Below are positions 1 through 64,000 of a stretch of 64,000 nt of DNA, piece after piece. A model generated the notes under the pieces. The model was not told the DNA's origin. It did no database searches and saw only the letters and a list, made by a program, of their open reading frames with translations. The first letter of the stretch is position 1, and the number at the start of each line of letters is the position of its first letter. This stretch comes from Promethearchaeota archaeon (GTDB lineage: Archaea > Asgardarchaeota > Lokiarchaeia > Sigyniarchaeales > SOKP01). Location of the stretch: positions 149,622-213,621 of the forward strand of contig JBHLOY010000006.1 in assembly GCA_048939995.1 (NCBI GenBank), in the 5' to 3' direction. Both the position numbers and the translations under genes were made by a program.

Positions 1-1
1 T

Positions 2-379
2 TCTGATAACAATGCCCCCTTTTATGTAAAGATTATCATTAATGGTACCTCTTACTTTATGGAAAAACAGGATCCAAACGATGATGAATATACAGATGGA
101 TGTATTTATCAATATTATACGCTTTTAAAGCCATCAGCAAATTCTTATCACTATTCTTTTGAATGTAGTGATGGAAATTTTTTGAGTGCAACATCAGTTT
201 TCATCGGACCTTTGGTTCAATTTCAAATTCCACAAAATGGAGGTCAAAATGACCTCTCTTTAGAGGTTTTATTAAATTGGATAATCATATTTAGTTTAGG
301 ATTGGGTATTTTAATTCCATTTCTTATTTTAGCTGAGCGTAAAATTAGAAAACAGAAACGATTATTAAAAATAAGATAG
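2..379 (+). CDS. 3' end of a secreted/surface protein with C-terminal membrane anchor (partial, runs off window start)
   Basis: Frame is open from position 2 into the 59..379 ORF; ends in a hydrophobic helix (WIIIFSLGLGILIPFLIL) plus a basic tail. Confidence 0.7.
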   Translation, partial: SDNNAPFYVKIIINGTSYFMEKQDPNDDEYTDGCIYQYYTLLKPSANSYHYSFECSDGNFLSATSVFIGPLVQFQIPQNGGQNDLSLEVLLNWIIIFSLGLGILIPFLILAERKIRKQKRLLKIR

Positions 380-405
380 AAAAACTCCTTTTTTTTATCT
401 ATTTT

Positions 406-894
406 CTAATATACTTCTTCGTATGGTCCACTAATTAATCCACCAATTAAGCCCCCTAATATTGCTCCAATTAGTGCACTAATAATACCTCCAACTGTAG
501 CAATCAATTGAGCTCCTTGAAATAATGCCGCTAAATCCTCACCTGATAACACACTAAGTAACCACCAAATCGCTAGATCCACTGCAGTGACTAATGAGCT
601 TGCAATTAATCCTCTTTTAACTCCCTTTGAAATAGAACCGCTTAGATATCCTATAAAAATGCATGCTAAAAGTTGTGGAGCGAAAAAGTTAACTATAGAA
701 GGATTCTCAGTAAAAAAAGAAATAAAATCATGTTCAAAGTTCCAACCAATTAATATGGTTACTATTTTTAAAGCATTTGATCCTGCCGTAACTTGAATAA
801 TTGGAAGAATACCATCCATATCAAAGAATAAACCTGTAAAAAAGCTAAAGGCTATCCCTACAATGATTCCAATTACCAATCGGTATGACACCAT
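406..894 (-). CDS. Hypothetical multi-pass membrane protein
   Basis: 162 aa, about 4 hydrophobic Gly-rich segments. Confidence 0.7.
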   Translation of the reverse strand: MVSYRLVIGIIVGIAFSFFTGLFFDMDGILPIIQVTAGSNALKIVTILIGWNFEHDFISFFTENPSIVNFFAPQLLACIFIGYLSGSISKGVKRGLIASSLVTAVDLAIWWLLSVLSGEDLAALFQGAQLIATVGGIISALIGAILGGLIGGLISGPYEEVY

Positions 895-1092
895 AATTTA
901 AACCATATTTTTGAACTTCTATGTGATTTTTAAAATTTGATATTATTAGAAATTAATTCCGTTTTTTAATTCTTTAGTTCTAAGGCAAATAGTTGACTTC
1001 TTTTAATAAAATATTAAAATTATGCTATTTTATTTAATATATTTGAGATTATTTAATTAACTTATTAATTTACAAACTTTTAGGGTCACACC

Positions 1093-1905
1093 TTGGCTAA
1101 AAAGAAGAAAAAAACTGAAGAGGCTAAAAAAACCGAAGAAAAGGAAAACATAGAAGATTTTGAATTTGAGGAAGATTTCGTTGAGGATTTCGAAGAAGAT
1201 CTTGATTTAGTTGAAGAACTCGATTTACTTGACACAGAAAGTATCGAAGAGGAGGCCGCAGCCGCCCAAAAAATAATTGATAAGGATGAAGAGCAAAAAC
1301 AACTCTATTTAAGTTGTGGGATACATATTGGGACAAAATTGCTTTCTGGAGATGCTAGAAGATTTATTTATAGACAGACTAATTATGGGCTTTACGTTAT
1401 CGATTTAACCAAAACAGATGAGCGTTTGAGAATTGCTGCTAAATTCTTAAGTAAATACATCGAAGAGGGGAGCGATCGAGTAATAGTAACCTCTGTTAGA
1501 AGGTATGGTAAAGAGCCCGTTCGAAGATTTTGTGAAGCTTTAGGCTGTAAAGCTATTGTTGATCGATTTATACCTGGATCACTTACTAATCCTCAGATCG
1601 ACGATTATATCAAAGATGCTTCAGTAGTAGTTATTGTTGATCCTCATGCAGATAAAGTCATCCTTCGAGAAGCAAAATTAGCCCGTATTCCTGTAGTCTC
1701 ATTATTTGATACAGATGACATCCTTGATGGGATTGATCTGGCAATTCCTGCAAATAATCGGGGTAAAAAAGCATTAGGTCTAACATTTTGGTTATTAGCA
1801 AGACAAATTATGCTGGAACTTGGCAAAATCTCAAGTGAGGATGAATTTCCTTATTCTCTTGAACAATTTACTTCAAAAATAGTCCCCGTATATAGACAGG
1901 AATAG
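1093..1905 (+). CDS. rps2: 30S ribosomal protein uS2 with acidic N-terminal extension
   Basis: Archaeal uS2 motifs GIHIGTK, RFIPGSLTNP, IPANNRGKKALGL; TTG start. Confidence 0.95.
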   Translation: MAKKKKKTEEAKKTEEKENIEDFEFEEDFVEDFEEDLDLVEELDLLDTESIEEEAAAAQKIIDKDEEQKQLYLSCGIHIGTKLLSGDARRFIYRQTNYGLYVIDLTKTDERLRIAAKFLSKYIEEGSDRVIVTSVRRYGKEPVRRFCEALGCKAIVDRFIPGSLTNPQIDDYIKDASVVVIVDPHADKVILREAKLARIPVVSLFDTDDILDGIDLAIPANNRGKKALGLTFWLLARQIMLELGKISSEDEFPYSLEQFTSKIVPVYRQE

Positions 1906-1924
1906 AACCAAATTAAGTTTGAAC

Positions 1925-2704
1925 TTATATAATTCTAGCAAATAGTTCTTTGGCACTTATATATGCCTTGCTTTCATTTGATAAAAGTAGTAGATTTTCT
2001 CCGACTAAATTCATTTTGCTAATTTCTTCATCGTTTGGTAATAATCCTAAAAATCTTACATTGTTTTGGTTTATTTTTTCTACACGTTCCATTATTAGCC
2101 TTTTTAAATCTTTTGGAAATCTATTTCCGATAATTAAAATATTTTCAAAATTTAGTTCCACATCTTTACTTACTTCAATGATGCGTTCCATGGTATGAAA
2201 CCCCATTTTACTAGGATCTGTTACAATAATAAGGTCTGTAACGTCCTGTCCTGTCTTTCGAGAAAAATATTCCAATCCAGCAGGAGCATCAATAAGAACA
2301 ATATCGTAATTTTTTGCTAATACATCAATAATACGTTTTAGAGCATTATTAACGCTACAATAACATCCTGAACCTTCACTTCGACCCATTTCTAAAATAT
2401 CAAAATCATCCATCTCAAGTAAGGCATCAAAAACCTCAGATTCAATAATTTGATCCTTTGATACATCAAGTGGAATTTGTCTTTTTTGTATTTTATCTTT
2501 CAATAATGACATTTTACCTCCAACAGTTTCCTTAAAAGTGATTTCTTTTCCAATAATATCACCTATGTTTGCATCAGGATCTGCATCGATTAATAATACA
2601 TTTCTATACTTCTTTGTTTCCAAGATGTATTTAAGCATTAGAATTAGTAGTGTTGATTTCCCCACGCCGCCTTTTCCACTAAAGGATATTACTTTTGGGT
2701 TCAT
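1925..2704 (-). CDS. cooC: CooC/AcsF-type nickel-insertion ATPase (MinD/ParA family)
   Basis: Deviant Walker A GKGGVGKS, DADPDAN, Ni-binding GSGCYC motif, DAPAGLEY. Confidence 0.85.
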   Translation of the reverse strand: MNPKVISFSGKGGVGKSTLLILMLKYILETKKYRNVLLIDADPDANIGDIIGKEITFKETVGGKMSLLKDKIQKRQIPLDVSKDQIIESEVFDALLEMDDFDILEMGRSEGSGCYCSVNNALKRIIDVLAKNYDIVLIDAPAGLEYFSRKTGQDVTDLIIVTDPSKMGFHTMERIIEVSKDVELNFENILIIGNRFPKDLKRLIMERVEKINQNNVRFLGLLPNDEEISKMNLVGENLLLLSNESKAYISAKELFARII

Positions 2705-2830
2705 ATGAGCCTTAACTATCTATTTTTAACTTCTTATGAAAGATAAAGAGAGATGTCATATAAGCTTTGATTTTATTTTTTATTGAAAAATCATGTTGAT
2801 AATTTTATAAAAACAAAACTTACATCTATT

Positions 2831-3511
2831 TTACTTAAGGAAATAATCAAGATTTTTATATCGATATCGAAAACTCTTCTCAATCCCTCTTCTCATACCA
2901 GGTAATTCAAAACATTGCATCGGAATCATTTTTTTAAAAAATGGTTGATTCTCTCGTTCTGGAATATACTGGGACTTGTATAAAGTCTCAAATATTTCTT
3001 TCCCAGAAAATTGAATGTCTTCAAAATAGGGAATTACTGGGCGATTTTTGCTAACTTTCTCCACAACACCTTTTAGAGAGGACTCAATTTCATCAATTTT
3101 TCCACTTTCATTGATAATACTAGTTTTTTTAGCATATTCATTATAAAGGCATATAACACACTTTGGCCATCTTTCATGAAAATATTGTAAAACGAGATCG
3201 ATTACATTGTGTTTCAAAAAAACAACCCCGTACAAAACACCACGATTATTTATTTCTGTTCGTGTAAATTGCTTCGCTCTATAAGCTTCTTTAAATACTT
3301 CTCGCATCATTTGGTTAATTTTCCTTGCTTCGGGTATTCCAAGATTTCGTAAAACAACATTAGGTATTCTTTTGATTTGATAAATTAAATTTGGAGTAAA
3401 AAACGCATGTCTTTTAAGGTTTTTGATTAATTCTTCGCGAGAATACCCTTTAGCACATCCTATTACCTCTAATGGGTCTTTTTGATAATTTTTTCCTTTC
3501 ATTTTTTCCAC
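2831..3511 (-). CDS. DUF4130-like partner of the DNA-repair radical SAM protein
   Basis: Immediately downstream of the radical SAM-HhH gene; FTR...HNVIDL...YFHERW and C-terminal ERENQPFFKKMIP resemble DUF4130. Confidence 0.65.
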   Translation of the reverse strand: MEKMKGKNYQKDPLEVIGCAKGYSREELIKNLKRHAFFTPNLIYQIKRIPNVVLRNLGIPEARKINQMMREVFKEAYRAKQFTRTEINNRGVLYGVVFLKHNVIDLVLQYFHERWPKCVICLYNEYAKKTSIINESGKIDEIESSLKGVVEKVSKNRPVIPYFEDIQFSGKEIFETLYKSQYIPERENQPFFKKMIPMQCFELPGMRRGIEKSFRYRYKNLDYFLK

Positions 3512-3520
3512 ATCGAATAT

Positions 3521-4810
3521 TTAAATAAAGTTTGTAATTGTGCTCTGATTTTGGCTATTCAGCAAAATAAAAGGATCTGCTCTTTTAAGTACAACTCCAA
3601 CTGATTTTAAATCAGCACGACGTACAAATATAAACTTTTTAGCTCTTAGATTAATAATTCTTTTTGCCGAAACAGGCCCAATTCCAGGTATACGAAGTAA
3701 TTCATAATATGATGCTTTATTAGGATCTATTGGTCCAAAACTCTTATAATGTTGTCGTGCTAAATGAATTTTCGGATCTCCATCTGGTAAATTCCCTTGA
3801 TCTGTTAGGATTTCTTTTAATTCTTTTAGAGTGTAATGATATATTCTTAGTAACCAATCCGATTGGTATAGTCTATGTTCTCTAGTTAATGAGGCAGCCT
3901 GTTTATCCTGCAAGGGACTACCTTTTATCGGTATGAATGAAGAAAAGTAAGCTCTCCTGAGATCAATTGCTTTATATCCCCAATCGATCCTTTTAAGTAT
4001 ATCAAAATCTGTTTCACTATCATTAGCACCCACGACAAACTGTGTCGTTTGTCCACTGTTTAAAATTGGAGCTCCATCCCAACGAAAACTTTTATAACCA
4101 TCCTTTCGATGAGTTTTGATCATTTTTTTCTGGAAATTTAACTGATAATCATCTTTTAAATCTTTTAAAATCTTAAGAGCCTCTTCGTTATGTTTAATAC
4201 GAAATTGTTTAATCCATTTTTGACGAGTTAATATGTCATTGTCAAAATCCTTTTGTTCAGCAATTTCGGCAAGATGTTCCTTACTAGATGCCTCCGAGTT
4301 AATTGAAATGCGATCTGCCAAAGATATAGCTTCTTTAAGAAGATATTGACTTACTCCAGGTAAACATTTAAAATGAATATATCCTTGAAATTTATACTTA
4401 AATCTTAAAAGTTTTATCGCTTCTAGCATTTCCTCCGTTGTTTTATCAGCACTATTACACACGGCAGATGAAATAAACACACCTTCCACTACATTCATAG
4501 AATATAACTTCATAAAGGTTCGGGCATATTCTTCCGGAGTAAAGCTCATTTTTTGCTTACAACTGTGAGAAAAACAATATTTACAATTGTAAATACACTT
4601 GTTAGTGTATAAAGTTTTGAAAAGGCTCATACATCTCCCATCAGGAGTATAGCTATGGCAAATCCCTGCATTAGCAGTAGCACCTATCCATCCATTTGAA
4701 TCTCCAAATAATTTTGGATATTTTTTTGTGCGACTGGAAGCGGTACTAGCACATATATCATATTTTGAATTCTCTCCCAATACACGAATCTTTTCTAAGG
4801 TAGATGGCAA
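3521..4810 (-). CDS. Putative DNA modification/repair radical SAM protein with helix-hairpin-helix
   Basis: KYDICAS, GICHSYTPDGRC, CIYNCKYC cluster motif, REHRLYQSDWLLR, HhH LLRIPGIGPVSA. Confidence 0.9.
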   Translation of the reverse strand: MPSTLEKIRVLGENSKYDICASTASSRTKKYPKLFGDSNGWIGATANAGICHSYTPDGRCMSLFKTLYTNKCIYNCKYCFSHSCKQKMSFTPEEYARTFMKLYSMNVVEGVFISSAVCNSADKTTEEMLEAIKLLRFKYKFQGYIHFKCLPGVSQYLLKEAISLADRISINSEASSKEHLAEIAEQKDFDNDILTRQKWIKQFRIKHNEEALKILKDLKDDYQLNFQKKMIKTHRKDGYKSFRWDGAPILNSGQTTQFVVGANDSETDFDILKRIDWGYKAIDLRRAYFSSFIPIKGSPLQDKQAASLTREHRLYQSDWLLRIYHYTLKELKEILTDQGNLPDGDPKIHLARQHYKSFGPIDPNKASYYELLRIPGIGPVSAKRIINLRAKKFIFVRRADLKSVGVVLKRADPFILLNSQNQSTITNFI

Positions 4811-4964
4811 ATTCTAATTCAACAAAATTATAAGATATATGCTTTATGTTTTGACGGTTAACTTATAAACTGGAGGGGATTATTGAATTTTAAAACTTAC
4901 TGATAAAAAAAACTTAATTTTAGTTTTATATTCATAAAACTATTGATTCAAAAATTATTAAATA

Positions 4965-6794
4965 TTGAAAAAAAAGATGCCAGAATATACAGGAGGAGAA
5001 ATTATAACTAAATATTTGATAAAAGAAGGAGTCAACTATGTTATTGGAATTCCTGGACATGGATGTTTAGCCTTAGTTGATGCCTTTTTTAAGGATAAAG
5101 AGCACTTGAAATTGGTTCAACCAAAGCAAGAAATGTCTGGCGTACATATGGCTGTCGGCTATTACAGAATAACAGGAAGACCATTAGTTGTATTTACTTC
5201 AATAGGGCCCGGAGCTATTAACACTGCGATTGGTGTTGCTGATGCTTTTGTAGATTCCTTTCCCTGTCTTGTAATTACAGGAGATACACATGTACACATG
5301 AGAGGTAAGGGTGTTTTACAGGAGATAGAACGAAAAAAAGATTCAAGTATGCCTAAAATACTAGAATCAATAGTTAAACGTAGTTTTGAGGTTGATACTG
5401 TTGGTCAGTTGCCTACAATAATGCAAAGAGCTTTCAATATAATGTTAACAGGGAGAAAGGGCCCTGTGCATATTGATCTTCCTATGGATGTCCAGGCAAA
5501 TAGTATAGATGTAGAAATCCCAGAACCATTAGAAAGAAGATATCGAGGACGATTTATGGCTGATCCCGAATTAGTTCGAGAAGCTGCTAATTTACTTAAA
5601 TCTTCTAAAAGACCTCTATTATTTATTGGTGGCGGTGCTATTACTTCTAATGCAAGTGAGGAGATTAAAATTCTAGCTGAAAAATTAGGAGCTGCTGTTG
5701 TAGTCACCATGATGGCAAAAGATATAATCGATAATACTCATCCGCTTTATTGTTGGTCAGCTGGTTCGAAAGGAACAACTGTCGGTTTAAAGATGACATC
5801 TACTTCTGATGTTATTCTTGCAGTAGGATGTAGATTTGCTGATGAAACAGCAAGTTCTTATAAACAAGGTGTTAGTTTTTCAATTCCTCCTACAAAATTA
5901 ATTCAAATTGATATAGACCCCCAAGAAATCGGTAAAAATTATCCTATAAAAGTGGGAATAGTTGGAGATGCGAAATCTTGCTTAAATCAACTCATTAATG
6001 AGTTGAGAGACTTTAAAAAAGATTACCAATCTACCTCATATTATAAAGAAATCCAAGAAGAGAAAAAAAAATGGTTTGAATTTTTGAATCAGTATCGAGA
6101 TGATTCAAAAGTTCCTGTAATGATATCTACAGTTTTAAGAGAAGTTCGAAAATTTTTTGATAGAGATGCTGTTATTGTTACAAGTTCAGGTAATGTTCAA
6201 GCCCAGATGTTGCAGGAATTAGAGTTTTATGAACCAAAAACTTGCTTGACTGCGGGTGGATTCTCAACCATGGGTTATAGTGTTCCAGCTGCAATTGGAG
6301 CAAAATTAGGCTCAATTGATATTGGAAAACCAGATAGGCAAGTTGCTGCTCTAGTAGGAGATGGTGATTTCATGATGACGATTTCTGAATTATCGGTTGC
6401 TGTGCAACTGGGATTAACTAACCTCTTTTTTATTGTAATAAATAATCACGGCTGGATTGCTATAAAAGATTTACAGCAATCAGCTTTTGGAGAAGATCGT
6501 GGTTATGGTACGGCTTTTGAGAATAAGGATGGGACTAGCTATACTCCAGACTTTGCAGAAATTGGAGTTGCATTTGGTTGTTATTCAGAAAAGATTTCAA
6601 AAAAAAGTGAAATAATTCCGGCACTAGAGCGAGCTGCAAAATCAAAAAATCCAGCAGTTATTGAAATTGAGGTACAGAGAGAATACCCTTATACTGGATC
6701 TCCTGCAATTGGTTGGTGGGATGTGACCATCCCGAGTTACTTAAAAGATCGCAGGAAGAAGTATAATGAGGAAATTAAAGGAGAAAAACTTTAA
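4965..6794 (+). CDS. Thiamine-diphosphate-dependent enzyme (acetolactate synthase/IolD superfamily)
   Basis: GIPGHG, catalytic Glu in KQEMSG, TSIGPGAIN, ThDP motif GDGDF...NN; probable true start ATG 4977. Confidence 0.85.
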   Translation: MKKKMPEYTGGEIITKYLIKEGVNYVIGIPGHGCLALVDAFFKDKEHLKLVQPKQEMSGVHMAVGYYRITGRPLVVFTSIGPGAINTAIGVADAFVDSFPCLVITGDTHVHMRGKGVLQEIERKKDSSMPKILESIVKRSFEVDTVGQLPTIMQRAFNIMLTGRKGPVHIDLPMDVQANSIDVEIPEPLERRYRGRFMADPELVREAANLLKSSKRPLLFIGGGAITSNASEEIKILAEKLGAAVVVTMMAKDIIDNTHPLYCWSAGSKGTTVGLKMTSTSDVILAVGCRFADETASSYKQGVSFSIPPTKLIQIDIDPQEIGKNYPIKVGIVGDAKSCLNQLINELRDFKKDYQSTSYYKEIQEEKKKWFEFLNQYRDDSKVPVMISTVLREVRKFFDRDAVIVTSSGNVQAQMLQELEFYEPKTCLTAGGFSTMGYSVPAAIGAKLGSIDIGKPDRQVAALVGDGDFMMTISELSVAVQLGLTNLFFIVINNHGWIAIKDLQQSAFGEDRGYGTAFENKDGTSYTPDFAEIGVAFGCYSEKISKKSEIIPALERAAKSKNPAVIEIEVQREYPYTGSPAIGWWDVTIPSYLKDRRKKYNEEIKGEKL

Positions 6795-6843
6795 TCTTAC
6801 ATTTCCTTTTATTTCATACTTTTATCATTTTTAATCAAACATA

Positions 6844-8130
6844 ATGACAGAATTTTCTAAAATTTTTGAAGAAAAAGGGATAGATTACATTCAATTTCAT
6901 TTCACGACATTACTTGGAGGATTTAAGCAAGTTGAGTTTCCTGCTAAAATATGGGAGGAGATGAAAGACGGTGCAGGTATTGATGGGTCAAGTATAGGGT
7001 TTCTAAAAACTGAACAAAGTGACATGCAAATAGTTCCGGACTTAAATACATTTACTGTAATTCCTTGGAACACTAGAATTGGAAGATTTATCTGTGATAT
7101 AACTGATAATAAGGGTAATATTTATCCCATGTGTCCCAGAGGGATATTAAAGAAACAGTTAAATTTAGCTAATTCTTTAGGATATGAATTTTTAACAAGA
7201 CCAGAATTAGAATGGTATTTTCTGACTAATGACTTAAAAGTTGCAGACAATGGAACCTACATGGATATGCCTCCCAAAGATCATTTACATGAATTAAGAC
7301 GTCAAATAACTGATGATATGCTCGAAATGGGAATTGGAATCAAAACAATTCATCATGAAGTTGCTTCTGGACAACATGAAATAGAGTTCTTATCTTATAA
7401 TGCCTTATATCAAGCAGATAATGTTCAAACTGCAAAATTAATCATAAGGACAGAATCTTCTTATGATGATTTAATTGCTTCTTTTATCCCAAAACCATTT
7501 TCTTCACAAGCAGGAAATGGATTACACATTCATCAATTTCTCACTAAAGAAGGAAGAAACATTTTTGCTGATGAAGAACACGGAATTAGTGATTTGCTTA
7601 GATATTATATTGGGGGGATACAAAAACATGTAAATGCTATTACAGCTTTATTAAATCCAACCACCAATTCATATAAAAGACTTATTCCTAACCATGAAGC
7701 TCCTGTATATAATACGTGGGGAATAGGTAATAGAACAGCGATGATCCGTGTTCCTGGATATGAGAAATCAGCGAGAGTCGAATATCGTGCTGGAGATGCC
7801 TCAATGAATATATATCTTGGCACTGCTCTTTTGCTTGCCTCTGGCCTGGATGGAATTAAAAATAAAACTGAACCAAATAGCCCAATTAATGAGAACATTG
7901 ATAATCTTTCTAGTGAAAAACGAGAGTATTTAGGAATTAAACAACTTCCACGGAGTTTAGATCAATCGTTAAGAGCATTTAAGGTGAGCCATTTACTTAA
8001 AGAAGCATTGGGTAAGGATATTATTAAAAGATTCATAGAAATAAAAGAGAAAGAACTTGAAGAATATAATAAAGCAACCAATGATGGAAATGAAGCTGAG
8101 TGGGAACTAGAAAAATATCTTTTTTGTTAG
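6844..8130 (+). CDS. glnA: Glutamine synthetase (type I) family protein
   Basis: DGSSI, HHEVASGQHE, GNGLHIH, NSYKRLIP, NRTAMIRVP, RVEYR. Confidence 0.85.
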   Translation: MTEFSKIFEEKGIDYIQFHFTTLLGGFKQVEFPAKIWEEMKDGAGIDGSSIGFLKTEQSDMQIVPDLNTFTVIPWNTRIGRFICDITDNKGNIYPMCPRGILKKQLNLANSLGYEFLTRPELEWYFLTNDLKVADNGTYMDMPPKDHLHELRRQITDDMLEMGIGIKTIHHEVASGQHEIEFLSYNALYQADNVQTAKLIIRTESSYDDLIASFIPKPFSSQAGNGLHIHQFLTKEGRNIFADEEHGISDLLRYYIGGIQKHVNAITALLNPTTNSYKRLIPNHEAPVYNTWGIGNRTAMIRVPGYEKSARVEYRAGDASMNIYLGTALLLASGLDGIKNKTEPNSPINENIDNLSSEKREYLGIKQLPRSLDQSLRAFKVSHLLKEALGKDIIKRFIEIKEKELEEYNKATNDGNEAEWELEKYLFC

Positions 8131-8136
8131 AAAAAA

Positions 8137-9675
8137 TTATGAATATATTGAATACTTTCTATCTAATTTCTTTTTTAATTCAGGGGGGAACTTAAACCTA
8201 TTATTATATAGTTTATATATAAGATTATCTATTTCTTTTTGTATGGATTTATAATCAAAGCTTAAATTATGCTTTTTATTCTGAATTATTTTACTTACTA
8301 ATAACTCAACTTTTGATTTTGTATTAACATCCGGTATAATGATTGGTAATGCGTGGATCCCAGAAATTTGTATACTACTGGTATTATTTATGATTCCTTT
8401 TGCAAGATAATTGTATAGCGAACTATTTAATAAACCTAGAATATAAAATATAGAAAATGAATCATTCTCGATGATAAAACCAATAGCCTTATTTGAATCC
8501 CAATAACATCCTTTTGGCATATAGCGCGCTGCCAACTTTGTACTTATTCCACTCACTACAATACCTTCTTGTTCAAAAGGTATATTATTTGGAATGTCGT
8601 AATTCGAAATGGCTGTTTTATCCCACTTAAGAGCCTCCATGATAGGTCGATAGTATTGATCAGACCCTCCACGCTTTAGATAAGGTTTCCAATTTCCTGA
8701 ATTTAGTTCGTCTCTGGAAATAATTTTATATTTGTTATCCAATTCCAAAATCTTTTTATTTCTCTTATTGAAAATATCTGCTAAATCTGTTCCTTGAATA
8801 GCAGCAATAAATCTTTTATTATCATGAGTATGCATTCCTATATAGCCTTTAATAAATTGTTTTAACTTAGGTGATTTTTTAAACAATTCAATTACTTGAT
8901 TTTCTATATCAATGAAAAATATATTAAAAGGTAAAATATGATACTTTTTTTGCTTTAAAGCAAAATTCAACGGAGGATTCCAGTATTCAGATTCGTATCT
9001 AAGGCGAGGAACAATATTTATTATGTTTTTCTCTCTATTTACCTTATTATGGTTTCCTGTACATTTAGTCAATATAATTATCACAGGATTAGTACTAACA
9101 CCCTGCTTAGAAAATAAATCCTTTGGGGCTAGTAATATCTCATTTAATTTAGTATTTTCAAGTAAAAACTTTCTAAGTTTCTTATGAGTAATTAAGGTTA
9201 AGAATGTATCACTAGTTATAAATCCTAATTTACCAGCTTCTTTTAATCTCCATATACTATTAACTATAAACATTGAATATGTTTCATGGGCATTAACATG
9301 ACCATAAATTCTTTTCAATTTTGATTTATTCTTTCTCACATAGGAACTTGACTTATTAAGGTAAGGAGGATTCCCAATTATAAAATCAAACTCATTTAAT
9401 GACTTGTCATTGATATTCAGAAGTGTATCACATAATTCAAATTTTATTCCTAATTGTTTAATAGGCTCTTTATAATTGGGGTTAATATCGTAAGCATATA
9501 TTTGACTTTCATTTACCCCTACATCTATTAGGGTTTTAATGAAGACTCCTGGACCCACGCATGGATCTAAAATCTTTTGATTCGACTCTATCTTACCTAA
9601 CTTTGATATGATATATTTTGCGGTCTTTTGAGGGGTTACAACAGCCCCTAAATCCTTTTCTTTTAATTCTGACAA
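8137..9675 (-). CDS. Amino-DNA methyltransferase (gamma class, TaqI/Eco57I-like)
   Basis: Motif I DPCVGPGVF precedes motif IV GNPPY; C-terminal YILGLLNS target-recognition region. Confidence 0.85.
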   Translation of the reverse strand: MSELKEKDLGAVVTPQKTAKYIISKLGKIESNQKILDPCVGPGVFIKTLIDVGVNESQIYAYDINPNYKEPIKQLGIKFELCDTLLNINDKSLNEFDFIIGNPPYLNKSSSYVRKNKSKLKRIYGHVNAHETYSMFIVNSIWRLKEAGKLGFITSDTFLTLITHKKLRKFLLENTKLNEILLAPKDLFSKQGVSTNPVIIILTKCTGNHNKVNREKNIINIVPRLRYESEYWNPPLNFALKQKKYHILPFNIFFIDIENQVIELFKKSPKLKQFIKGYIGMHTHDNKRFIAAIQGTDLADIFNKRNKKILELDNKYKIISRDELNSGNWKPYLKRGGSDQYYRPIMEALKWDKTAISNYDIPNNIPFEQEGIVVSGISTKLAARYMPKGCYWDSNKAIGFIIENDSFSIFYILGLLNSSLYNYLAKGIINNTSSIQISGIHALPIIIPDVNTKSKVELLVSKIIQNKKHNLSFDYKSIQKEIDNLIYKLYNNRFKFPPELKKKLDRKYSIYS

Positions 9676-9779
9676 ATTTCAATTTAAAATTGTATTACTT
9701 TTGCATTCACTAAAGCTTAAATTTTATTAAAATTTATGTCATATTCTCTTAATATAGCGATTTTAAATTCACAATACCC

Positions 9780-11444
9780 TTATTTTAAATACGCGCCATA
9801 TTTAGCAGAACTTACAATCTTTCTATAGGTATTTAAGAAACCCACTTGTATTTTTGGTGATGGAGATTTCCAGCTTTTTAGTCTACTTGTAAGTTCCTCA
9901 TTCGAAATCATTAGATTCAATTTTCGATTTTTTATATCAATTTCGATATAATCTCCCTCGTTAACAATAGCAATCGGGCCACCTTCAATAGCCTCGGGAC
10001 AAACATGACCTATACATGGTCCTCTTGTAGCTCCTGAGAAACGACCATCGGTGATCATAGCAACTGAATCAGTAAATCCCATGCCAACTAACATTGCTGC
10101 TGGTAAGGATAACTCTCTCATTCCTGGTGAACCTTTAGGGCCTTCATACCTTATCACTAAAACGTCTCCCTCTTCAATTTTATCATCCAAAAGAGCTTCT
10201 TTTACTTCTTCTTCACTTTCAAACACCTTAGCAGGACCTTTATGATGACACATTCCAGGACTTACAGCACTACGCTTTACCACTGCTCCCTGAGGAGCTA
10301 AACTTCCTGTTAAGACTGCAATTCCTCCTTCAAGTTCAATTGGATCTTCTGGATTTCTAATAATTTGATAATCTTCATATTTAACATTATCAAGATATTC
10401 CTTTAAAGTTAATCCTAATAGATTTTTAACTGATAAATTCAAATATTTTGATAATTTTTTCATTAAAACCCTTACTCCACCTACTTCATGGAATTCTGAA
10501 AGTGTATATTCTGAGGTTGGTTTAAACTTCGCTAATAAAGGAACAGAACTACTTAAATTATCAAAATCACAATGATTTAAACTTCCTCCAATTTCATGAG
10601 ATAATGCACACATATGCAAAACCATATTTGTAGAACCACCAACGGATAGCGCTACTTTACAAGCATTATTTATTGTTGATTCATTTATTAAATCTAACGC
10701 CCGAATCCCTTTTTTTACCAATTGCATGATTGTTTCACCTGTTTCTTGGCATAAAATTTCACGTTCTTTTCCAATTGCGCTTAATGTGGCACAACCTGGT
10801 AAGGAAAGTCCCATAGCCTCAACAATGCATGCCATTGTATTAGCTGTACCCATCATATTACATGCTCCTGGTGAACAACAAGTCTGAGATTCTATAAGAT
10901 AAAATTGTTCTTTATTAAGATCGCCCACTTTAAATTTTCCTATAGCTTCTTTTATATCAGATGTTACAAACATCTTTCCTTTTAAAGGACCATCATTGAA
11001 ATATTTTGGTTCCATTATACCCCCAGTTAAAAATATTGTAGATATATTGCATCTAGCGGCAGCCAAAAGCATCCCTGGGATAATTTTATCACAAGAACAT
11101 AACATTACCATACCATCGAATCCATATGCTTTTATTGTACATTCAATTGAAGCTGCAATTATATCTCTCGTAGGCAAAACATATTTTGAGAAATTTCCTG
11201 AGTTAGCAATTCCATCACATATCGAAATTGTGTTAAATTCCATAGGTGTTCCTCCTTTTTCTTTAATTCCTATTTTCACTAGCTCAGCTAGTTTTCGTAA
11301 GTGGATGTGACCTGGATTTATTTCACTCCAAGAATTAACAATTGCTATTTTAGGTTTTGTTAAATCTTCGTAAGTATAACCACATCCTAAATATAATGCG
11401 CGCTCATAAGCTCTACTCGGGTTTAATTCTTCATTAGATTTCAT
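9780..11444 (-). CDS. ilvD: Dihydroxy-acid dehydratase (IlvD/Edd family)
   Basis: [49 protein letters not shown]. Confidence 0.9.
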
Positions 11445-11549
11445 TATAAAATCCCTATTTAAACGCTTTAATTTTAAAATTAATTATACATTCAATATAT
11501 AAATGTAATAAATACAATTATAGATTGATATAAATTTAATCAAATACTT

Positions 11550-12662
11550 TTGAAAGTCATGCTTAGAGTAGGCTTTATCGGTACTGGTTTAATTTTTGAT
11601 TTGAATGTTCTTGGATACCTAAATAATGATGAGGTTAAAATTGTTTCATTGTGTAATAGAACAATTCAAAAGGCAAAAGACAAAATAAAACGCTTTAATT
11701 TAAATAAAGAAATTTCAATATTTTCTGATTATAAAGAAATGCTAAAGGAGGAAGAGTTAGATATTGTAGAGATACTACTTCCTCACCATTTGCATGCTCA
11801 AGCCACGATCTCAGCCGCAGAGAGCGGTGTTAAAGGCATTTCTGTACAGAAACCAATGGCATTAAATTTGGATGAAGCAAATTCAATGATTAATATATGT
11901 AAAGAATCTGGGTCGTTATTGTCAATCTATGAAAATTTTGTTTTTGCTCCTCATATTATTAAGGCTAAAGAATTATTAGACCAAGATTATATTGGAGATC
12001 CATCATCAATTCGAATTAAAACTGCCATGGCAGGTAAGGGCGGTTGGATTATCTCAAGAAACACAGAAGACTGGAGAAAAGATCCAAAAAAAATCGGAGG
12101 TTCAAATAGAGGTTCACCAGTTTTATTTGATAATGGATGGCATGATTTCGTATTAGCCTCATGGTTTTTTGATGAAGAAATTGATAAAGTATTTGCTTGG
12201 ACAGGCGATTTTAAAGGTTTAGACGTTCCTGCTTATGTAATGTTTAAATACAAACAAGATAAAGAACACTTGGTTCCTCAATATGGACATATGGAATTTA
12301 CATTATTACCAGAAATGCTATTGCCATCGAATTATTACCCAACGGATGAATTTATAGAGATTATAGCAAGTCGAGGAATAATGAGAATAAATCAAGGAAC
12401 TTCAATTGGAAATATCATGACAGAATCAGAAATTTTTGCTCCAATCGTGATAATAAGAGATGGTAATGTTGAAACTTATAGGGATTTTAATAACGATTGG
12501 AAATTTAGTTTTATTAATGCAACTAACCATTTTATTGAAGCTGTAAAGGGCAATATTGAACCACTTTTATCTGGAGAATTTGCAAAAAAGATTTTGAGAT
12601 TTAACTTAGCTGCTATCAAATCAACTGAATTAGGAAAAGAGATTTCACTTAATGATCTATAA
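11550..12662 (+). CDS. Gfo/Idh/MocA family oxidoreductase
   Basis: N-terminal Rossmann GFIGTG, QKPMA (EKP-like), DNGWHD. Confidence 0.85.
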   Translation: MKVMLRVGFIGTGLIFDLNVLGYLNNDEVKIVSLCNRTIQKAKDKIKRFNLNKEISIFSDYKEMLKEEELDIVEILLPHHLHAQATISAAESGVKGISVQKPMALNLDEANSMINICKESGSLLSIYENFVFAPHIIKAKELLDQDYIGDPSSIRIKTAMAGKGGWIISRNTEDWRKDPKKIGGSNRGSPVLFDNGWHDFVLASWFFDEEIDKVFAWTGDFKGLDVPAYVMFKYKQDKEHLVPQYGHMEFTLLPEMLLPSNYYPTDEFIEIIASRGIMRINQGTSIGNIMTESEIFAPIVIIRDGNVETYRDFNNDWKFSFINATNHFIEAVKGNIEPLLSGEFAKKILRFNLAAIKSTELGKEISLNDL

Positions 12663-12692
12663 TCGTTCTAAGCGTTTTGAGTATGAATTTAA

Positions 12693-13958
12693 TTATTCCT
12701 CATATTCATATTTGAATTGTTGATACTTCAAACCGTTTCTTATAGCCTTACGTAAATCTCTCTTTTTCATCCTATTATATTTTGCTAAACCACTAGCATC
12801 TCGATTTTCAGGTTGTTCTACAATATATTCCCTATTTTGCTCACTTTCTGCATTAATTTCCTCCCAATAAATTGGACGCTTTTGTTGTTGTGATATGTAG
12901 GGCATTTTAGCAAAAATACATAAATTTTTTCCTTCTTCCCCTGTATAAATAGGAGTTCCTCCTTTCTTTAATACGCTAATAAAATGTTCAGTGGAATTAA
13001 TAAATGAATATCTCCAGTCTCTTGGTAAATTATTTCCAAATGATCTCACTTCTCCATTGACATATACTACTATAGGTGGAAATTGTGGACTTTTAGAAAT
13101 AAAATTTCCTCCTGAAGTGCACTGATTCAACCACATAATACCTTTAGTTCCCGAAATTTCAATGTATTCATCACAATCATAATAATTACTAGGATAATAC
13201 ACATTTTGAGCTAATGTGAATTGCATTGAACCATATTTTGAAGGCTGTTTTGAATTTTTATCAGGATATTTCCAAAATATATAACTTGGAATATCCCAAA
13301 CTCCTGTAAAATAATCTATCCAACTATAAACCTTCTCTACGCGGGATTCTCCCATTAACCAGAGGGCCATTGAAAATTTATGTATTCCATCGTCATAAAT
13401 ATAGGGACCACCTCCACAAGTTTCCACTTTAATTCTCCATACGAGTGATGATAATCCCCTTGTATAAATAGTAATCCCAGGACCACCAGTTGCGATGGTA
13501 TTTATTCGAAAATTTAAAAGTTCTCCAATAATTCCCCCATTCAGTAACTCTTTTGCTTTTAAAAATAAAGGATAGAATCGAAAATTCTCATAAAGCTTTA
13601 ATTTTACCTTATATTTATTACACACTTGGATAATTTTATCACAATCTCTAATAGTATGAGCTAATGGCTTCTGCACAGAAATCCCCGAAATTCCTGCTTT
13701 AGCACAATATTCTACCATTGGAGCATGAAGATTATGTGGGGTTAAAATTTCTACAATATCAAGATTTTCGCAATCTACCATCTTTTTATAATCTTCATAA
13801 ATATTAAGCGTTCTTAATCCCCATCTTTCTACCTTCTCTCTAGCTTTTTTAGTATCACTATCACAAACTGCGACAAGTTCTGTATCTTGAGAATATAAAT
13901 ATCCTAATACATTAAGATTAGCAATATCTCCACACCCAATTATTCCTACTCTAAGCAT
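12693..13958 (-). CDS. Gfo/Idh/MocA family oxidoreductase, paralog of the preceding gene
   Basis: GIIGCG, QKPLA, DDGIH; shares LNVLGYL, PSNYY and DW(K/R)(F/Y)SFIN with the neighbour. Confidence 0.85.
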   Translation of the reverse strand: MLRVGIIGCGDIANLNVLGYLYSQDTELVAVCDSDTKKAREKVERWGLRTLNIYEDYKKMVDCENLDIVEILTPHNLHAPMVEYCAKAGISGISVQKPLAHTIRDCDKIIQVCNKYKVKLKLYENFRFYPLFLKAKELLNGGIIGELLNFRINTIATGGPGITIYTRGLSSLVWRIKVETCGGGPYIYDDGIHKFSMALWLMGESRVEKVYSWIDYFTGVWDIPSYIFWKYPDKNSKQPSKYGSMQFTLAQNVYYPSNYYDCDEYIEISGTKGIMWLNQCTSGGNFISKSPQFPPIVVYVNGEVRSFGNNLPRDWRYSFINSTEHFISVLKKGGTPIYTGEEGKNLCIFAKMPYISQQQKRPIYWEEINAESEQNREYIVEQPENRDASGLAKYNRMKKRDLRKAIRNGLKYQQFKYEYEE

Positions 13959-14023
13959 AATTCGTAGAACTTATATATTTACTCTATCAAATTCTATTTT
14001 AATTATAAATTTTCATAAAATCC

Positions 14024-15250
14024 TTATTTTAAGCAACAATGTTTATATTTTCTACCACTTCCACATGGACAAGGCTCATTCCTGCCAATTTTTTTTTCCT
14101 TCCTTATTGAAATATTTTTAGTCTCCCTTTTTATTACTTTTTCTGCAATCATCTTAAAATGTGGTAATGAATGACTATAGAACTTTTTCCAACCTTCACA
14201 TAACATGCTTAATGCACTATTATTTTGAATTCCAGTGCGAAACTTTTGACAATCCCCATGGCAGAAAAGTAAAAAACTACATGAAAAGCAAGAATTATGC
14301 CATTTAGCTTTTTGCCTTCCAAATTGACGATATAGAGGAGCATTTAGCAAATCCTCCCATGTCTTATTTAATATATTTCCAAGAAGAAGATTATCTCTTA
14401 CAAAGAAATCGCAGGGATAAACACTCCCATCATATTCAATAAGAAAATATTGACAACAAGAATTTCCCATACGACAGATATTGTATCTACCATTTATTAA
14501 GAATTCTAGAATAGAATCGAATAATCGAATAGATACTTTATTGATATCTTCTTTAAACCACTCATCAAATATCTCACATAGAAAATCCCCCCAATCATAA
14601 CCAGATATCGAATAAGGCATCAGACTATTATTATCGTCAAACTCCACGCATGGAATATATTGATGATAAAAAAATCCATTTTCTCGTAAATAATGATACA
14701 CCTCTCTTCCTTTTTTGACCGTTAAATTATTAACTAAGGTTAAAATATTGAATTCGACATCATTTTCCACTAATCTTTTTATTCCACGCATTACTATTGA
14801 GTGAGTTGGTTTTTGACTTATACTCTTTCTATAATAGTCATGTAGATCTTCTGGACCATCTAAACTAACTCCTAGTAGAAATTTATATTCTCCAAAAAAT
14901 CTCGCGAGTTCCTCTGTTATAAGAGTTCCGTTGGTTTGAAGACCGTTGCTTATAACATTTCCAGGACGTGTGTACTTTATTTGGAGTTTAACAACATTTT
15001 TGAAAAAATCAAGTCCCATAAGTGTAGGTTCTCCCCCTTGCCAACCAAAAATATAATGATTATTTTGATCAGTTCTCATATAGCTGCCAATTAAATGTTC
15101 AAGAACTTCATCAGACATCCTAGGTTTTTGTTCTACAACATTCAAATGATTAATATAAAAGCAATAGTCACATCTTAAATTACAATCTGCAGAGGCTGGC
15201 TTTATTAATAATGAAAAGGGCATCATACCGTAGCTTTTTAATTTAAGCAA
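14024..15250 (-). CDS. Anaerobic sulfatase-maturase-like radical SAM/SPASM protein with SEC-C motif
   Basis: KPASADCNLRCDYCFY, WQGGEPTL, YPCDFF, SPASM cysteines, C-terminal GRNEPCPCGSGRKYKHCC. Confidence 0.9.
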   Translation of the reverse strand: MLKLKSYGMMPFSLLIKPASADCNLRCDYCFYINHLNVVEQKPRMSDEVLEHLIGSYMRTDQNNHYIFGWQGGEPTLMGLDFFKNVVKLQIKYTRPGNVISNGLQTNGTLITEELARFFGEYKFLLGVSLDGPEDLHDYYRKSISQKPTHSIVMRGIKRLVENDVEFNILTLVNNLTVKKGREVYHYLRENGFFYHQYIPCVEFDDNNSLMPYSISGYDWGDFLCEIFDEWFKEDINKVSIRLFDSILEFLINGRYNICRMGNSCCQYFLIEYDGSVYPCDFFVRDNLLLGNILNKTWEDLLNAPLYRQFGRQKAKWHNSCFSCSFLLFCHGDCQKFRTGIQNNSALSMLCEGWKKFYSHSLPHFKMIAEKVIKRETKNISIRKEKKIGRNEPCPCGSGRKYKHCCLK

Positions 15251-15412
15251 TTTTGTAAAGGCTATTGAGTCTATACTAAATAATGATTTATTTAAAAAAA
15301 GCCTTCTCTCTCTTTATTACATTTAATACTCAGAATAGTGTCATTTTGTTTTTAAAAAATAAAATTTTTCTTGGCATAATCATAATAAAAATTTTAAGTG
15401 TAATAGATTTCA

Positions 15413-16156
15413 ATGAATCCCTATTTATTCGATTTAATAATTGTGTTGCTAACGTATCTTTATATATTTGCTACTATCCTTATACCCGTTCAATTAAAAA
15501 AAAGAGACAAAATTTCAAAATTTCAAGCAAGAAAAATTGTGCATTTATTCGCTGGATTGGCTGTATTTTCAAGTCCCTATTACACTTGGGTTTGGTGGCC
15601 AGTTATTATCGCTGGGACTCTCACAATATTAGTACTATTGAGTTCCAAAAAGTCAAAAGTTAAACAGCTAAAAGAATTGTATGATTCAATTGGAGAAGAA
15701 GCAGAGGAAAAAGTAGGATTTCTCCAAGGACCGTTTCACTATTGTTTATCTCTTACGGGATTGATTACAATCTTTGTAATCTTTGCTCCTAATCAATTAT
15801 ATTTTCCAATAGCTGGAATATTACTGATGATTGTTTCTGATACAATCGCATCGATTATTGGAAAGAGATATGGACGAGTAAAAATAAAAATTCCATGGAT
15901 AAAGTCAGTAAGAACATTAGAAGGCTCTTTAGCTTTTTTCGGAAGTGGATTTATTCTATGCTTTATTGCATTTACATTATTAGGAGTAACTAATCCTATA
16001 ACTCAAACCCACATTTCAATTGAATTTGCTTTAATAATATCTTTAATTACCAGTATATTAGCTACTGTTGTTGAAATGGTTTCTCCAAGCACATGGGATG
16101 ATTTAACTGTGCCAATTTTAACAACATTAATAATATTTTTATTAACTTTCATATAA
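15413..16156 (+). CDS. CTP-dependent isoprenoid/lipid kinase (SEC59/DGK1/VTE5 family)
   Basis: ARKIVH, SDTIASIIGKRYG, RTLEGSLAF, DDLTVP; multi-pass membrane protein. Confidence 0.8.
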   Translation: MNPYLFDLIIVLLTYLYIFATILIPVQLKKRDKISKFQARKIVHLFAGLAVFSSPYYTWVWWPVIIAGTLTILVLLSSKKSKVKQLKELYDSIGEEAEEKVGFLQGPFHYCLSLTGLITIFVIFAPNQLYFPIAGILLMIVSDTIASIIGKRYGRVKIKIPWIKSVRTLEGSLAFFGSGFILCFIAFTLLGVTNPITQTHISIEFALIISLITSILATVVEMVSPSTWDDLTVPILTTLIIFLLTFI

Positions 16157-16210
16157 ACAATTTTTTTAAATCTTTAGGACACATCTAAAATCACATTAAA
16201 TGATAACATA

Positions 16211-17605
16211 ATGGAAATGATTAAAAATTCTTTTGATGTAATTGTGGTTGGTTCTGGTACAGGTGGAACTACAGCAGCTCGATTTGCAGCCAAAAATGGA
16301 TTAGATGTGTGTCTTATTGATAGAAAAGAGAAATATAAAATTGGAGATAAAATATGCGGAGATGCTGTAGGTACTGAGATATTTGAGTTTCTGAATATTA
16401 ATCCGCCTAAAGGAGATGAGTTATCTTGCCATATCAAAGGTGCTAAATTATATTCACCAAACTTAAAAAAATGTATCGACCTTATGGATCCAAAACAAGC
16501 AGGCTATATAGTAAATAGGCAAGAATTTGGACAAAGACTCCTAAATGAGGCGTTAGATCAAGGGATTGAACAATTTTTAGATAATACAATGGCTCTAGAT
16601 TTATTGTACAAGCAGAAATCTGTTTCTGGAGTAAAAGTTAAGTTGAAAAGTGGTGAAAAAAAGGAATTGAAATCTAAAATTGTAGTTGATGCTTCTGGGT
16701 TTCATTCACCTTTAAGGAAAAAAATAAATAGTGAAATTATTGAAAAGAATATCTCTCAGAGTGATATAATATTATGTTTTAGAGAAATTGTGAAATTCTC
16801 ACCTACAGATCTCAAAGTAAACGATCCAGAATATATTTCAATTATCTTAGATCAAGAAAAAGCACCAGGAGGCTATATATGGTACTTTCCTAAAAATGAA
16901 TCTTCAGTCAATATAGGTTTAGGCACCTTTCCTGAATATAAAGGTAAAATAAAACATTATTATCAGAAAAATGTTTTTGAAGAATTTATAAAAACATCAC
17001 ATTTTGAAATATTGTCCTCTGGTGGAGGCGTTGTACCTGTTAGAAGACCTATTTGGTCATGCGCAGATAATGGAATAATGTTTATTGGAGATGCTGCTTC
17101 TCAAGTCAATCCATTACATGGTGGAGGAATAGATCCATCAATGAGAGGTGGCTTTTTTGCCTCACAAACTGCTCTAAAAGCTATTGAAAAAGGCGATCTT
17201 TCAATTAAAACTTTATGGGAATACAATTCTAAAGTCATGACGAGCTTTGGAGCTGAATTTGCTGCTTTAGATTTACTTAGAATGACTTTACAAGTGCTTA
17301 CAAACACTGAATTAAATTTTGGGTTAGAAAAGGATTTATTAACTGGAGAAGAAATATTAGAAATCTCATCAACAGGAGGATTGAACTTAAATCTCCTAAG
17401 CATGGTCAATAAAGCAATTAAAGGATTTACTCAACCTAATCTATTATTAGATTTAAATTATTTAAGAATTAGAATGAAAGAAATCTCAACTTTATATAAA
17501 AAATTTCCAATAAGTATAAATGATTTTGAAGTATGGAAAAGTAAAGTAATTCAGGTTTATGATAAAATTAGAAAAATGTTAATAAATACTAAAAAAGTAA
17601 ATTAA
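16211..17605 (+). CDS. Geranylgeranyl (DGGGPL) reductase family flavoprotein
   Basis: VVGSGTGG, KICGDAV, PGGYIWYFP, GDAASQVNPLHGGGI; lipid operon context. Confidence 0.85.
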   Translation: MEMIKNSFDVIVVGSGTGGTTAARFAAKNGLDVCLIDRKEKYKIGDKICGDAVGTEIFEFLNINPPKGDELSCHIKGAKLYSPNLKKCIDLMDPKQAGYIVNRQEFGQRLLNEALDQGIEQFLDNTMALDLLYKQKSVSGVKVKLKSGEKKELKSKIVVDASGFHSPLRKKINSEIIEKNISQSDIILCFREIVKFSPTDLKVNDPEYISIILDQEKAPGGYIWYFPKNESSVNIGLGTFPEYKGKIKHYYQKNVFEEFIKTSHFEILSSGGGVVPVRRPIWSCADNGIMFIGDAASQVNPLHGGGIDPSMRGGFFASQTALKAIEKGDLSIKTLWEYNSKVMTSFGAEFAALDLLRMTLQVLTNTELNFGLEKDLLTGEEILEISSTGGLNLNLLSMVNKAIKGFTQPNLLLDLNYLRIRMKEISTLYKKFPISINDFEVWKSKVIQVYDKIRKMLINTKKVN

Positions 17606-17615
17606 TTATTAATAA

Positions 17616-18443
17616 GTGAATTTTATGGTCGATATTTTGACAAGTAAATCTATGAAGATGAGCACCTATGCATATATTATAAATAGAATTAATAATCAAG
17701 GGGCTCTGCATTTTTCCTTAATTGATCCCGATCCTGTTAAACAAAGTCCAAAAAAGGCAGCTAAAATAGCTGAATGTGCTTATGAAGCAGGAACTGATGC
17801 AATTTTAATAGGAGGAAGTACTGTTTTTGATCAACGTTTTGTTGATGAGACAATTTTGGCCATAAAAGACAAGATCGATTTACCAGTAATAATATTTCCC
17901 GGCGGAATTACTAATATCTCCAAAGAAGCAGATGCCATTCTATTTATGTCTCTTTTAAATTCCGAGGATACGAATAATATTATAGGTAATCAAGCACTTG
18001 CTTCATATACAATAAAAATTTTAAATATCGAACCGATATCGACAGCTTATTTAATAATTGAGCCTGGAGGAACAGCTGGTTGGATTGGGAGAGCCAAATT
18101 ACTTCCACGAAATAAACCAAAATTAACAGCCGCTTACTCTCTTGCGGCTGAAATGATAGGTTATAAGCTTTTATACTTAGAAGCAGGTTCTGGGAGTGAA
18201 AGAATACCATCCGAAACTATCCAACTTTGTTCTAGCATGTTAAATATACCGATTATTGTTGGAGGGGGAGTTAAGAATGAGGATGCAGCAAGGGAACTTA
18301 TTGAAGCAGGGGCAAATATTATTGTAATGGGAACTTATTTAGAAAATAACATCCTGCATGATAATGGGATGTGTTTAAGTTCTATTATTGATGAGATAAA
18401 GGAAGCTGGAACAACTTGTAAGAAAAAATATCCATTAAAATAA
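17616..18443 (+). CDS. Geranylgeranylglyceryl phosphate synthase (GGGPS)
   Basis: LIDPD, DAILIGGS, FMSLLNS, LYLEAGSG, IVGGG. Confidence 0.9.
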   Translation: MNFMVDILTSKSMKMSTYAYIINRINNQGALHFSLIDPDPVKQSPKKAAKIAECAYEAGTDAILIGGSTVFDQRFVDETILAIKDKIDLPVIIFPGGITNISKEADAILFMSLLNSEDTNNIIGNQALASYTIKILNIEPISTAYLIIEPGGTAGWIGRAKLLPRNKPKLTAAYSLAAEMIGYKLLYLEAGSGSERIPSETIQLCSSMLNIPIIVGGGVKNEDAARELIEAGANIIVMGTYLENNILHDNGMCLSSIIDEIKEAGTTCKKKYPLK

Positions 18444-18456
18444 GGTTATATTTTAA

Positions 18457-19329
18457 ATGAAGTTGAAGGATATTATTGAAATACTCCGCCCTATAAATGA
18501 TATAATGGGAAGTTTTACAGTAGTAATTGGTATATTAAATACAAGAATCGATATTCCAGTTGATCTTATTATAATAAATATAATTCTTGGAGCTATAACT
18601 TACTTCTTCATCGCGGCTTCAGGTATGGTTATTAATGATATCTATGATATCGAAATAGATAAGATAAATCGTCCACAAAGACCTATTCCAAGTGGAAGGA
18701 TTAGCATTCATCAGGCAAAGATCATATTCTTTATCACATATGGAGTGGGAATAATAATATCTATATTTCACAGTCTTTTTTTTAGATTAGGGTTCCTGAA
18801 TATAATTCTTGCAGTATTTTTTGGGTTTATTGGATGGGTATATGCCAAATGGGGTAAAAAAAGTGGTTTTTTTGGGAACTTAATCGTCAGTGTTTCATTT
18901 TCAATCGGATTAGTTTATGGAGCCATATTAAATAATGCACTAATTCCTTCATATATTTATTTTTTCTTTTTAACTTCATTTTTTCTATTGCTTTCTCGTG
19001 AAGTGATAAAAGGATGTGAAGATATTGAAGGAGATAGAGAATTAAATGTAAAAACTCTAGCTATTTTGATTGGTATTAAAAAATCTACTAAAATGGCAAT
19101 CACTTTTTCCTTTTTGGCTATAATTTTTTTTATCTTGCCAAATCTTACACCCATTATTAGTCCAACATTGTTTCTGATATCAATGATTTTTGGATTAGCT
19201 GTTGTTGGATATGCTACAATATTAATGTTTTATTCTAAATCAGAGAGAGAAAACTTTAAGAAAATTAGCTTATTTTTGAAAGTTGGAGCATTTTTGGGAT
19301 TGTTAGCATTCTTACTTGCAAGCATTTGA
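18457..19329 (+). CDS. Digeranylgeranylglyceryl phosphate synthase (UbiA family)
   Basis: NDIYDIEIDKINRPQRPIPSG, REVIKGCEDIEGD; follows GGGPS. Confidence 0.88.
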   Translation: MKLKDIIEILRPINDIMGSFTVVIGILNTRIDIPVDLIIINIILGAITYFFIAASGMVINDIYDIEIDKINRPQRPIPSGRISIHQAKIIFFITYGVGIIISIFHSLFFRLGFLNIILAVFFGFIGWVYAKWGKKSGFFGNLIVSVSFSIGLVYGAILNNALIPSYIYFFFLTSFFLLLSREVIKGCEDIEGDRELNVKTLAILIGIKKSTKMAITFSFLAIIFFILPNLTPIISPTLFLISMIFGLAVVGYATILMFYSKSERENFKKISLFLKVGAFLGLLAFLLASI

Positions 19330-19333
19330 CTAA

Positions 19334-20761
19334 TTATTTAAAATGATCTAATAGTTGCACTATTTTTTCAAATTGATTGGCTTCAACAAATTTTTTAAGA
19401 TTCTTCTTATCAAGTTCATTTAAATTTTTAAAGGGAAATGTTTCAATTAGTCTTCTTGTTTGACTTAAACCTAAATATTTTCTAGTATAATCTGCATTCG
19501 AATATTTGTATGTTGTTAGAAATTCACTATCTAAGATATTTCTAAAGTGCTCTAAAACATAATTAAAATAATTTTTTAGTGAAATTTGATCTTCTACTGA
19601 AAGTTGCGGTTCCAAAAAAATCTGAATTGGATGAGTTCGATAGGGATTTCTGGATACATATATACCAACTGCATTAAAATCATCTTTAATAATTCCCAAG
19701 CCTACTCTTCCAACATATGAACCAGTATCTACAGTTCTTATGTATAATATGTTTGATTCTAATTTTTGCTTTAATTTTTCATTAATTTCTAAATCTAGCT
19801 TTTTATATTCATTATTTTTATATTGATTTGCATCAATTACCTTAACTTTATAGGTTCCCAAATTTTTTGAAACCATCATATTCGATAAATAATATTCTAC
19901 TTTTAATGGTTTTATGGCACGATGTTTTTGTAAGAATTCATCAAATTCATATCCGGCTCTATATTTATGATTAGGTTTTAATATATAACTTTTTTGGATG
20001 ATTTGATTTCCTTTCTTAACTTTAGTACCCAAAAATTTTACATTTTCTATTTTAGGTTCAATTTTTTTTTTAAAGAAGCCAATACATATGTGAGAGCCAG
20101 TAAATTCAAAGATTTTAGTCTCAAAAATGATCATATTATATATTTTATAATGTTTAAAGAAATCGAACCGGAATTTGTTAGATACTGAGGCTCCATATAG
20201 AAAATTTGAAGGTATAATATAAATTAGATTTTCAACATCATTTCTTAAATCATTTATCATAGCGATTTGATATAAGTCCTGATAACCATTATTTTCCCCT
20301 TTGAAATATTTAAGATATTGTTGGGTTTCATAATGCTTTTTAATATATCCCAAATATAAATATGGTGGATTAGTTATATGGAAAATTGGTAAATCCTTTT
20401 CTTTAAGAAATTCAGGAAAAGACTCAAGATTATCTCGAATTAAAATATTACTTTTTGCTACATGTTCTGAAATTCCATACGATTGAGCATTTTCTATGAT
20501 CTTTTTGACCATTTCTTCTTGTACATCAAATAAGAATAAATGTTTTAAAAAGAAGTTATCCCTTCTTTTCGGATTTATATATTTCAAGATAGGCAAAACT
20601 AAATTACCTTCACCAGCGTAAAGATCAACCCAAATAAAATTCTTTAGATGTTCCCTTATTTCTGGATATATATATTTATGAAAAATCTCTTTGGAGGTTA
20701 AATGGATTCCAAATTTTCGTCGTCTCTTAACCTCTTGAGACTTATAAGTGTTATTTTTCAT
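19334..20761 (-). CDS. Amino-DNA methyltransferase (orphan)
   Basis: Motif I DLYAGEGNL, motif IV ITNPPY, YIIPSNFL. Confidence 0.8.
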   Translation of the reverse strand: MKNNTYKSQEVKRRRKFGIHLTSKEIFHKYIYPEIREHLKNFIWVDLYAGEGNLVLPILKYINPKRRDNFFLKHLFLFDVQEEMVKKIIENAQSYGISEHVAKSNILIRDNLESFPEFLKEKDLPIFHITNPPYLYLGYIKKHYETQQYLKYFKGENNGYQDLYQIAMINDLRNDVENLIYIIPSNFLYGASVSNKFRFDFFKHYKIYNMIIFETKIFEFTGSHICIGFFKKKIEPKIENVKFLGTKVKKGNQIIQKSYILKPNHKYRAGYEFDEFLQKHRAIKPLKVEYYLSNMMVSKNLGTYKVKVIDANQYKNNEYKKLDLEINEKLKQKLESNILYIRTVDTGSYVGRVGLGIIKDDFNAVGIYVSRNPYRTHPIQIFLEPQLSVEDQISLKNYFNYVLEHFRNILDSEFLTTYKYSNADYTRKYLGLSQTRRLIETFPFKNLNELDKKNLKKFVEANQFEKIVQLLDHFK

Positions 20762-20926
20762 ACTTTTTAAAATGAGTCAATTTTAATTATTTTTATAAAT
20801 AAATTAGCTCCAATATCATTTAAACAATATTAATGAAAACTGGTCTCCAATTTTTTTTTAAAATACTAAACTTTTTCTATAATATCTAAATAGAATTACT
20901 ATAAAAATTTAAAAAAATTTCTAAGG

Positions 20927-22210
20927 TTGTTAAATTTGAGTTATTCTGAGAACGAAATGATTAACAATTATTTAGAACAAGTACGAAAGAAATTACCTGA
21001 ATGGTTAAAGCCAAAAAAAGAGGAAGTTAGTGCGATATTAAATGACCTTAATATGCAAATCTTAGACGAAGCAAGAAAAATCGCAGGTGGAGAAGATCCA
21101 GACCCTGCTGATATCCAACAAGCATTAATTCAAATTGGATCTCCAGAAACTATTGCTAGGGTTTATAAGAAGCGTGGTACCCCTAAGTTATATATAACTG
21201 AAGAGCTTTTTGAATTTTATTTAAGAACAATGCTTTTCTTTTTTGTAATTGTAACATTCCTCAATGTTATAATTGGTATTTTTAGGTTGTTCTTTTCACC
21301 TTGGGAAGCCATAGGAGGGATGATTACAGGAACGTGGATTGGATGCTTAATCACAGCAATCGTAATAACTGGCGTATTCGTATTTTTTTCAATGCAAGGT
21401 TTTCTCCCCGAGGATTTTGGTGTGATTCCTTCTAGATTAGCACTAATTTTTCCATTTCATCTTACGCAACAAGAATTAGAAGAAACTAAGGAATACACAA
21501 AAGAAAGGCTCAAACAAGCAAAGGAAAGAGTTAAAGAAGTAATTGCTGAATCTCAAGCAAGGGTTGAAGATAAATTGACCGAAGTTAAAGCATTACGGGA
21601 AGAAAGACTAGCTGCAGCTGAATTAAGACGAGAACAAAGATTATTAGAAGCAAGAATACGCAGAGAAGAAAAATTGGAAAGAAGTAGACGCCTTCGAGAA
21701 GAAAAGAAAGCAGTTGCTGAACAAAAGCGAAAAATGAAAAAGATGCAACCCGTCTCTTTAGGTGAACTTATTTTCGGAGCTATTGCAGGAATCATTTTTG
21801 GTTTATTTTTGATAATTCAGCCATTTGCTGGAATTAGTGGATTTTTACCTCAATTTTTAGATTGGCTTACGGTCTTTGGTCTTTTAATATTCGTAAGTGG
21901 TTTATTTGACCTTGTTAGATTGATTGCTGGTGTTAGAAATTATACTTCCCAACAAGTGTTACTTGGGATAAAAACATGCTATGATGCGGTATATATACCT
22001 CTGTTTTTATTTCTAATTGACAAACCTGGAATTTTCCCTATTTCATTCTTTTCAGGGGGTACAATTTCATCAATTCCTTTAGATACCTCTATCCCAGCTT
22101 ACATAATTTACTTTTGGGTAATAATAGTTATCGTTTTGGTGATAATTGCTGGGATGATTGTTAATTTCTATAAAATCTATAAAATTCAAAAGATAAAAAA
22201 AGCTTATTAA
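20927..22210 (+). CDS. HAAS-type membrane protein with inserted charged helical segment
   Basis: N-terminal YLEQVRKKLP...IGSPETIARVY signalling-domain pattern, several TM helices; paralog of the next gene. Confidence 0.75.
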   Translation: MLNLSYSENEMINNYLEQVRKKLPEWLKPKKEEVSAILNDLNMQILDEARKIAGGEDPDPADIQQALIQIGSPETIARVYKKRGTPKLYITEELFEFYLRTMLFFFVIVTFLNVIIGIFRLFFSPWEAIGGMITGTWIGCLITAIVITGVFVFFSMQGFLPEDFGVIPSRLALIFPFHLTQQELEETKEYTKERLKQAKERVKEVIAESQARVEDKLTEVKALREERLAAAELRREQRLLEARIRREEKLERSRRLREEKKAVAEQKRKMKKMQPVSLGELIFGAIAGIIFGLFLIIQPFAGISGFLPQFLDWLTVFGLLIFVSGLFDLVRLIAGVRNYTSQQVLLGIKTCYDAVYIPLFLFLIDKPGIFPISFFSGGTISSIPLDTSIPAYIIYFWVIIVIVLVIIAGMIVNFYKIYKIQKIKKAY

Positions 22211-22269
22211 ATTCTTTTTTCTTTATTTTTTAAATTTTAACTTAAAAGAAAGAAAAATAAAAAAAAAAA

Positions 22270-23262
22270 TTATTTATATTTTTGGAGTTTCCAAATTTTA
22301 TAAATCTCATCTATACTAGTTAATGCAATTATTACAACTAATACAATCATACCACTTCTATAAGCTACATGAAATTCTGGGGGGATTCCAACGTGAATCC
22401 ATGGAGTACTGAACCATGGAAAGATATCAGGACGATTCAATAAAATGATTAAGAAAGGTATAACTCCAAATTTGAGGATTATTTTGATTAGATGTATAAT
22501 TTGATGTGTTAAGGGTTGCCGATTTCCTATAATACCTCTAGTAATATCAAAAGAGCTTGCTATGATCATGAAGATTCCAAAAATACGAAGTAATAATAGA
22601 AATTCAGCAATGAAAAGACCCGCAGGAAATGGCTGGAATATAAATAAAACTCCAACTACTAATCCAATACCACCTCCAATGATCTCACCAACAGGCTTTA
22701 TAAAGGGTTTTGGTGGTAAGCCCATTTCAACTCTTAGTGCTTTCTTATCAAGCTCTTTTTTCGATTTAAAATCTTCTGGGAAATATCCCTCCATTGATAA
22801 TGCTACAAATATAATTGATACAATAGCAAATGCTACAAATAATCCACTTTGTACACCTCCGATCAAGCCTCCTAATAGTTCTCCTAGATCTGTCGTCGTT
22901 CCGGATACAATATTAAGGATTAAGCCGATTACATTAAGTATTATTATGATTGCAAATACTATCACTAATACATTTAAATAAAGTGGCCACAGTTCTTTTG
23001 TAATATAGACTTTAGGAGTGCCTCTTCTTTTATATTCTCTCGCTATGCTTTTTGGAGTCCCCATATGAGCTATAGCCATTCGAATAGACTCTTCATTTGC
23101 TTGCCCCGAATCTGACAGTTCATTCGCTTTTTCCCATATATGTGTTTCAAGCTCAGCTAAAATTTCTTTATGTTCTTTTTTATCTTTTAGCCAATCTGGG
23201 AGCGCTTTCTTAACTTCTTTTATATATTCATTTACTAAAGATTCCAAATTTTTTTCATTCAT
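22270..23262 (-). CDS. HAAS-type membrane protein (PadR partner)
   Basis: YIKEVKKALP...MGTPKSIAREY; overlaps the PadR stop (ATGA coupling). Confidence 0.8.
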   Translation of the reverse strand: MNEKNLESLVNEYIKEVKKALPDWLKDKKEHKEILAELETHIWEKANELSDSGQANEESIRMAIAHMGTPKSIAREYKRRGTPKVYITKELWPLYLNVLVIVFAIIIILNVIGLILNIVSGTTTDLGELLGGLIGGVQSGLFVAFAIVSIIFVALSMEGYFPEDFKSKKELDKKALRVEMGLPPKPFIKPVGEIIGGGIGLVVGVLFIFQPFPAGLFIAEFLLLLRIFGIFMIIASSFDITRGIIGNRQPLTHQIIHLIKIILKFGVIPFLIILLNRPDIFPWFSTPWIHVGIPPEFHVAYRSGMIVLVVIIALTSIDEIYKIWKLQKYK

Positions 23263-23822
23263 TTTTTAAATCCTCTTTCTTTTACTTCATTTTCAATATT
23301 GTGACCACATACATCACAATATCTTAACTCTAAAGTTGTAAGATCGATTTTATTAGCACAATTTGGACAGTATAAATATCGTTCTCGTTTTAAGTTTACG
23401 TTTACATCAAATAAGGGTGCTATTGCTTCAGTTAGTTTGGAAAAAAATCCTGATAAGTAATTATATACTTTAATTCCATTGGCTGTGATAAAGTAAAACT
23501 TCCGTTTTCGCCCCGTTTTTTCTCTTTCAGACCTTATTATCCCATCATCTTCTAATTTCCTTAATATTGGGTATAATGTACCCTCTTCAATTATCAAAAT
23601 TTCTTTAGTCTGATCTTGCAAATCTTTTGATATTTGATAACCATGTACCCCTTCATTTTCATAGCGATTAATAATGGATAATATACATAACCCAGAAATA
23701 CCTCTGTTAATCTCAGATTCAAATTTTGATGCATAATCAAGAAACTCTGGATCAAATCCCTTAATTCGTTTAATCATTCTTTCAACCTTTAATTTTTTCA
23801 TTTTCTTATAGTATTCATTCAA
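23259..23822 (-). CDS. PadR family transcriptional regulator with C-terminal zinc ribbon
   Basis: HGYQI, EGTLYPILRKLE, RKRKFYFIT; CPNC...CDVC. Confidence 0.9.
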   Translation of the reverse strand: MNEYYKKMKKLKVERMIKRIKGFDPEFLDYASKFESEINRGISGLCILSIINRYENEGVHGYQISKDLQDQTKEILIIEEGTLYPILRKLEDDGIIRSEREKTGRKRKFYFITANGIKVYNYLSGFFSKLTEAIAPLFDVNVNLKRERYLYCPNCANKIDLTTLELRYCDVCGHNIENEVKERGFKK

Positions 23823-23942
23823 TACTATGCTATATATAATATTGGATTAATAATATTTAAAGCTTTGGATTGTAAATTAAACTCCCAAATTACCATTTCT
23901 AACACAAAATTAAATTAATTATTATCATTTTTTTAAAATAGA

Positions 23943-24776
23943 ATGGAATTATCAGATGATTTGCAATCCAAAATTAAAAATCTTATCTCATATTTAAATA
24001 ATAAAAAAGTGATTGTTGCCTTCTCAGGAGGAGTTGATAGTAGTCTACTTGCATTTCTTTCGAAAAAATATGCTAAGGATACACTTCTTATAACTGAAAA
24101 ATCAATTCTCTATCCTGATGAAGAAATTCAAGAAGCAAGTGAATTTGCAAAAACTTATCATATCTCTCACATCATTATTGAAAGGAACCCGCTTGAGAAC
24201 GATAATTTTAAGAAGAATCCCCATAATCGATGTTATATCTGTAAAACAGGCTTATATAAAGATATAATTAAAATTAAAGATGAAAAGAATTTTGATATTG
24301 TTCTTGATGGTTCAAATCAAGATGATCTCTCCGATTATAGACCAGGAATGCAAGCTTTAAAAGAATTAGGTATTAGTACCCCATATATTGATTTTAAACT
24401 AACAAAACAAGATATAAGAAATATTGCTGAACTCTATAAATTAGAAGTTAAAGCAAAACCTTCTATGGCATGTTATTCATCACGTATTCCTTACAATCAG
24501 CCAATTGATGAAAATAAACTATCTATGATAAGAGAAGCTGAAAATTTCTTAAAAAGTAATTTTAATCTAAAACAATTACGAGTTAGATATCATGATGAAA
24601 GACTAGCGAGAATTGAGCTTTTACAAGAGGATTTAATACAAATTTTAAATAAAGACAACATAGCAAAAATTAAAACTAAATTGAAAGAGTTAGGCTTTTG
24701 TTATATTACGATTGATTTAGAAGGGTTTCGATCCGGTTCATTAAATGAAATTTTATCTTTTACCAATAGAAACTAA
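23943..24776 (+). CDS. larE: LarE-family ATP-dependent sulfur transferase (PP-loop)
   Basis: AFSGGVDSS, RCYICK, DYRPG, PSMACYSSRIPY, DLEGFRSGS. Confidence 0.85.
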   Translation: MELSDDLQSKIKNLISYLNNKKVIVAFSGGVDSSLLAFLSKKYAKDTLLITEKSILYPDEEIQEASEFAKTYHISHIIIERNPLENDNFKKNPHNRCYICKTGLYKDIIKIKDEKNFDIVLDGSNQDDLSDYRPGMQALKELGISTPYIDFKLTKQDIRNIAELYKLEVKAKPSMACYSSRIPYNQPIDENKLSMIREAENFLKSNFNLKQLRVRYHDERLARIELLQEDLIQILNKDNIAKIKTKLKELGFCYITIDLEGFRSGSLNEILSFTNRN

Positions 24777-24885
24777 TTCAATTAATATTACTCTTGGTCC
24801 CAGTATTAGATTCTAAATACATTTTTGGTTTGACAGGCGTTGTAGTTTCAAATGAAAGATATTTCAAAGGAAAATATTACCTTTT

Positions 24886-26307
24886 TTATTCATTTTTTTT
24901 CAAATAATTAATAATTTTTTTACGTTTTTCTAACGATCTTAAAGCAGACGCTTCAATTTTTTTTTCCATTATATCCTTTCTTTCAGGGAGTTCCTCTCCA
25001 ACTTCTTGCTTAATCTTTGTGTAAGCTGATTCTCTAAATCTTGGCAATATTGTTTCTGCTTTCTTATCTTTATATATCATTTTTATTTGTTTTGAATCAT
25101 CCACATAACCAATTTCTGCGCATTTTACATTGATTTTTGATAAATCTGAAATTATTTCTTTTGTAATAGATTTAGAACAGTAAATTAGTAGAGCATCTAA
25201 TGAAACACCTAAATAATCAACTCCAACTCTTTCTAGTAAAGCCAAGACTGCTGGATTTACTAATTTTTTTACCTGCTCCTCATAAATTTTAACACCACAC
25301 CCTGCTTCATAATTGATTTCATATAGATCTCCTCTAAGTCCTCCATTTGTAATATCACACATTGCTCTAATTTCTTCTATATAATTCTTTGAAAGAATTT
25401 CTTTACACGCTTCAAGAAATTTAATATTCATCGTTTCGCTTATGATTTCATGATTTCCTGAATATATTGCTGTTGTTGTAATTGTTCCACCCCCTGCCCC
25501 TTCTGTCATCAAAATTTTATCCCCTACTTGAATATTCCGTCTAGCTAAAAGATTATCTTTTAAAATACCTACAGCGCTTACTCCACCAACTAAACGATCT
25601 CCAATCACCATATCTCCTCCGATTCTTAAAGTAGATCCCGCAGTAATGGGTACACTTACTAACTCTGATATAGTTGATATACCAGCCATAAAATCAAAAA
25701 GTTTACCCACATCAGCGTCATCTCCTAGGTGAACATCGACCATAATGGATATTGGTGTTGCACCTTTAACGTATAGATCTCGTAGTGCAGCTCTCGATAC
25801 GCTTCATGTAAACCCATTACATGAAATTACGTGAAAACCACACACAAATGGAAAGTCGCTCAGCCGACTATGGATGCCTTCCATTTTAGATACTATTATA
25901 AGTTCATTTTCAGCTTCAAATCCTTCAATATCAGAAAGTCTTACTGCACCAGCATCATCTAACGAGCTTGGTGATAAAAATGATTTATAATCGGTTTCTG
26001 ACAATTCTGTTACCAACTTATGAACAAAAAAATCCCCTGCTCCTCGGCAACCGACACCCTGCTTACCGATTGTTACACCTGAATTATGAATCTCTAATAA
26101 TTCTCTTACAAATCTATTGGATACATATTTTAAATCACTTTTCTTACACTCTTCTAAGATCGTTTTTGCATATTTCTGGGCAGATTGTAAATCAATATCT
26201 TTAAAATCAAGATATTCTTTGACCAATCTTTTTATAATAACTTCCTCAGAATTTCCTTTTTTCATTAAATTTCTTGTTAAACCTTCTAGATCACTCAAAT
26301 TTTTCAC
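24886..26307 (-). CDS. AIR-synthase (PurM/HypE/SelD superfamily)-related protein, two exons (26307-25827 and 25796-24886), 463 aa after splicing
   Basis: ORFs 25804..26307 and 24886..25743 are in the same frame and are two halves of one PurM-like protein (GVGCRGAGDF, DDAG, GIHSRLSDFPF, RAALRD, DITNGGLRGD); a single TGA inside a 30-nt insert separates them. Confidence 0.85.
25797..25826 (-). other. Putative 30-nt bulge-helix-bulge (tRNA-type) intron in mRNA
   Basis: mRNA reads GUGUGGUUUUC-ACGU-AA^U-UUCAUGUAA-UGGGU-UUACAUGAA-GCGU-AU^C-GAGAGCUGCAC: 11-bp outer helix, 4-bp central helix, two 3-nt bulges, 9-bp inner helix. Confidence 0.8.
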
Positions 26308-26389
26308 TCTTATTGAAAAAGTTCATTATCAAAAAATCTTGATATAATAATAATGTTATAAGTACTCAAAAATCAAAAACTCTTCGATA

Positions 26390-26754
26390 TTAATTTAGAG
26401 CCTTCTTAATATTATTAAAAAGATTTTCTAGTGTAAATGGCTTACTTTTAAAGCTAGTTACTCAATAGAAAGAATTGCCTCCTTAATTGTTTGGTCTGTA
26501 CTAGCAAATCTAACTTTCGGTTTAACCTTAATTGAATTATTAAAAATTTCCTTAGTTGCTTCAATTCCATTTTTACTTAACATTCAGTGATCCATAATAA
26601 TTCTGTCTGGCTTTTCTGAAAAATTCTTATATATACGAACTGCTTCTTCTCCATTCTTGGCTAATCCAATTACTTCATATCTCCCTAAACTTAATGCTTT
26701 CTCATAAAGAAGTCTCAACAACAAGTCATTCTTTACAATAAACACTCTTGCGAT
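26390..26754 (-). pseudogene. Degraded CheY-like single-domain response regulator
   Basis: Manual translation ARVFIVKND...AKNGEEAV...KPDRIIMDH*MLSKNGIEATKEI...KPFTLENL; in-frame TGA at 26584-26586, a frameshift near 26460, no ATG start. Confidence 0.8.
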
Positions 26755-26969
26755 ATTTAAAAACCCTTAATTCTCGAACCTATATTGTTTTGACAACTAT
26801 ATTAGAAGGCAATCAACCTAAACATTACAAATAATGTTACAAGCTTACTTATTTTATAATTATTTGTTTAGTTTAAATGCAAGAGATAAATCTTACTTCG
26901 AATATTTATATTATATTTAAATTATTTTGAAAATTCTACTTAATAGCTTTTAATTCGAAATAATTAGAA

Positions 26970-27983
26970 ATGAAAATTAGAATTACGGCTCCATGTAGGA
27001 TTCATCTTTCATTAATAGATGAGAATGGATATACTGGTAGGGTAGATGGGGGTATCGGATTAATGTTAGACCGGCCTAATGTTATCTTTGAGGCGTCTAA
27101 TAATGCTAAGGAATTCAAAATTGAAGCTCACAAATATTATCGTGAGTCTATTGAGGTTATAAATGAGAAAGCTTCGAAGGTTTTCAAAGTATTTAATATT
27201 AGTAATAAAAATTTTCATTTTCACCTTAAAAGATATTATCCAAGTCATGTAGGCCTGGGCTCAAAAACTCAACTATCCTTAGCAATTGCTAGTGCTATTA
27301 TCCTTCTAAAGAAGATTAATAATGTTAAACTAAAGGACTTGACTAAAATTGTAGAACGAGGGGGAACTTCCGGAATTGGATGGCGAGGTTTTGAAAAAGG
27401 AGGCTTTATCTTAGATGCAGGTCACGATTTTGGTGAAGGAAAAGAAAAAGAAACTTTTTTACCTTCTTCTGCTTCAAAAAATGCAGAACCTGCTCTTACT
27501 CTTTTTAGGCATGATATTCCATCAAATTGGAGATTTATTCTAGTGATACCAAGCGTAGGAAAGGGAGCATATGGAGATGATGAAATTGGCATTTTTCAAA
27601 ATTATGCTCCTATACCAAAAGAAGAAGTTAATGAAGTTTCTCACCAGATTTTAATGAAAGTTATACCTGGTATAATAAAGCGAGATTTAAAGTGTTTTGG
27701 GGAGGGTATAAAAAGGATACAAAACATAGGGTTTAAGAAAATTGAAATAAGCCTTCAACATGATATTGTAAAAGATCTTTTGAATTATTTTGAAAATTAT
27801 GGCTTAAAAGCTTATGGAATGTCATCCTTTGGACCTAGTGTTATTGGAATAACTGAATCTGAGTCTGAAGCTAATCTATTATTAAAAGAAGTTCAGATTT
27901 ATCTAAAGGATATTGGAGGTCATATCTATATCTGTAAACCCAATAATTGTGGAGCGAAAATTGAATTTTTAAGTGATGATTAA
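26970..27983 (+). CDS. mptG: Beta-ribofuranosylaminobenzene 5'-phosphate (RFAP) synthase, GHMP family
   Basis: RIHLSLID, GRVDGGIG, HVGLGSKTQ, RGGTSGIG, GMSSFGP. Confidence 0.85.
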   Translation: MKIRITAPCRIHLSLIDENGYTGRVDGGIGLMLDRPNVIFEASNNAKEFKIEAHKYYRESIEVINEKASKVFKVFNISNKNFHFHLKRYYPSHVGLGSKTQLSLAIASAIILLKKINNVKLKDLTKIVERGGTSGIGWRGFEKGGFILDAGHDFGEGKEKETFLPSSASKNAEPALTLFRHDIPSNWRFILVIPSVGKGAYGDDEIGIFQNYAPIPKEEVNEVSHQILMKVIPGIIKRDLKCFGEGIKRIQNIGFKKIEISLQHDIVKDLLNYFENYGLKAYGMSSFGPSVIGITESESEANLLLKEVQIYLKDIGGHIYICKPNNCGAKIEFLSDD

Positions 27984-28369
27984 TGTCGAAAAATAATTTT
28001 AATGAATTTTTTCCTTCAGATCTTTCTGAAAGAGAAAGAGCTTGCTTCGAAATAGGTATAAAGCTTGGAGCACTCTATCATATTTTATGTGGAATTCCTA
28101 TATCTTCAAATAAAGATATTATCGCCTCTATTGAAAGAGGGATAGAAGCTTCTATCTCTTGTCAACCTTATGCTAAAAAAGTTAAAATAAATCTTGATAG
28201 AAGTAAAATTATTGGAGATAAATCAACTGAATTTGCTTATGATGAAATATCTGGTAAAGTAATTGAAGCTGAAGTTGAGCTTCAATATGAAGCAGTAAAT
28301 ATAATAGCAAAAGTTGAATGGATTGAAGATTTAAAATATCCTCTTATGTATATTGAAAAAATAAGTTAA
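27983..28369 (+). CDS. mptD: Archaeal dihydroneopterin aldolase (MptD-type)
   Basis: ERACFEIGIKLGALYH, SISCQPY, LKYPLMYI; coupled to RFAP synthase. Confidence 0.8.
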   Translation: MSKNNFNEFFPSDLSERERACFEIGIKLGALYHILCGIPISSNKDIIASIERGIEASISCQPYAKKVKINLDRSKIIGDKSTEFAYDEISGKVIEAEVELQYEAVNIIAKVEWIEDLKYPLMYIEKIS

Positions 28370-28374
28370 AGAAT

Positions 28375-29079
28375 TTATCTTAGATTTTGGATATAATTCT
28401 CTATAAGTTCCACACTTTTAAGAGCATCCTGATTTTTACCAAATCTTTTTATGGTTTTGATAGTTTCTTCAATCCTCTTCTGGTACTTAGTTATTAAAAA
28501 CTCTTTTTTCGTTTCAAAAGCAGTTTTCAATCTTGTGGTAAGAATAATCGTTTCTAAAGTCAAATTCTCGGCTCTATTAAAGAATTTGTATGATTCTTTT
28601 AATTTGTAGCTTACAAGTCTTCTTAGCATAAATTCTGATAATTTAACTTCTCCAAATTCATCTTTTTTTATAAAATGCAATTCATTAATTAACTCACAAA
28701 CTATTATTAGCCATGCTTGTTTAATAAAGGGAAATTTTCTCGTATAAGGTTTATTTTCTCTCTTTAAATTATAGTAGTCATAATATTTATTCGGAAAAAT
28801 TCTAAGCTCTTCAGAAAGAAAATATCCCTTTAATGCAGCTAATGCGTATAAATAGACATTCTCCACAAAGTTAATACAAATAAGACCAGTTTCTTTTAAA
28901 TTCTTGTAAGTAGTCGTATTAGGATACGGAATTATACTTATGGTCTCCTTATCTTTTATCCTAATTCCCATACATGATGTATTAGGTATTATTTCCTCTT
29001 TATTTTTAGAGAAGGTTGTAGCTAAAGTCTCATATAAATATCCTTCTTTAATACCATATTCTAGAAAGTTTGTTGTCAT
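28375..29079 (-). CDS. DUF447 family protein (split-barrel; pterin-cluster associated)
   Basis: YETLATT...PNTSCMGI...TTYKNL, FNRAENLTLE. Confidence 0.7.
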   Translation of the reverse strand: MTTNFLEYGIKEGYLYETLATTFSKNKEEIIPNTSCMGIRIKDKETISIIPYPNTTTYKNLKETGLICINFVENVYLYALAALKGYFLSEELRIFPNKYYDYYNLKRENKPYTRKFPFIKQAWLIIVCELINELHFIKKDEFGEVKLSEFMLRRLVSYKLKESYKFFNRAENLTLETIILTTRLKTAFETKKEFLITKYQKRIEETIKTIKRFGKNQDALKSVELIENYIQNLR

Positions 29080-29154
29080 AAGATCCTAAAACTGGAATTG
29101 ATTTTATTCCTTCTCTAAAGTCTATAATCATTTAGAAATAAAATTTTGTATACT

Positions 29155-29691
29155 TTATTTAAGTCGTTGTTCGGATAATTTGAGATGATCGGTTTCTACT
29201 TCTACAAAGGCTTCAAAAATTTCTTTTATACGAGGATTTGAAGATTTTACTGCGGCTTCATTATAAAATTTTATAGCTCGCTCCTCCCTAGAATGCGATT
29301 CTTCTAAGTTTGGTGTATATTCAGAAGAACAAGCGTCATATTCGGGAAATTCAACCTTATCCAACCTTAAAATTTTCTTCCATACTGAGGCATGCTCATT
29401 TTCTACTTTTGATAAGATTTTAAATAGTTTTTGGCCTTCAAGATCTGGGGTCTTTTTACTTGCGCATTTATAGAAGATGGTGTTTGATATTTCAACTTCT
29501 AAAGCTTTTTCTGCATAAAGACGATCCTCTTCATTTAGATCTACATCCCAATCACCTTTATCATCATAATTCTCAGCCTTAACCATATATCTTTTATAAG
29601 CTCCACAGAAAGGACAACGGCTGGGGCTTTCCTTTCCAATATAGGCTTCTCCACAGATTTTACAAACAAAAATATTTATTACAGTAATCAT
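29155..29691 (-). CDS. Rubredoxin-ferritin-like (reverse rubrerythrin-type) protein
   Basis: N-terminal CKICG...CPFCG; ExxH diiron motifs ENEH and ETDH. Confidence 0.85.
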   Translation of the reverse strand: MITVINIFVCKICGEAYIGKESPSRCPFCGAYKRYMVKAENYDDKGDWDVDLNEEDRLYAEKALEVEISNTIFYKCASKKTPDLEGQKLFKILSKVENEHASVWKKILRLDKVEFPEYDACSSEYTPNLEESHSREERAIKFYNEAAVKSSNPRIKEIFEAFVEVETDHLKLSEQRLK

Positions 29692-29875
29692 TTACACCTC
29701 ACTTTTTTAAGGTTAATTAAATTCCATTTGATTTAAATTTTGAGAATAATTTCTTTTATATTTTTTAAAGGATTAACTTAGTACTATTAATTTATAGTTA
29801 TAAACTAGTAAATATAAAAAGAATTATTGTACTTTCATATATAGTTAATTTCAAAAATATCTGTTCTTTGATAGA

Positions 29876-30973
29876 ATGAAAAATGAGAATAATCTGATAA
29901 CTTTAGGCGTAGATCCGGGAACGCTCAGCTGGGATTTCTTTGGCTTAGAGGGAAATGATATTATATTAGATTCATCAATACCTACTAAAGAATTAATTAA
30001 AGATCCTCAAAAGGTAATCTCATTAGTAAAATCTATAGAAAACATAGACTTAATGGTAGCTCCCAGTGGCTTTGGTCTTCCTTTAAAGAATGTATGCGAT
30101 TTAACCGAGAAGGATATTTTTTTTACTCTGTTAAAGTTTGATAAAGAAGAAAAAAATAAATTGATCGGGTTAGGAGAAGTTTTACGCTTAATCAAATCTG
30201 CAAACATTCCTGGCGTAATTGTTCCAGGAGTTAAACATTTACCAACAATTCCACGATATAGGAAAATCAATAAGATTGATATGGGAACAGCAGATAAACT
30301 ATGTACAGCGGTTACAGGTATTAGAGATCAAATGGAGAGATTTGATATTCCTCCTGAAGGTACTAACTTTATAATGGTTGATATTGGTTATGGGTTTACT
30401 GCCGTGTTAGCGATTGAGGATGGTCAAATTATTGATGGCATTGGAGGATCAAATATTATGGGATTTAGAGCATGCGGAAGTCTTGATGGAGAATTAGCGT
30501 ACTTAATTAAAACTATTAAGAAAAAAAATATTTACAAAGGTGGGGTCTCATATATCGCGGGATACGAAGATCTAAGCTTAGAAGAAATATCTTTATTAGC
30601 TAGAAGAGATGAGCAAACTGATGTTGCACTTAATGCCTATCTCTCTAGTGTAAAGAAATCTACGTACGCGATATCATCATCTTTCTCTAGAAAATCTAAG
30701 ATAAAGGAAGTTCTTATCGCTGGGCGTGGCACAGATTTAAGGAGTTTGAAAGAGAAGATAATTAGAAATCTTAGTGATGTTGCTCCAGTTAAATTAATGA
30801 AGTCATATAGTCATTTATCTAAACATGCCGCCCAAGGTGCAGCTTTCATAGCCAATGGATTGTTAGGAGGAAAATTTAAACCGATAATTGATAACTTAAA
30901 GATAAAGGAAGCCACTGGTTCAATATTAGATGATATTTATATTCCATTTGATAAAAAGAAATTCATTGAGTGA
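29876..30973 (+). CDS. DUF1464 family ASKHA-fold protein
   Basis: GVDPGTLSWD, APSGFG, NKIDMGTADK, AAQGAAFIANGL. Confidence 0.75.
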   Translation: MKNENNLITLGVDPGTLSWDFFGLEGNDIILDSSIPTKELIKDPQKVISLVKSIENIDLMVAPSGFGLPLKNVCDLTEKDIFFTLLKFDKEEKNKLIGLGEVLRLIKSANIPGVIVPGVKHLPTIPRYRKINKIDMGTADKLCTAVTGIRDQMERFDIPPEGTNFIMVDIGYGFTAVLAIEDGQIIDGIGGSNIMGFRACGSLDGELAYLIKTIKKKNIYKGGVSYIAGYEDLSLEEISLLARRDEQTDVALNAYLSSVKKSTYAISSSFSRKSKIKEVLIAGRGTDLRSLKEKIIRNLSDVAPVKLMKSYSHLSKHAAQGAAFIANGLLGGKFKPIIDNLKIKEATGSILDDIYIPFDKKKFIE

Positions 30974-32553
30974 TAAAAATTCGTAAAATACTAATTATAA
31001 CTGGTATAAACAGTTATCCAATTATAAAGAAAATTGCTCAATCAATAAAGAATTGTGAAATTGAAGTTTATAGAGCTCAAATTTCAGTATCTGCGTTTAT
31101 ATCAGAGGAAATTGTTCGTAAAATACTTAATGAAATCCAAATAACTGACTTTGATTTAATTTTGCTCCCTGGATTTATCCAATGGAATACTACTGCTTTA
31201 GAACAAAAATATGAAATCAAAATAAGAAAAGGTCCAGAATTTGCTTCAGATTTAGACATAATATTGAAAAATTTAGACACAATAGATTTATCAAATAAGA
31301 TTCCCGCTAATAAGCTTATTGAGATTTCTGGCGAGAAAGATTTTCAAGAATACGTAAAAGAGCAATATGAGATTGCTAGAAAGAATATTACTGTTCATAC
31401 ATTTTATATTAATCAAGAAAATTCAGATTTAATGGTGGGTCGTAATTTACCTCCTCCTCTGATTGCCGAAATTGTAAATTGCCCTGAAAAAAGTGATAAA
31501 AATATCCTCCAAAAAGTGAAACATTATATAGAATCTGGTGCTGATATAATAGATATTGGATGCGTTTCAAATAAACCAAATCCTAGTAGGATAAAACAAA
31601 TAATTAAACTTATCAGAAAAAACTTCAACGTATTAATAAGTATTGATTCAATGGTAAAGAATGAGATTTTTGCAGCAGTTGAAGAGGGTGTTGATATGAT
31701 TCTTAGTCTTGACGCTGGAAATTATAAGCAATGCCTTAGTCTGCCGAAAGATATCCCAATAGTGATCCTACCCACAAACATTAACGCAGCTTGCTTTCCA
31801 AAAGATCCAGTCACAAGAGTGAAAAAGTTATTCGAACTTACAGATAACCTTAAAAGTAATGGTTTCAGTAAGCTTATCGCAGATCCTCTACTAGAAACAC
31901 CTATTTCTCCTGGAATTTGCCCCTCTTTAGAGACATATTTTTGCTATAAAAAGAAGGTAGCTGAAGAAAATTACAAGAAATTTGAACTCCCAATGTTCTT
32001 TGGCATTTCAAACGTTGTAGAATTGATGGATGTCGATTCAGTGGGAATTAATGGCCTCTTAGCTAGCATTGCGATTGAACTGGATGTAGGAATAGTTTTT
32101 ACAGTTGAACATAGCAGTAAACTTATGGGAGGTGTAAAAGAATTGAAGGATTCAATCAAATTAAATTATCTTGCAAAGTCTAAAAAAACCCCACCAATAA
32201 ATTTAGGTCTTGAAATTTTCAGGGCAAAAAAGAAAAAGTCTCAAAAATCACCCATTATCGATGAAAAGAACGCAATTATTCTAGAAGGCCAAAACCAAGA
32301 TTATGTCCCTGATAAGAAAGGATATTTTAGAATCTATATTAATCATTATTCAAAGAAATTATATGTAATGTTCTATACATGTGAGCATAAACTACTTTAT
32401 ACTTTCATAGGGGAAAATGGAGAAACTATATGCAAACGAATAATTCAAACTAATTTAACAAGTAATATTTATCATCTAAATTATCTTGGGAGAGAACTAA
32501 ATAAAGCAGAATTATGCTTAAATTCTGGAAAAGCTTATATTCAAGATGAATGA
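30970..32553 (+). CDS. Archaeal dihydropteroate-synthase-like protein with C-terminal DUF4346-type domain
   Basis: GADIIDIG, SIDS, ADPLL, GISNVVELMDVDSVGIN, DKKGYFRI, HLNYLGREL. Confidence 0.8.
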   Translation: MIKIRKILIITGINSYPIIKKIAQSIKNCEIEVYRAQISVSAFISEEIVRKILNEIQITDFDLILLPGFIQWNTTALEQKYEIKIRKGPEFASDLDIILKNLDTIDLSNKIPANKLIEISGEKDFQEYVKEQYEIARKNITVHTFYINQENSDLMVGRNLPPPLIAEIVNCPEKSDKNILQKVKHYIESGADIIDIGCVSNKPNPSRIKQIIKLIRKNFNVLISIDSMVKNEIFAAVEEGVDMILSLDAGNYKQCLSLPKDIPIVILPTNINAACFPKDPVTRVKKLFELTDNLKSNGFSKLIADPLLETPISPGICPSLETYFCYKKKVAEENYKKFELPMFFGISNVVELMDVDSVGINGLLASIAIELDVGIVFTVEHSSKLMGGVKELKDSIKLNYLAKSKKTPPINLGLEIFRAKKKKSQKSPIIDEKNAIILEGQNQDYVPDKKGYFRIYINHYSKKLYVMFYTCEHKLLYTFIGENGETICKRIIQTNLTSNIYHLNYLGRELNKAELCLNSGKAYIQDE

Positions 32554-32705
32554 TTGCTGCATTATATTGTAGATAATTTTTCTTTCTGATTGCTTAGGTT
32601 TTGAATTTTTAATAAATTAGCTAAACCAGACAGTTTTAAATTAGAGAGACTCATATTACTAAACATATCCAAAAATTAATATTTATCATTTAAAATTGGT
32701 TAATT

Positions 32706-34568
32706 ATGATTCCAAAAAGAATGGATGTTTTCTTAAAAGAAAATCTACCTGAAGCGACCCTTAAAACTCGACTCAAAAAGGAAGATGGAAAATGTTATCT
32801 AGAATTCAGTAATCTAGATGTCCACCTTCTTTCACGTTTAGGAATCATCGCTGACAAAGTTGGTCCTAAACTTGTAAGCTGTATGTGGGATGAAGAATCC
32901 TCCTTGGAAATTGGTGGTTATTTAGTAGTTGATTCTCTTTCAATGGGTATCCCTTCAATGGGTGGAATAAGAATGCTTCAAGATATAACACCTTCAGATA
33001 TCTATAACTTGGCTCGTGGTATGACTCTTAAAAATGCCGCTGCCAACCTTCCATACGGAGGTGGCAAATCTGGTATAGTTGCTGAAAGAGAGATATCCCA
33101 ACAAACACATGATAAAATAATCAAGGGGTTTGCTAGCCTAATTCGGCGGTATAAAAGCATATATGTCCCAGGACCCGATGTAGGTACCAATGATTCTGAT
33201 ATGAAGGCTATAGCTATTGAAAACGGATTAGATAGTGCAGTATCAAAACCAGCAGATATGGGAGGGAATCGTATTGATGAACTTGGAGCAGCAGCAGGAG
33301 GTGTAATAACTGCTCTACAAACATTGTTAGAAATAATGCCAAGGTTACGTGTGCTTCCTCAGTTCGCGAATTTAGAAATTCCAAAATTGGAAAAACTCAC
33401 AGTTTTGATTCAAGGGTTTGGAGCGGTAGGTGCTCATGCTTCGCGCATACTGAAAGAAAGAATACCATTAGCCAAGATTATTGGAATTAGTGATCTAGAA
33501 GGATATCTATATAATGAATCAGGTTTACCAATCGAAGAACTTTTTAACTTATGGAAAGAAAAAGGGCTTGTCACCAATAAATATTTTGAAAATGAGATTC
33601 TATCTGAAGGATATAAACACCCAACAAAATTCTCTACAAATCCAAACAATTTATTACTCGAAAATGCTTTTTGCTTAATACCTGCTACCCCTATATTTAA
33701 TTACCTTGGCGTATGGCAATCAGAAAATCCTTCAATGTTAGTAGAGAGAATGGGAAACTGGGCAGTAATTGTTGAGGGCGCAAATACTTATTCTCCAGAT
33801 CCGAATAGAAAAGCTGCGAGGATACGTATGGAACAAATCGTATATCGAGAGAAAGGTGTTATGATAGCAAATGACTATTTAGTAAACTCTGGTGGAGTAA
33901 TCTTTGCAGCCCAAGAACATGCAATCAAAACTCCAGATCATCTTCAAATACCTGAAAAATATCTTGGAAACCGTGAAGCCGTAGATCAGTGGTTATTGGA
34001 TCATGAAAATGAATTTGCAGAATTATCTAAGAATCGTCTAATCGCTGGTGAGTCCTACAGAAAGGATGTAATTAGCGATAATATGATTGAATTAGTAGAT
34101 TTATTATCAAATAGTCCAGATATGCTTCCCTGTGTCGCTGCAGAAAGAATTAGCATTCAAAGATTGACAGCAAAAGAAAGAAAACGAATGGCTAAAGATA
34201 TCATGGTACCAATACCGACTATTGAGGTGGGGTGTAGTATTCAAGAGGCAGCTGCTTTAATGATTGAAAAAAACAGTGGAATAATTGCTGTTATTTCTAA
34301 GAGTAAACTGGTTGGGGTTGTTACAGACTGGGATATTACAAAATCTACAGCAGAAGGAATGCACAATATATCACTTGAGAAAATTATGACCAAAGACGTT
34401 ATCAGTGCCTTGCCCGAATTCACAATTTTGGATATTATTCGAGAACTAGAGCAATATCAAATATCTGCAATGCCCGTTGTTAAAGACGGCGAAGTTTTGG
34501 GGAAAGTTAGTTCAGACTTAATAGCACAGCGTTACTTTTTAAATTATTTACAAGATCGCGAACTTTAG
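32706..34568 (+). CDS. Glu/Leu/Phe/Val dehydrogenase fused to a C-terminal CBS pair
   Basis: GGIRM, MTLKNA...GGGKSG, GPDVGT, QGFGAVG, EGAN, NSGGV; two CBS repeats at the C-terminus. Confidence 0.85.
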   Translation: MIPKRMDVFLKENLPEATLKTRLKKEDGKCYLEFSNLDVHLLSRLGIIADKVGPKLVSCMWDEESSLEIGGYLVVDSLSMGIPSMGGIRMLQDITPSDIYNLARGMTLKNAAANLPYGGGKSGIVAEREISQQTHDKIIKGFASLIRRYKSIYVPGPDVGTNDSDMKAIAIENGLDSAVSKPADMGGNRIDELGAAAGGVITALQTLLEIMPRLRVLPQFANLEIPKLEKLTVLIQGFGAVGAHASRILKERIPLAKIIGISDLEGYLYNESGLPIEELFNLWKEKGLVTNKYFENEILSEGYKHPTKFSTNPNNLLLENAFCLIPATPIFNYLGVWQSENPSMLVERMGNWAVIVEGANTYSPDPNRKAARIRMEQIVYREKGVMIANDYLVNSGGVIFAAQEHAIKTPDHLQIPEKYLGNREAVDQWLLDHENEFAELSKNRLIAGESYRKDVISDNMIELVDLLSNSPDMLPCVAAERISIQRLTAKERKRMAKDIMVPIPTIEVGCSIQEAAALMIEKNSGIIAVISKSKLVGVVTDWDITKSTAEGMHNISLEKIMTKDVISALPEFTILDIIRELEQYQISAMPVVKDGEVLGKVSSDLIAQRYFLNYLQDREL

Positions 34569-35689
34569 AAGTAGTTTATGATATTATATAATGTGTCTCT
34601 CTGAGCTGGTTTTTTTCCAGCATCTTTTATGATTTTAATAATTTCTTCTGCAGATAGATACTCTCCAAATTCAGCACCGGCACTTTTAGAAATATTTTCT
34701 TCCATTAAAGTTCCCGAAAAATCATTTACTCCATAATTAAGAGATACTTGTGCAAATTTTGGCCCTAACTTGACCCATGAACACTGGATGTTATCAATAT
34801 AATTATTAAAAAATATCCTTGCAACACTGAATAACTTTAAGTCTGCCATTCCATAACTTGGTTTCAATGGAAAATCTTTTAATCTTGACAATAAGGGTTT
34901 TTCTTTGACAAAAGGTAAGGGAACAAATTCAGTAAAACCATGAGTCTCTTGTTGGATATTCCTAATTATTTCTAAATGGGCGATCCTATCTTCTAAATCC
35001 TCAATATGACCATACATCATCGTCGATGTTGTTGGGATCCCTACCTTATGAGCTGTAGATATCACCTCTACCCATTTAGAGGTATTCAGTTTGTTTGGGC
35101 ATATGATTTTTCTTATTTCGTCCACTAAAATTTCTGCTGCGGTGCCAGGAATAGAATCTAATCCACTGGCTTTTAAGTATTTCAAAGTATTTTCAATTGA
35201 ATTCCCAGATAATTTTGAGATATAATATATCTCTTGAGGGGAGAATGCATGTATGTGCATTTTGGGATTTACATCTTTTACAGCTTTTAATAAATCTAAA
35301 TAATAATCGAATTTTAACTTAGGGTGTATACCTCCTTGAATACAAACTTCAGAGCAATTATTATTATTCGCTTCTTTCACTTTTTCTTTTATCTCTTCAA
35401 TACTTAATAAAAAACCTTCTTTACTGGTGATAGGAACACTGAATGTACAAAATTTACAACCTTGATGACAAATGTTTGTAAAATTTATATTTCGATTTAT
35501 AACAAATGTCACAATATCTCGTCTCTTCTCAAAACAAATAGTGTCTGCTGTATTTTGAAGCGCAATAAACTCTTTTCCACTCACTTTTAAAAGTTGTAAT
35601 GCTTCCTGTGGGGAGATTTCCTCAGAATCAAGAGCTTTCTCTAATATCAATTTGATATCAGGTCTAATTTGATTGTATATCTGCAACAT
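34565..35689 (-). CDS. cofH: FO synthase subunit CofH
   Basis: NRNINFTNICHQGCKFC, PGTAAEIL, TSTMMYGH, IQCSWVKLG; adjacent to cofG. Confidence 0.88.
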   Translation of the reverse strand: MLQIYNQIRPDIKLILEKALDSEEISPQEALQLLKVSGKEFIALQNTADTICFEKRRDIVTFVINRNINFTNICHQGCKFCTFSVPITSKEGFLLSIEEIKEKVKEANNNNCSEVCIQGGIHPKLKFDYYLDLLKAVKDVNPKMHIHAFSPQEIYYISKLSGNSIENTLKYLKASGLDSIPGTAAEILVDEIRKIICPNKLNTSKWVEVISTAHKVGIPTTSTMMYGHIEDLEDRIAHLEIIRNIQQETHGFTEFVPLPFVKEKPLLSRLKDFPLKPSYGMADLKLFSVARIFFNNYIDNIQCSWVKLGPKFAQVSLNYGVNDFSGTLMEENISKSAGAEFGEYLSAEEIIKIIKDAGKKPAQRDTLYNIINYF

Positions 35690-36785
35690 CTAAATTTATA
35701 TTATCTACAATTTTTTTAATACTTACTGGGCAGGATTCGGAATTTTTTATATATTTAGGATAAATAGCAAGTCTTTCTTTCAATTCGTAGCCTAATGAGC
35801 TGCATATAGTTCTTAACTTATCAATTTTAGGCCAAGGCTGATCTGGATTAATATAATCAATGCTAAATGGAGATAATCCCCCAAAATCATCAATCCCTAA
35901 TTCAATTGCATCTTTTTCATAACCTTGAATCAAATTGGGTGGAACTTGTATCGCAATTTCATTTTTAAATATTAATTTAGCTATACCAGCTGTTCTTAAG
36001 GTTTCTGTTATAGATATTGGTTGTTTTGGATGATATTGAATCTCTTTTTTTACCACAAAATTCTGTATTATAACTTCTTGAATATGCCCGTATTCATCAT
36101 GTATATCTTTAATTAAAAGGAGGTCATTAATTCTATCTCTGAGGCTCTCACCAATACCTAACAATAAACCAGTAGTAAATGGAATTTTCAATTTACCAGC
36201 ATTCTTTATATGTTCGATTCTTTTATCTGGTAGCTTTCCGGGAGAAAATTCATGAACTGCTCCCTTCTTGAACAGTTTACTACTACTGCTTTCAAGCATG
36301 AGACCCATACTTGCATTAGAATTCTTCAATCTCCGCAATTCTTCAAATGTGAGCACTCCGATATTCGTATGAGGCAATAGATTATAATTTAAAAGATATG
36401 AGCAAGTTTTAATAACAAATTCTATATAATCATTACATTTTCTACTTTCTAATTCTTTTTTAACCTCATAGAAGCTATCTGGTCTTTCTCCAGACATTAA
36501 TAATGCTTCCTTACAATCAAACTCAATTGCCTTTTGAATTAAACCATTCATTTGATCACTTTCTAAAAGAGTAGTATTATCAAATCCATCTAATTTAGGA
36601 ACCTTATAATGATAATAACAATACCTACATTGATTTTGACAGTAATTTGATAACGATAGAGTGAAGTTTTTTGAATAAGTAATAATATTTTGCTTCTCAG
36701 TGGGTAATGAAGTTTTAATCTTTCTCACTAATTTTTTGATCTTTTGGATTGATAAATTTTTATAGGAATTAATATAATCACTCAT
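35664..36785 (-). CDS. cofG: FO synthase subunit CofG
   Basis: ITYSKN, CQNQCRYC, LPHTNIG, SMGLMLE, IQVPPNL, DDFGGLSP. Confidence 0.9.
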   Translation of the reverse strand: MSDYINSYKNLSIQKIKKLVRKIKTSLPTEKQNIITYSKNFTLSLSNYCQNQCRYCYYHYKVPKLDGFDNTTLLESDQMNGLIQKAIEFDCKEALLMSGERPDSFYEVKKELESRKCNDYIEFVIKTCSYLLNYNLLPHTNIGVLTFEELRRLKNSNASMGLMLESSSSKLFKKGAVHEFSPGKLPDKRIEHIKNAGKLKIPFTTGLLLGIGESLRDRINDLLLIKDIHDEYGHIQEVIIQNFVVKKEIQYHPKQPISITETLRTAGIAKLIFKNEIAIQVPPNLIQGYEKDAIELGIDDFGGLSPFSIDYINPDQPWPKIDKLRTICSSLGYELKERLAIYPKYIKNSESCPVSIKKIVDNINLDVADIQSN

Positions 36786-36786
36786 T

Positions 36787-37452
36787 TTACCTTCTCTTAT
36801 AGTTTAAAATAATATAATTCTCCCTTTGCTTAACATTAATGAGTTTAAACCTAGGTGCTTCAATCATTTTGTTGAAACCTTCGCCCTCAGCTAAAGATAT
36901 GGAATCTTTTCCCCCTATTATCCATGGTGCAACAAATATTCTTAGCTCATCTACTAAATCTTCTTTAAGGAAGCTCCAATTTAGATTTCCTCCTCCTTCC
37001 AAAAGAATAGTTCTTATACCTAATTCATGTAATTTTTCCATTAGTATCTTAAGATCGACCCGTTCCTTATTTCCACTTTTGATAATATTGACATTTCTAG
37101 CTTTAAAGCGGTTAACTCTGTTCTCAGAAACGTTTTCTGTAGTACATATTATTGTAGGATAAATTTCTGGCTCGAAATTAATTATTTGTGAATCAATAGG
37201 TATAGACAAATTGCTATCAATTACAATACGATAATAACCTTTATGTTGATAGAATTTAATATGAAGTTTAGGGTTATCCTTAAATATTGTGTTTTTGCCA
37301 ACCATGATAGCATCTACTTGAGTCCTAATTTTATGAATTTCTTTCCAATCCTCCTCATCTGATAATTCAGAATCCCCTATTTTTGATGAAATCTTCCCAT
37401 CAATCGTCATGGCGGCACTTAAAATAATATACGGTCTTTTAACTTTTTTCAT
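36787..37452 (-). CDS. arfC: 2,5-diamino-6-ribosylamino-4(3H)-pyrimidinone 5'-phosphate reductase (RibD C-terminal/ArfC)
   Basis: AAMTIDGKI, DAIMVGKNT, DNPKL, LLEGGGNLNWS; likely start ATG 37452. Confidence 0.85.
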   Translation of the reverse strand: MKKVKRPYIILSAAMTIDGKISSKIGDSELSDEEDWKEIHKIRTQVDAIMVGKNTIFKDNPKLHIKFYQHKGYYRIVIDSNLSIPIDSQIINFEPEIYPTIICTTENVSENRVNRFKARNVNIIKSGNKERVDLKILMEKLHELGIRTILLEGGGNLNWSFLKEDLVDELRIFVAPWIIGGKDSISLAEGEGFNKMIEAPRFKLINVKQRENYIILNYKRR

Positions 37453-38602
37453 GAACAAGTTTACCTCTAATATACGTCTTTTTGATGTTGGATGCGTTTG
37501 TTCTTCCAAGAATCAAAGCATAAAAGCTCTCAATATCTAAACTCGATGTATAATAATTTGGATTATTTAAATCAATCATGAAAAAATCTGCATGCTTTCC
37601 CTCATCAATAGATCCTACATAACTTTGGATATTAAACATTTTAGCTGGATTAATTGTAATCATCTTCAACAAATCTTTCGCTGTAATATATGTGTTATTG
37701 TTAAAAATTCTTAAAATACGATATAAATATCGCAATTCTTCAAATAAATCTAGATTATTTGCCATTATATTATCTGTTCCAATTGCTATAGGTATTCTTA
37801 AATCCACTATTTTGTTAATTGGAGGAAATCCTACTCCAAAATATCCATTACAACATGGACATAGTACTAAGGATTTTCCTCTTTCCTTTATTAATTTTAA
37901 ATCATTTTCATTAAAATGAGTACCATGAATAAAAATATCAACAACATTGTCATCAAAAATTTGACTTATTAAATCAGGATTTCTTTTCAATTCAGCTACA
38001 TGACACGCAATTATCTTTCCAAATCTTTTTTTATAGTCAATTAATTTTTCTTTAGCTTCCAGAGATATATTGTTATAACTTGGTAAACCGATTCCTCCTG
38101 CAGCCTCAAATATTAATTTAATTTCTTTCTCTTCAACATATCTTCCCAAGGAAATATATTTAATATCAGAATAGTTTTTTAGAGTTTCAGATAAAATATT
38201 AAGACCTTGAAGTCCACCTTCTCTAAAGTCAATAAAAAATGTAATACCGTTTGAAAGCATTTCATCCACAGCTTTCTTTATTCCCTTTGCGACTAATTCT
38301 CGTGGAACTTGGTTTAATAGTAAATGCTTAATCCCTTTAGGAGGAGCAACTACTTCTTTTAAAGGTTTATTAAACCCTTGTTCTTTAGCAAAACTATCTC
38401 CTATATGAACATGAGAGTTAATTAATCCAGGTATTATCAACAACTTTGACTTATTCTCTAGAAATTCAAATATATCTCCGATGTCATTATATGAAATGGC
38501 TCTAAAGTTACCATCCTCATCAAATTTAATTTTAATATCTTTTTTAAGTTCCAGATTATCACCAATTAAACCATAATCACTAAAAATATCTATATTACTC
38601 AT
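37439..38602 (-). CDS. Metal-dependent amidohydrolase
   Basis: PGLINSHVHIGDS, HVAE, IHGTH, GTDN, GSIDEGKHADF. Confidence 0.85.
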   Translation of the reverse strand: MSNIDIFSDYGLIGDNLELKKDIKIKFDEDGNFRAISYNDIGDIFEFLENKSKLLIIPGLINSHVHIGDSFAKEQGFNKPLKEVVAPPKGIKHLLLNQVPRELVAKGIKKAVDEMLSNGITFFIDFREGGLQGLNILSETLKNYSDIKYISLGRYVEEKEIKLIFEAAGGIGLPSYNNISLEAKEKLIDYKKRFGKIIACHVAELKRNPDLISQIFDDNVVDIFIHGTHFNENDLKLIKERGKSLVLCPCCNGYFGVGFPPINKIVDLRIPIAIGTDNIMANNLDLFEELRYLYRILRIFNNNTYITAKDLLKMITINPAKMFNIQSYVGSIDEGKHADFFMIDLNNPNYYTSSLDIESFYALILGRTNASNIKKTYIRGKLVHEKS

Positions 38603-38690
38603 GAAATAGTTTTACCTTATATCAAAAAATAATTTAATTGAATATTAATTATTAGAATTGGTAGACGCAAATAAATTTCGGTGATTTTTA

Positions 38691-39650
38691 ATCAATCAAT
38701 TTAAAAAGGACTTACAAGACTCAATTTCTACAGTAAACATTCCTATTGATAAAGTTGGAATTGTTGGAGTAGAAAAGAAAGTTGATATTATTCAAGAAAA
38801 TAAACGATTCTCATTTTATCCCAAAATCTCAGCATTAATTTCATTACCAAGTCATAAAAGAGGTATTCATATGTCTCGTACCTCTGAAACTATTGAAGAA
38901 ATCATAAATGAGGTAATTTTTAAACCAACTCCTTCTGTTGAAGTTGTAGGAGATAGAATTGCTCGAGAACTATTAGAGAAGCACCCTTATACAGAGAAAG
39001 TTGAAGTAAAATTAGAAGGAAAAATAATTGTCCAAGTAAAGGATAATGAACAAAGAACCATCCAAAAAGCTTATAATATCGTTTCTTTTGTTAAAGCTAG
39101 GAAGAATGATAAAGAGGAAATAGACTTTAGCTATTATATTGGGGCTAATGCTGTTGGAATGACGGTTTGTCCATGTGCCAAGGAAATGAGTCAAGAATAC
39201 GCTGAAGAAATTATAAAAAATAGAAATGATATTAATCTTCCTACAGAAGTTATTCAAAAACTTCTTAATATTTTGCCATTTAGCTCCCATAATCAAAGAT
39301 CAACTGGAACTATCATAGTACAAATAAAAGATCTAAATAATCATAGAATTGATGTATTAGATATTATTGATATCATTGAAGATTCAATGAGTGGAAAGAT
39401 GCAATCTGTTTTGAAAAGACCAGAAGAGGCTAAACTTGTCAGAAGCGCTCATTTGAAACCATTATTCGCAGAAGATGTAGTAAGAGAAATGGCAAAAAAT
39501 TTCATATTAAGAGATTTTCCTAATCTAGATGATAATTTTAAAGTAATATTTAAAATTGAAAGCTATGAATCAATTCATCCCCATAATGTTTATGCGGAAT
39601 TAAAAACTACTATAGGAGAATTAAAAAAACAAGTAGATATTCAAGATTAA
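38691..39650 (+). CDS. mptA: GTP cyclohydrolase IV (MptA/FolE2); probable ATC start
   Basis: RGIHMSR, TVCPCA, SHNQR, LKRPEE, FAEDVVR, ESIHPHN; the family N-terminus (DLQD...DKVGI) lies upstream of the first ATG (38871). Confidence 0.88.
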   Translation: MNQFKKDLQDSISTVNIPIDKVGIVGVEKKVDIIQENKRFSFYPKISALISLPSHKRGIHMSRTSETIEEIINEVIFKPTPSVEVVGDRIARELLEKHPYTEKVEVKLEGKIIVQVKDNEQRTIQKAYNIVSFVKARKNDKEEIDFSYYIGANAVGMTVCPCAKEMSQEYAEEIIKNRNDINLPTEVIQKLLNILPFSSHNQRSTGTIIVQIKDLNNHRIDVLDIIDIIEDSMSGKMQSVLKRPEEAKLVRSAHLKPLFAEDVVREMAKNFILRDFPNLDDNFKVIFKIESYESIHPHNVYAELKTTIGELKKQVDIQD

Positions 39651-39700
39651 CTCTTTTTTAGTATTTAGGTAGCAATTCCCTTTTGATTTAAACTTTATAA

Positions 39701-40831
39701 TTAATTTTTTTTCCTTAGAAAGTGTGAATAGATAATTAAATAATTCTTTACGCTAATTATTCTAGGATTTCTTCTATAGGTAGATGATATAGGAGCACTA
39801 CACCTTGAACAGAGATTGGATGTTTGCATCCAATCTTTAAATTCATCCGCATGTGCGGGATATCTGCAGTTTGGGCATATTACTATCCCTCTCCCTCTAT
39901 CATCCGGAAGTTTTGGTAATTTAAAACAAAAAATACATTTAAAATCTTCTACTGAGAGATATGATGCTTTTGGCTTATATCTCGATAAATCACGAGCTTT
40001 AACTCTTTTAGTTTGAGTACTCGTTTTTGTCTTAGTTCTAGTTGTTTTTCTAACGGTTGTTGGTGTTCTTCTTATAGTTGTACGTGTAGTAGTTCTAGTT
40101 AAGGGATTAGGTCTGGATGATGTATTTCGCCTTCTAGATGAATTTAAAGTGGATGGAGAAGTTAATGAATTCAGTTGTCTCGTACGTTGTGTGATATATT
40201 CACGAGTTAATGTTGGTAAGGATTGTTTCGAACCAACAAATCCAAAAATAATAAGTATTAATAAGGTTGTAATAAGTAGTATCAAAAGATTAAGGTTTAA
40301 AGAAAAATGAAGCGGGATTAGGAGAGAATTATAAAAAACATTAACCGAATAAAAACCTATCCAATATATTATAATAAAAAGAAGAACTATGAAAGCTAAG
40401 ATATAACCTAATCTTCTCGCATTTATTGATTTTGTACCAAAATATATTACATTAAATTTCTTAAAACAACGATAGAGTGAATAAGAACCGTACAATACAT
40501 ATGGAAATCCAAAAATAATACTCCACCAACTAAAATATAAACTTGAACCCTCAATTAAGTTTTCACCTAACACGCCAGTAAAGTAGCCCCAGATAGAATA
40601 AAAAATCCCAATAAATAATGGAATAATTACAAAAAATGCAGTATTGTGGGGAGAATTAAATTCTCTATGACGTTTTACATTTTCTAAAATCTTAAACGTA
40701 ATAATGATCCATAAACCAATCAGTGGCCAACTAAAAAAAATATTTAAAGAGAAGGTGATAAGGAAACCATGGATTATCCCGATTATTAAAAATATAATAA
40801 CTACAATTAATAAAAACTTATTTTTAACCAC
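39701..40831 (-). CDS. Multi-pass membrane protein with C-terminal RING-variant domain (putative E3 ligase)
   Basis: About 6 TM segments, Thr/Arg/Ser-rich linker, CIFC-x16-CPNC-x4-H-x2-E-x3-W-x6-CSRC; last gene of the Ubl operon. Confidence 0.7.
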   Translation of the reverse strand: MVKNKFLLIVVIIFLIIGIIHGFLITFSLNIFFSWPLIGLWIIITFKILENVKRHREFNSPHNTAFFVIIPLFIGIFYSIWGYFTGVLGENLIEGSSLYFSWWSIIFGFPYVLYGSYSLYRCFKKFNVIYFGTKSINARRLGYILAFIVLLFIIIYWIGFYSVNVFYNSLLIPLHFSLNLNLLILLITTLLILIIFGFVGSKQSLPTLTREYITQRTRQLNSLTSPSTLNSSRRRNTSSRPNPLTRTTTRTTIRRTPTTVRKTTRTKTKTSTQTKRVKARDLSRYKPKASYLSVEDFKCIFCFKLPKLPDDRGRGIVICPNCRYPAHADEFKDWMQTSNLCSRCSAPISSTYRRNPRIISVKNYLIIYSHFLRKKN

Positions 40832-40863
40832 AGTTTAACAATCACCAATTATAAAATAAATCA

Positions 40864-41694
40864 TTATTCATCATATTCTAAATAAACCGGGTTCCCTTGA
40901 ATTATTGGATTCATAAACTCCAAAATTTCAGGGAGCATCCTAATATCCAATGAGCCTTTAATACCATACACTAATGGATACCACGTTTTTGTTTTCAAAT
41001 CAGCATGGTAAATCTCAAAACCAGCTGATGTTCCATCAATAAGGTATGGGTCAATAACCAGTGCTACAGCTTTATCCCAAAGGGTTTGATATCTCGATTG
41101 AGTACCAATATCCTCATTACTCATAAAACAACCATAAGATGGATGACTGTGTGCCCATCCACAAATAAATAACTTCTCTTTTTTAATATCTCGAAATGCT
41201 CTTGCATAATTCTTATAATCTTTTATTTCAGCATACACAGCTGTTCCATGCCCCATCGGATAATAATCTTCAATATGTAAAATGCTTTTTTGATTGTCTA
41301 ATTTACCTGCAAGTAATCCTATTACTTCTACCCAATTCTTTCTTGGAATTTTTGAATTGGCATATTTAAGTGCATGGCTTGCCACCTTTAATATTGCTTT
41401 AACTGAAATGTATACTTCTGCTTCGAGGTCATTCACAGGAATAACTTTTGGTGCTTCTTTCGTTATTACTTCGATAGGTGTTTCAGTAGTTGAATGTTTT
41501 ATAGATTGTTTCCCAAGTGTACTTTTAGACATCATATTACTAATTTCATTTACTAATTCTTTTTCTTCTAATTTCAATTCTTCATAGATTTCATTAAGTA
41601 ACTCTTTTTTAATTATTTCCTTAATTTTACCCTTTATTTCTTCTTTGATAGATTCTCTGTTCAAGTTTTTTTCACTCATTTTACTGTTCACCAT
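40864..41694 (-). CDS. JAMM/MPN+ isopeptidase (Rpn11/Csn5-like)
   Basis: EVIGLL, GWAHSHPSYGCFMSNEDIGTQ, ALVIDP. Confidence 0.9.
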   Translation of the reverse strand: MVNSKMSEKNLNRESIKEEIKGKIKEIIKKELLNEIYEELKLEEKELVNEISNMMSKSTLGKQSIKHSTTETPIEVITKEAPKVIPVNDLEAEVYISVKAILKVASHALKYANSKIPRKNWVEVIGLLAGKLDNQKSILHIEDYYPMGHGTAVYAEIKDYKNYARAFRDIKKEKLFICGWAHSHPSYGCFMSNEDIGTQSRYQTLWDKAVALVIDPYLIDGTSAGFEIYHADLKTKTWYPLVYGIKGSLDIRMLPEILEFMNPIIQGNPVYLEYDE

Positions 41695-42215
41695 TTCCTA
41701 TTAGCATACTTTTTCACTAAATTTGTAACTTTTTTCTCAAAAAATTTTGGATCTTTCATCATTTCGATAGCTGCTTTTTTATTAAAAACGTCTGTTGGAT
41801 TTACAAATTTGCCTCGTGTATTTAACATAGCAATTATTGCCTGAACGACCGTAACAGCTGTTTTCGAAGGACTCCATCCACCTTTTTGACCAATTAGCGA
41901 GGGATCTACCAACGCTAAGCAAATATTCCTCTGACCTTTATATTCATTTGGTTTTGGCCAAAAATTTGGGTGCCAAATAGGAGTATGCATTCTTACGAAA
42001 GGTGGTTGTTTTGGATATTGAGCAGGGAATTTCATTTCTAATTTAAAAAGGCCACCTGAATAGGCAGTACCTTTAGGACCTTTAATTGTTATTGCTAAGT
42101 GATCAATACTTTTTTTTTTAGGATTAAATGGAACTAACTGCACAAGATTCCCCTCTTTAAGCATCTTTTTTAATCCTGCAAAATCTCGGGAAATACGACT
42201 ACTTCTTATACTCAT
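41688..42215 (-). CDS. Ubiquitin-conjugating enzyme E2
   Basis: GPKGTAYSGGLF, FPAQYPKQPP, IWHPN, catalytic Cys in NICL, WSPS. Confidence 0.92.
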   Translation of the reverse strand: MSIRSSRISRDFAGLKKMLKEGNLVQLVPFNPKKKSIDHLAITIKGPKGTAYSGGLFKLEMKFPAQYPKQPPFVRMHTPIWHPNFWPKPNEYKGQRNICLALVDPSLIGQKGGWSPSKTAVTVVQAIIAMLNTRGKFVNPTDVFNKKAAIEMMKDPKFFEKKVTNLVKKYANRKW

Positions 42216-42317
42216 ATTCTCAATCCTTTTAGTTTCTTTAATTTCATATTAATAATTTTCTCTTTTATAAGTATCTATTTCTATAAATGTTATAAAAAAT
42301 ACAATTTAATTATGAAC

Positions 42318-43550
42318 TTATTTTAATTTTAGAGTAACATAAATTTCTCCGCCCTTAAATCCTGCAACAGTAATAAATTCATAATTTCTTAAACCATTTT
42401 CAATTGGATTCTTTTCTAAATCTATCACTTTGATATCATTAAAATCCAATAAAGTTAGTATAGGTTCAAAATCACTTTCCAATTCAAATCCGTTTTTCTG
42501 TAATGTTTTAATTATATTTAAGCATGGTGATTGAGTTTTCATTCTTATTGACACTCGTCGAACGTTTTTACCACATTGAGAACATTCTAGATTCCTTGGT
42601 TTTTCAATATGGTAGAATTTCATTGTCATTGCATTAAATATCACATAATTCTTAATTGGTTCTCCTAATCCTTTATGACCTTTATTCCAATGAAGGATCT
42701 TTACAGCTTCATGAGATTGTAAAGCAGAAATAACTGCATTTATAGTTATTATCCCAGGATCATGTCTATCAAGAATTTTCACTATATCATCTTCAGTAAA
42801 TTCGGGTAAGAAATCATGTTTAATTACTAATTCATTTGCAACCTTTTGAATAAACTTTATCTCATTTAGATCTTTTGGATTTGGATCTCTATCAAATTTT
42901 TCTTTAAAGGCCATGTCTCCCTTAAAAACGCAATGAATTCTCTTTCGAGGTATTCCAACTACAGTACATGCTGCCATCTCATCGCTTTCTCCAATAGGTA
43001 AAGGATTACATTCATAACAAGCATTCTGATATGGGAAGATTGTATATATATGACCATGATAGCCAGATACTCCACCATCTACCAAGGGTTTTCTAAATCT
43101 TATACATTGAGCATTTAAGTTTAAGCGTGCATTCATTGAATCAAGACCTCCAATAACAACATCAGCCATTTGATAAACTAAAGGATCTAATCGCTCAAGT
43201 GAAGTGTGATATCCCTTAACAATTATATTAGGATTTATTTCTGTTAATTTTTTAGCAGCTGCAATTGCTTTTGGTGCTCCAATCTTTACCCCTGTAAAAA
43301 GGATTTGTCGGTTTAAGTTGGAATGCTCTATGATATCTAAATCCACTAGATCTAGATGACCGACACCCAACATAGCTAAGTTCTTAGCAATTTCACACCC
43401 TAAGCCTCCTACACCCGCAATTAGTATTCTTGAGTTCTTTACTAATTTCTGAGACCATCCTTCAAGTCGAAATTGGCGATCATACAAACCTCTTTCTTCA
43501 GCTGACATATTTTTGTCAAAAAACTCTGATTTTTTATCCATTAATATCAC
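42318..43550 (-). CDS. Ubiquitin-like activating enzyme E1 (Uba3/Uba2-like)
   Basis: YDRQ, GVGGLGCEIAKNL, SNLNRQ, CYEC, catalytic ACTVVGIPR...HC, CSQC. Confidence 0.9.
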   Translation of the reverse strand: MILMDKKSEFFDKNMSAEERGLYDRQFRLEGWSQKLVKNSRILIAGVGGLGCEIAKNLAMLGVGHLDLVDLDIIEHSNLNRQILFTGVKIGAPKAIAAAKKLTEINPNIIVKGYHTSLERLDPLVYQMADVVIGGLDSMNARLNLNAQCIRFRKPLVDGGVSGYHGHIYTIFPYQNACYECNPLPIGESDEMAACTVVGIPRKRIHCVFKGDMAFKEKFDRDPNPKDLNEIKFIQKVANELVIKHDFLPEFTEDDIVKILDRHDPGIITINAVISALQSHEAVKILHWNKGHKGLGEPIKNYVIFNAMTMKFYHIEKPRNLECSQCGKNVRRVSIRMKTQSPCLNIIKTLQKNGFELESDFEPILTLLDFNDIKVIDLEKNPIENGLRNYEFITVAGFKGGEIYVTLKLK

Positions 43551-43621
43551 CTTTAATAAATAAAAGAAAAAAAGGGGCTAATTGCCCTTAATTTATATTT
43601 TATGAAGAAAAATATAAAAAT

Positions 43622-43948
43622 TTACCCGGCAGTACTTGCTGGGATTAAAAGAATATCGTCACCATCACTTAGATTATAGTCTCCTAATTGACTGTCTTCT
43701 TCCATAGTTACACCACCAGATGATAAATGAAATTCATCAGGATCAAGTCCGAATAGATTACCTAAGGTTTGTTTGACATCATTTACACGATTAGCATCAT
43801 TCACGGTTAACTTTTCCTTCTTTTCACCAGGTCCGATAGTTGACATAAAGTATAAAGTTAATTTTTTTCCTGTCGCAGGGGTTTTGGATATTGGTGTTTT
43901 AGATTTAACCGGTTCTAAATCTTCATCAAAATCATCTTTAAAACTCAT
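43622..43948 (-). CDS. Ubiquitin-like protein 1 (C-terminus STAG)
   Basis: Beta-grasp pattern VNDVKQTL...FHLSSGGVTMEEDSQLGDYNLSDGDDILLIP; directly upstream of E1. Confidence 0.85.
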   Translation of the reverse strand: MSFKDDFDEDLEPVKSKTPISKTPATGKKLTLYFMSTIGPGEKKEKLTVNDANRVNDVKQTLGNLFGLDPDEFHLSSGGVTMEEDSQLGDYNLSDGDDILLIPASTAG

Positions 43949-44222
43949 TTATATCACTCCTTTTTTATTTTTTTAATTGGTTTATTTTTTTTATTTAACT
44001 TAATAAAATTGCATTAAAATGATATTATAAAACCAATTGGAATGATTTTGAATTTTTTTTATCATCTTCTTAAGAAAAAATAGGATTAAGTTAGTATCCT
44101 TTTAAGATATATCTATAAATTAAATGAATCTCTAATAATATATATAAGCTTGAAAAGATCGTTTTAGAAAGAAGATTTGATTGTAAAAATCAAAACTAAA
44201 AACAAAATTAAAATTAAACTTC

Positions 44223-44897
44223 ATGAATTCTCCAGATAATGTTGATTCCATTGTTCTCGAGTTAGTAAAAGAATATCTAAATAAGAAGGTCTTCTTTTCA
44301 TTAGAAGATATTATTACTTTTATTAATTATAGATCAAGAGCTTATCCCTACTTAAATAGAAATATGATAGAGAAAATATTAAAAAAACTAATCAAAAAAC
44401 GAATATTGATTCCTGGAACAAAATTAATGAAGAATAATATTATTGAACATCCTATAAGAAATGAAATATACAATTATATTAAGACAAATCCATCAAATAT
44501 TAATGAGATCATGAAAGCTATAAATATTGGAGGTAATCAAACTCTATGGCATTTATCATGCTTAGAAAAATTCCAATTTACACGATCAAGAAAGATTGAT
44601 AATCAACGAATTGTTTTTGAATATGATTCAAATCCTGAATTAGATGAACTTTATTATTATCTTAACCAAGATATCGTAAAGGAAATAATTGAATTGATGA
44701 AGATTGAAAATAAAAAATTGAAGTTGACAAAAATCGCAAACGACTTGAAAAAGAACTATAACACAGTTAAAAAATACCTTAAGATTTTAACTAATTTAAA
44801 AATAATAAAAGCTGAGAAGGAAAATAAAAGAGTCTTATTTAAAATAGATTTAGAAGAATACCGTAATATTATCAAATTAATAAATAAATCAGAATGA
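44223..44897 (+). CDS. Tandem winged-helix DNA-binding protein
   Basis: RNEIYNYIKTNP...WHLSCLEKF and LTKIANDLKKNYNTVKKYL HTH patterns. Confidence 0.7.
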   Translation: MNSPDNVDSIVLELVKEYLNKKVFFSLEDIITFINYRSRAYPYLNRNMIEKILKKLIKKRILIPGTKLMKNNIIEHPIRNEIYNYIKTNPSNINEIMKAINIGGNQTLWHLSCLEKFQFTRSRKIDNQRIVFEYDSNPELDELYYYLNQDIVKEIIELMKIENKKLKLTKIANDLKKNYNTVKKYLKILTNLKIIKAEKENKRVLFKIDLEEYRNIIKLINKSE

Positions 44898-44974
44898 AAT
44901 TTCAAATTTATACCAATTGAATTTAAATTTAAAATAATCAATTAGAAATTTAGAAAATAGTAAAAGAAAAAACT

Positions 44975-45772
44975 ATGATAAAAAGAACTAGAGTTTTAAG
45001 TATTATTGCTCTTTATACTATTGTCATACTAATTTATATAATGCTTTTGTGGTTAAAAATAGAATATTTCCCTTTTTATCTTTTTTTTACTATTGGTAGT
45101 GTAGCAGCATTATCTACAGGTACTTTTTATATTATAAAAAAATCTAAATTTATCCCTAAAAAAAGGATAACAAGGCCTAAATATATTTCTAAGCAAAAAT
45201 CGTTAAACAAGAATGATAAAAATACACTTGTTGAGGATTATTTTGATGCAATGCCATTAATCGATAAATATGCAAATTCAATAGAATCATATAATGAAAT
45301 ACCTTCAATGGATGATTACATCTTCTCAGTTTTTAAGTCAGAAGAATTGGAGAAAATTAATTGTTTAAATCTTTCTAAAATGGATAAAATCTTTTTCTTA
45401 AGGGAAATGCTGTATTTTTCTCCACAAGAAAGATCACAACTAATAGATGATATGTTGGAAAGTAAAGATAATCCTGATGAACAAATTATTTTCACTCCAC
45501 CTAAAATAAATATTGGCATGCAAGATAGAATAAGAGTCTATGCAAGATCCTTAATAGAACCTGGTGAAAAAACTAAAATAATTATTATTGAGACTTCTGA
45601 ATTTGTAAATGAAATTAAGGAGAAGCTTGGAGTTCTATTTAATTACAATATTGATAATTTTGTACTATCATCTGGAGGTATAATATTACAGGAGAATATA
45701 AAAATAGTTGACTATAACTTAGATGATGATGATGAGATAGCTCTAATTCCTTCTAGAAAAGAAAAAAAATGA
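44975..45772 (+). CDS. Membrane-anchored protein with C-terminal Ubl domain lacking a terminal Gly
   Basis: Two N-terminal TM helices; C-terminal domain aligns with the flanking Ubls (EPGEKTK, FVLSSGG, DYNLDDDDEIALIP) and ends SRKEKK. Confidence 0.75.
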   Translation: MIKRTRVLSIIALYTIVILIYIMLLWLKIEYFPFYLFFTIGSVAALSTGTFYIIKKSKFIPKKRITRPKYISKQKSLNKNDKNTLVEDYFDAMPLIDKYANSIESYNEIPSMDDYIFSVFKSEELEKINCLNLSKMDKIFFLREMLYFSPQERSQLIDDMLESKDNPDEQIIFTPPKINIGMQDRIRVYARSLIEPGEKTKIIIIETSEFVNEIKEKLGVLFNYNIDNFVLSSGGIILQENIKIVDYNLDDDDEIALIPSRKEKK

Positions 45773-45817
45773 TAATTTGACTTTCAATTAACCCTCTATT
45801 TATAGAATGCTATAACT

Positions 45818-46195
45818 CTAACCCGCAGTACTTGCTGGAATCAATAAAATATCATCTCCCTCAGCTACATTATATTCCCCTAATGCGGCATCCTCTTCCA
45901 TAGTGACTCCTCCAGAAGATAAATGAAAATCAGCAGGATCTAGACCAAATAAATTTGCTACGGTCTTCTTTATTTCTCCTACTTTATTTCCTGTATAAAC
46001 TAAAAGCTTTTGCTTTTTCTCTCCGGGGCCTATAGTAGATAAAAAGAATACTGAAATCTTTTTTCCTTCAACAATTGGTTTTACGGCGGGAGTTTTGGTT
46101 TTAACTTCTTCCGTTGGGGTTTTTGTAGAAGGTTCGTCTAAATCTTCGTCTAAATCTTCATCAAAATCTTCATCAAATTCTTCATCAAAACCCAT
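45818..46195 (-). CDS. Ubiquitin-like protein 2 (paralog, C-terminus STAG)
   Basis: Very similar to Ubl1 (STIGPGEKK, FHLSSGGVTMEED, GDDILLIPASTAG); SD AGGTGAT at 46201-46207. Confidence 0.85.
   Translation of the reverse strand: MGFDEEFDEDFDEDLDEDLDEPSTKTPTEEVKTKTPAVKPIVEGKKISVFFLSTIGPGEKKQKLLVYTGNKVGEIKKTVANLFGLDPADFHLSSGGVTMEEDAALGEYNVAEGDDILLIPASTAG
46133..46190. repeat. About 5 copies of a 12-bp coding tandem repeat encoding (F/L)DE(D/E)
   Basis: ttcgtctaaatc x2, ttcatcaaaatc, ttcatcaaattc, ttcatcaaaa. Confidence 0.8.
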
Positions 46196-46371
46196 GATTT
46201 ATCACCTAAATACAGATAATTAAAATAAATTAAACTTTATTCTCAATATATTGTATATAAATAATAATTCTCTTATTATATAAATAAATCATAACTTCTA
46301 CTATTTGGGTACAAAAAGTTTAGAAATATTGCCCATTTATCTATTTAAGAAATAGTATTTATTAACTTACA

Positions 46372-47454
46372 ATGAAAGAAAATAAAATACCTAAATATCA
46401 AATTCGAGAAAAAACACCGGAAGAAGCTTTAGAAATTGTTCCAGATACAAAATTATTAAAACAAATAAAACAAGAAAGAATAAAGCTAAAGAATGAAAAA
46501 GTTGAGTGGGAGAAATTAGTTGAAAAACTTGAAGGTTATAAAGATAACATAAAAGATCTTGAAAAGAAAAGAAAGGAAAAGGAACTTGAAGTCAGAGATC
46601 TTTTAGATCAACATGAAAATTTACAAAATCAATTACAAAAAATGAAAAATGAAATAAAACAACATAAAAATGATTTAAAGTTAAAAGAAAGAGAATTAGA
46701 CCGAAAGAATGCTGAATTAAGTAATTTAAAAGCGGAATTAGAAAGAGATAAAGATGATTTCAGAAAGGAAAAAGAAAGAACAGACGCTCGCATTAAACAA
46801 ATTAAAACTAAAATACCTGGAATGGAAAGACGGGAGGAGGCATTAGAGAGGACCATTGAAAAATTAGAGAATGAATTACTTGGTTTGAGAAATGAAATAA
46901 AAACATTAACCAGAGAAAGAGAGAATTTAAAAAAAGAAATATCTGAAATGAAAAGAGAAATAACGGATGAAAAAAATAGGATTAATGATGACAGAAGAAA
47001 ATTAAATGATGAAAAAGAAAAACTTCGCTACAAAAGAAAAGATCTAAAAGATAAAAGTCGTGAAATAGAAAAGAAAAAATCCGATTTAGAAAAGTTTAGA
47101 GATAAAACTGAAAATGATGTAAAAAATTTGGAACGCAAGAAACGAGAACATGAAGCAAGATTAAATGAGTTAAATAAAAAAGTCCCAAAAGCAGAAAACA
47201 CTTACTTTTCATTAGAACGTAAGATTCGTGAATTGGAGGATAAATATAAAAGATTAAATAATGATCTGAAGCAATTAGAAAAAGAAAAATCAAATCTTAC
47301 CAATGAAAAGGATATGATTCGAAGAGAAAGGGAAAAGTTAGAAAGGGATAAAGAGAGATTTCTTCGAGAAAAAAAGGAATTTGAGATTGAATTACGAAAA
47401 ATTAAAGAGATACCAAAGTATAAAATAAAATCAAAAACTCCTTCAAAATATTAA
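46372..47454 (+). CDS. Long coiled-coil protein
   Basis: 360 aa, almost entirely E/K/R/L heptads; similar motif at both termini. Confidence 0.75.
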   Translation: MKENKIPKYQIREKTPEEALEIVPDTKLLKQIKQERIKLKNEKVEWEKLVEKLEGYKDNIKDLEKKRKEKELEVRDLLDQHENLQNQLQKMKNEIKQHKNDLKLKERELDRKNAELSNLKAELERDKDDFRKEKERTDARIKQIKTKIPGMERREEALERTIEKLENELLGLRNEIKTLTRERENLKKEISEMKREITDEKNRINDDRRKLNDEKEKLRYKRKDLKDKSREIEKKKSDLEKFRDKTENDVKNLERKKREHEARLNELNKKVPKAENTYFSLERKIRELEDKYKRLNNDLKQLEKEKSNLTNEKDMIRREREKLERDKERFLREKKEFEIELRKIKEIPKYKIKSKTPSKY

Positions 47455-47475
47455 TTATTTCATTTCGGGAAACTT

Positions 47476-48507
47476 ATGAAAATTCCAAAAGGAATTGAAG
47501 GAGACTATATTGAAACAAAAAATAATAATCTTTTTTTTGATGTAAAAGGAATTTATCATCCTCATGATCGAAAAATATGCTTTATTCGGTTTTATCCCAG
47601 TTCTGATGGTGACCGCATCAAAAGCGGAAAAAAATATAAAAAAGTTTATGATTTGAATGAAAGATACTCATTTTTAAGAGAAAACTATCCAAAATATCTC
47701 TTTTTTTCTAAGCAGTTTGACATCATGCTTCAAGGCGTTAGAAATGAGGAAATAAAAAGAATTTATACTCCACTTGAATACTATCAAGCACTAAATCAGA
47801 GATCCACAACAAATCACCTTGAAAGCTGTTCAAAAGAATTGTGTAAATTGTTTATTGAAAAAGGAGACTTTCCAAAGAATTCAATTGGTATAACAGGTTC
47901 TCAAATGATTGGACTATGTAAAGAACATTCTGATATTGATTTAATAATATATGGAACTGAAATAAGTCGCAATTTTCAGGAAAAACTAGCAACTATTTTA
48001 AGTACTAGTAAGTACTGTAGGAAATTCTCTCAGCAAGAATATCTCACTCATTATGAGTGGAGAGTAGGAGGTTCAAATATACCATTTGATAAGTTTTTAA
48101 AATATGAAAGACGAAAATTGCATCAGGGTATGTATAAGGGATTTGAATTCTTTATTAGATACCTTAAAAGTCCTAGTGATTGGAAAGGAACCTATTATGA
48201 TTTTTTATATAAGAATATGGGTAGAATAGAACTTGAAGCAAAAATTGTTGATGATGCGAATGGGATTTTTACACCTTGTTCATATAAAATAAAGCTATTA
48301 AAAATTAATAAAACTGATATAGACGAAATTAATCAAGATCAAATTAATGAAGTATCTTCTTACAGAGGAAGATTCTGTGAGCAAGCTATTAAAGGAGAGA
48401 TAGTTCTAGTCACAGGTAAATTGGAAAAGGTCATTTTTAGAAGGAACAAAGAATATTATAGAGTCTTACTGACGGATCAGTCACAAGATACAATGATTTT
48501 AAAATAG
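47476..48507 (+). CDS. Archaeal nucleotidyltransferase-domain protein (COG1665-like)
   Basis: IGITGSQMIG...SDIDLIIYG Pol-beta NTase motif; VKGIYHP; C-terminal VTGKLE. Confidence 0.75.
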   Translation: MKIPKGIEGDYIETKNNNLFFDVKGIYHPHDRKICFIRFYPSSDGDRIKSGKKYKKVYDLNERYSFLRENYPKYLFFSKQFDIMLQGVRNEEIKRIYTPLEYYQALNQRSTTNHLESCSKELCKLFIEKGDFPKNSIGITGSQMIGLCKEHSDIDLIIYGTEISRNFQEKLATILSTSKYCRKFSQQEYLTHYEWRVGGSNIPFDKFLKYERRKLHQGMYKGFEFFIRYLKSPSDWKGTYYDFLYKNMGRIELEAKIVDDANGIFTPCSYKIKLLKINKTDIDEINQDQINEVSSYRGRFCEQAIKGEIVLVTGKLEKVIFRRNKEYYRVLLTDQSQDTMILK

Positions 48508-48580
48508 ACTCAATTTATATTATTCTAAAAAAATAAGAAGAATCAATAATTAAAATTTATAGAACTAATAAAAAAAAAAT

Positions 48581-49636
48581 ATGATTGAAAGATATTCACG
48601 GTTTGTAAAATTAGACCCAGGTGATGCTGATGCTTGGATTAATTTAGGTGATGCATATTATAATGATAATAACTTTGATAAAGCAATAGAATGCTATCAA
48701 AAGGCATTGGAGTTAAATCCTTATTTTTTTGAAGTTTTAAATAATATTGGTTTGGCTTTTTCAATGAAAGGAGAACCTGAAAGTGCTATTTTCTATTATA
48801 AAAAAGCACTTGAATTAGAACCTAATGATGCAATTATCTATTATAATATCGGATTTGCTTATGAGGATCTAGATAATTATCAAACCGCTTTGGAGTATTA
48901 TATGAAAGCTTTAGAATTTGAACCAAGTAATACAGATGTGTGGAATAATATTGCATTGATTTATCGCAAACAGGAACAAAACGATAAGGCAATAAATTGT
49001 TACAAAAAAGCTATTAAAATCAATCCTGATGACGCTTTATTATACAATAATCTTGCTACAATATATTATGACATGAATGATTATGACTCAGCAATAAAAT
49101 ACTATAAGAAGGCATTGGAATTAGAACCCAATAATGCAGATTTATACTGTGAACTAGCAGATATCGCATATGAATTAAATGATTATGATTTAGCAATAAA
49201 TTATTATAAAAAAGCAGTTGAGATTGATCCATCATTTCTTGAAGCTTGGAATGATTTAGGGTTGTCTTATAATCTTAAAAAAAAATATAACCAAGCAATT
49301 ACATGTTTTAAAAGGGCATTAGAAATCACTCATGATGAACCTATTTTATTTGAAAATTTAGGGTTTAGCTATCACGCATTACAAGATTATGATGAAGCAA
49401 TAAATTATTATCAAAAGACTTTGGATAAAGAGCCTACTAATTTTACTGCAAGATTGAAGTTAGCAGAAATTTATTGTAGTATTAAAAAAGAATATAAAAA
49501 GGCTATCCAACAGTTCGAAAAACTGCTTAAACTTAAACCCAAAAATTTAGATTTCTGCGAAAGTTTAGCTTTTTGTTATGAAAAATTAAATATGTTTGAT
49601 GAAGCTAAAAAATGCAGAGAAATGAGTTTTAAATAA
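48581..49636 (+). CDS. Tetratricopeptide repeat protein
   Basis: About 9-10 34-aa repeats with the pattern W.NLG..Y...A..YY.KALEL.P. Confidence 0.92.
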   Translation: MIERYSRFVKLDPGDADAWINLGDAYYNDNNFDKAIECYQKALELNPYFFEVLNNIGLAFSMKGEPESAIFYYKKALELEPNDAIIYYNIGFAYEDLDNYQTALEYYMKALEFEPSNTDVWNNIALIYRKQEQNDKAINCYKKAIKINPDDALLYNNLATIYYDMNDYDSAIKYYKKALELEPNNADLYCELADIAYELNDYDLAINYYKKAVEIDPSFLEAWNDLGLSYNLKKKYNQAITCFKRALEITHDEPILFENLGFSYHALQDYDEAINYYQKTLDKEPTNFTARLKLAEIYCSIKKEYKKAIQQFEKLLKLKPKNLDFCESLAFCYEKLNMFDEAKKCREMSFK

Positions 49637-49688
49637 CAGATCATTAGTTTTATTAACTTTTTCATTTAATTTAAATTACTGAATTGTT

Positions 49689-50999
49689 ATGGATTTATTT
49701 AATTGCGACTTTCATATACACTCACCGCACTCAATTGCTGTATCTAAATCATTAAATTTAGATACAATGAGAGAGACTTGTTTAAAGAAAGGGCTTCACA
49801 TTTTAGGTACAGGAGATATTTTACAACCTGATTGGCTTAAGTATCTAAAAAAGAATCTAAAAAGAAATAATGATGGAGCATATTATTATAAGGATATATT
49901 TTTTATTTTACAAACTGAAATAGAAGATAAAGATAGCATCCATCATCTTGTATTATTTCCTGATTTTGAATCGGTTAAAGCAGCTCAAAACAAATTGAAA
50001 TATTACTCAAAAAATATATTTGATGAATGGGGTGGCCGCCCACGAGTTGACTTAACTGCTGCAGAAATAGTTGACTTAATAACTGATTTGGGTGGTTTAA
50101 TAGGCCCTGCTCATGCTTTTACACCCTTTAAAGCCATATTTCGTCAAAATAAGTATAAAACCTTGGAAGAATGTTATCAAAATGCATTTAAAAAGGTATA
50201 TTTTTTGGAATTAGGGTTATCTGCAAATACTGAGCTAGCGGATCGCTTAGAATCCCTAAAAAGAATTACTTTTTTAAGCAATAGCGATGCTCATTCCCAA
50301 GATCCCCGATCTTTAGGTAGAGAATTTAATAAACTAGAAATAGATAATCCCTCTTTCGCAGAAGTAGTGCTCGCTTTAAAAAGAAAAGAGGGAAGAAGAG
50401 TGACTTTAAACGTAGGATTGCATCCCAAATTAGGGAAATATTATAATATGTTTTGCTATAAATGCCGAAGAAGAATACTATTTAAAGAAAGCAAAAATGA
50501 AGAGTTTGGCTTTCTATCAAATTATGCGATAAATAATAATTTTATAAATTTTTTTTCAAATGATCCTGAAAAATCTAGAAAGGAGTTTATTAGTCAAGTA
50601 GCTAGGCAAAAAATCAACTGTTTAGCCTGTAAGGAAGAGTTTAATAAAAATTTTAAAATTAAATTAGGCGTAAGTGAAAGAATTGACAGTATTGCATCAT
50701 TTAATAAACCAAAGCATCCAGAACATCGACCTGAATATATTAATGCAATTCCTTTAATCGATATTATTAGATCCATACGAGGAATAAAAAGCGTTAATAG
50801 TAAAACCGTTTTAAATGAATATAATCAACTAAATGAAAAATTAGGAACTGAATTTTCAATTTTAGTGGATATTCCCTTATTAGAAATAGAAAAATTTGAT
50901 AAGGATATAGCATCAGTTATAAATGCCTTCAGAAATGATGAAATCCAATATGTACCTGGGGGAGGAGGAATATATGGAAAGATTAAGTTAAATATTTAA
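49689..50999 (+). CDS. Endonuclease Q-like PHP-domain protein
   Basis: DFHIHSPHS, GTGD, GPAHAFTP, ELGLSA, SNSDAHS, LGKYY, PGGGGIYG. Confidence 0.8.
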   Translation: MDLFNCDFHIHSPHSIAVSKSLNLDTMRETCLKKGLHILGTGDILQPDWLKYLKKNLKRNNDGAYYYKDIFFILQTEIEDKDSIHHLVLFPDFESVKAAQNKLKYYSKNIFDEWGGRPRVDLTAAEIVDLITDLGGLIGPAHAFTPFKAIFRQNKYKTLEECYQNAFKKVYFLELGLSANTELADRLESLKRITFLSNSDAHSQDPRSLGREFNKLEIDNPSFAEVVLALKRKEGRRVTLNVGLHPKLGKYYNMFCYKCRRRILFKESKNEEFGFLSNYAINNNFINFFSNDPEKSRKEFISQVARQKINCLACKEEFNKNFKIKLGVSERIDSIASFNKPKHPEHRPEYINAIPLIDIIRSIRGIKSVNSKTVLNEYNQLNEKLGTEFSILVDIPLLEIEKFDKDIASVINAFRNDEIQYVPGGGGIYGKIKLNI

Positions 51000-51017
51000 G
51001 AAACAGCTCAATAGAAT

Positions 51018-51257
51018 CTAGAGATTAAACTCTAAATCTAACTTTATTAATTCCCCACAAGTACATGTCATGAAATCAAAAATTTTAACAGCAACTACTA
51101 AAAGTTCCAATTGATCACGAGGGAACTGATTTTTAAATTTCTTTTTATACCCACAGGAAGGACAACTTAAGATAGCTCTAACATTTATAATCGACTCATT
51201 ATTCTCTGGGTTATTTAAGGGTTTTCCACTGCTTTCTTCATTATAGTCAATTTCCAT
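51018..51257 (-). CDS. Small zinc-binding protein
   Basis: CPSC...CTCG, 79 aa. Confidence 0.65.
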   Translation of the reverse strand: MEIDYNEESSGKPLNNPENNESIINVRAILSCPSCGYKKKFKNQFPRDQLELLVVAVKIFDFMTCTCGELIKLDLEFNL

Positions 51258-51586
51258 TTTATTAAAACCCCTTCCTATATTCCAAATGAAAATTTAATCT
51301 TATAAATTTAATTCTTAATTTAATATTCTTACTTTTTCCTTAAACAAATAGTATCTTCTTAACGTAGATACGTAAATAGATTTCTTTATATTATCTAGAA
51401 ATAAATTGGCTAATTAATACCTATCAATTTCCTTTTTTTTCGATAATATTATTTTGAAAAATAGGGGGTTATAAAACTCTATTTAGATACATAGATATTA
51501 CATCCATATTACAAGAATAATACTTTCTTATATTATTCTGATATAATACTGATATTATATATCAGGAATCATAAAAGGTTAATTAA

Positions 51587-52726
51587 ATGGATGATAAAGA
51601 ATACGACTTAACTGCTCTTGCAAAATCAAGATTATCAGTTAGATCTAGATTTAATGAAATTGCTCGTCAAAATAAAAGCCATCAGAATTCTAATCTAGAT
51701 GATGATAAATATTTATCAGATTTATTAAAGATCCTAAAAATTAAAAGCATAGTTATAGGAATTGGAGGTGCTGGCAATAATACTGTGTCTCGGATGCAAG
51801 ATATTGGAAGTGATTTCGTAGAAACAATGAATATTAATACCGATGCTCATGATCTCTATTATTCCAATGCTAATAAAAAGCTTCTAATAGGAAAAGAGAC
51901 ATGCAACGGATTAGGTTCTGGTAATGATCCAAGTATTGGGGCAACAGCTGCTGAGGAGGATATAGAAAGATTATCTGAGACCTTAAAAGCAGATGTTGTT
52001 TTCTTAACTTTTGGATTAGGTGGGGGAACTGGGACTGGTGCCGCTCCAATAGTTGCAAGGGAAGCCAAGAAGAATAAAGCTACCGTAGTAACTTTTTGTT
52101 CAATCCCTTTCACATCTGAAGGCAAAGAACGGAGGAAGAGAGCTAAATCAGGACTTAAGGAGCTTATTCAAAACACTGACTGTCTCATCCCAATACCTAA
52201 TGATAATCTTCTAAGGTTTAATGAAAACATACCGATCTTAACTGGTTTTAAAATAATGGATGAAGTGTTAATTAGATGTATCCGCGAAATCCTTAATCTA
52301 ATTAATAATTGTGGTTTGATAAATATTGATTTTGCTGATGTTAGGAGAGTTTTTGAGAAAAAAGATAAAATTCCTAGTGGATTAATTGGTATTACTGAAT
52401 CTTTTGGAGATGGAACAGATCTGATAAAAAAGGCTAAATTAGCTTTACATAATCCTCTTTTAGAGCCTGATCCTAAACAAGTGGACAAATGTATTGTCTC
52501 TGTAACTGGAGACCATAAAATTTCTTTATCCAAAATCGATAAGATAATAGCTACAATTTCGAATGAGATTCCTGAAGAAGCTTCGCTTAAATTTGGGACT
52601 GCATTAGATCCATCCTTAAAGTCAAAGATAAGAATAATGGCTTTAGGAAGAGGACCAATATCTCCTTATATAGTATCAGCTATCGAAGGAACAGATTTTC
52701 CACAACCTGGCTTTTTAAACAATTAA
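51587..52726 (+). CDS. ftsZ: Cell division protein FtsZ
   Basis: GIGGAGNN, INTD, tubulin signature GLGGGTGTGAAP, PNDNL, INIDFADV. Confidence 0.93.
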   Translation: MDDKEYDLTALAKSRLSVRSRFNEIARQNKSHQNSNLDDDKYLSDLLKILKIKSIVIGIGGAGNNTVSRMQDIGSDFVETMNINTDAHDLYYSNANKKLLIGKETCNGLGSGNDPSIGATAAEEDIERLSETLKADVVFLTFGLGGGTGTGAAPIVAREAKKNKATVVTFCSIPFTSEGKERRKRAKSGLKELIQNTDCLIPIPNDNLLRFNENIPILTGFKIMDEVLIRCIREILNLINNCGLINIDFADVRRVFEKKDKIPSGLIGITESFGDGTDLIKKAKLALHNPLLEPDPKQVDKCIVSVTGDHKISLSKIDKIIATISNEIPEEASLKFGTALDPSLKSKIRIMALGRGPISPYIVSAIEGTDFPQPGFLNN

Positions 52727-52796
52727 ACATTTATAAAGCATCTATTCCTCTTCTTATTTTAATAAGAAAATATAAATTTATTAAGTTGACTAAGTC

Positions 52797-53267
52797 TTGT
52801 CTGAAAAAATGCCGGAACTTGCTCTTAAAAAAGCAATACATGATTTCCTCAATAAAAGAAAAGTTCTAGTACTGTGCACATGTTCCAATAATATTCCTAG
52901 AGCAACTCCAATGGATTTCTATATGGAAAAAGATAATGATAATTTTAATATATATTTGGGACCCACTCCTGGAAAAAAAATAGAAAATATTAAAGAAAAT
53001 CCAATCATTAGCATTGGACTTTATACTCCAATGTCAGAGGGAAAGATAGAGGGAATGCAGATTACAGCATCTGGGAAAAATAGATTAATTTTCTTAAAGG
53101 AAGGAGATCATGAATTCAAAGCTGCTCAAAAAATTGTTCGAGGAAAAAGAAAACTCATCCTAAAAATAATCCCTGAAAAAATAGAGCTCCTCGATTATGA
53201 TTTTATAAAGGATGGATATTCAAGACTTCAAGTATTAGAACCAAAAAAAATTAAGTTAAAATTATAA
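52797..53267 (+). CDS. Pyridoxamine 5'-phosphate oxidase-like (split barrel) protein
   Basis: LCTCSNNIPRATPM, KKIENIKENPIISI, GMQITA. Confidence 0.75.
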   Translation: MSEKMPELALKKAIHDFLNKRKVLVLCTCSNNIPRATPMDFYMEKDNDNFNIYLGPTPGKKIENIKENPIISIGLYTPMSEGKIEGMQITASGKNRLIFLKEGDHEFKAAQKIVRGKRKLILKIIPEKIELLDYDFIKDGYSRLQVLEPKKIKLKL

Positions 53268-53564
53268 AAAAAGTTTAATTACTTCTTCTGCATCCAGTAA
53301 TAATTCAGGATAGTATCGGTAACCATCTACTGTAGCATATAATGTAAATCTTTTCCCAATTGCCTTTAGAGTTTCCTTTACTTTGTCATCTGGAAACTCA
53401 TATACAGCATATGTTTTATAATGACCATCTGAAGACACTACTGTCCAGTGATGGATTTTCTTAACGAAATCAGGGTATGGTGGTTTATCTTTTGACATAT
53501 ACACTTTCAATAATTCCCGAGCTTTATTTGGGGGATACCAAGCTGTAACTAATATATGAGCCAT
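53262..53564 (-). CDS. Small hypothetical protein
   Basis: 100-aa ORF with an upstream SD-like GAGGA. Confidence 0.65.
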   Translation of the reverse strand: MAHILVTAWYPPNKARELLKVYMSKDKPPYPDFVKKIHHWTVVSSDGHYKTYAVYEFPDDKVKETLKAIGKRFTLYATVDGYRYYPELLLDAEEVIKLFL

Positions 53565-53762
53565 TTGACTTAATCCTCTTTGATTTTAAGTTTACAATTT
53601 AATTCATGTAAATATTATTTTTATTTCTTACATGAATAGTAGATTTAAGGAATTTATTTCTTATAACTTCTTGCCCATATAGTAATAAATTTACCTTATT
53701 TAGTAGGATCATACCTAATTTTAGAATCAAAACTTTTATGCAAATTATTCCTATTTATAATA

Positions 53763-54683
53763 ATGGGACTATTTAATGTGCAAAATATAATAGGTTTAAT
53801 TTCCATGGGACCATCATTTTTACAATCAATAATAAGAAATGTTCCATTTTATGTAAATTTTGATTTAACTTGGCAATGTAACTTAAAGTGTCAGCATTGT
53901 TATTTTTTCTCTACAACATCACAATTAAAAAGTAAGAAAAAAGAGTTGTCCAATGAAGAATGGATTAAGCTTTTTAAATACTATAGAAATTTTGGAACAA
54001 AAATAGCTATTTTAACCGGTGGAGAGCCTACTTTAAGAATGGATATTATAAACGAGGCGATCAAAATTTTCCCTTCAGTTCAAGTTGTGTCAAATGGAGT
54101 TATAAAATTGCCACGATTTAATGGATATAAACAACCAAAATACTGGGTGAGTTTAGATGGTACAAAGGAAACTCATGATAAGATAAGAGGAGTGAAAGTT
54201 TTTGATAAAGTCATACAAACTATTCGGGAAAATAATCCTGTTGTTTCATCAACCATAATGACATTAAATTATAAGGAAATTGAAGAGGTTGTTAAAATTG
54301 CATATGATAATGGTGCTTCTGGATTTGTGTTTTTATTTTATACTGGTTATCCCAATGACCCTCTTTTATTAAAAGGAAATATATTAAAAAAGACATTTAA
54401 AGATATTTTAAAAGTATTACGTGCATATGGTGATTTTATTTTTTATTCAAAAAAAATGTTAGAATTATACCTCTCAAAAGAGTTTGTACCACATTGCATA
54501 TTTAAAACTGGTCAAATAAAAAGTTTCTATCCGAATGGAAAACAAAAATTTTGTGTTATGGGAAATTCACCATTATTATGTGACAATTGCGGATGTATTG
54601 TACCGATAGCTGCTTATGCCTTATTTAAGAAATTTGATTCTGATACTGTTGAAAAAACGAAAAAATTATTTAATCTTGCCTAA
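53763..54683 (+). CDS. Radical SAM protein
   Basis: CNLKCQHCY, TGGEPTL, SLDG; C-terminal Cys cluster CDNCGC. Confidence 0.88.
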   Translation: MGLFNVQNIIGLISMGPSFLQSIIRNVPFYVNFDLTWQCNLKCQHCYFFSTTSQLKSKKKELSNEEWIKLFKYYRNFGTKIAILTGGEPTLRMDIINEAIKIFPSVQVVSNGVIKLPRFNGYKQPKYWVSLDGTKETHDKIRGVKVFDKVIQTIRENNPVVSSTIMTLNYKEIEEVVKIAYDNGASGFVFLFYTGYPNDPLLLKGNILKKTFKDILKVLRAYGDFIFYSKKMLELYLSKEFVPHCIFKTGQIKSFYPNGKQKFCVMGNSPLLCDNCGCIVPIAAYALFKKFDSDTVEKTKKLFNLA

Positions 54684-54798
54684 TAAATAACCGCGGAATT
54701 TTTAAAAAAAAGTCCATATAAGCATAAAGTTTTTGGAGAATGTATATTAATTCCAATTATCAAATGAATTATAATTGGACAAATTAATACTGATTATA

Positions 54799-57765
54799 AT
54801 GCTATCAGAAAGGGACCAGAATGAGCTTAAAAAAGCTCGTACAGACAAAGAACTTAAAACTATTTTTAAGAAAATTGCCTCAAAAGATTCTGATAAATAT
54901 TTCCCGACTAGTAAACTTCAAACTCTAGGATACATGAGAAAACAATGTAATAGCTGTGGGAAATTTTTCTGGACCACAGTTAAGGAAAAAAACGTATGTG
55001 GTGATCCTACTTGTTCTGGTGGATTTCAAGTAGTTAAAGATAATCCATCAAAAATAAAATTATCATTCATAGAAGTATGGAAGAAAATCGTAGAGATTTT
55101 AGAACCTAGAGGGTACAAACCGATAAATAGATATCCTTGTGTAGCAAGATGGAATCCAACCTCTGAATTTACGATAGCTTCAATTTCAGCTTTTCAACCA
55201 TATGTGGTGACAGGCGAAGTTGAGCCTCCAGCCAAAAAATTACTAATACCTCAATTTTGCTTAAGGTTTAATGATATCGAAAATGTTGGTGTCACTGGAT
55301 CACACAATACTGGTTTTGTTATGATAGGACAGCATGCATTTGTTCCACCAGAAGAGTGGAATCAAAATGAATTTTTTATTGATATACATGATTTTATTCA
55401 TAAAGGGGTAGGACTTCCAAAGGAGGAGATAACTATACATGAAGACTCTTGGGCAGGAGGCGGCAACTTTGGATGTAGTTTAGAGTTTTTCAGTCGAGGA
55501 GTAGAGCTTTTTAATCAAGTTTACATGATGTTTGAACAAACAGCTGAGGGACCTAAAGAGCTTAAACTTAAGGTTTTAGATATGGGACTAGGTCAAGAGA
55601 GAGTCTCTTGGTTTTCTCAAGGAACTCCGAATATTTATGAAGCCACATTTCCTTATGTATTATCTAAGTTGCGAGAAATTACTAAATTTGAATTAGATTT
55701 AGGATTATATAATAAATTTTCGAAATATTCAGCTTATTTAAATATCGATGAGGTTGATGATATGGAAACTGCCTGGCAGAGGGTTGCAGACGAATTAAAT
55801 ATTGATGTCCTTGAAATTCAGAAAAAAATTATTCCAATGACTGCCCTTTATTCAATTGCAGAACATGCAAGAAGCTTGCTTTTTGCCATTAATGATGGAA
55901 AACTTCCTTCCAATGTTGGAGGAGGTTATAACCTACGTGTAATCTTCAGGCGTGCTATTAGCTTTATTGATCAATTTCAATGGAATATTGATCTTGCAAC
56001 TATTTGTGAATGGCACGCTGAAGAATTAAAAGGAATATTTCCCGAAGTCTCTGAACATCTGGATGAAATAAGAGAAATCTTAGATTTTGAAAAAGAAAAG
56101 TATTATGCAAATAAAAAGGAAGCAAAGAAGGTATTGGAGAAAGAATTGAAAAAAGGATCTATATCAATAGGAAAACTAATTGAATTATATGATTCTAAGG
56201 GAATTAATCCTGAATTAGTAAAAGAAACAGCGAAAAAGTTCAATATATCAATAAAAATTCCCGATGATTTTTACAGACGGGTTGTTAATCGCCATGAAAA
56301 GCAAGAACAAATCTATGCAACTCAAAAAGAAATTGAATTAGATTTATCTGATATTGCTGAAAAAGAGACTAAATCTCTTTATTATCATGATTATACTCAA
56401 ACATCTAATAAAGCTAAAGTACTTAAAATTATTGATAATTATGTAATACTAGACCAATCCGTAGCATATCCAACCTCAGGTGGTCAATTACATGATATAG
56501 GAAAAATCAATGGAGAACCATTCAAGGATGTTTTCAAACAAGGCAATTATGTTGTCCACATAATGGAAAAGAGACCATCATTTAACGAGGGAGATAACAT
56601 TCTAGTTGAAGTAGATAAGGCTTGGAGAACTCAACTTTCTCAGCATCATACTGCCACTCATATTGTAAATGCAGCCGCACGACAGGTCTTAGGAGAACAT
56701 GTAAATCAGGCAGGAGCAAAAAAAACTTTACGAAATTCTCATCTGGATATTACTCATTATAATCAAATTCCAGACGATTTACTTAAAAAGATAGAAAATA
56801 GAGCTAATAAAATAGTAGAGAAAAAAATTGATTTAAATTTATCATTCATACCGAGATCAGAAGCAGAACATAAATATGGAATGTCAATATATCAAGGTGG
56901 TGCTGTTCCTGGGAAGTATTTAAGAATTGTGGAAATACCAGGAGTAGATGTGGAAGCTTGCGGTGGAACACATTTAAACAATACTTCAGAGGCAGGAAGT
57001 ATAAAAATTTTAAAATCCCAAAAAGTCCAAGATGGTATAGTAAGACTTACTTTTACAGCAGGTAGTGCAACTTTAGAAAATCAGAAAGCAGAAGCCAAAG
57101 CTATAGCAGAATTAGAAAAAAATTTAAATGTTTCTAAGGAAAAAATAGTTGGAAGGGTAAATGAATTAATCAATAAATGGAAGAAATTAAATAAAGGCCT
57201 TCAGACAGGTAAATATAATAAAGTTGATATGCAATTAAGTTCAACGGATGAGTTTAAAGGTGATATCCTTACTGAATTATCACGAATTCTAAATGTTAAG
57301 AAAGAAAAGGTGCCATCAAAGATTAAAAAATTTTATTATGAATGGGATGAAGCAAGGAACAAGTTAGAGCAAGTTAGAAAATATTTAACCAAAGATTATA
57401 TAGAAAAGCTAATTGAGAAAGCTAAACCTTTTGGCAAAACAAGGGTAGTATTTGCGAGTTTTAATAATTTAGATCAGAAAGATGTTCAAAATATCAGTTC
57501 AAATGTACTAAAAAATACTGAAAATATAATGACTTTATTTTTTAATGAAAGTGATAAAGGAACGACAGTAACAGGAATGCTTGATGCCAAAGGAGTAAAA
57601 ACTTCTGACTTTGATATGGGCGAATTTATAAAAAAAGAGACTCGCTTTTTTAAAGGCAAAGGAGGGGGAAAAAATGATTACGGTCAAGGTTTCATTGAAA
57701 AGAGATATGCAAGTCGAGATTCTATAGAAAAACACTTTTATAACAGACTTTTTGAAAAAAAATAA
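54799..57765 (+). CDS. alaS: Alanine--tRNA ligase (archaeal type)
   Basis: TIASISAFQP, WAGGGNFG, DMGLGQER, editing motifs HHTATH and CGGTH, C-Ala GKGGGK. Confidence 0.95.
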   Translation: MLSERDQNELKKARTDKELKTIFKKIASKDSDKYFPTSKLQTLGYMRKQCNSCGKFFWTTVKEKNVCGDPTCSGGFQVVKDNPSKIKLSFIEVWKKIVEILEPRGYKPINRYPCVARWNPTSEFTIASISAFQPYVVTGEVEPPAKKLLIPQFCLRFNDIENVGVTGSHNTGFVMIGQHAFVPPEEWNQNEFFIDIHDFIHKGVGLPKEEITIHEDSWAGGGNFGCSLEFFSRGVELFNQVYMMFEQTAEGPKELKLKVLDMGLGQERVSWFSQGTPNIYEATFPYVLSKLREITKFELDLGLYNKFSKYSAYLNIDEVDDMETAWQRVADELNIDVLEIQKKIIPMTALYSIAEHARSLLFAINDGKLPSNVGGGYNLRVIFRRAISFIDQFQWNIDLATICEWHAEELKGIFPEVSEHLDEIREILDFEKEKYYANKKEAKKVLEKELKKGSISIGKLIELYDSKGINPELVKETAKKFNISIKIPDDFYRRVVNRHEKQEQIYATQKEIELDLSDIAEKETKSLYYHDYTQTSNKAKVLKIIDNYVILDQSVAYPTSGGQLHDIGKINGEPFKDVFKQGNYVVHIMEKRPSFNEGDNILVEVDKAWRTQLSQHHTATHIVNAAARQVLGEHVNQAGAKKTLRNSHLDITHYNQIPDDLLKKIENRANKIVEKKIDLNLSFIPRSEAEHKYGMSIYQGGAVPGKYLRIVEIPGVDVEACGGTHLNNTSEAGSIKILKSQKVQDGIVRLTFTAGSATLENQKAEAKAIAELEKNLNVSKEKIVGRVNELINKWKKLNKGLQTGKYNKVDMQLSSTDEFKGDILTELSRILNVKKEKVPSKIKKFYYEWDEARNKLEQVRKYLTKDYIEKLIEKAKPFGKTRVVFASFNNLDQKDVQNISSNVLKNTENIMTLFFNESDKGTTVTGMLDAKGVKTSDFDMGEFIKKETRFFKGKGGGKNDYGQGFIEKRYASRDSIEKHFYNRLFEKK

Positions 57766-57884
57766 TCGTTTTTCTATATAACTTATATAGTATCTATATT
57801 TTATATTGTAATAGTTTAAGTCTATCAAAATCTTTTATTTTATTAGAAGATAAATACATAAAAAGTGAAAATTGGGGTGATATA

Positions 57885-58016
57885 ATGAAAACAATCTTTC
57901 AAGAATTCTACTGTTCTGTTTGTGGACAAATAAGCATCTTGAAAGTAGAAAATATATGTTTAAATTGTCGGGATAACCAAATTTTGAATGAAATCTACCA
58001 AGAGGAAAGTAATTAA
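57885..58016 (+). CDS. 43-aa zinc-finger microprotein (not in ORF track)
   Basis: SD GGGGTGA 4 nt before the ATG; MKTIFQEFYCSVCGQISILKVENICLNCRDNQILNEIYQEESN. Confidence 0.65.
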   Translation: MKTIFQEFYCSVCGQISILKVENICLNCRDNQILNEIYQEESN

Positions 58017-58204
58017 CTTAATTAAATTACATAAAGTGACATAACTTACTCAGTTCTCTTAGAAGCTTTAATTTTTTTTCTGAATCTTCGATAAATAGAT
58101 TAAATACAAAATTTTTTATACTCATTAGAGTCTTATTAATTATATTCTAAACATTAATAGTAAGTCTTAGTTAATTAATAATTATTTCTTTCAGCTGATA
58201 TCCC

Positions 58205-59014
58205 ATGGTTGAGATAACTCAAATAAGTGATTTACACTTCGGCAGTGAATTTAGAGAGGATTGTTTTGATAATATTATAAATTTTATCAAAAGAAAAGAA
58301 CCAGATGCTGTTATAGCTACAGGGGATATAGTACATAAGGGTAGATTTAAGCAATTTGAGGCATTCATGCCTTATCTAGAAAAACTCAAAGAAGTATCTA
58401 AAAATTTTATGGTTATACCGGGTAATCATGATGCAAAATCGAGTGGTTTAATTCAATTTGAACGATTCATCGGCCCTAGACGTTCAAAATTGATAATTGA
58501 AGAAAAAGACACTTTGATTGTAGGATTATGTACCGCTAGAGATGATACATCAGAGGGACTCATAGGTGATGAACAATTAGATTGGTTAGGCAGACAATTT
58601 AACAAAAATTTAGAAAATCGGGTGATAGCTTTACATCATCATACAATTGGAGTCCCCTATAGTGGTAGGAAACATAATACTTATCCTGATGCTGGAGAAC
58701 TTATTGAGTTCACACAAATATTTGGAGTAGATCTTGTATGCCATGGACATAAACATGTCCCCCACGCTTATGTAATAGGCCCTACCACATTCCTATATTG
58801 CGGAACTTCGGCCTCAAACAAAGTCCGTGCGGCAGAAAATCCAAGCTTTAATCATATTTCACTCAATGAGGGGGATATAGAAGTTCAACTAATAAATACA
58901 GAGGATTTAGAAAAATCTTTACTGCTCCAAAGAAAAGAAAATCATACTAAGTTTGTTCGACCACGAAGGACTCGTATCGAACATCTATTAGGTTCACCCG
59001 TTTGGGATGATTAA
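58205..59014 (+). CDS. Calcineurin-like metallophosphoesterase (Icc/CpdA-like)
   Basis: SDLHFG, TGDIV, PGNHD, LHHH, GHKH. Confidence 0.9.
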   Translation: MVEITQISDLHFGSEFREDCFDNIINFIKRKEPDAVIATGDIVHKGRFKQFEAFMPYLEKLKEVSKNFMVIPGNHDAKSSGLIQFERFIGPRRSKLIIEEKDTLIVGLCTARDDTSEGLIGDEQLDWLGRQFNKNLENRVIALHHHTIGVPYSGRKHNTYPDAGELIEFTQIFGVDLVCHGHKHVPHAYVIGPTTFLYCGTSASNKVRAAENPSFNHISLNEGDIEVQLINTEDLEKSLLLQRKENHTKFVRPRRTRIEHLLGSPVWDD

Positions 59015-59787
59015 ATTTTTTCAAAAATGTTTTTATAGCAATTACAACAAGGCATCCCAATTAAAATATGATTAATGTTGCTATTATTCATTATCTCTAA
59101 ATTTTCAAGTATGAAAATTAACTGTTCTTTTAACTTAATTACCTTTGGATTTTTACTTATATAAAATTTTTTTAAACTTTCAGGATGATTCTCCCTTTTA
59201 CAAATAGGACATCTTGAGAAGTATTTGACAAAATTCCTATATTTTTCAGTATCAATTTGTTTAGGAGTAAATAAAGTAAAATTCTCTATTGGATAATCAG
59301 GCTCGATTTTTTCGACGATATATTTAAAAATTTCTGCTTTCTTATCCTCTTCGTCATAAATTGATGTAAAATAGACTCCCTCCAACTGATATTTTTGAAT
59401 TAAATTTTCAATTTCCAGTTTTGAAGTTTTATGTACTAAATCACTTTTTGTTCCAATTAAGAAGATTGGAATGCCACCTGCACTCTCTCTAAAAATATTT
59501 ATCCATCTCTCCAAATCAAAAAAAGAATTCTTATCAGATACATCAAAACATAATAAACCTGCACAAGCCCCTCGACAAAATAATGGAAATAAAAATCTGA
59601 AATGTTCTCTATCCTTTAAATCCCATATTACAAATTTATATGAATCTGATTCATTTGCATAACAATCTATAGGTTTAAAGGAGACCCCAATTGGTGTATC
59701 CTTTTCCACATTGTCATTTATGAATGAAGTTTTACCCGAGCCTTGAGCACCTCCCAGTATTAGTTTTAGTTTATAAGATTTCGGCAG
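59011..59787 (-). CDS. Rab/Ras-like small GTPase with C-terminal Cys-rich domain; probable CTG start
   Basis: P-loop GAQGSGKT lies in frame upstream of the called GTG; WD (G3-like), GTKSD (G4), FTS (G5); CPIC...CCNC. Confidence 0.8.
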   Translation of the reverse strand: MPKSYKLKLILGGAQGSGKTSFINDNVEKDTPIGVSFKPIDCYANESDSYKFVIWDLKDREHFRFLFPLFCRGACAGLLCFDVSDKNSFFDLERWINIFRESAGGIPIFLIGTKSDLVHKTSKLEIENLIQKYQLEGVYFTSIYDEEDKKAEIFKYIVEKIEPDYPIENFTLFTPKQIDTEKYRNFVKYFSRCPICKRENHPESLKKFYISKNPKVIKLKEQLIFILENLEIMNNSNINHILIGMPCCNCYKNIFEKI

Positions 59788-59866
59788 CTATAACATCCTC
59801 CATTTATAAAACAGTCTAATAATAACCCTATCCTATTGTTTAAATAAATAATTAACTTAAAAAGGT

Positions 59867-60268
59867 TTATGGTGATTTAATTTCATATAAATTTCCAAAA
59901 GCATCTTTGACAAAAAGATAATAATTATCGCTTCCTTCCCGAGCTACTCTGATGACTTTATACATCATTTTTTCTGCCTTAGATAGAAAATGGTTTCTAT
60001 CCTCAATACTAAAACAAATATGAGTGAATTTACCTTTTATTTTATTTTTCTTATTGGTGATAAATGCTTCTATATTAACTTTTTCGCTAGAATATCTTAT
60101 AATTTGCTGGTCTTTCTTAATTCCAAAAAATTTTTCCATCAAATTTTTGCTCACGGTAAAAACTTTATCCTTTTTTAATCCTAGTAAACTCACGAAAAAT
60201 TTATCACTCTCTTCCTCTGAGTTTGCACTTACAGCAACGTGATCAATAATCAATATTTCTTTTCCCAT
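59867..60268 (-). CDS. VOC/glyoxalase family protein
   Basis: IDHVAV, FTHICF, FVKDAFGNLYEI. Confidence 0.85.
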   Translation of the reverse strand: MGKEILIIDHVAVSANSEEESDKFFVSLLGLKKDKVFTVSKNLMEKFFGIKKDQQIIRYSSEKVNIEAFITNKKNKIKGKFTHICFSIEDRNHFLSKAEKMMYKVIRVAREGSDNYYLFVKDAFGNLYEIKSP

Positions 60269-60390
60269 CCTTTAAGTTTATTCTATGTTTTAGATTTATT
60301 TCATATTTCATAAAAATTATGATATTAATTTTTAAATCAGAATGTATCTTACATATTTTATAATCCAATATCAAAATGTGATTATTCATT

Positions 60391-60870
60391 ATGGTCAAAG
60401 TTGAAAGTTTAAAAATTACTGTGGGAATTATTATCCTTATTTTTTCTGTAACCATTTTGGTAATGGCTTTTACAGAAAATGGACTAGAGGCATTGTTTGT
60501 TCTCTTTAATTTTGGAATAGACATCACAGTCTCTAATTTAGCAGAAGCTATAGTTGGTGCAGTCGCAGCAGCTTTTGCGGCATTGATTTTCTGGATATTG
60601 ATGATCTTTGTTGGGATAATCTATCTTATTCTCTCATTGGTCTTTGGTATCTTAACTCTTGCTCTTAAAAGAAGCAAACCATTGACTATAATTGTTCTGG
60701 TATTTATAGGATTATCTTTAGTGCTTGAAATACGGGCAATAGCAATCTTAACTATAGCAAGTCTTATAAATGTAGTATTAGTATTGCATTTAATTGGAGA
60801 TGCTATAATAGCAACATTGCTTATCATCAGCCTTGTCAAACTTTATCGGCTTCCAAAAGAAATAAAATAA
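60391..60870 (+). CDS. Hypothetical membrane protein
   Basis: About 4 TM helices. Confidence 0.7.
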   Translation: MVKVESLKITVGIIILIFSVTILVMAFTENGLEALFVLFNFGIDITVSNLAEAIVGAVAAAFAALIFWILMIFVGIIYLILSLVFGILTLALKRSKPLTIIVLVFIGLSLVLEIRAIAILTIASLINVVLVLHLIGDAIIATLLIISLVKLYRLPKEIK

Positions 60871-61038
60871 GGATATGATATTCAATTATTTTTTTTTAAC
60901 CTTAATAAGACTTTAAATCATTTAATTTTTAATTATTAATACATTATTTGTTTCTTGTTATCCCTAATTAAAGATTTAAAAACTTTTAGAGAATAATAAT
61001 TATTAAACTAAAGTAATTCGGATTGGGGTTATTATTAA

Positions 61039-61905
61039 ATGACTAATCTTGATGAGCAAGGTTTCCTCAATAAACTCTATGAAGTGGTATATAAACTATC
61101 AGGGATCGCAAAAACCCAATCCTATAGATTTAAAAAAGAATGGGATGAGTATTTAAAAGAAATTAATCAAAGCCCCCATTTAGTACGTCAAATTCAAGTT
61201 GAGAAAGAAAAATTTTTAAACGATATCGATTATAGAATTAAAATATTAAATGAGGTAAAACTTGCTTTTGAAGATGGTTTTCATAGTATTAAAACCTTAT
61301 TAGTTACCCTTTACCAATCCTATTTTAATTCTCAAAAATTTAAAGAAGAATTTTCATCCCAGGATCAATTGATTCTGAAATATTTTGTGGCAAAAAAGAT
61401 CCTTGGTGATTTGGTTCAATATAATGAATTAGATCATAAATCTGTTCCGTTAAAATACAACATAATTGCTAGAAATTACTTAATGATGAAATTAAAGCAA
61501 TTAAAAGAAGAAAACATCTTAGAAAATTTAAATAGGATTAGAATTGACCTTACAATCCCAAATCTAAGAAACAATTTAAGAGAAATTGCTTTGGATGGAA
61601 TTATTAAGAAGAGGAAGAAGGGAAGTTATGTGTATTACACAATTGAAAAAGAAATAGAATTAAGCGAAGAAGGTATTAAGAATTATAACCAAACTATTCG
61701 CCCTTTAGTCGAATGGCCAACGCTTTTCTGGAGAAGTTTTTACAATATAAGAGAAATAAATGTGACTGTAGAAGGAAATCCTAAACATGCTGATTTTTTA
61801 AACAAAGTTTTAGAGAAAGCAGCAACCCAAGGTTATGTTGCCTCTCATTATGTGGTTCAAAACCTCATAAAATATTTTGAAAAAATTAAAGATGAGCAAA
61901 AATAA
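61039..61905 (+). CDS. Hypothetical protein, possible winged-helix segment
   Basis: 288-aa ORF; LRNNLREIALDGIIKKRKKGSYVYYTI resembles a wHTH wing. Confidence 0.65.
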   Translation: MTNLDEQGFLNKLYEVVYKLSGIAKTQSYRFKKEWDEYLKEINQSPHLVRQIQVEKEKFLNDIDYRIKILNEVKLAFEDGFHSIKTLLVTLYQSYFNSQKFKEEFSSQDQLILKYFVAKKILGDLVQYNELDHKSVPLKYNIIARNYLMMKLKQLKEENILENLNRIRIDLTIPNLRNNLREIALDGIIKKRKKGSYVYYTIEKEIELSEEGIKNYNQTIRPLVEWPTLFWRSFYNIREINVTVEGNPKHADFLNKVLEKAATQGYVASHYVVQNLIKYFEKIKDEQK

Positions 61906-61911
61906 TTTTTT

Positions 61912-62799
61912 TTAAAACTCCTTGGTTTTTACCATTGGGATTTCAAATTGCTCTAAAATTGGCAAAAGATGTTTTTTATCATCTGAATTCATTCCTTTCC
62001 AATCTAATATAAAGAAATCGACTTCTTCATAAGTATTTAGAATCATTTTTTCTATGATTTTATGATTCAGATTTTGAATGAAATATTTTGGACAAATAAA
62101 TGACATCGCAATATTTTCCTTTCTTATTAATCTATTGAAATTTGGAGCATAATGAGATCCACCAAATCCTAATCCTATTTTATTATCATTGATTTCTTCA
62201 AGTTCTATAAATTTGAAGATAGTATTTACTATCGCACTTGCAACCACTTTACCCGCATCTTTCTTACTCCATTCTCTTTTACTACTACCTAATTCCATGA
62301 AAATTAGTGGAATTTTCAAACTTGTAGGGCCATGGTGAGTAACTTCGATATCAATTACATAACTTTCTAAAACTTCCTCTTTAACTTGTTGTATTAAGGC
62401 AAGAAATCCTGCTTTATGTAATAAAGCGCTTGATTGAGACAATTCTTCCGGTTCACCACCAAAATCGGCATTTTTACCCCAGTTACCAGTAGTATGAGTC
62501 AATAAAGCCGGTCTTCTTGTTTTGGATGCATGGCGGCTTGCAAGTATGATAAAGTTTGGGTAAAATACTAAATCTTGAAGCTCTAAATCATTTAAAAATA
62601 TCATTCGCTCATCAGTAATTCCTAGATAAACATTTATATTTTTAGAATCCAAATTTTCATTTTTATCTAACTTTAGAACAGTATTTCCTTTCCATTTATG
62701 GTTAACCTCCTCGAATACAAAAGACTCAGAATTTAATAATTTGTCACGAATATTCATTGAAGCGATATCTTCAGATGAAGTTATAATTAGAAAATCCAT
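61912..62799 (-). CDS. dtdA: D-aminoacyl-tRNA deacylase (archaeal DTD2)
   Basis: DIASMNI, SRHAS, LTHTTGNW, EVTHHGPT, ELGS, GFGGSHYAP. Confidence 0.9.
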   Translation of the reverse strand: MDFLIITSSEDIASMNIRDKLLNSESFVFEEVNHKWKGNTVLKLDKNENLDSKNINVYLGITDERMIFLNDLELQDLVFYPNFIILASRHASKTRRPALLTHTTGNWGKNADFGGEPEELSQSSALLHKAGFLALIQQVKEEVLESYVIDIEVTHHGPTSLKIPLIFMELGSSKREWSKKDAGKVVASAIVNTIFKFIELEEINDNKIGLGFGGSHYAPNFNRLIRKENIAMSFICPKYFIQNLNHKIIEKMILNTYEEVDFFILDWKGMNSDDKKHLLPILEQFEIPMVKTKEF

Positions 62800-63316
62800 A
62801 AATTTCGATCTTATAGGTTTATTTCTCTAAAATGGACACTAAATAATTTAAAGGCTCTAAATACTTTAAAAATTATCTATATATCATTGTATATAATGTC
62901 AATTGATTTAATAATAGTTTCAACAATATCTATTATATTTGGAATTTCATTCTTTATAGCAGACTTTTATCAACCTAACATCACAAACGGGGAAATCCTT
63001 GTTAGATTTAATAGTATTCACTATCCTCATTATCATTCTAAACTCTTTTACTCAGATCCTCTGACCTTGAAAGGATATAAAAATTAGAAGATATTTGTAT
63101 GAAGATCATATTATATAAATTCTGAACCTATATCACCATAAGAAATACTAAAGAATAATTTATAAATTAAAAGACCTTAAGGATAACTATTCATAATTTT
63201 TAATATTAAGAACAATTTAATTTTATATTCATAGAAACAAAATTTAAATTAAAATTTCCTCTCTAGCTACAAGAAAAGAATAAAGTTACTTATCCAAAAA
63301 ATAAGAGAATAAGATT

Positions 63317-63892
63317 ATGATTAAAAAAACATTTAAGGAGTTATTAGATATCGATGATGATGATTACAAAATCATTGAAATGATTGAAAAGAACCCTGAT
63401 ATCACTCACAGTCAAATTGCGGTTGAGGTTGAAAAAAGCCAACCCGCAATAGGTGCCCGAATCATCAAATTAGAAAGAAAAAATTTATTAACTAAACAAG
63501 TTGGATTTAATATTAAGAAGGTTGATATTAAAGTGGCTATAGTATTTATATCTACAAAAGATGTAGAAACTATTGTAGAGAAAATAAAGAATTGCCCTTT
63601 TATTAACCACGCATTTAAAATCTCTGGGGAATTTAACTTATTGTGTTTTGTTTCAGCTTCAGATTTACAGACAATCGAAAGATTAGTTGATATTTGCTTC
63701 AGAAAAGATCCAAATGTGATCAATGTGAAGACCAATATTCTAATAGAATCAGTACACGATTTTGTAGTACCAATTGATTTTCAAATTGAAAGATTTGATT
63801 TTCATTCCAATAACTGCGGTCCAAACTGCAATCTTAATGTGAATCTTCCTAAATTTAAATTTAATCAAGTAGAAGAAGAAGGAGAAGAGTAA
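63317..63892 (+). CDS. Lrp/AsnC family transcriptional regulator
   Basis: IDDDDYKII, HTH SQPAIGARIIKLE, ISGEFNL. Confidence 0.88.
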   Translation: MIKKTFKELLDIDDDDYKIIEMIEKNPDITHSQIAVEVEKSQPAIGARIIKLERKNLLTKQVGFNIKKVDIKVAIVFISTKDVETIVEKIKNCPFINHAFKISGEFNLLCFVSASDLQTIERLVDICFRKDPNVINVKTNILIESVHDFVVPIDFQIERFDFHSNNCGPNCNLNVNLPKFKFNQVEEEGEE

Positions 63893-63913
63893 AATCTTTC
63901 TTAGAGAATAATT

Positions 63914-64000
63914 CTAAATTTCTCCTCTCATTTTAGCTAATTTGTATTTGCATTTCTCTCCGCATCCCACTTCTTCGTTTGGCTCATGATTTTCAGAATC
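63914..64000 (-). CDS. 3' end of a convergent gene (partial), possibly an Lrp paralog
   Basis: Open frame DSENHEPNEEVGCGEKCKYKLAKMRGEI*; CGEKC echoes CGPNC in the neighbouring Lrp tail. Confidence 0.45.
   Translation of the reverse strand, partial: DSENHEPNEEVGCGEKCKYKLAKMRGEI

What the first reader, a model, noticed from the sequence alone, without database searches (positions are those of the whole stretch)
25785..25843. Canonical bulge-helix-bulge intron inside a protein-coding gene of a probable Asgard archaeon
Seen in sequence: the two halves of a PurM/AIR-synthase-like gene are in frame but separated by a 30-nt insert carrying the only stop (TGA, 25804-25806). The mRNA reads GUGUGGUUUUC|ACGU|AAU|UUCAUGUAA-UGGGU-UUACAUGAA|GCGU|AUC|GAGAGCUGCAC. 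That gives an 11-bp exon-exon helix, a 4-bp central helix (ACGU/GCGU), two 3-nt bulges on opposite strands and a 9-bp intron stem. Five pairs are G-U, so the fold works only as RNA on the coding strand. Established: this is the hBHBh' substrate of the archaeal splicing endonuclease EndA, which cuts after the 2nd nt of each bulge; RtcB ligates. Archaeal mRNA introns of this kind are known mainly from crenarchaeal cbf5. Applying the rule removes exactly 25826-25797 and gives GGU UUU CAC GUA ACG AGA GCU GCA CUA CGA GAU = GFHVTRAALRD. This matches my recollection of the uninterrupted family motif, which needs checking. Inference: the tRNA-splicing machinery splices this mRNA, possibly as an on/off switch (167-aa truncated product versus 463-aa enzyme), reminiscent of non-spliceosomal HAC1/XBP1 splicing.
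Basis: partly seen in the sequence, partly recalled or inferred. Interest (0 to 1): 0.95.

Follow-up and report, generated by a model that had tools for sequence, protein, structure and literature searches.

The report
tRNA-type mini-intron in Asgard enzyme gene
A 30-base insert that breaks an enzyme gene of an Asgard archaeon has the RNA shape that the tRNA-splicing enzymes cut. About 20 related species keep it at the same spot, so the messenger RNA is almost certainly spliced, which papers report for only one other archaeal protein gene (cbf5).

Summary
On the minus strand, 25785-25843 folds as an exact hBHBh' motif. It has an 11-bp exon-exon helix, a 4-bp central helix, two 3-nt bulges and a 9-bp intron stem (-26.6 kcal/mol, z -4.5).

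The host is an uncharacterised PurM-superfamily gene (24886-26307) of a Promethearchaeota (Loki-type Asgard) MAG. TGA is an ordinary stop in this genome.

Twenty species carry an insert at the same site, out of 92 distinct orthologous sequences:
- Fifteen inserts are 30 nt and five are 29 nt. The 29-nt inserts shift the frame, so read-through cannot rescue the gene.
- The stop is TGA or TAA.
- The structure is kept by compensatory changes.
- Cutting after the second nucleotide of each bulge gives GFHV-T-RAA in every case. Thr is the residue in 77 of 86 intronless loci.
- Both exons are under purifying selection (dN/dS 0.06-0.20).

The genome encodes two EndA-domain genes and RtcB.

No RNA data could be had, so splicing itself is inferred. 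The proposed on/off switch has no support. At least five other genes of this genome (fwdA, EF-1alpha, metG, purA, a CoA-transferase) carry similar 30-33-nt inserts.

This scan had already noted such introns on other Asgard DNA and elsewhere in this genome. Verdict: a new member of a known kind, of real interest.

The parts
24886..26307 (-). Host gene: an uncharacterised PurM/AIR-synthase-superfamily protein, 463 aa after splicing. It has an extra N-terminal domain of about 110 aa.
   Evidence: Pfam AIRS and AIRS_C hits. All NCBIfam hits (ThiL, HypE, PurL, SelD) fall below their cut-offs. The nearest solved structures are HypE proteins. The ESM Atlas neighbours are archaeal 'AIR synthase-related' clusters.
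25827..26307 (-). Exon 1 (481 nt). It ends ...CAC GUA A.
   Evidence: dN/dS is 0.08-0.18 between intron-bearing species.
25797..25826 (-). 30-nt BHB intron, holding the in-frame TGA at 25804-25806.
   Evidence: Fold. A same-site insert occurs in 20 species. Covariation. No other copy exists in the genome.
24886..25796 (-). Exon 2 (starts CG AGA GCU...), including the stop codon.
   Evidence: dN/dS is 0.06-0.20 in intron-bearing pairs. This includes a pair whose 29-nt intron puts exon 2 out of frame in the DNA.
25833..25843 (-). 5' strand of the outer exon-exon helix h (GUGUGGUUUUC).
   Evidence: It pairs with 25785-25795. On average 10.5 of 11 positions pair in intron-bearing alleles, against 5.5 of 11 in intronless ones.
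25785..25795 (-). 3' strand of the outer helix h (GAGAGCUGCAC).
25829..25832 (-). Central 4-bp helix H, 5' strand (ACGU).
   Evidence: 98.8% of cells are paired across 20 species.
25799..25802 (-). Central helix H, 3' strand (GCGU).
25826..25828 (-). 5' bulge AAU. The predicted cut lies between 25827 and 25826.
   Evidence: The rule that the cut falls between the 2nd and 3rd bulge residues is stated in PMC2738675.
25796..25798 (-). 3' bulge AUC. The predicted cut lies between 25797 and 25796.
25803..25825 (-). Intron hairpin h': a 9-bp stem (25817-25825 with 25803-25811) and a 5-nt loop.
   Evidence: 5 of its 9 pairs show compensatory double changes among species.

Best explanation
The 30 nt at 25797-25826 (minus strand) are an archaeal bulge-helix-bulge intron inside the coding sequence of a PurM-superfamily gene.

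Inferred mechanism:
1. The pre-mRNA folds into an hBHBh' motif, half of which is built from exon codons.
2. The cell's hetero-oligomeric splicing endonuclease cuts between the 2nd and 3rd nucleotide of each 3-nt bulge. Two EndA-domain genes are present, consistent with an alpha and a beta subunit.
3. RtcB joins the exons and probably circularises the intron.
4. The mature mRNA reads ...CAC GUA ACG AGA... and encodes a 463-aa enzyme with the conserved motif GFHV-T-RAALRD.
5. Unspliced RNA would give a 167-aa truncated product.

Shown here: the structure, its conservation and covariation, the need to remove the insert, the match of the predicted junction to intronless orthologs, and the presence of the enzyme genes.

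Inferred: the cleavage and ligation themselves, and that splicing is constitutive.

Evolution: the intron was most likely gained once near the base of this genus-level clade and then lost many times. Most losses left exactly the spliced junction (ACG AGR). One looks like a DNA deletion between the short CGUA repeats.
For: 1. Structure. The exact hBHBh' is the minimum-energy fold, with z = -4.46. The antisense strand does not form it.
2. Recurrence. 24 of 110 orthologous loci carry an insert at the identical site, which makes 20 distinct species.
3. Removal is required. Five of the inserts are 29 nt, so exon 2 is out of frame in the DNA. The stop is TGA in some species and TAA in others. TGA ends 376 of 2380 long ORFs in this genome.
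4. Covariation. 95% of cells are paired, against 29-52% in slid controls. Six pairs have double changes, against 1.7 in shuffles, with 0 of 500 shuffles as high.
5. Exon constraint. The exon-exon helix pairs at 10.5 of 11 positions in intron-bearing alleles and 5.5 of 11 in intronless ones.
6. Junction. The 2nd/3rd-nucleotide rule gives FHVTRA in all 19 distinct intron-bearing alleles. Intronless loci read T at 77 of 86, A at 8 and S at 1. The intronless alleles that keep the most exon complementarity carry ACG AGG, the predicted junction.
7. Selection. Exon 1 and exon 2 are both under purifying selection in intron-bearing pairs, with dN/dS 0.06-0.20.
8. Machinery. Two EndA-domain genes and one RtcB gene are in the genome. 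Asgard EndA is reported as the (alpha-beta)2 type with the L1 loop (PMC5829648). ARAGORN finds introns in 12 of the 20 tRNA genes it detects.
9. Real DNA. Contigs of four separate studies contain the insert.
Against: No RNA evidence exists. No listed public run that holds this DNA is an RNA run, so cleavage, ligation and the exact junction are unobserved.

One intronless ortholog (L098) reads GUA UCG AGA (Val-Ser-Arg), with the same exon flanks as the intron-bearing alleles. Ser is therefore tolerated at this position, and the Thr match does not by itself fix the cleavage register.

Two alleles have relaxed motifs. L087 has a 3-bp central helix, and L095 has an irregular inner stem.

In an organism that may couple transcription to translation, ribosomes could reach the motif before it is cut. 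How that is avoided is unknown.
Confidence: 0.88

Rival explanations
1. Programmed translational bypassing, as in phage T4 gene 60. The peptidyl-tRNA-Val would leave the GUA codon at 25829-25827 and re-pair with the second GUA (25800-25798). This skips 29 or 30 nt including the stop, and the product reads Val-Ser-Arg.
For: Most alleles have matched GUA codons on both sides of the insert, with a hairpin between them. Bypassing would also repair the 29-nt alleles. One intronless ortholog (L098) encodes exactly Val-Ser-Arg.
Against: The matched codons are a by-product of the near-palindromic central helix ACGU/GCGU.
- They are broken in L061, where the take-off codon is GUU, and in L087, where GGA sits at the landing site. 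Both genes remain intact.
- L095 would get Ala by this route.
- Bypassing needs no 11-bp exon-exon helix. Yet that helix is kept at 10.5 of 11 pairs only in insert-bearing alleles.
- The predicted Ser is found in 1 of 86 intronless loci, against 77 with Thr.
- No stop codon directly follows the take-off codon.
Confidence: 0.04
2. The intron is real, but its removal is conditional. On this view it is a regulatory on/off switch for the enzyme, giving a truncated 167-aa or a full 463-aa product, as the first reader suggested by analogy with HAC1/XBP1.
For: The insert sits in a conserved motif, so unspliced RNA yields an inactive protein. A negative-regulator role was once proposed for the cbf5 intron (PMC2738675).
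Against: There is no sensor, no condition-dependent element and no conserved sequence beyond what the BHB needs.
- 72 of 92 distinct orthologs do without the intron, and it was lost at least about 10 times.
- Similar mini-introns interrupt EF-1alpha, metG, purA and fwdA in the same genome. Those are housekeeping genes for which an off state is implausible.
Confidence: 0.1
3. The insert is not removed. On this view the gene is a pseudogene, or is split by a small palindromic mobile insertion with a CGUA target duplication. Alternatively the stop is read through or recoded.
For: The insert is flanked by a short direct repeat (CGUA) and is largely palindromic. A neighbouring response-regulator gene does carry a private nonsense TGA.
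Against: - Both exons are under purifying selection in 20 species, with no other stop or frameshift.
- The 29-nt alleles rule out read-through.
- TAA alleles and normal use of TGA as a stop rule out recoding.
- The element has no second copy in the genome.
- Excision at the repeat would give Ser rather than the conserved Thr.
Confidence: 0.02

Closest known systems
BHB intron of the cbf5 (pseudouridine synthase) pre-mRNA in Crenarchaeota (Watanabe 2002; Yoshinari 2006; Yokobori 2009, PMC2738675)
   Same: - It is a short intron inside a protein-coding sequence.
- It folds as a BHB motif, with cuts predicted between the 2nd and 3rd bulge residues.
- It lies in a conserved catalytic-region motif.
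- The host has a hetero-oligomeric EndA.
- Its distribution is patchy, with inferred secondary losses, possibly by way of spliced mRNA.
   Different: - The gene is different: a PurM-superfamily enzyme, not cbf5.
- The phylum is different: Promethearchaeota (Asgard), not Thermoproteota.
- The motif here is a strict canonical hBHBh', whereas most cbf5 introns are relaxed.
- It is one of several such introns in the same genome.
- There is no cDNA confirmation here.
Archaeal tRNA and rRNA BHB introns and processing stems (EndA and RtcB substrates)
   Same: The RNA motif and the presumed enzymes are the same. This genome's tRNA genes are heavily interrupted (bioRxiv 10.64898/2026.10.13.758758).
   Different: Here the exon half of the motif is made of codons. 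Protein sequence and RNA structure therefore constrain the same bases, and the product is an mRNA that must stay in frame.
BHB-dependent processing in the 5' UTR of a Haloferax volcanii mRNA (Schwarz et al. 2020, PMC7714728)
   Same: EndA acts on an mRNA.
   Different: That case lies in an untranslated region of a euryarchaeon. I could not re-read the passage, because one search failed on a term format. This intron lies inside the ORF and is needed for the reading frame.
IRE1/RtcB unconventional splicing of HAC1/XBP1 mRNA in eukaryotes
   Same: It is spliceosome-independent removal of a short intron from an mRNA. Cleavage by a protein endonuclease is followed by joining by a tRNA ligase (RtcB in animals), and removal changes the protein product.
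   Different: The endonuclease is IRE1 and the substrate is a pair of 7-nt-loop hairpins, not a BHB. That system is stress-regulated, and no regulation is shown here.

Membership tests
Archaeal BHB (splicing-endonuclease) intron | [quoted passage not shown] | tested here: met
   Minimum-energy and centroid fold. The central helix is paired in 98.8% of cells across 20 species.
Archaeal BHB (splicing-endonuclease) intron | Flanking helices h (exon-exon) and h' (intron) in the strict hBHBh' form | tested here: met
   An 11-bp h and a 9-bp h'. They are 95.9% and 92.0% paired across species, and h' has 5 pairs with double changes.
Archaeal BHB (splicing-endonuclease) intron | Cutting between the 2nd and 3rd bulge nucleotides restores a functional, in-frame product | tested here: met
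   All 19 distinct alleles, with 29- or 30-nt inserts, give FHVTRA. This equals the consensus of the intronless orthologs. The rule is taken from PMC2738675.
Archaeal BHB (splicing-endonuclease) intron | The host encodes a splicing endonuclease and an RtcB-type ligase | tested here: met
   PF01974 matches in two genes (98.7 and 71.8 bits) and PF01139 in one gene (559 bits).
Archaeal BHB (splicing-endonuclease) intron | Excision observed in RNA (spliced cDNA, circular intron) or cleavage shown in vitro | not testable with these tools
   No RNA run is listed for this DNA.
cbf5 pre-mRNA intron family of Crenarchaeota | Located in cbf5, at the codon of the catalytic Asp | tested here: not met
   The host is a PurM-superfamily gene. 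The intron therefore works like the cbf5 intron but is not a homolog of it.
Programmed translational bypass (T4 gene 60 type) | Matched take-off and landing codons in every functional allele | tested here: not met
   GUA and GUA match in most alleles. L061 has GUU at take-off and L087 has GGA at the landing site.
IRE1-type unconventional mRNA splicing (HAC1/XBP1) | Twin hairpins with conserved 7-nt loops at both splice sites | tested here: not met
   The splice sites lie in 3-nt bulges of a single BHB. IRE1 itself was not searched for.

The most novel reading that the evidence does not exclude
This intron may be one visible member of a genome-wide set of ~30-nt EndA-type mini-introns in protein-coding genes of Promethearchaeota. 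At least six occur in this genome, including EF-1alpha and MetRS, and they often sit inside the most conserved motifs. If so, routine mRNA splicing by the tRNA machinery would be a normal layer of gene expression in the closest archaeal relatives of eukaryotes. Introns would be inherited for long periods and then erased precisely, apparently through the spliced mRNA.
Probability: 0.55. Interest if true: 0.85.

Novelty: new member of a known kind. Interest (0 to 1): 0.7.

Why it matters
In the papers I could search, splicing of an archaeal protein-coding sequence by the tRNA endonuclease is confirmed for one gene only, cbf5 of Crenarchaeota (PMC2738675). I found none reporting it for Asgard archaea.

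This case matters for four reasons:
- **A second gene in a key phylum.** It adds a canonical, well-conserved intron in another gene, in the phylum closest to eukaryotes.
- **Strength of evidence.** The comparative evidence is unusually clean: 29- and 30-nt alleles, covariation, and exon codons constrained by RNA pairing.
- **Annotation.** Gene callers split such genes or label them pseudogenes, so Asgard proteomes are systematically mis-annotated at these sites.
- **Evolution.** The patchy distribution offers a tractable system for studying intron gain, mRNA-mediated intron loss, and how splicing coexists with translation in a cell without a nucleus.

Tried and rejected
- **TGA recoding or selenocysteine.** Rejected. 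TGA is a normal stop in this genome, some alleles have TAA, and some inserts are 29 nt.
- **Known RNA families or tRNAs in the window.** Rfam and ARAGORN found nothing.
- **RNA evidence.** No RNA holder is listed among the 23 runs. Only DNA contigs could be laid.
- **Strict genome-wide BHB plus ORF-fusion scan.** It gave 16 hits. Only this site folds as a BHB. Read in frame, C13:242985-243014 is the boundary between two adjacent genes, the downstream one starting with a hydrogenase-like N-terminal motif. The long candidates (89-199 nt) do not fold as BHB and were taken to be intergenic regions without further checks.
- **Relaxed scan.** It gave 199 hits against 168 in a mirror-geometry control, so it is mostly noise and cannot be used as a census. 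It did recover the fwdA intron.
- **Mobile-element idea.** blastn-short finds no second copy of the intron or motif in the genome.
- **Stop flagged in the G005 ortholog (L005).** tblastn shows no stop inside the aligned coding region, so this is not a second intron site.
- **Split match in G032.** Not followed up.
- **Tree.** The careful maximum-likelihood tree did not finish within the time limit. The quick IQ-TREE tree was used instead.
- **Haloferax paper.** A look-up in PMC7714728 failed on a term format and was not repeated.

Full report
**1. What is in the sequence**

The minus strand between 24886 and 26307 holds one gene in two same-frame ORFs. One ORF is 167 aa (25804-26307) and the other 285 aa (24886-25743). 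Read through, the product is a PurM/AIR-synthase-superfamily protein with a single stop, the TGA at 25804-25806.

- an 11-bp helix made of exon sequence on both sides;
- a 4-bp central helix, ACGU/GCGU;
- 3-nt bulges AAU and AUC on opposite strands;
- a 9-bp intron stem with a 5-nt loop.

This is both the minimum-energy and the centroid structure (-26.6 kcal/mol). Shuffles average -14.3, z is -4.46, and none of 200 shuffles folds as well. Five of the pairs are G-U. The complementary strand accordingly forms only the palindromic hairpin (-11.5 kcal/mol, z -1.7).

The order of elements on each strand, read 5' to 3', is helix, central helix, bulge, helix. This is the geometry of the anticodon-arm BHB of pre-tRNAs (my derivation from tRNA numbering). 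The cleavage rule, between the 2nd and 3rd bulge residues, is stated for cbf5 in PMC2738675. Applying it removes 25797-25826 and leaves a 463-codon ORF reading ...GFHV-T-RAALRD....

**2. Organism and genetic code**

The window is part of a 3.75-Mb, 38-contig genome with 30.5% G+C. TGA ends 376 of 2380 long ORFs, so it is an ordinary stop. Orthologous loci from species-representative genomes are nearly all titled Promethearchaeota or Promethearchaeia MAGs. That is the phylum of the Loki-type Asgard archaea.

**3. Comparative evidence**

I collected 110 orthologous loci from whole-genome searches, giving 92 distinct sequences. Twenty-four loci (20 distinct species) carry an insert at exactly this site. 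Four points follow.

- **Insert length.** Fifteen inserts are 30 nt, but five are 29 nt (L067, L081, L089, L092, L094). In those five, the two halves of the gene lie in different frames of the DNA. No read-through or recoding can therefore rescue them, and the insert must be taken out. The stop inside the insert is TGA in some species and TAA in others.
- **Covariation.** The proposed structure is paired in 95% of cells across the 20 sequences, against 29-52% when partners are slid by 1-3 columns. Six pairs show changes on both sides, five of them in the intron stem. Shuffles give 1.7, and none of 500 reaches the observed value. Eighteen of the 20 sequences fold into the two-bulge arrangement on their own, four of them with an irregular inner stem. 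L087 and L095 do not.
- **Exon constraint.** The exon half of the motif is visibly constrained. The 11 exon-exon positions pair at 10.5 of 11 on average in intron-bearing alleles and at 5.5 of 11 in intronless ones. These species are related, so the P value there overstates independence.
- **Junction.** The BHB rule gives FHVTRA in all 19 distinct intron-bearing alleles, whatever their length. Intronless loci read Thr at that position in 77 of 86 cases, Ala in 8 and Ser in 1. Simply deleting the in-frame 30 nt would give Ser.

**4. The gene is functional**

Between intron-bearing species, dN/dS is 0.09-0.17 over the whole gene. It is 0.06-0.20 for exon 1 and exon 2 taken separately. That includes the L081/L092 pair, which has the 29-nt, frame-shifting intron. 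There is no other stop or frameshift in any allele. Exon 2 is therefore translated in frame with exon 1.

**5. The insert is real DNA and is not a repeat**

Contigs from four separate studies (mangrove, sediment, soil and another metagenome) cover the insert with no indel. One strain variant changes a U-A pair of the stem to U-G and changes a loop base. The intron has no second copy in the genome.

**6. Machinery**

The genome has two genes with the catalytic EndA domain, each in an open frame of about 208 aa, and one RtcB gene. Two EndA genes fit the (alpha-beta)2 enzyme with the L1 loop reported for Asgard and TACK archaea. That is the type associated with broad substrate range and with cbf5 splicing (PMC5829648). 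ARAGORN detects only 20 tRNA genes, 12 of them with introns. This is in line with the heavily interrupted tRNA genes described for Asgard archaea (bioRxiv 10.64898/2026.10.13.758758).

**7. History**

All six orthologs examined from other families of the order lack the intron.

On a quick maximum-likelihood tree of 91 spliced proteins, intron presence needs at least about 10 changes. Intron-bearing alleles often branch at the base of intronless clades. The introns share sequence and site, so one gain near the base of this genus-level clade followed by many losses is the simplest reading.

Two kinds of loss are visible:
- The intronless alleles that still keep 9 of 11 exon-helix pairs mostly carry ACG AGG, the predicted spliced junction. 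This fits replacement by a copy of the spliced mRNA, as proposed for cbf5.
- One allele (L098) carries GUA UCG AGA. That is what a DNA deletion between the CGUA repeats would leave.

L098 also shows that Ser is tolerated. The Thr match is therefore strong support for the cleavage register, but not proof of it.

**8. Rivals**

- **Ribosomal bypassing.** Hopping from GUA to GUA would also repair both insert lengths. However, the codon match is broken in L061 and L087, it predicts the rare Ser, and it does not explain the conserved 11-bp exon helix. I give it 0.04.
- **Pseudogene, mobile insertion or read-through.** Excluded by the evidence in sections 3-5. I give this 0.02.
- **Regulated on/off switch.** Nothing supports it. 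Most orthologs lack the intron. The same genome also has similar 30-33-nt inserts with BHB-like folds in other genes:
  - fwdA (C17:377423-377452), recovered by my relaxed scan;
  - EF-1alpha, inside the P-loop codons;
  - metG, before the HIGH motif;
  - purA, inside the P-loop;
  - a CoA-transferase.

  I found the last four by following leads from earlier notes of this scan and reading the sequences myself. Those five were checked only at the level of sequence and single-sequence folds.

**9. Host gene**

The protein belongs to the PurM superfamily but to none of its named families. ThiL, HypE, PurL and SelD all score far below their cut-offs. The nearest solved structures are HypE proteins. 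Atlas neighbours are archaeal 'AIR synthase-related' clusters, mostly from methanogens. The gene converges on a LarE-type sulfur transferase gene and lies two genes from beta-RFAP synthase of the methanopterin pathway. Its function is unknown.

**10. Comparison with what is known**

It works like the cbf5 pre-mRNA intron of Crenarchaeota. It is not homologous to that intron, because the gene and the phylum differ. It is a member of the general class of archaeal BHB introns on every sequence-level criterion. The one criterion not met is direct RNA or enzymatic evidence, which I could not obtain.

In the library I searched, I found no paper reporting BHB introns in Asgard protein-coding genes.

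This scan's own earlier notes report the same phenomenon on other Asgard DNA and elsewhere in this genome. One note concerns what looks like the same PurM gene in another genome, read there as a possible recoding site.

**11. Verdict**

Confidence that this is an EndA/RtcB-spliced mRNA intron is 0.88. It is a new member of a known kind. Interest is 0.7, mainly because of the lineage, the quality of the comparative evidence, and the sign that such introns are common in these genomes.

Noticed in passing
window 26461-26745 (-), TGA at 26584-26586: A small CheY-like receiver gene next to the host gene has an in-frame TGA (..IIMDH*MLSKNGIEA..). There is no insertion relative to the family pattern and no BHB fold. 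Five close orthologs in same-genus genomes, three of which lie beside the PurM-like gene, have no stop and longer ORFs. The stop is therefore a private nonsense mutation, a decaying gene or a sequencing error, and not an intron.
   Followed up: yes
G000:C17:377423-377452 (-): A 30-nt hBHBh' insert in fwdA, between ..TGDGPW and EFALHH... It has a CAUG/CAUG central helix, a 10-bp intron stem, and 330 and 248 codons on the two sides. My relaxed scan recovered it, and an earlier follow-up of this scan reported it.
   Followed up: partly
G000: about C11:167313-167345 (-), C6:82172-82203 (+), C38:64707-64737 (+), C7:109896-109925 (-): Four more genes are broken by BHB-like inserts of 30-33 nt that carry stops or shift the frame:
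- EF-1alpha, inside GHIDHG|KST;
- metG, at ..PYVNA|IPHLGN;
- a CaiB-type CoA-transferase, at ..VIKVE|PPPFGE;
- purA, at WGD|EGKGK.
All four sit in the most conserved motif of their protein. They were read and folded as single sequences only, and the coordinates are my own arithmetic.
   Followed up: partly
G000:C6:7264-7398 (-): A stray fragment of about 57 aa from a paralog of the host gene (..SKMEGNHSRLSDFPFICGFYV-T-SAALRE..). It spans the intron site without an intron and has Thr at the junction. It lies in non-coding-looking surroundings. It may be the remnant of an old intronless or processed copy.
   Followed up: partly
L098 (JBHLJZ010000085.1), junction region: The only intronless ortholog with Ser at the junction (GUA UCG AGA). 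It has the same exon flanks as intron-bearing alleles and keeps 9 of 11 exon-helix pairs. It looks like a recent genomic deletion of the intron between the CGUA repeats. This would be a second route of intron loss beside the ACG AGR (spliced-junction) alleles.
   Followed up: partly
G000, whole genome: ARAGORN finds only 20 tRNA genes in a genome that is 98% complete, and 12 of them have introns. Many tRNA genes are probably too interrupted to be detected.
   Followed up: no
window 23943-24776 (+) and 26970-28369 (+): The host gene converges on a LarE-type sacrificial sulfur transferase gene (277 bits). It lies near beta-RFAP synthase (348 bits), which is followed by an unassigned 128-aa ORF overlapping it by one base. 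Earlier notes of the scan report the same PurM-like gene beside methanopterin genes in other genomes.
   Followed up: no

What the first reader, a model, noticed from the sequence alone, without database searches (positions are those of the whole stretch)
39701..46195. Self-contained ubiquitin-like conjugation locus with membrane components
Seen: co-oriented Ubl1 > E1 > E2 > JAMM > TM-RING, with E2 and JAMM overlapping, plus a second Ubl, a membrane-tethered Ubl-domain protein and a wHTH gene. The E1 catalytic region (ACTVVGIPRKRIHC) resembles eukaryotic Uba3/Uba2 rather than MoeB/ThiF. Established: Ub-E1-E2-RING-JAMM operons occur in Caldiarchaeum and Asgard archaea. Inference: this version targets the membrane and uses a distinct Ubl family, so it may be a parallel modifier system acting in membrane-protein quality control or sorting.
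Basis: partly seen in the sequence, partly recalled or inferred. Interest (0 to 1): 0.75.

Follow-up and report, generated by a model that had tools for sequence, protein, structure and literature searches.

The report
Asgard membrane ubiquitin-like tagging operon
An Asgard archaeon carries a complete, widely conserved second ubiquitin-type tagging system whose tag ends in Ala-Gly, whose probable ligase sits in the membrane, and whose likely target is a neighbouring rod-shaped protein that shares a short lysine motif with the tag itself.

Summary
Real and intact. Ubl-E1-E2-JAMM-TM/RING lie co-oriented with catalytic residues conserved. All five genes occur in 34 of 40 distant loci from Loki-, Hel-, Borr-, Heimdall- and Hodarchaeal genomes, including cultured Ca. 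L. ossiferum; not found in MK-D1. The E2 is the orthologue of published Lokiarch_29330, so the cluster itself is known. It is a parallel system: the tag always ends Ala-Gly, the genome has separate Gly-Gly tags and a second JAMM-E1-E2 cluster, and its E1 forms its own clade. Corrections: the E2/JAMM overlap is a start-calling artefact; the wHTH, TM-Ubl and extra Ubl are a cassette of one family; nothing supports membrane-protein quality control. Its two ends, the Ubl tails, and unrelated Lys/Pro-rich proteins beside the operon in Heimdallarchaeia share a hydrophobic-x-x-Lys-x-Pro motif. Best reading: SUMO-like, motif-directed conjugation and chain formation at the membrane; all biochemistry is inferred. 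This scan reported the operon and the motif before on other genomes.

The parts
39701..40831 (-). Probable E3: six predicted membrane helices (res 4-197), a disordered Arg/Ser/Thr-rich linker, then a RING/U-box-fold zinc finger with ligands C298, C301, C318, C321, H326, E329, C340, C343 and invariant W333
   Evidence: Model pLDDT 84; finger matches U-box and RING ligases at Z 6-8, rmsd 3-5 A over about 70-75 residues; ligands invariant in 29 sequences, Glu in at least 90%; weak predicted binding to the E2
40864..41679 (-). JAMM isopeptidase of the Rpn11 type; probable start 41679
   Evidence: Pfam JAB E 5e-13; best solved relatives human Rpn11 (60 bits) and Caldiarchaeum Rpn11 (59), then CSN5 (49); start
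41688..42215 (-). E2 conjugating enzyme, HPN motif 82-84 and Cys99; orthologue of Lokiarch_29330 and of L. ossiferum NEF87_002994
   Evidence: Pfam UQ_con E 3e-25; invariant in 16 sequences across classes
42318..43541 (-). Single-chain E1 with Uba2/Uba3-type catalytic Cys (195 in the 410-aa frame) and a probable C-terminal ubiquitin-fold domain; probable start 43541
   Evidence: C-terminal domain: UBX hit E 8e-4, E2_bind/UAE_UbL lead 0.87; tree
43560..43589 (-). Short GC hairpin followed by a T-run between Ubl1 and E1; probable terminator or attenuator
   Evidence: Found by scan; present with stem variation in the 29 related loci printed; function inferred
43622..43948 (-). Ubl1: acidic N-terminus, two Lys-Thr-Pro motif copies, ubiquitin fold, mature end STAG
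   Evidence: Model pLDDT 93; top Foldseek match Caldiarchaeum ubiquitin, 22% identity; ends TAG in 73 of 73 close and 46 of 46 distant free Ubls scored, many with variable tails after the Gly
44223..44897 (+). Winged-helix regulator, divergent from Ubl1; part of a family-restricted cassette
   Evidence: Pfam HTH_5 E 2.5e-5; two close paralogues elsewhere in the genome; cassette layout
44975..45772 (+). Membrane-anchored protein with a C-terminal copy of the Ubl domain that lacks the terminal Gly, so it cannot be conjugated by its end; part of the same cassette
   Evidence: Hydrophobic res 4-54; basic, Gly-free ends in all close loci; 94 of 134 genomes of the own family, 1 weak hit in 26 others of the class
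45818..46195 (-). Ubl2: paralogue of Ubl1, ends STAG; occupies the ancestral position head to head with the coiled-coil gene
46372..47454 (+).
   Evidence: Beside the operon in Lokiarchaeia and Borrarchaeum; Lys14 and Pro16 invariant; motif counts; not found where the operon is not found

Best explanation
A dedicated, vertically inherited Asgard protein-conjugation system, separate from the Gly-Gly ubiquitin system. Steps: (1) JAMM trims any tail after the Ala-Gly end and later removes the tag (inferred from variable tails and from Caldiarchaeum Rpn11). (2) The E1, probably a homodimer, adenylates the tag and takes it on Cys195, then passes it to E2 Cys99 (residues shown; chemistry inferred). 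(3) The cytoplasmic RING-fold finger of the six-helix membrane protein binds the charged E2 and brings the reaction to the inner membrane face (fold shown, binding weakly predicted). (4) The acceptor is the Lys of a linear hydrophobic-x-x-Lys-x-Pro motif, in the manner of the SUMO consensus site. The motif lies at both ends of the neighbouring coiled-coil rod (Loki, Hel, Borr), throughout a Lys/Pro-rich neighbour (Heimdall, Hod), and in the tag's own N-terminal tail, which would allow chains (inferred). The outcome is most likely reversible tagging that tethers, cross-links or regulates a rod or disordered scaffold at the membrane. Confidence: protein-conjugation system about 0.85; membrane RING as its E3 about 0.7; motif Lys as acceptor about 0.5.
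For: Catalytic residues intact and conserved. Five-gene core in 34 of 40 distant loci, the other six cut by contig ends, named as L. ossiferum, Helarchaeota, Borrarchaeum, Heimdallarchaeaceae and Hodarchaeales. Terminal Ala-Gly invariant while the residues after it vary freely, the pattern of a processed precursor (PMC5654768, PMC6043591). RING/U-box fold. E2-finger prediction 0.56 against best control 0.00, partner pLDDT at least 87, runs agree; the tool calls this weak (mark reached by 58 of 80 solved and 2 of 110 mismatched pairs, but at 0.60 or under by only 7 solved and both mismatches) and it may reflect likeness to solved E2-RING pairs. Where the Ubl cassette lies apart from E1/E2, a second copy of the finger follows the Ubl. 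Motif counts against composition-preserving shuffles: Ubls 45 vs 0.7, rods 56 vs 0.7, E1/E2/JAMM/RING 2 vs 6.5, Lys/Pro-rich neighbours 2-7 each vs 0.2-0.4. With the central position left free, Lys fills it in 48/50, 58/62 and 51/68 sites (background 8, 21, 23%), while the next residue varies among T, V, I, K, R. Rod gene not found in genomes where Ubl, E2 and TM-RING orthologues were not found.
Against: No biochemical data. The motif was defined from these same sequences and the genomes are related, so the counts are not a formal test. Genome-wide the motif's excess (155 vs 108) is no greater than with Arg, Gln or Asn at the centre, so there is no sign of a broad substrate set. The finger is atypical: Glu as sixth ligand, and no Arg/Lys directly after the last Cys where canonical RINGs have the linchpin. 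In H. repetitus rod and operon were removed by what looks like one deletion, so co-loss partly reflects adjacency. A conserved Lys-x-Pro could equally be a binding or acetylation site. No motif-bearing neighbour was seen in the short loci of one Heimdallarchaeial family or in one Helarchaeal locus.
Confidence: 0.5

Rival explanations
1. One reading: a conjugation system whose membrane E3 tags membrane or secretory proteins for degradation or sorting (ERAD-like or ESCRT-like).
For: Six-helix membrane protein with a cytoplasmic RING fold; a second 5-6 helix membrane gene follows it in Heimdall and Hod loci; Rpn11-like JAMM. A CDC48-N/VWA protein fused to this Ubl lies next to the operon in one family.
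Against: No clear structural relative for the membrane domain. The published Loki Ubl that binds the UEV/ESCRT-I protein is the Gly-Gly protein Lokiarch_37670 (PMC9192718), whose orthologue lies elsewhere in this genome. The motif evidence points to soluble neighbours.
Confidence: 0.2
2. Conjugation is real, but the shared motif is a non-covalent docking or phosphorylation site; the rod is a scaffold or adaptor, and the true targets are unknown.
For: Thr-Pro follows the Lys in 42 of 48 Ubl sites and 39 of 58 rod sites, which resembles a proline-directed kinase site; rods with identical end motifs suit a bivalent linker.
Against: Thr is freely replaced (13 of 51 sites in the Lys/Pro-rich proteins) while Lys is kept; no kinase or reader domain was seen in the conserved core.
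Confidence: 0.18
3. The single-Gly tag is attached to an amino-headed membrane lipid, as ATG8 is, and its fusions carry cargo domains to the membrane.
For: Single terminal Gly, membrane-embedded E3, and fusions of this Ubl with an intact end to Roadblock, HerA-like ATPase and CDC48-N/VWA domains. ATG8 lipidation is from established knowledge.
Against: Tag fold is ubiquitin-type, the E2 is a canonical UBC with HPN, ATG7 scores far below Uba2; it does not explain the shared Lys motif.
Confidence: 0.06
4. An antiviral conjugation system like bacterial Bil or CBASS Cap2.
For: Non-GG tags and Ubl fusions occur in such systems (own knowledge); presence is patchy (194 of 400 genomes).
Against: Fixed position among cofactor-biosynthesis genes in most of 80 close loci; E1 tree broadly follows the host groups; PADLOC gives only generic ThiF-domain hits.
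Confidence: 0.04
5. Sulfur-carrier system (MoeB/ThiF/SAMP-like) serving the adjacent cofactor genes.
For: GTP cyclohydrolase and other cofactor genes flank the locus in the own family.
Against: E1 scores far below every MoeB, ThiF and UbaA cut-off; an E2 and a RING fold are present; flanking genes differ in other families while the core stays.
Confidence: 0.02

Closest known systems
Lokiarchaeum GC14_75 ubiquitin-modifier cluster around Lokiarch_29330
   Same: The E2 active-site segment printed in PMC9192718 (supplement) differs from the window's by two residues over 41. That the cluster was reported in the 2015 Lokiarchaeum paper is from memory; the paper is not held.
   Different: In the papers I could search, no mention was found of the Ala-Gly tag, the membrane RING, the rod or the motif; the Loki 'ubiquitin' tested there is another protein, Lokiarch_37670.
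Caldiarchaeum subterraneum Ub-E1-E2-srfp-Rpn11 operon and the Helarchaeal cascade (PMC5654768, PMC6043591, 10.1101/2023.07.25.550441)
   Same: Same five functions in one cluster; ubiquitin fold (top match CsUb); Rpn11-like JAMM; precursor tails.
   Different: Ala-Gly instead of Gly-Gly; acidic, motif-bearing N-terminal tail; six-helix membrane E3 with a Glu-containing finger instead of a small soluble RING-H2; separate E1 clade; no ESCRT genes seen in the core.
Eukaryotic SUMO pathway
   Same: Works like it, by inference: flexible N-terminal tail with an acceptor-type Lys, short consensus motif; E1's best solved relative is UBA2.
   Different: E1 is not closer to Uba2 than to Uba1 or Uba3 in trees; Ubc9 ranks well below Cdc34/Ubc15-type E2s (45 vs 58 bits); tag profile is nearer ubiquitin than SUMO; JAMM rather than Ulp protease.
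Eukaryotic UFM1 pathway
   Same: Single terminal Gly and a membrane-anchored ligase (established knowledge). PMC12962969 reports Ufm1 homologues in nine Asgard clades; I could not see which protein family that is.
   Different: No Pfam Ufm1 match for these tags; UBA5 scores 60 vs 130 bits for UBA2; E2 is a canonical UBC.
Eukaryotic multi-pass membrane RING ligases (Hrd1, Doa10/MARCH, Tul1)
   Same: Several membrane helices plus a cytoplasmic RING-fold finger.
   Different: No clear fold match for the membrane part; finger ligand set differs.

Membership tests
Caldiarchaeum/Asgard ubiquitin operon | Modifier with ubiquitin-type beta-grasp fold | tested here: met
   Foldseek top hit CsUb E 2e-8, TM 0.85; Z 13-14, rmsd 1.2-2.7 A over about 77 residues to ubiquitin-family chains
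Caldiarchaeum/Asgard ubiquitin operon | Mature C-terminal Gly-Gly | tested here: not met
   Ala-Gly in 73/73 Ubl1, 59/59 Ubl2 and 46/46 distant free Ubls scored
Caldiarchaeum/Asgard ubiquitin operon | E1 with thioester Cys and eukaryote-type catalytic region | tested here: met
   Cys195 aligns with the UBA2 catalytic Cys
Caldiarchaeum/Asgard ubiquitin operon | E2 with HPN and catalytic Cys | tested here: met
   H82, P83, N84, C99 invariant
Caldiarchaeum/Asgard ubiquitin operon | Rpn11-like JAMM protease | tested here: met
   Best solved relatives human and Caldiarchaeum Rpn11
Caldiarchaeum/Asgard ubiquitin operon | Small soluble RING-H2 ligase (srfp) | tested here: not met
   Six-helix membrane protein with Cys4-His-Glu-Cys2 finger; RING/U-box fold is present
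Caldiarchaeum/Asgard ubiquitin operon | ATP-dependent E1-E2-E3 transfer to Lys | not testable with these tools
   Needs reconstitution
SUMO pathway | E1 in or sister to the Uba2 clade | tested here: not met
   Uba1, Uba2 and Uba3 group together, with a Helarchaeal Gly-Gly-operon E1 as sister (99/98 and 100/98). Holding this E1 clade with all eukaryotic E1s was not rejected (p-AU 0.10)
SUMO pathway | Ubc9-type E2 | tested here: inconclusive
   Ubc9 44-46 bits, Cdc34/Ubc15 57-58 bits; no E2 tree was built
SUMO pathway | Consensus-motif Lys acceptor, also in the tag's tail | tested here: inconclusive
   A different motif with near-invariant Lys is shared by tag tails and neighbours; modification not shown
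UFM1 pathway | Modifier of the Ufm1 family (PF03671) | tested here: inconclusive
   No PF03671 match in 24 tags, in the own genome or over cut-off in 400 phylum genomes; but the published Asgard Ufm1 homologues were found by structure, so this model may miss them
UFM1 pathway | UBA5-type E1 and UFC1-type E2 | tested here: not met
   UBA5 60 bits vs UBA2 130; E2 is a canonical UQ_con with HPN
Hrd1/Doa10-type ERAD ligases | Membrane domain homologous to Hrd1 or Doa10 | tested here: inconclusive
   No membrane-domain match above the helical background
MoeB/ThiF/UbaA sulfur-carrier or SAMP system | E1 reaching the family cut-offs, no E2 | tested here: not met
   141 vs 266-275 for MoeB/ThiF, 105 vs 450 for UbaA; E2 adjacent

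The most novel reading that the evidence does not exclude
Asgard archaea, including Hodarchaeales, run a second modifier system with SUMO-like logic that arose independently of SUMO: an Ala-Gly tag is placed by a membrane-embedded RING ligase on a linear hydrophobic-x-x-Lys-x-Pro consensus, builds chains through its own tail, and links coiled-coil rods or disordered Lys/Pro-rich proteins into a reversible membrane-proximal scaffold. This would name the first natural substrate class for a Lokiarchaeal cascade and show modifier diversification and membrane E3s before eukaryotes.
Probability: 0.35. Interest if true: 0.82.

Novelty: new variant of a known kind. Interest (0 to 1): 0.6.

Why it matters
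Archaeal ubiquitin cascades have been reconstituted only with Gly-Gly tags and small soluble RINGs, on an artificial substrate or on UEV-Vps23 (PMC5654768; 10.1101/2023.07.25.550441). This locus predicts a second, older-than-eukaryote branch with its own tag end, a membrane ligase and a specific acceptor motif. It is directly testable: four components are small soluble proteins, the acceptor is a six-residue peptide, and cultured relatives form a natural comparison. Ca. L. ossiferum has the operon (NEF87_002994 to 002996 named), it was not found in P. syntrophicum MK-D1, and Ca. H. repetitus keeps only a relic. It does not appear to be the direct ancestor of SUMO, NEDD8 or ubiquitin activation, which limits the claim.

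Tried and rejected
UFM1 ancestry, a resemblance recalled from memory: no PF03671 support and UFM1 was not among the top 50 fold matches; left open only because the family behind the published Asgard Ufm1 claim could not be identified. Proto-SUMO ancestry: not favoured by the E1 trees or the E2 ranking; the trees use about 220-230 columns, only two Uba3 rows, one canonical Asgard operon E1, eukaryotic rows labelled by motif and length, and omit fragments. E2/JAMM overlap: rejected. A genome-wide set of motif-bearing substrates: not supported by control motifs. Expression: no RNA holder was listed; L. ossiferum locus tags were not found in the held supplements of PMC9834061. The 2015 Lokiarchaeum paper is not held and a text search for its locus tags found nothing. 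Sigma-70 promoter scan gave no more sites than shuffles and does not suit archaea. No structural relative was found for the membrane domain in a search with the whole model; it was not folded alone. No E2 tree was built.


Full report
Observation. The eight genes are present as described and carry the expected Pfam domains. The window is part of a 3.75-Mb genome whose E2 has 83-95% identical relatives mostly labelled Promethearchaeota, so the host is a Lokiarchaeial Asgard archaeon. The E1 is closest among solved structures to SUMO E1 UBA2 (130 bits; Uba1 124, UBA3 115, MoeB 115, UBA5 60), its Cys195 aligns with the UBA2 catalytic Cys, and its last 85 residues probably form a ubiquitin-fold domain (leads only). 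The E2 keeps HPN and Cys99 in all 16 sequences aligned. The JAMM is Rpn11-like. One detail fails: the E2/JAMM overlap is a start-calling artefact, since 68 of 79 relatives have an ATG 8-10 nt after the E2 stop.

Conservation. Gene order is nearly invariant in 80 close loci. The Ubl family was found in 194 of 400 genomes of the phylum, in several classes, and not with this query in others. Of 40 loci drawn from distant families, 34 hold Ubl, E1, E2, JAMM and TM-RING; the other six end at contig borders. Exact look-ups name them as Ca. Lokiarchaeum ossiferum, Helarchaeota, Borrarchaeum, Heimdallarchaeaceae and Hodarchaeales. In Heimdallarchaeaceae the core is split into Ubl-E1 and E2-JAMM-RING halves a gene or two apart. 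Orthologues were not found in the closed genome of P. syntrophicum MK-D1. Ca. H. repetitus keeps a relic in which the decayed 3' ends of the rod gene and the RING gene abut.

Core and add-on. The wHTH, TM-Ubl and one Ubl copy form a cassette essentially limited to the host's family. In one genus the cassette lies apart from E1/E2 and is followed by a membrane-less copy of the finger. In the window it sits between the ancestral Ubl and E1. The TM-Ubl has lost the terminal Gly, so it cannot be conjugated by its end.

The tag. It has a ubiquitin-type fold; the top Foldseek match is Caldiarchaeum ubiquitin at 22% identity. The end is Ala-Gly in every free copy scored; about a quarter to a half carry short, unrelated tails after the Gly, as expected of precursors trimmed by the JAMM (PMC5654768, PMC6043591). 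The genome also encodes a second JAMM-E1-E2 cluster with a Gly-Gly Ubl, a further Gly-Gly Ubl and a third eukaryote-type E1, so this is a parallel system.

The probable E3. The model has six helices in residues 4-197, a disordered linker and a finger. Conserved basic loops suggest both ends and the finger face the cytoplasm (inference). The finger matches RING and U-box ligases at Z 6-8, has the invariant Trp typical of E2-binding RINGs, but uses Glu as sixth ligand and lacks a basic residue right after the last Cys. A complex prediction with the E2 gave 0.56 against 0.00 for the best control; the tool rates this as weak and it may come from likeness to solved pairs. The membrane domain has no clear structural relative.

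The substrate clue. The gene head to head with Ubl2 encodes a 360-aa coiled coil. It accompanies the operon across Lokiarchaeia and in Borrarchaeum and has the motif hydrophobic-x-x-Lys-x-Pro at both ends, often repeated. The same motif is in the Ubl N-terminal tail in all lineages. In Heimdallarchaeaceae and Hodarchaeales the rod is replaced by a Lys/Pro-rich protein without Pfam match that repeats the motif. Counts against shuffles are 45 vs 0.7 (Ubls), 56 vs 0.7 (rods) and 2 vs 6.5 (the four enzymes). With the centre left free, Lys fills it in 48/50, 58/62 and 51/68 sites, while the following residue varies. A near-invariant Lys in a short linear motif, shared by a modifier's tail and its neighbours, is what a SUMO-like acceptor consensus looks like. 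This is inference: the motif was defined after the fact, the genomes are kin, co-loss in H. repetitus may be one deletion, and the genome-wide excess is not specific to Lys.

Phylogeny. The E1s of this operon form one clade (100/99) split into a Loki-Hel-Borr and a Heimdall-Hod half, consistent with inheritance from an early Asgard ancestor. Eukaryotic Uba1, Uba2 and Uba3 group with a different E1 (99/98; 100/98 in a second run), which lies in a Helarchaeal Gly-Gly Ub-E1-E2-JAB operon. Forcing this operon's E1s together with the eukaryotic ones cost 16.5 log units but was not rejected (p-AU 0.10). The system is thus most likely a paralogous branch, not the ancestor of SUMO or NEDD8 activation.

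Relation to what is known. The E2 is the orthologue of Lokiarch_29330 in the supplement of PMC9192718, which tested another protein, Lokiarch_37670, as the Loki ubiquitin; that paper notes a discrete ubiquitin gene region in Lokiarchaeota. From memory the cluster was reported in 2015. I found no paper on the Ala-Gly tag, the membrane RING or the motif in eight searches of a library that lacks most subscription journals. PMC12962969 reports Asgard Ufm1 homologues; my tests did not link this tag to Ufm1. Earlier notes of this scan describe the same operon and the same motif on other genomes; I reached the motif before reading those notes, and they are not independent support.

Verdict. Observation confirmed with one correction; interpretation partly supported. 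It works like a ubiquitin/SUMO-type cascade; it is not a member of the Gly-Gly, small-RING operon family in the strict sense, nor of the SUMO or UFM1 pathways. New variant of a known kind; interest 0.6.

Noticed in passing
own genome G000:C17:227620-229824 (L032): Second cluster JAMM-E1-E2 with a convergent 89-aa Ubl ending Gly-Gly plus a five-residue tail; upstream lie a small GTPase-like gene and a multi-pass membrane protein with a C-terminal zinc finger.
   Followed up: partly
own genome G000:C6:24582-25505 (L035): Roadblock/longin-like domain fused to this Ubl family, with the Lys motif and an intact STAG end; could be conjugated whole.
   Followed up: no
L139:1910-3718, L140:11072-12814, L126:2213-3964, L121:10703-12658: Other fusions of this Ubl next to the operon: HerA-like ATPase-Ubl (Borrarchaeum), CDC48-N/VWA-Ubl, and zinc-ribbon/coiled-coil-Ubl proteins.
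   Followed up: partly
L169:8107-8342 (Ca. Harpocratesius repetitus): Relic of the locus: the end of the rod gene and a stop-containing piece of the RING gene abut; the genes between them are gone.
   Followed up: yes
L143:3615-4202, L154:3971-4555, L150:6733-7317: A conserved ~195-aa, 5-6 helix membrane protein without a clear Pfam family follows the TM-RING gene in Heimdallarchaeaceae and Hodarchaeales; possible ligase partner.
   Followed up: no
L182:6634-7302, L183:2712-3401: Membrane-less paralogue of the finger protein (Thr/Arg repeat linker plus finger) behind the Ubl of the free-standing wHTH/TM-Ubl cassette.
   Followed up: partly
own genome G000:C24:2682-4256; L173, L177: A third eukaryote-type E1 (524 aa). 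In relatives it lies beside a different E2 family, which was not found in this assembly.
   Followed up: partly
own genome G000:C32:164-661 (L033): 165-aa open frame with a UEV/RWD-like part followed by a RING-like finger, at a contig start; resembles the C-terminal part of Lokiarch_16100.
   Followed up: no
window 47476-48507: 343-aa gene conserved next to the rod gene in the own family; no NCBIfam match, function not established.
   Followed up: no
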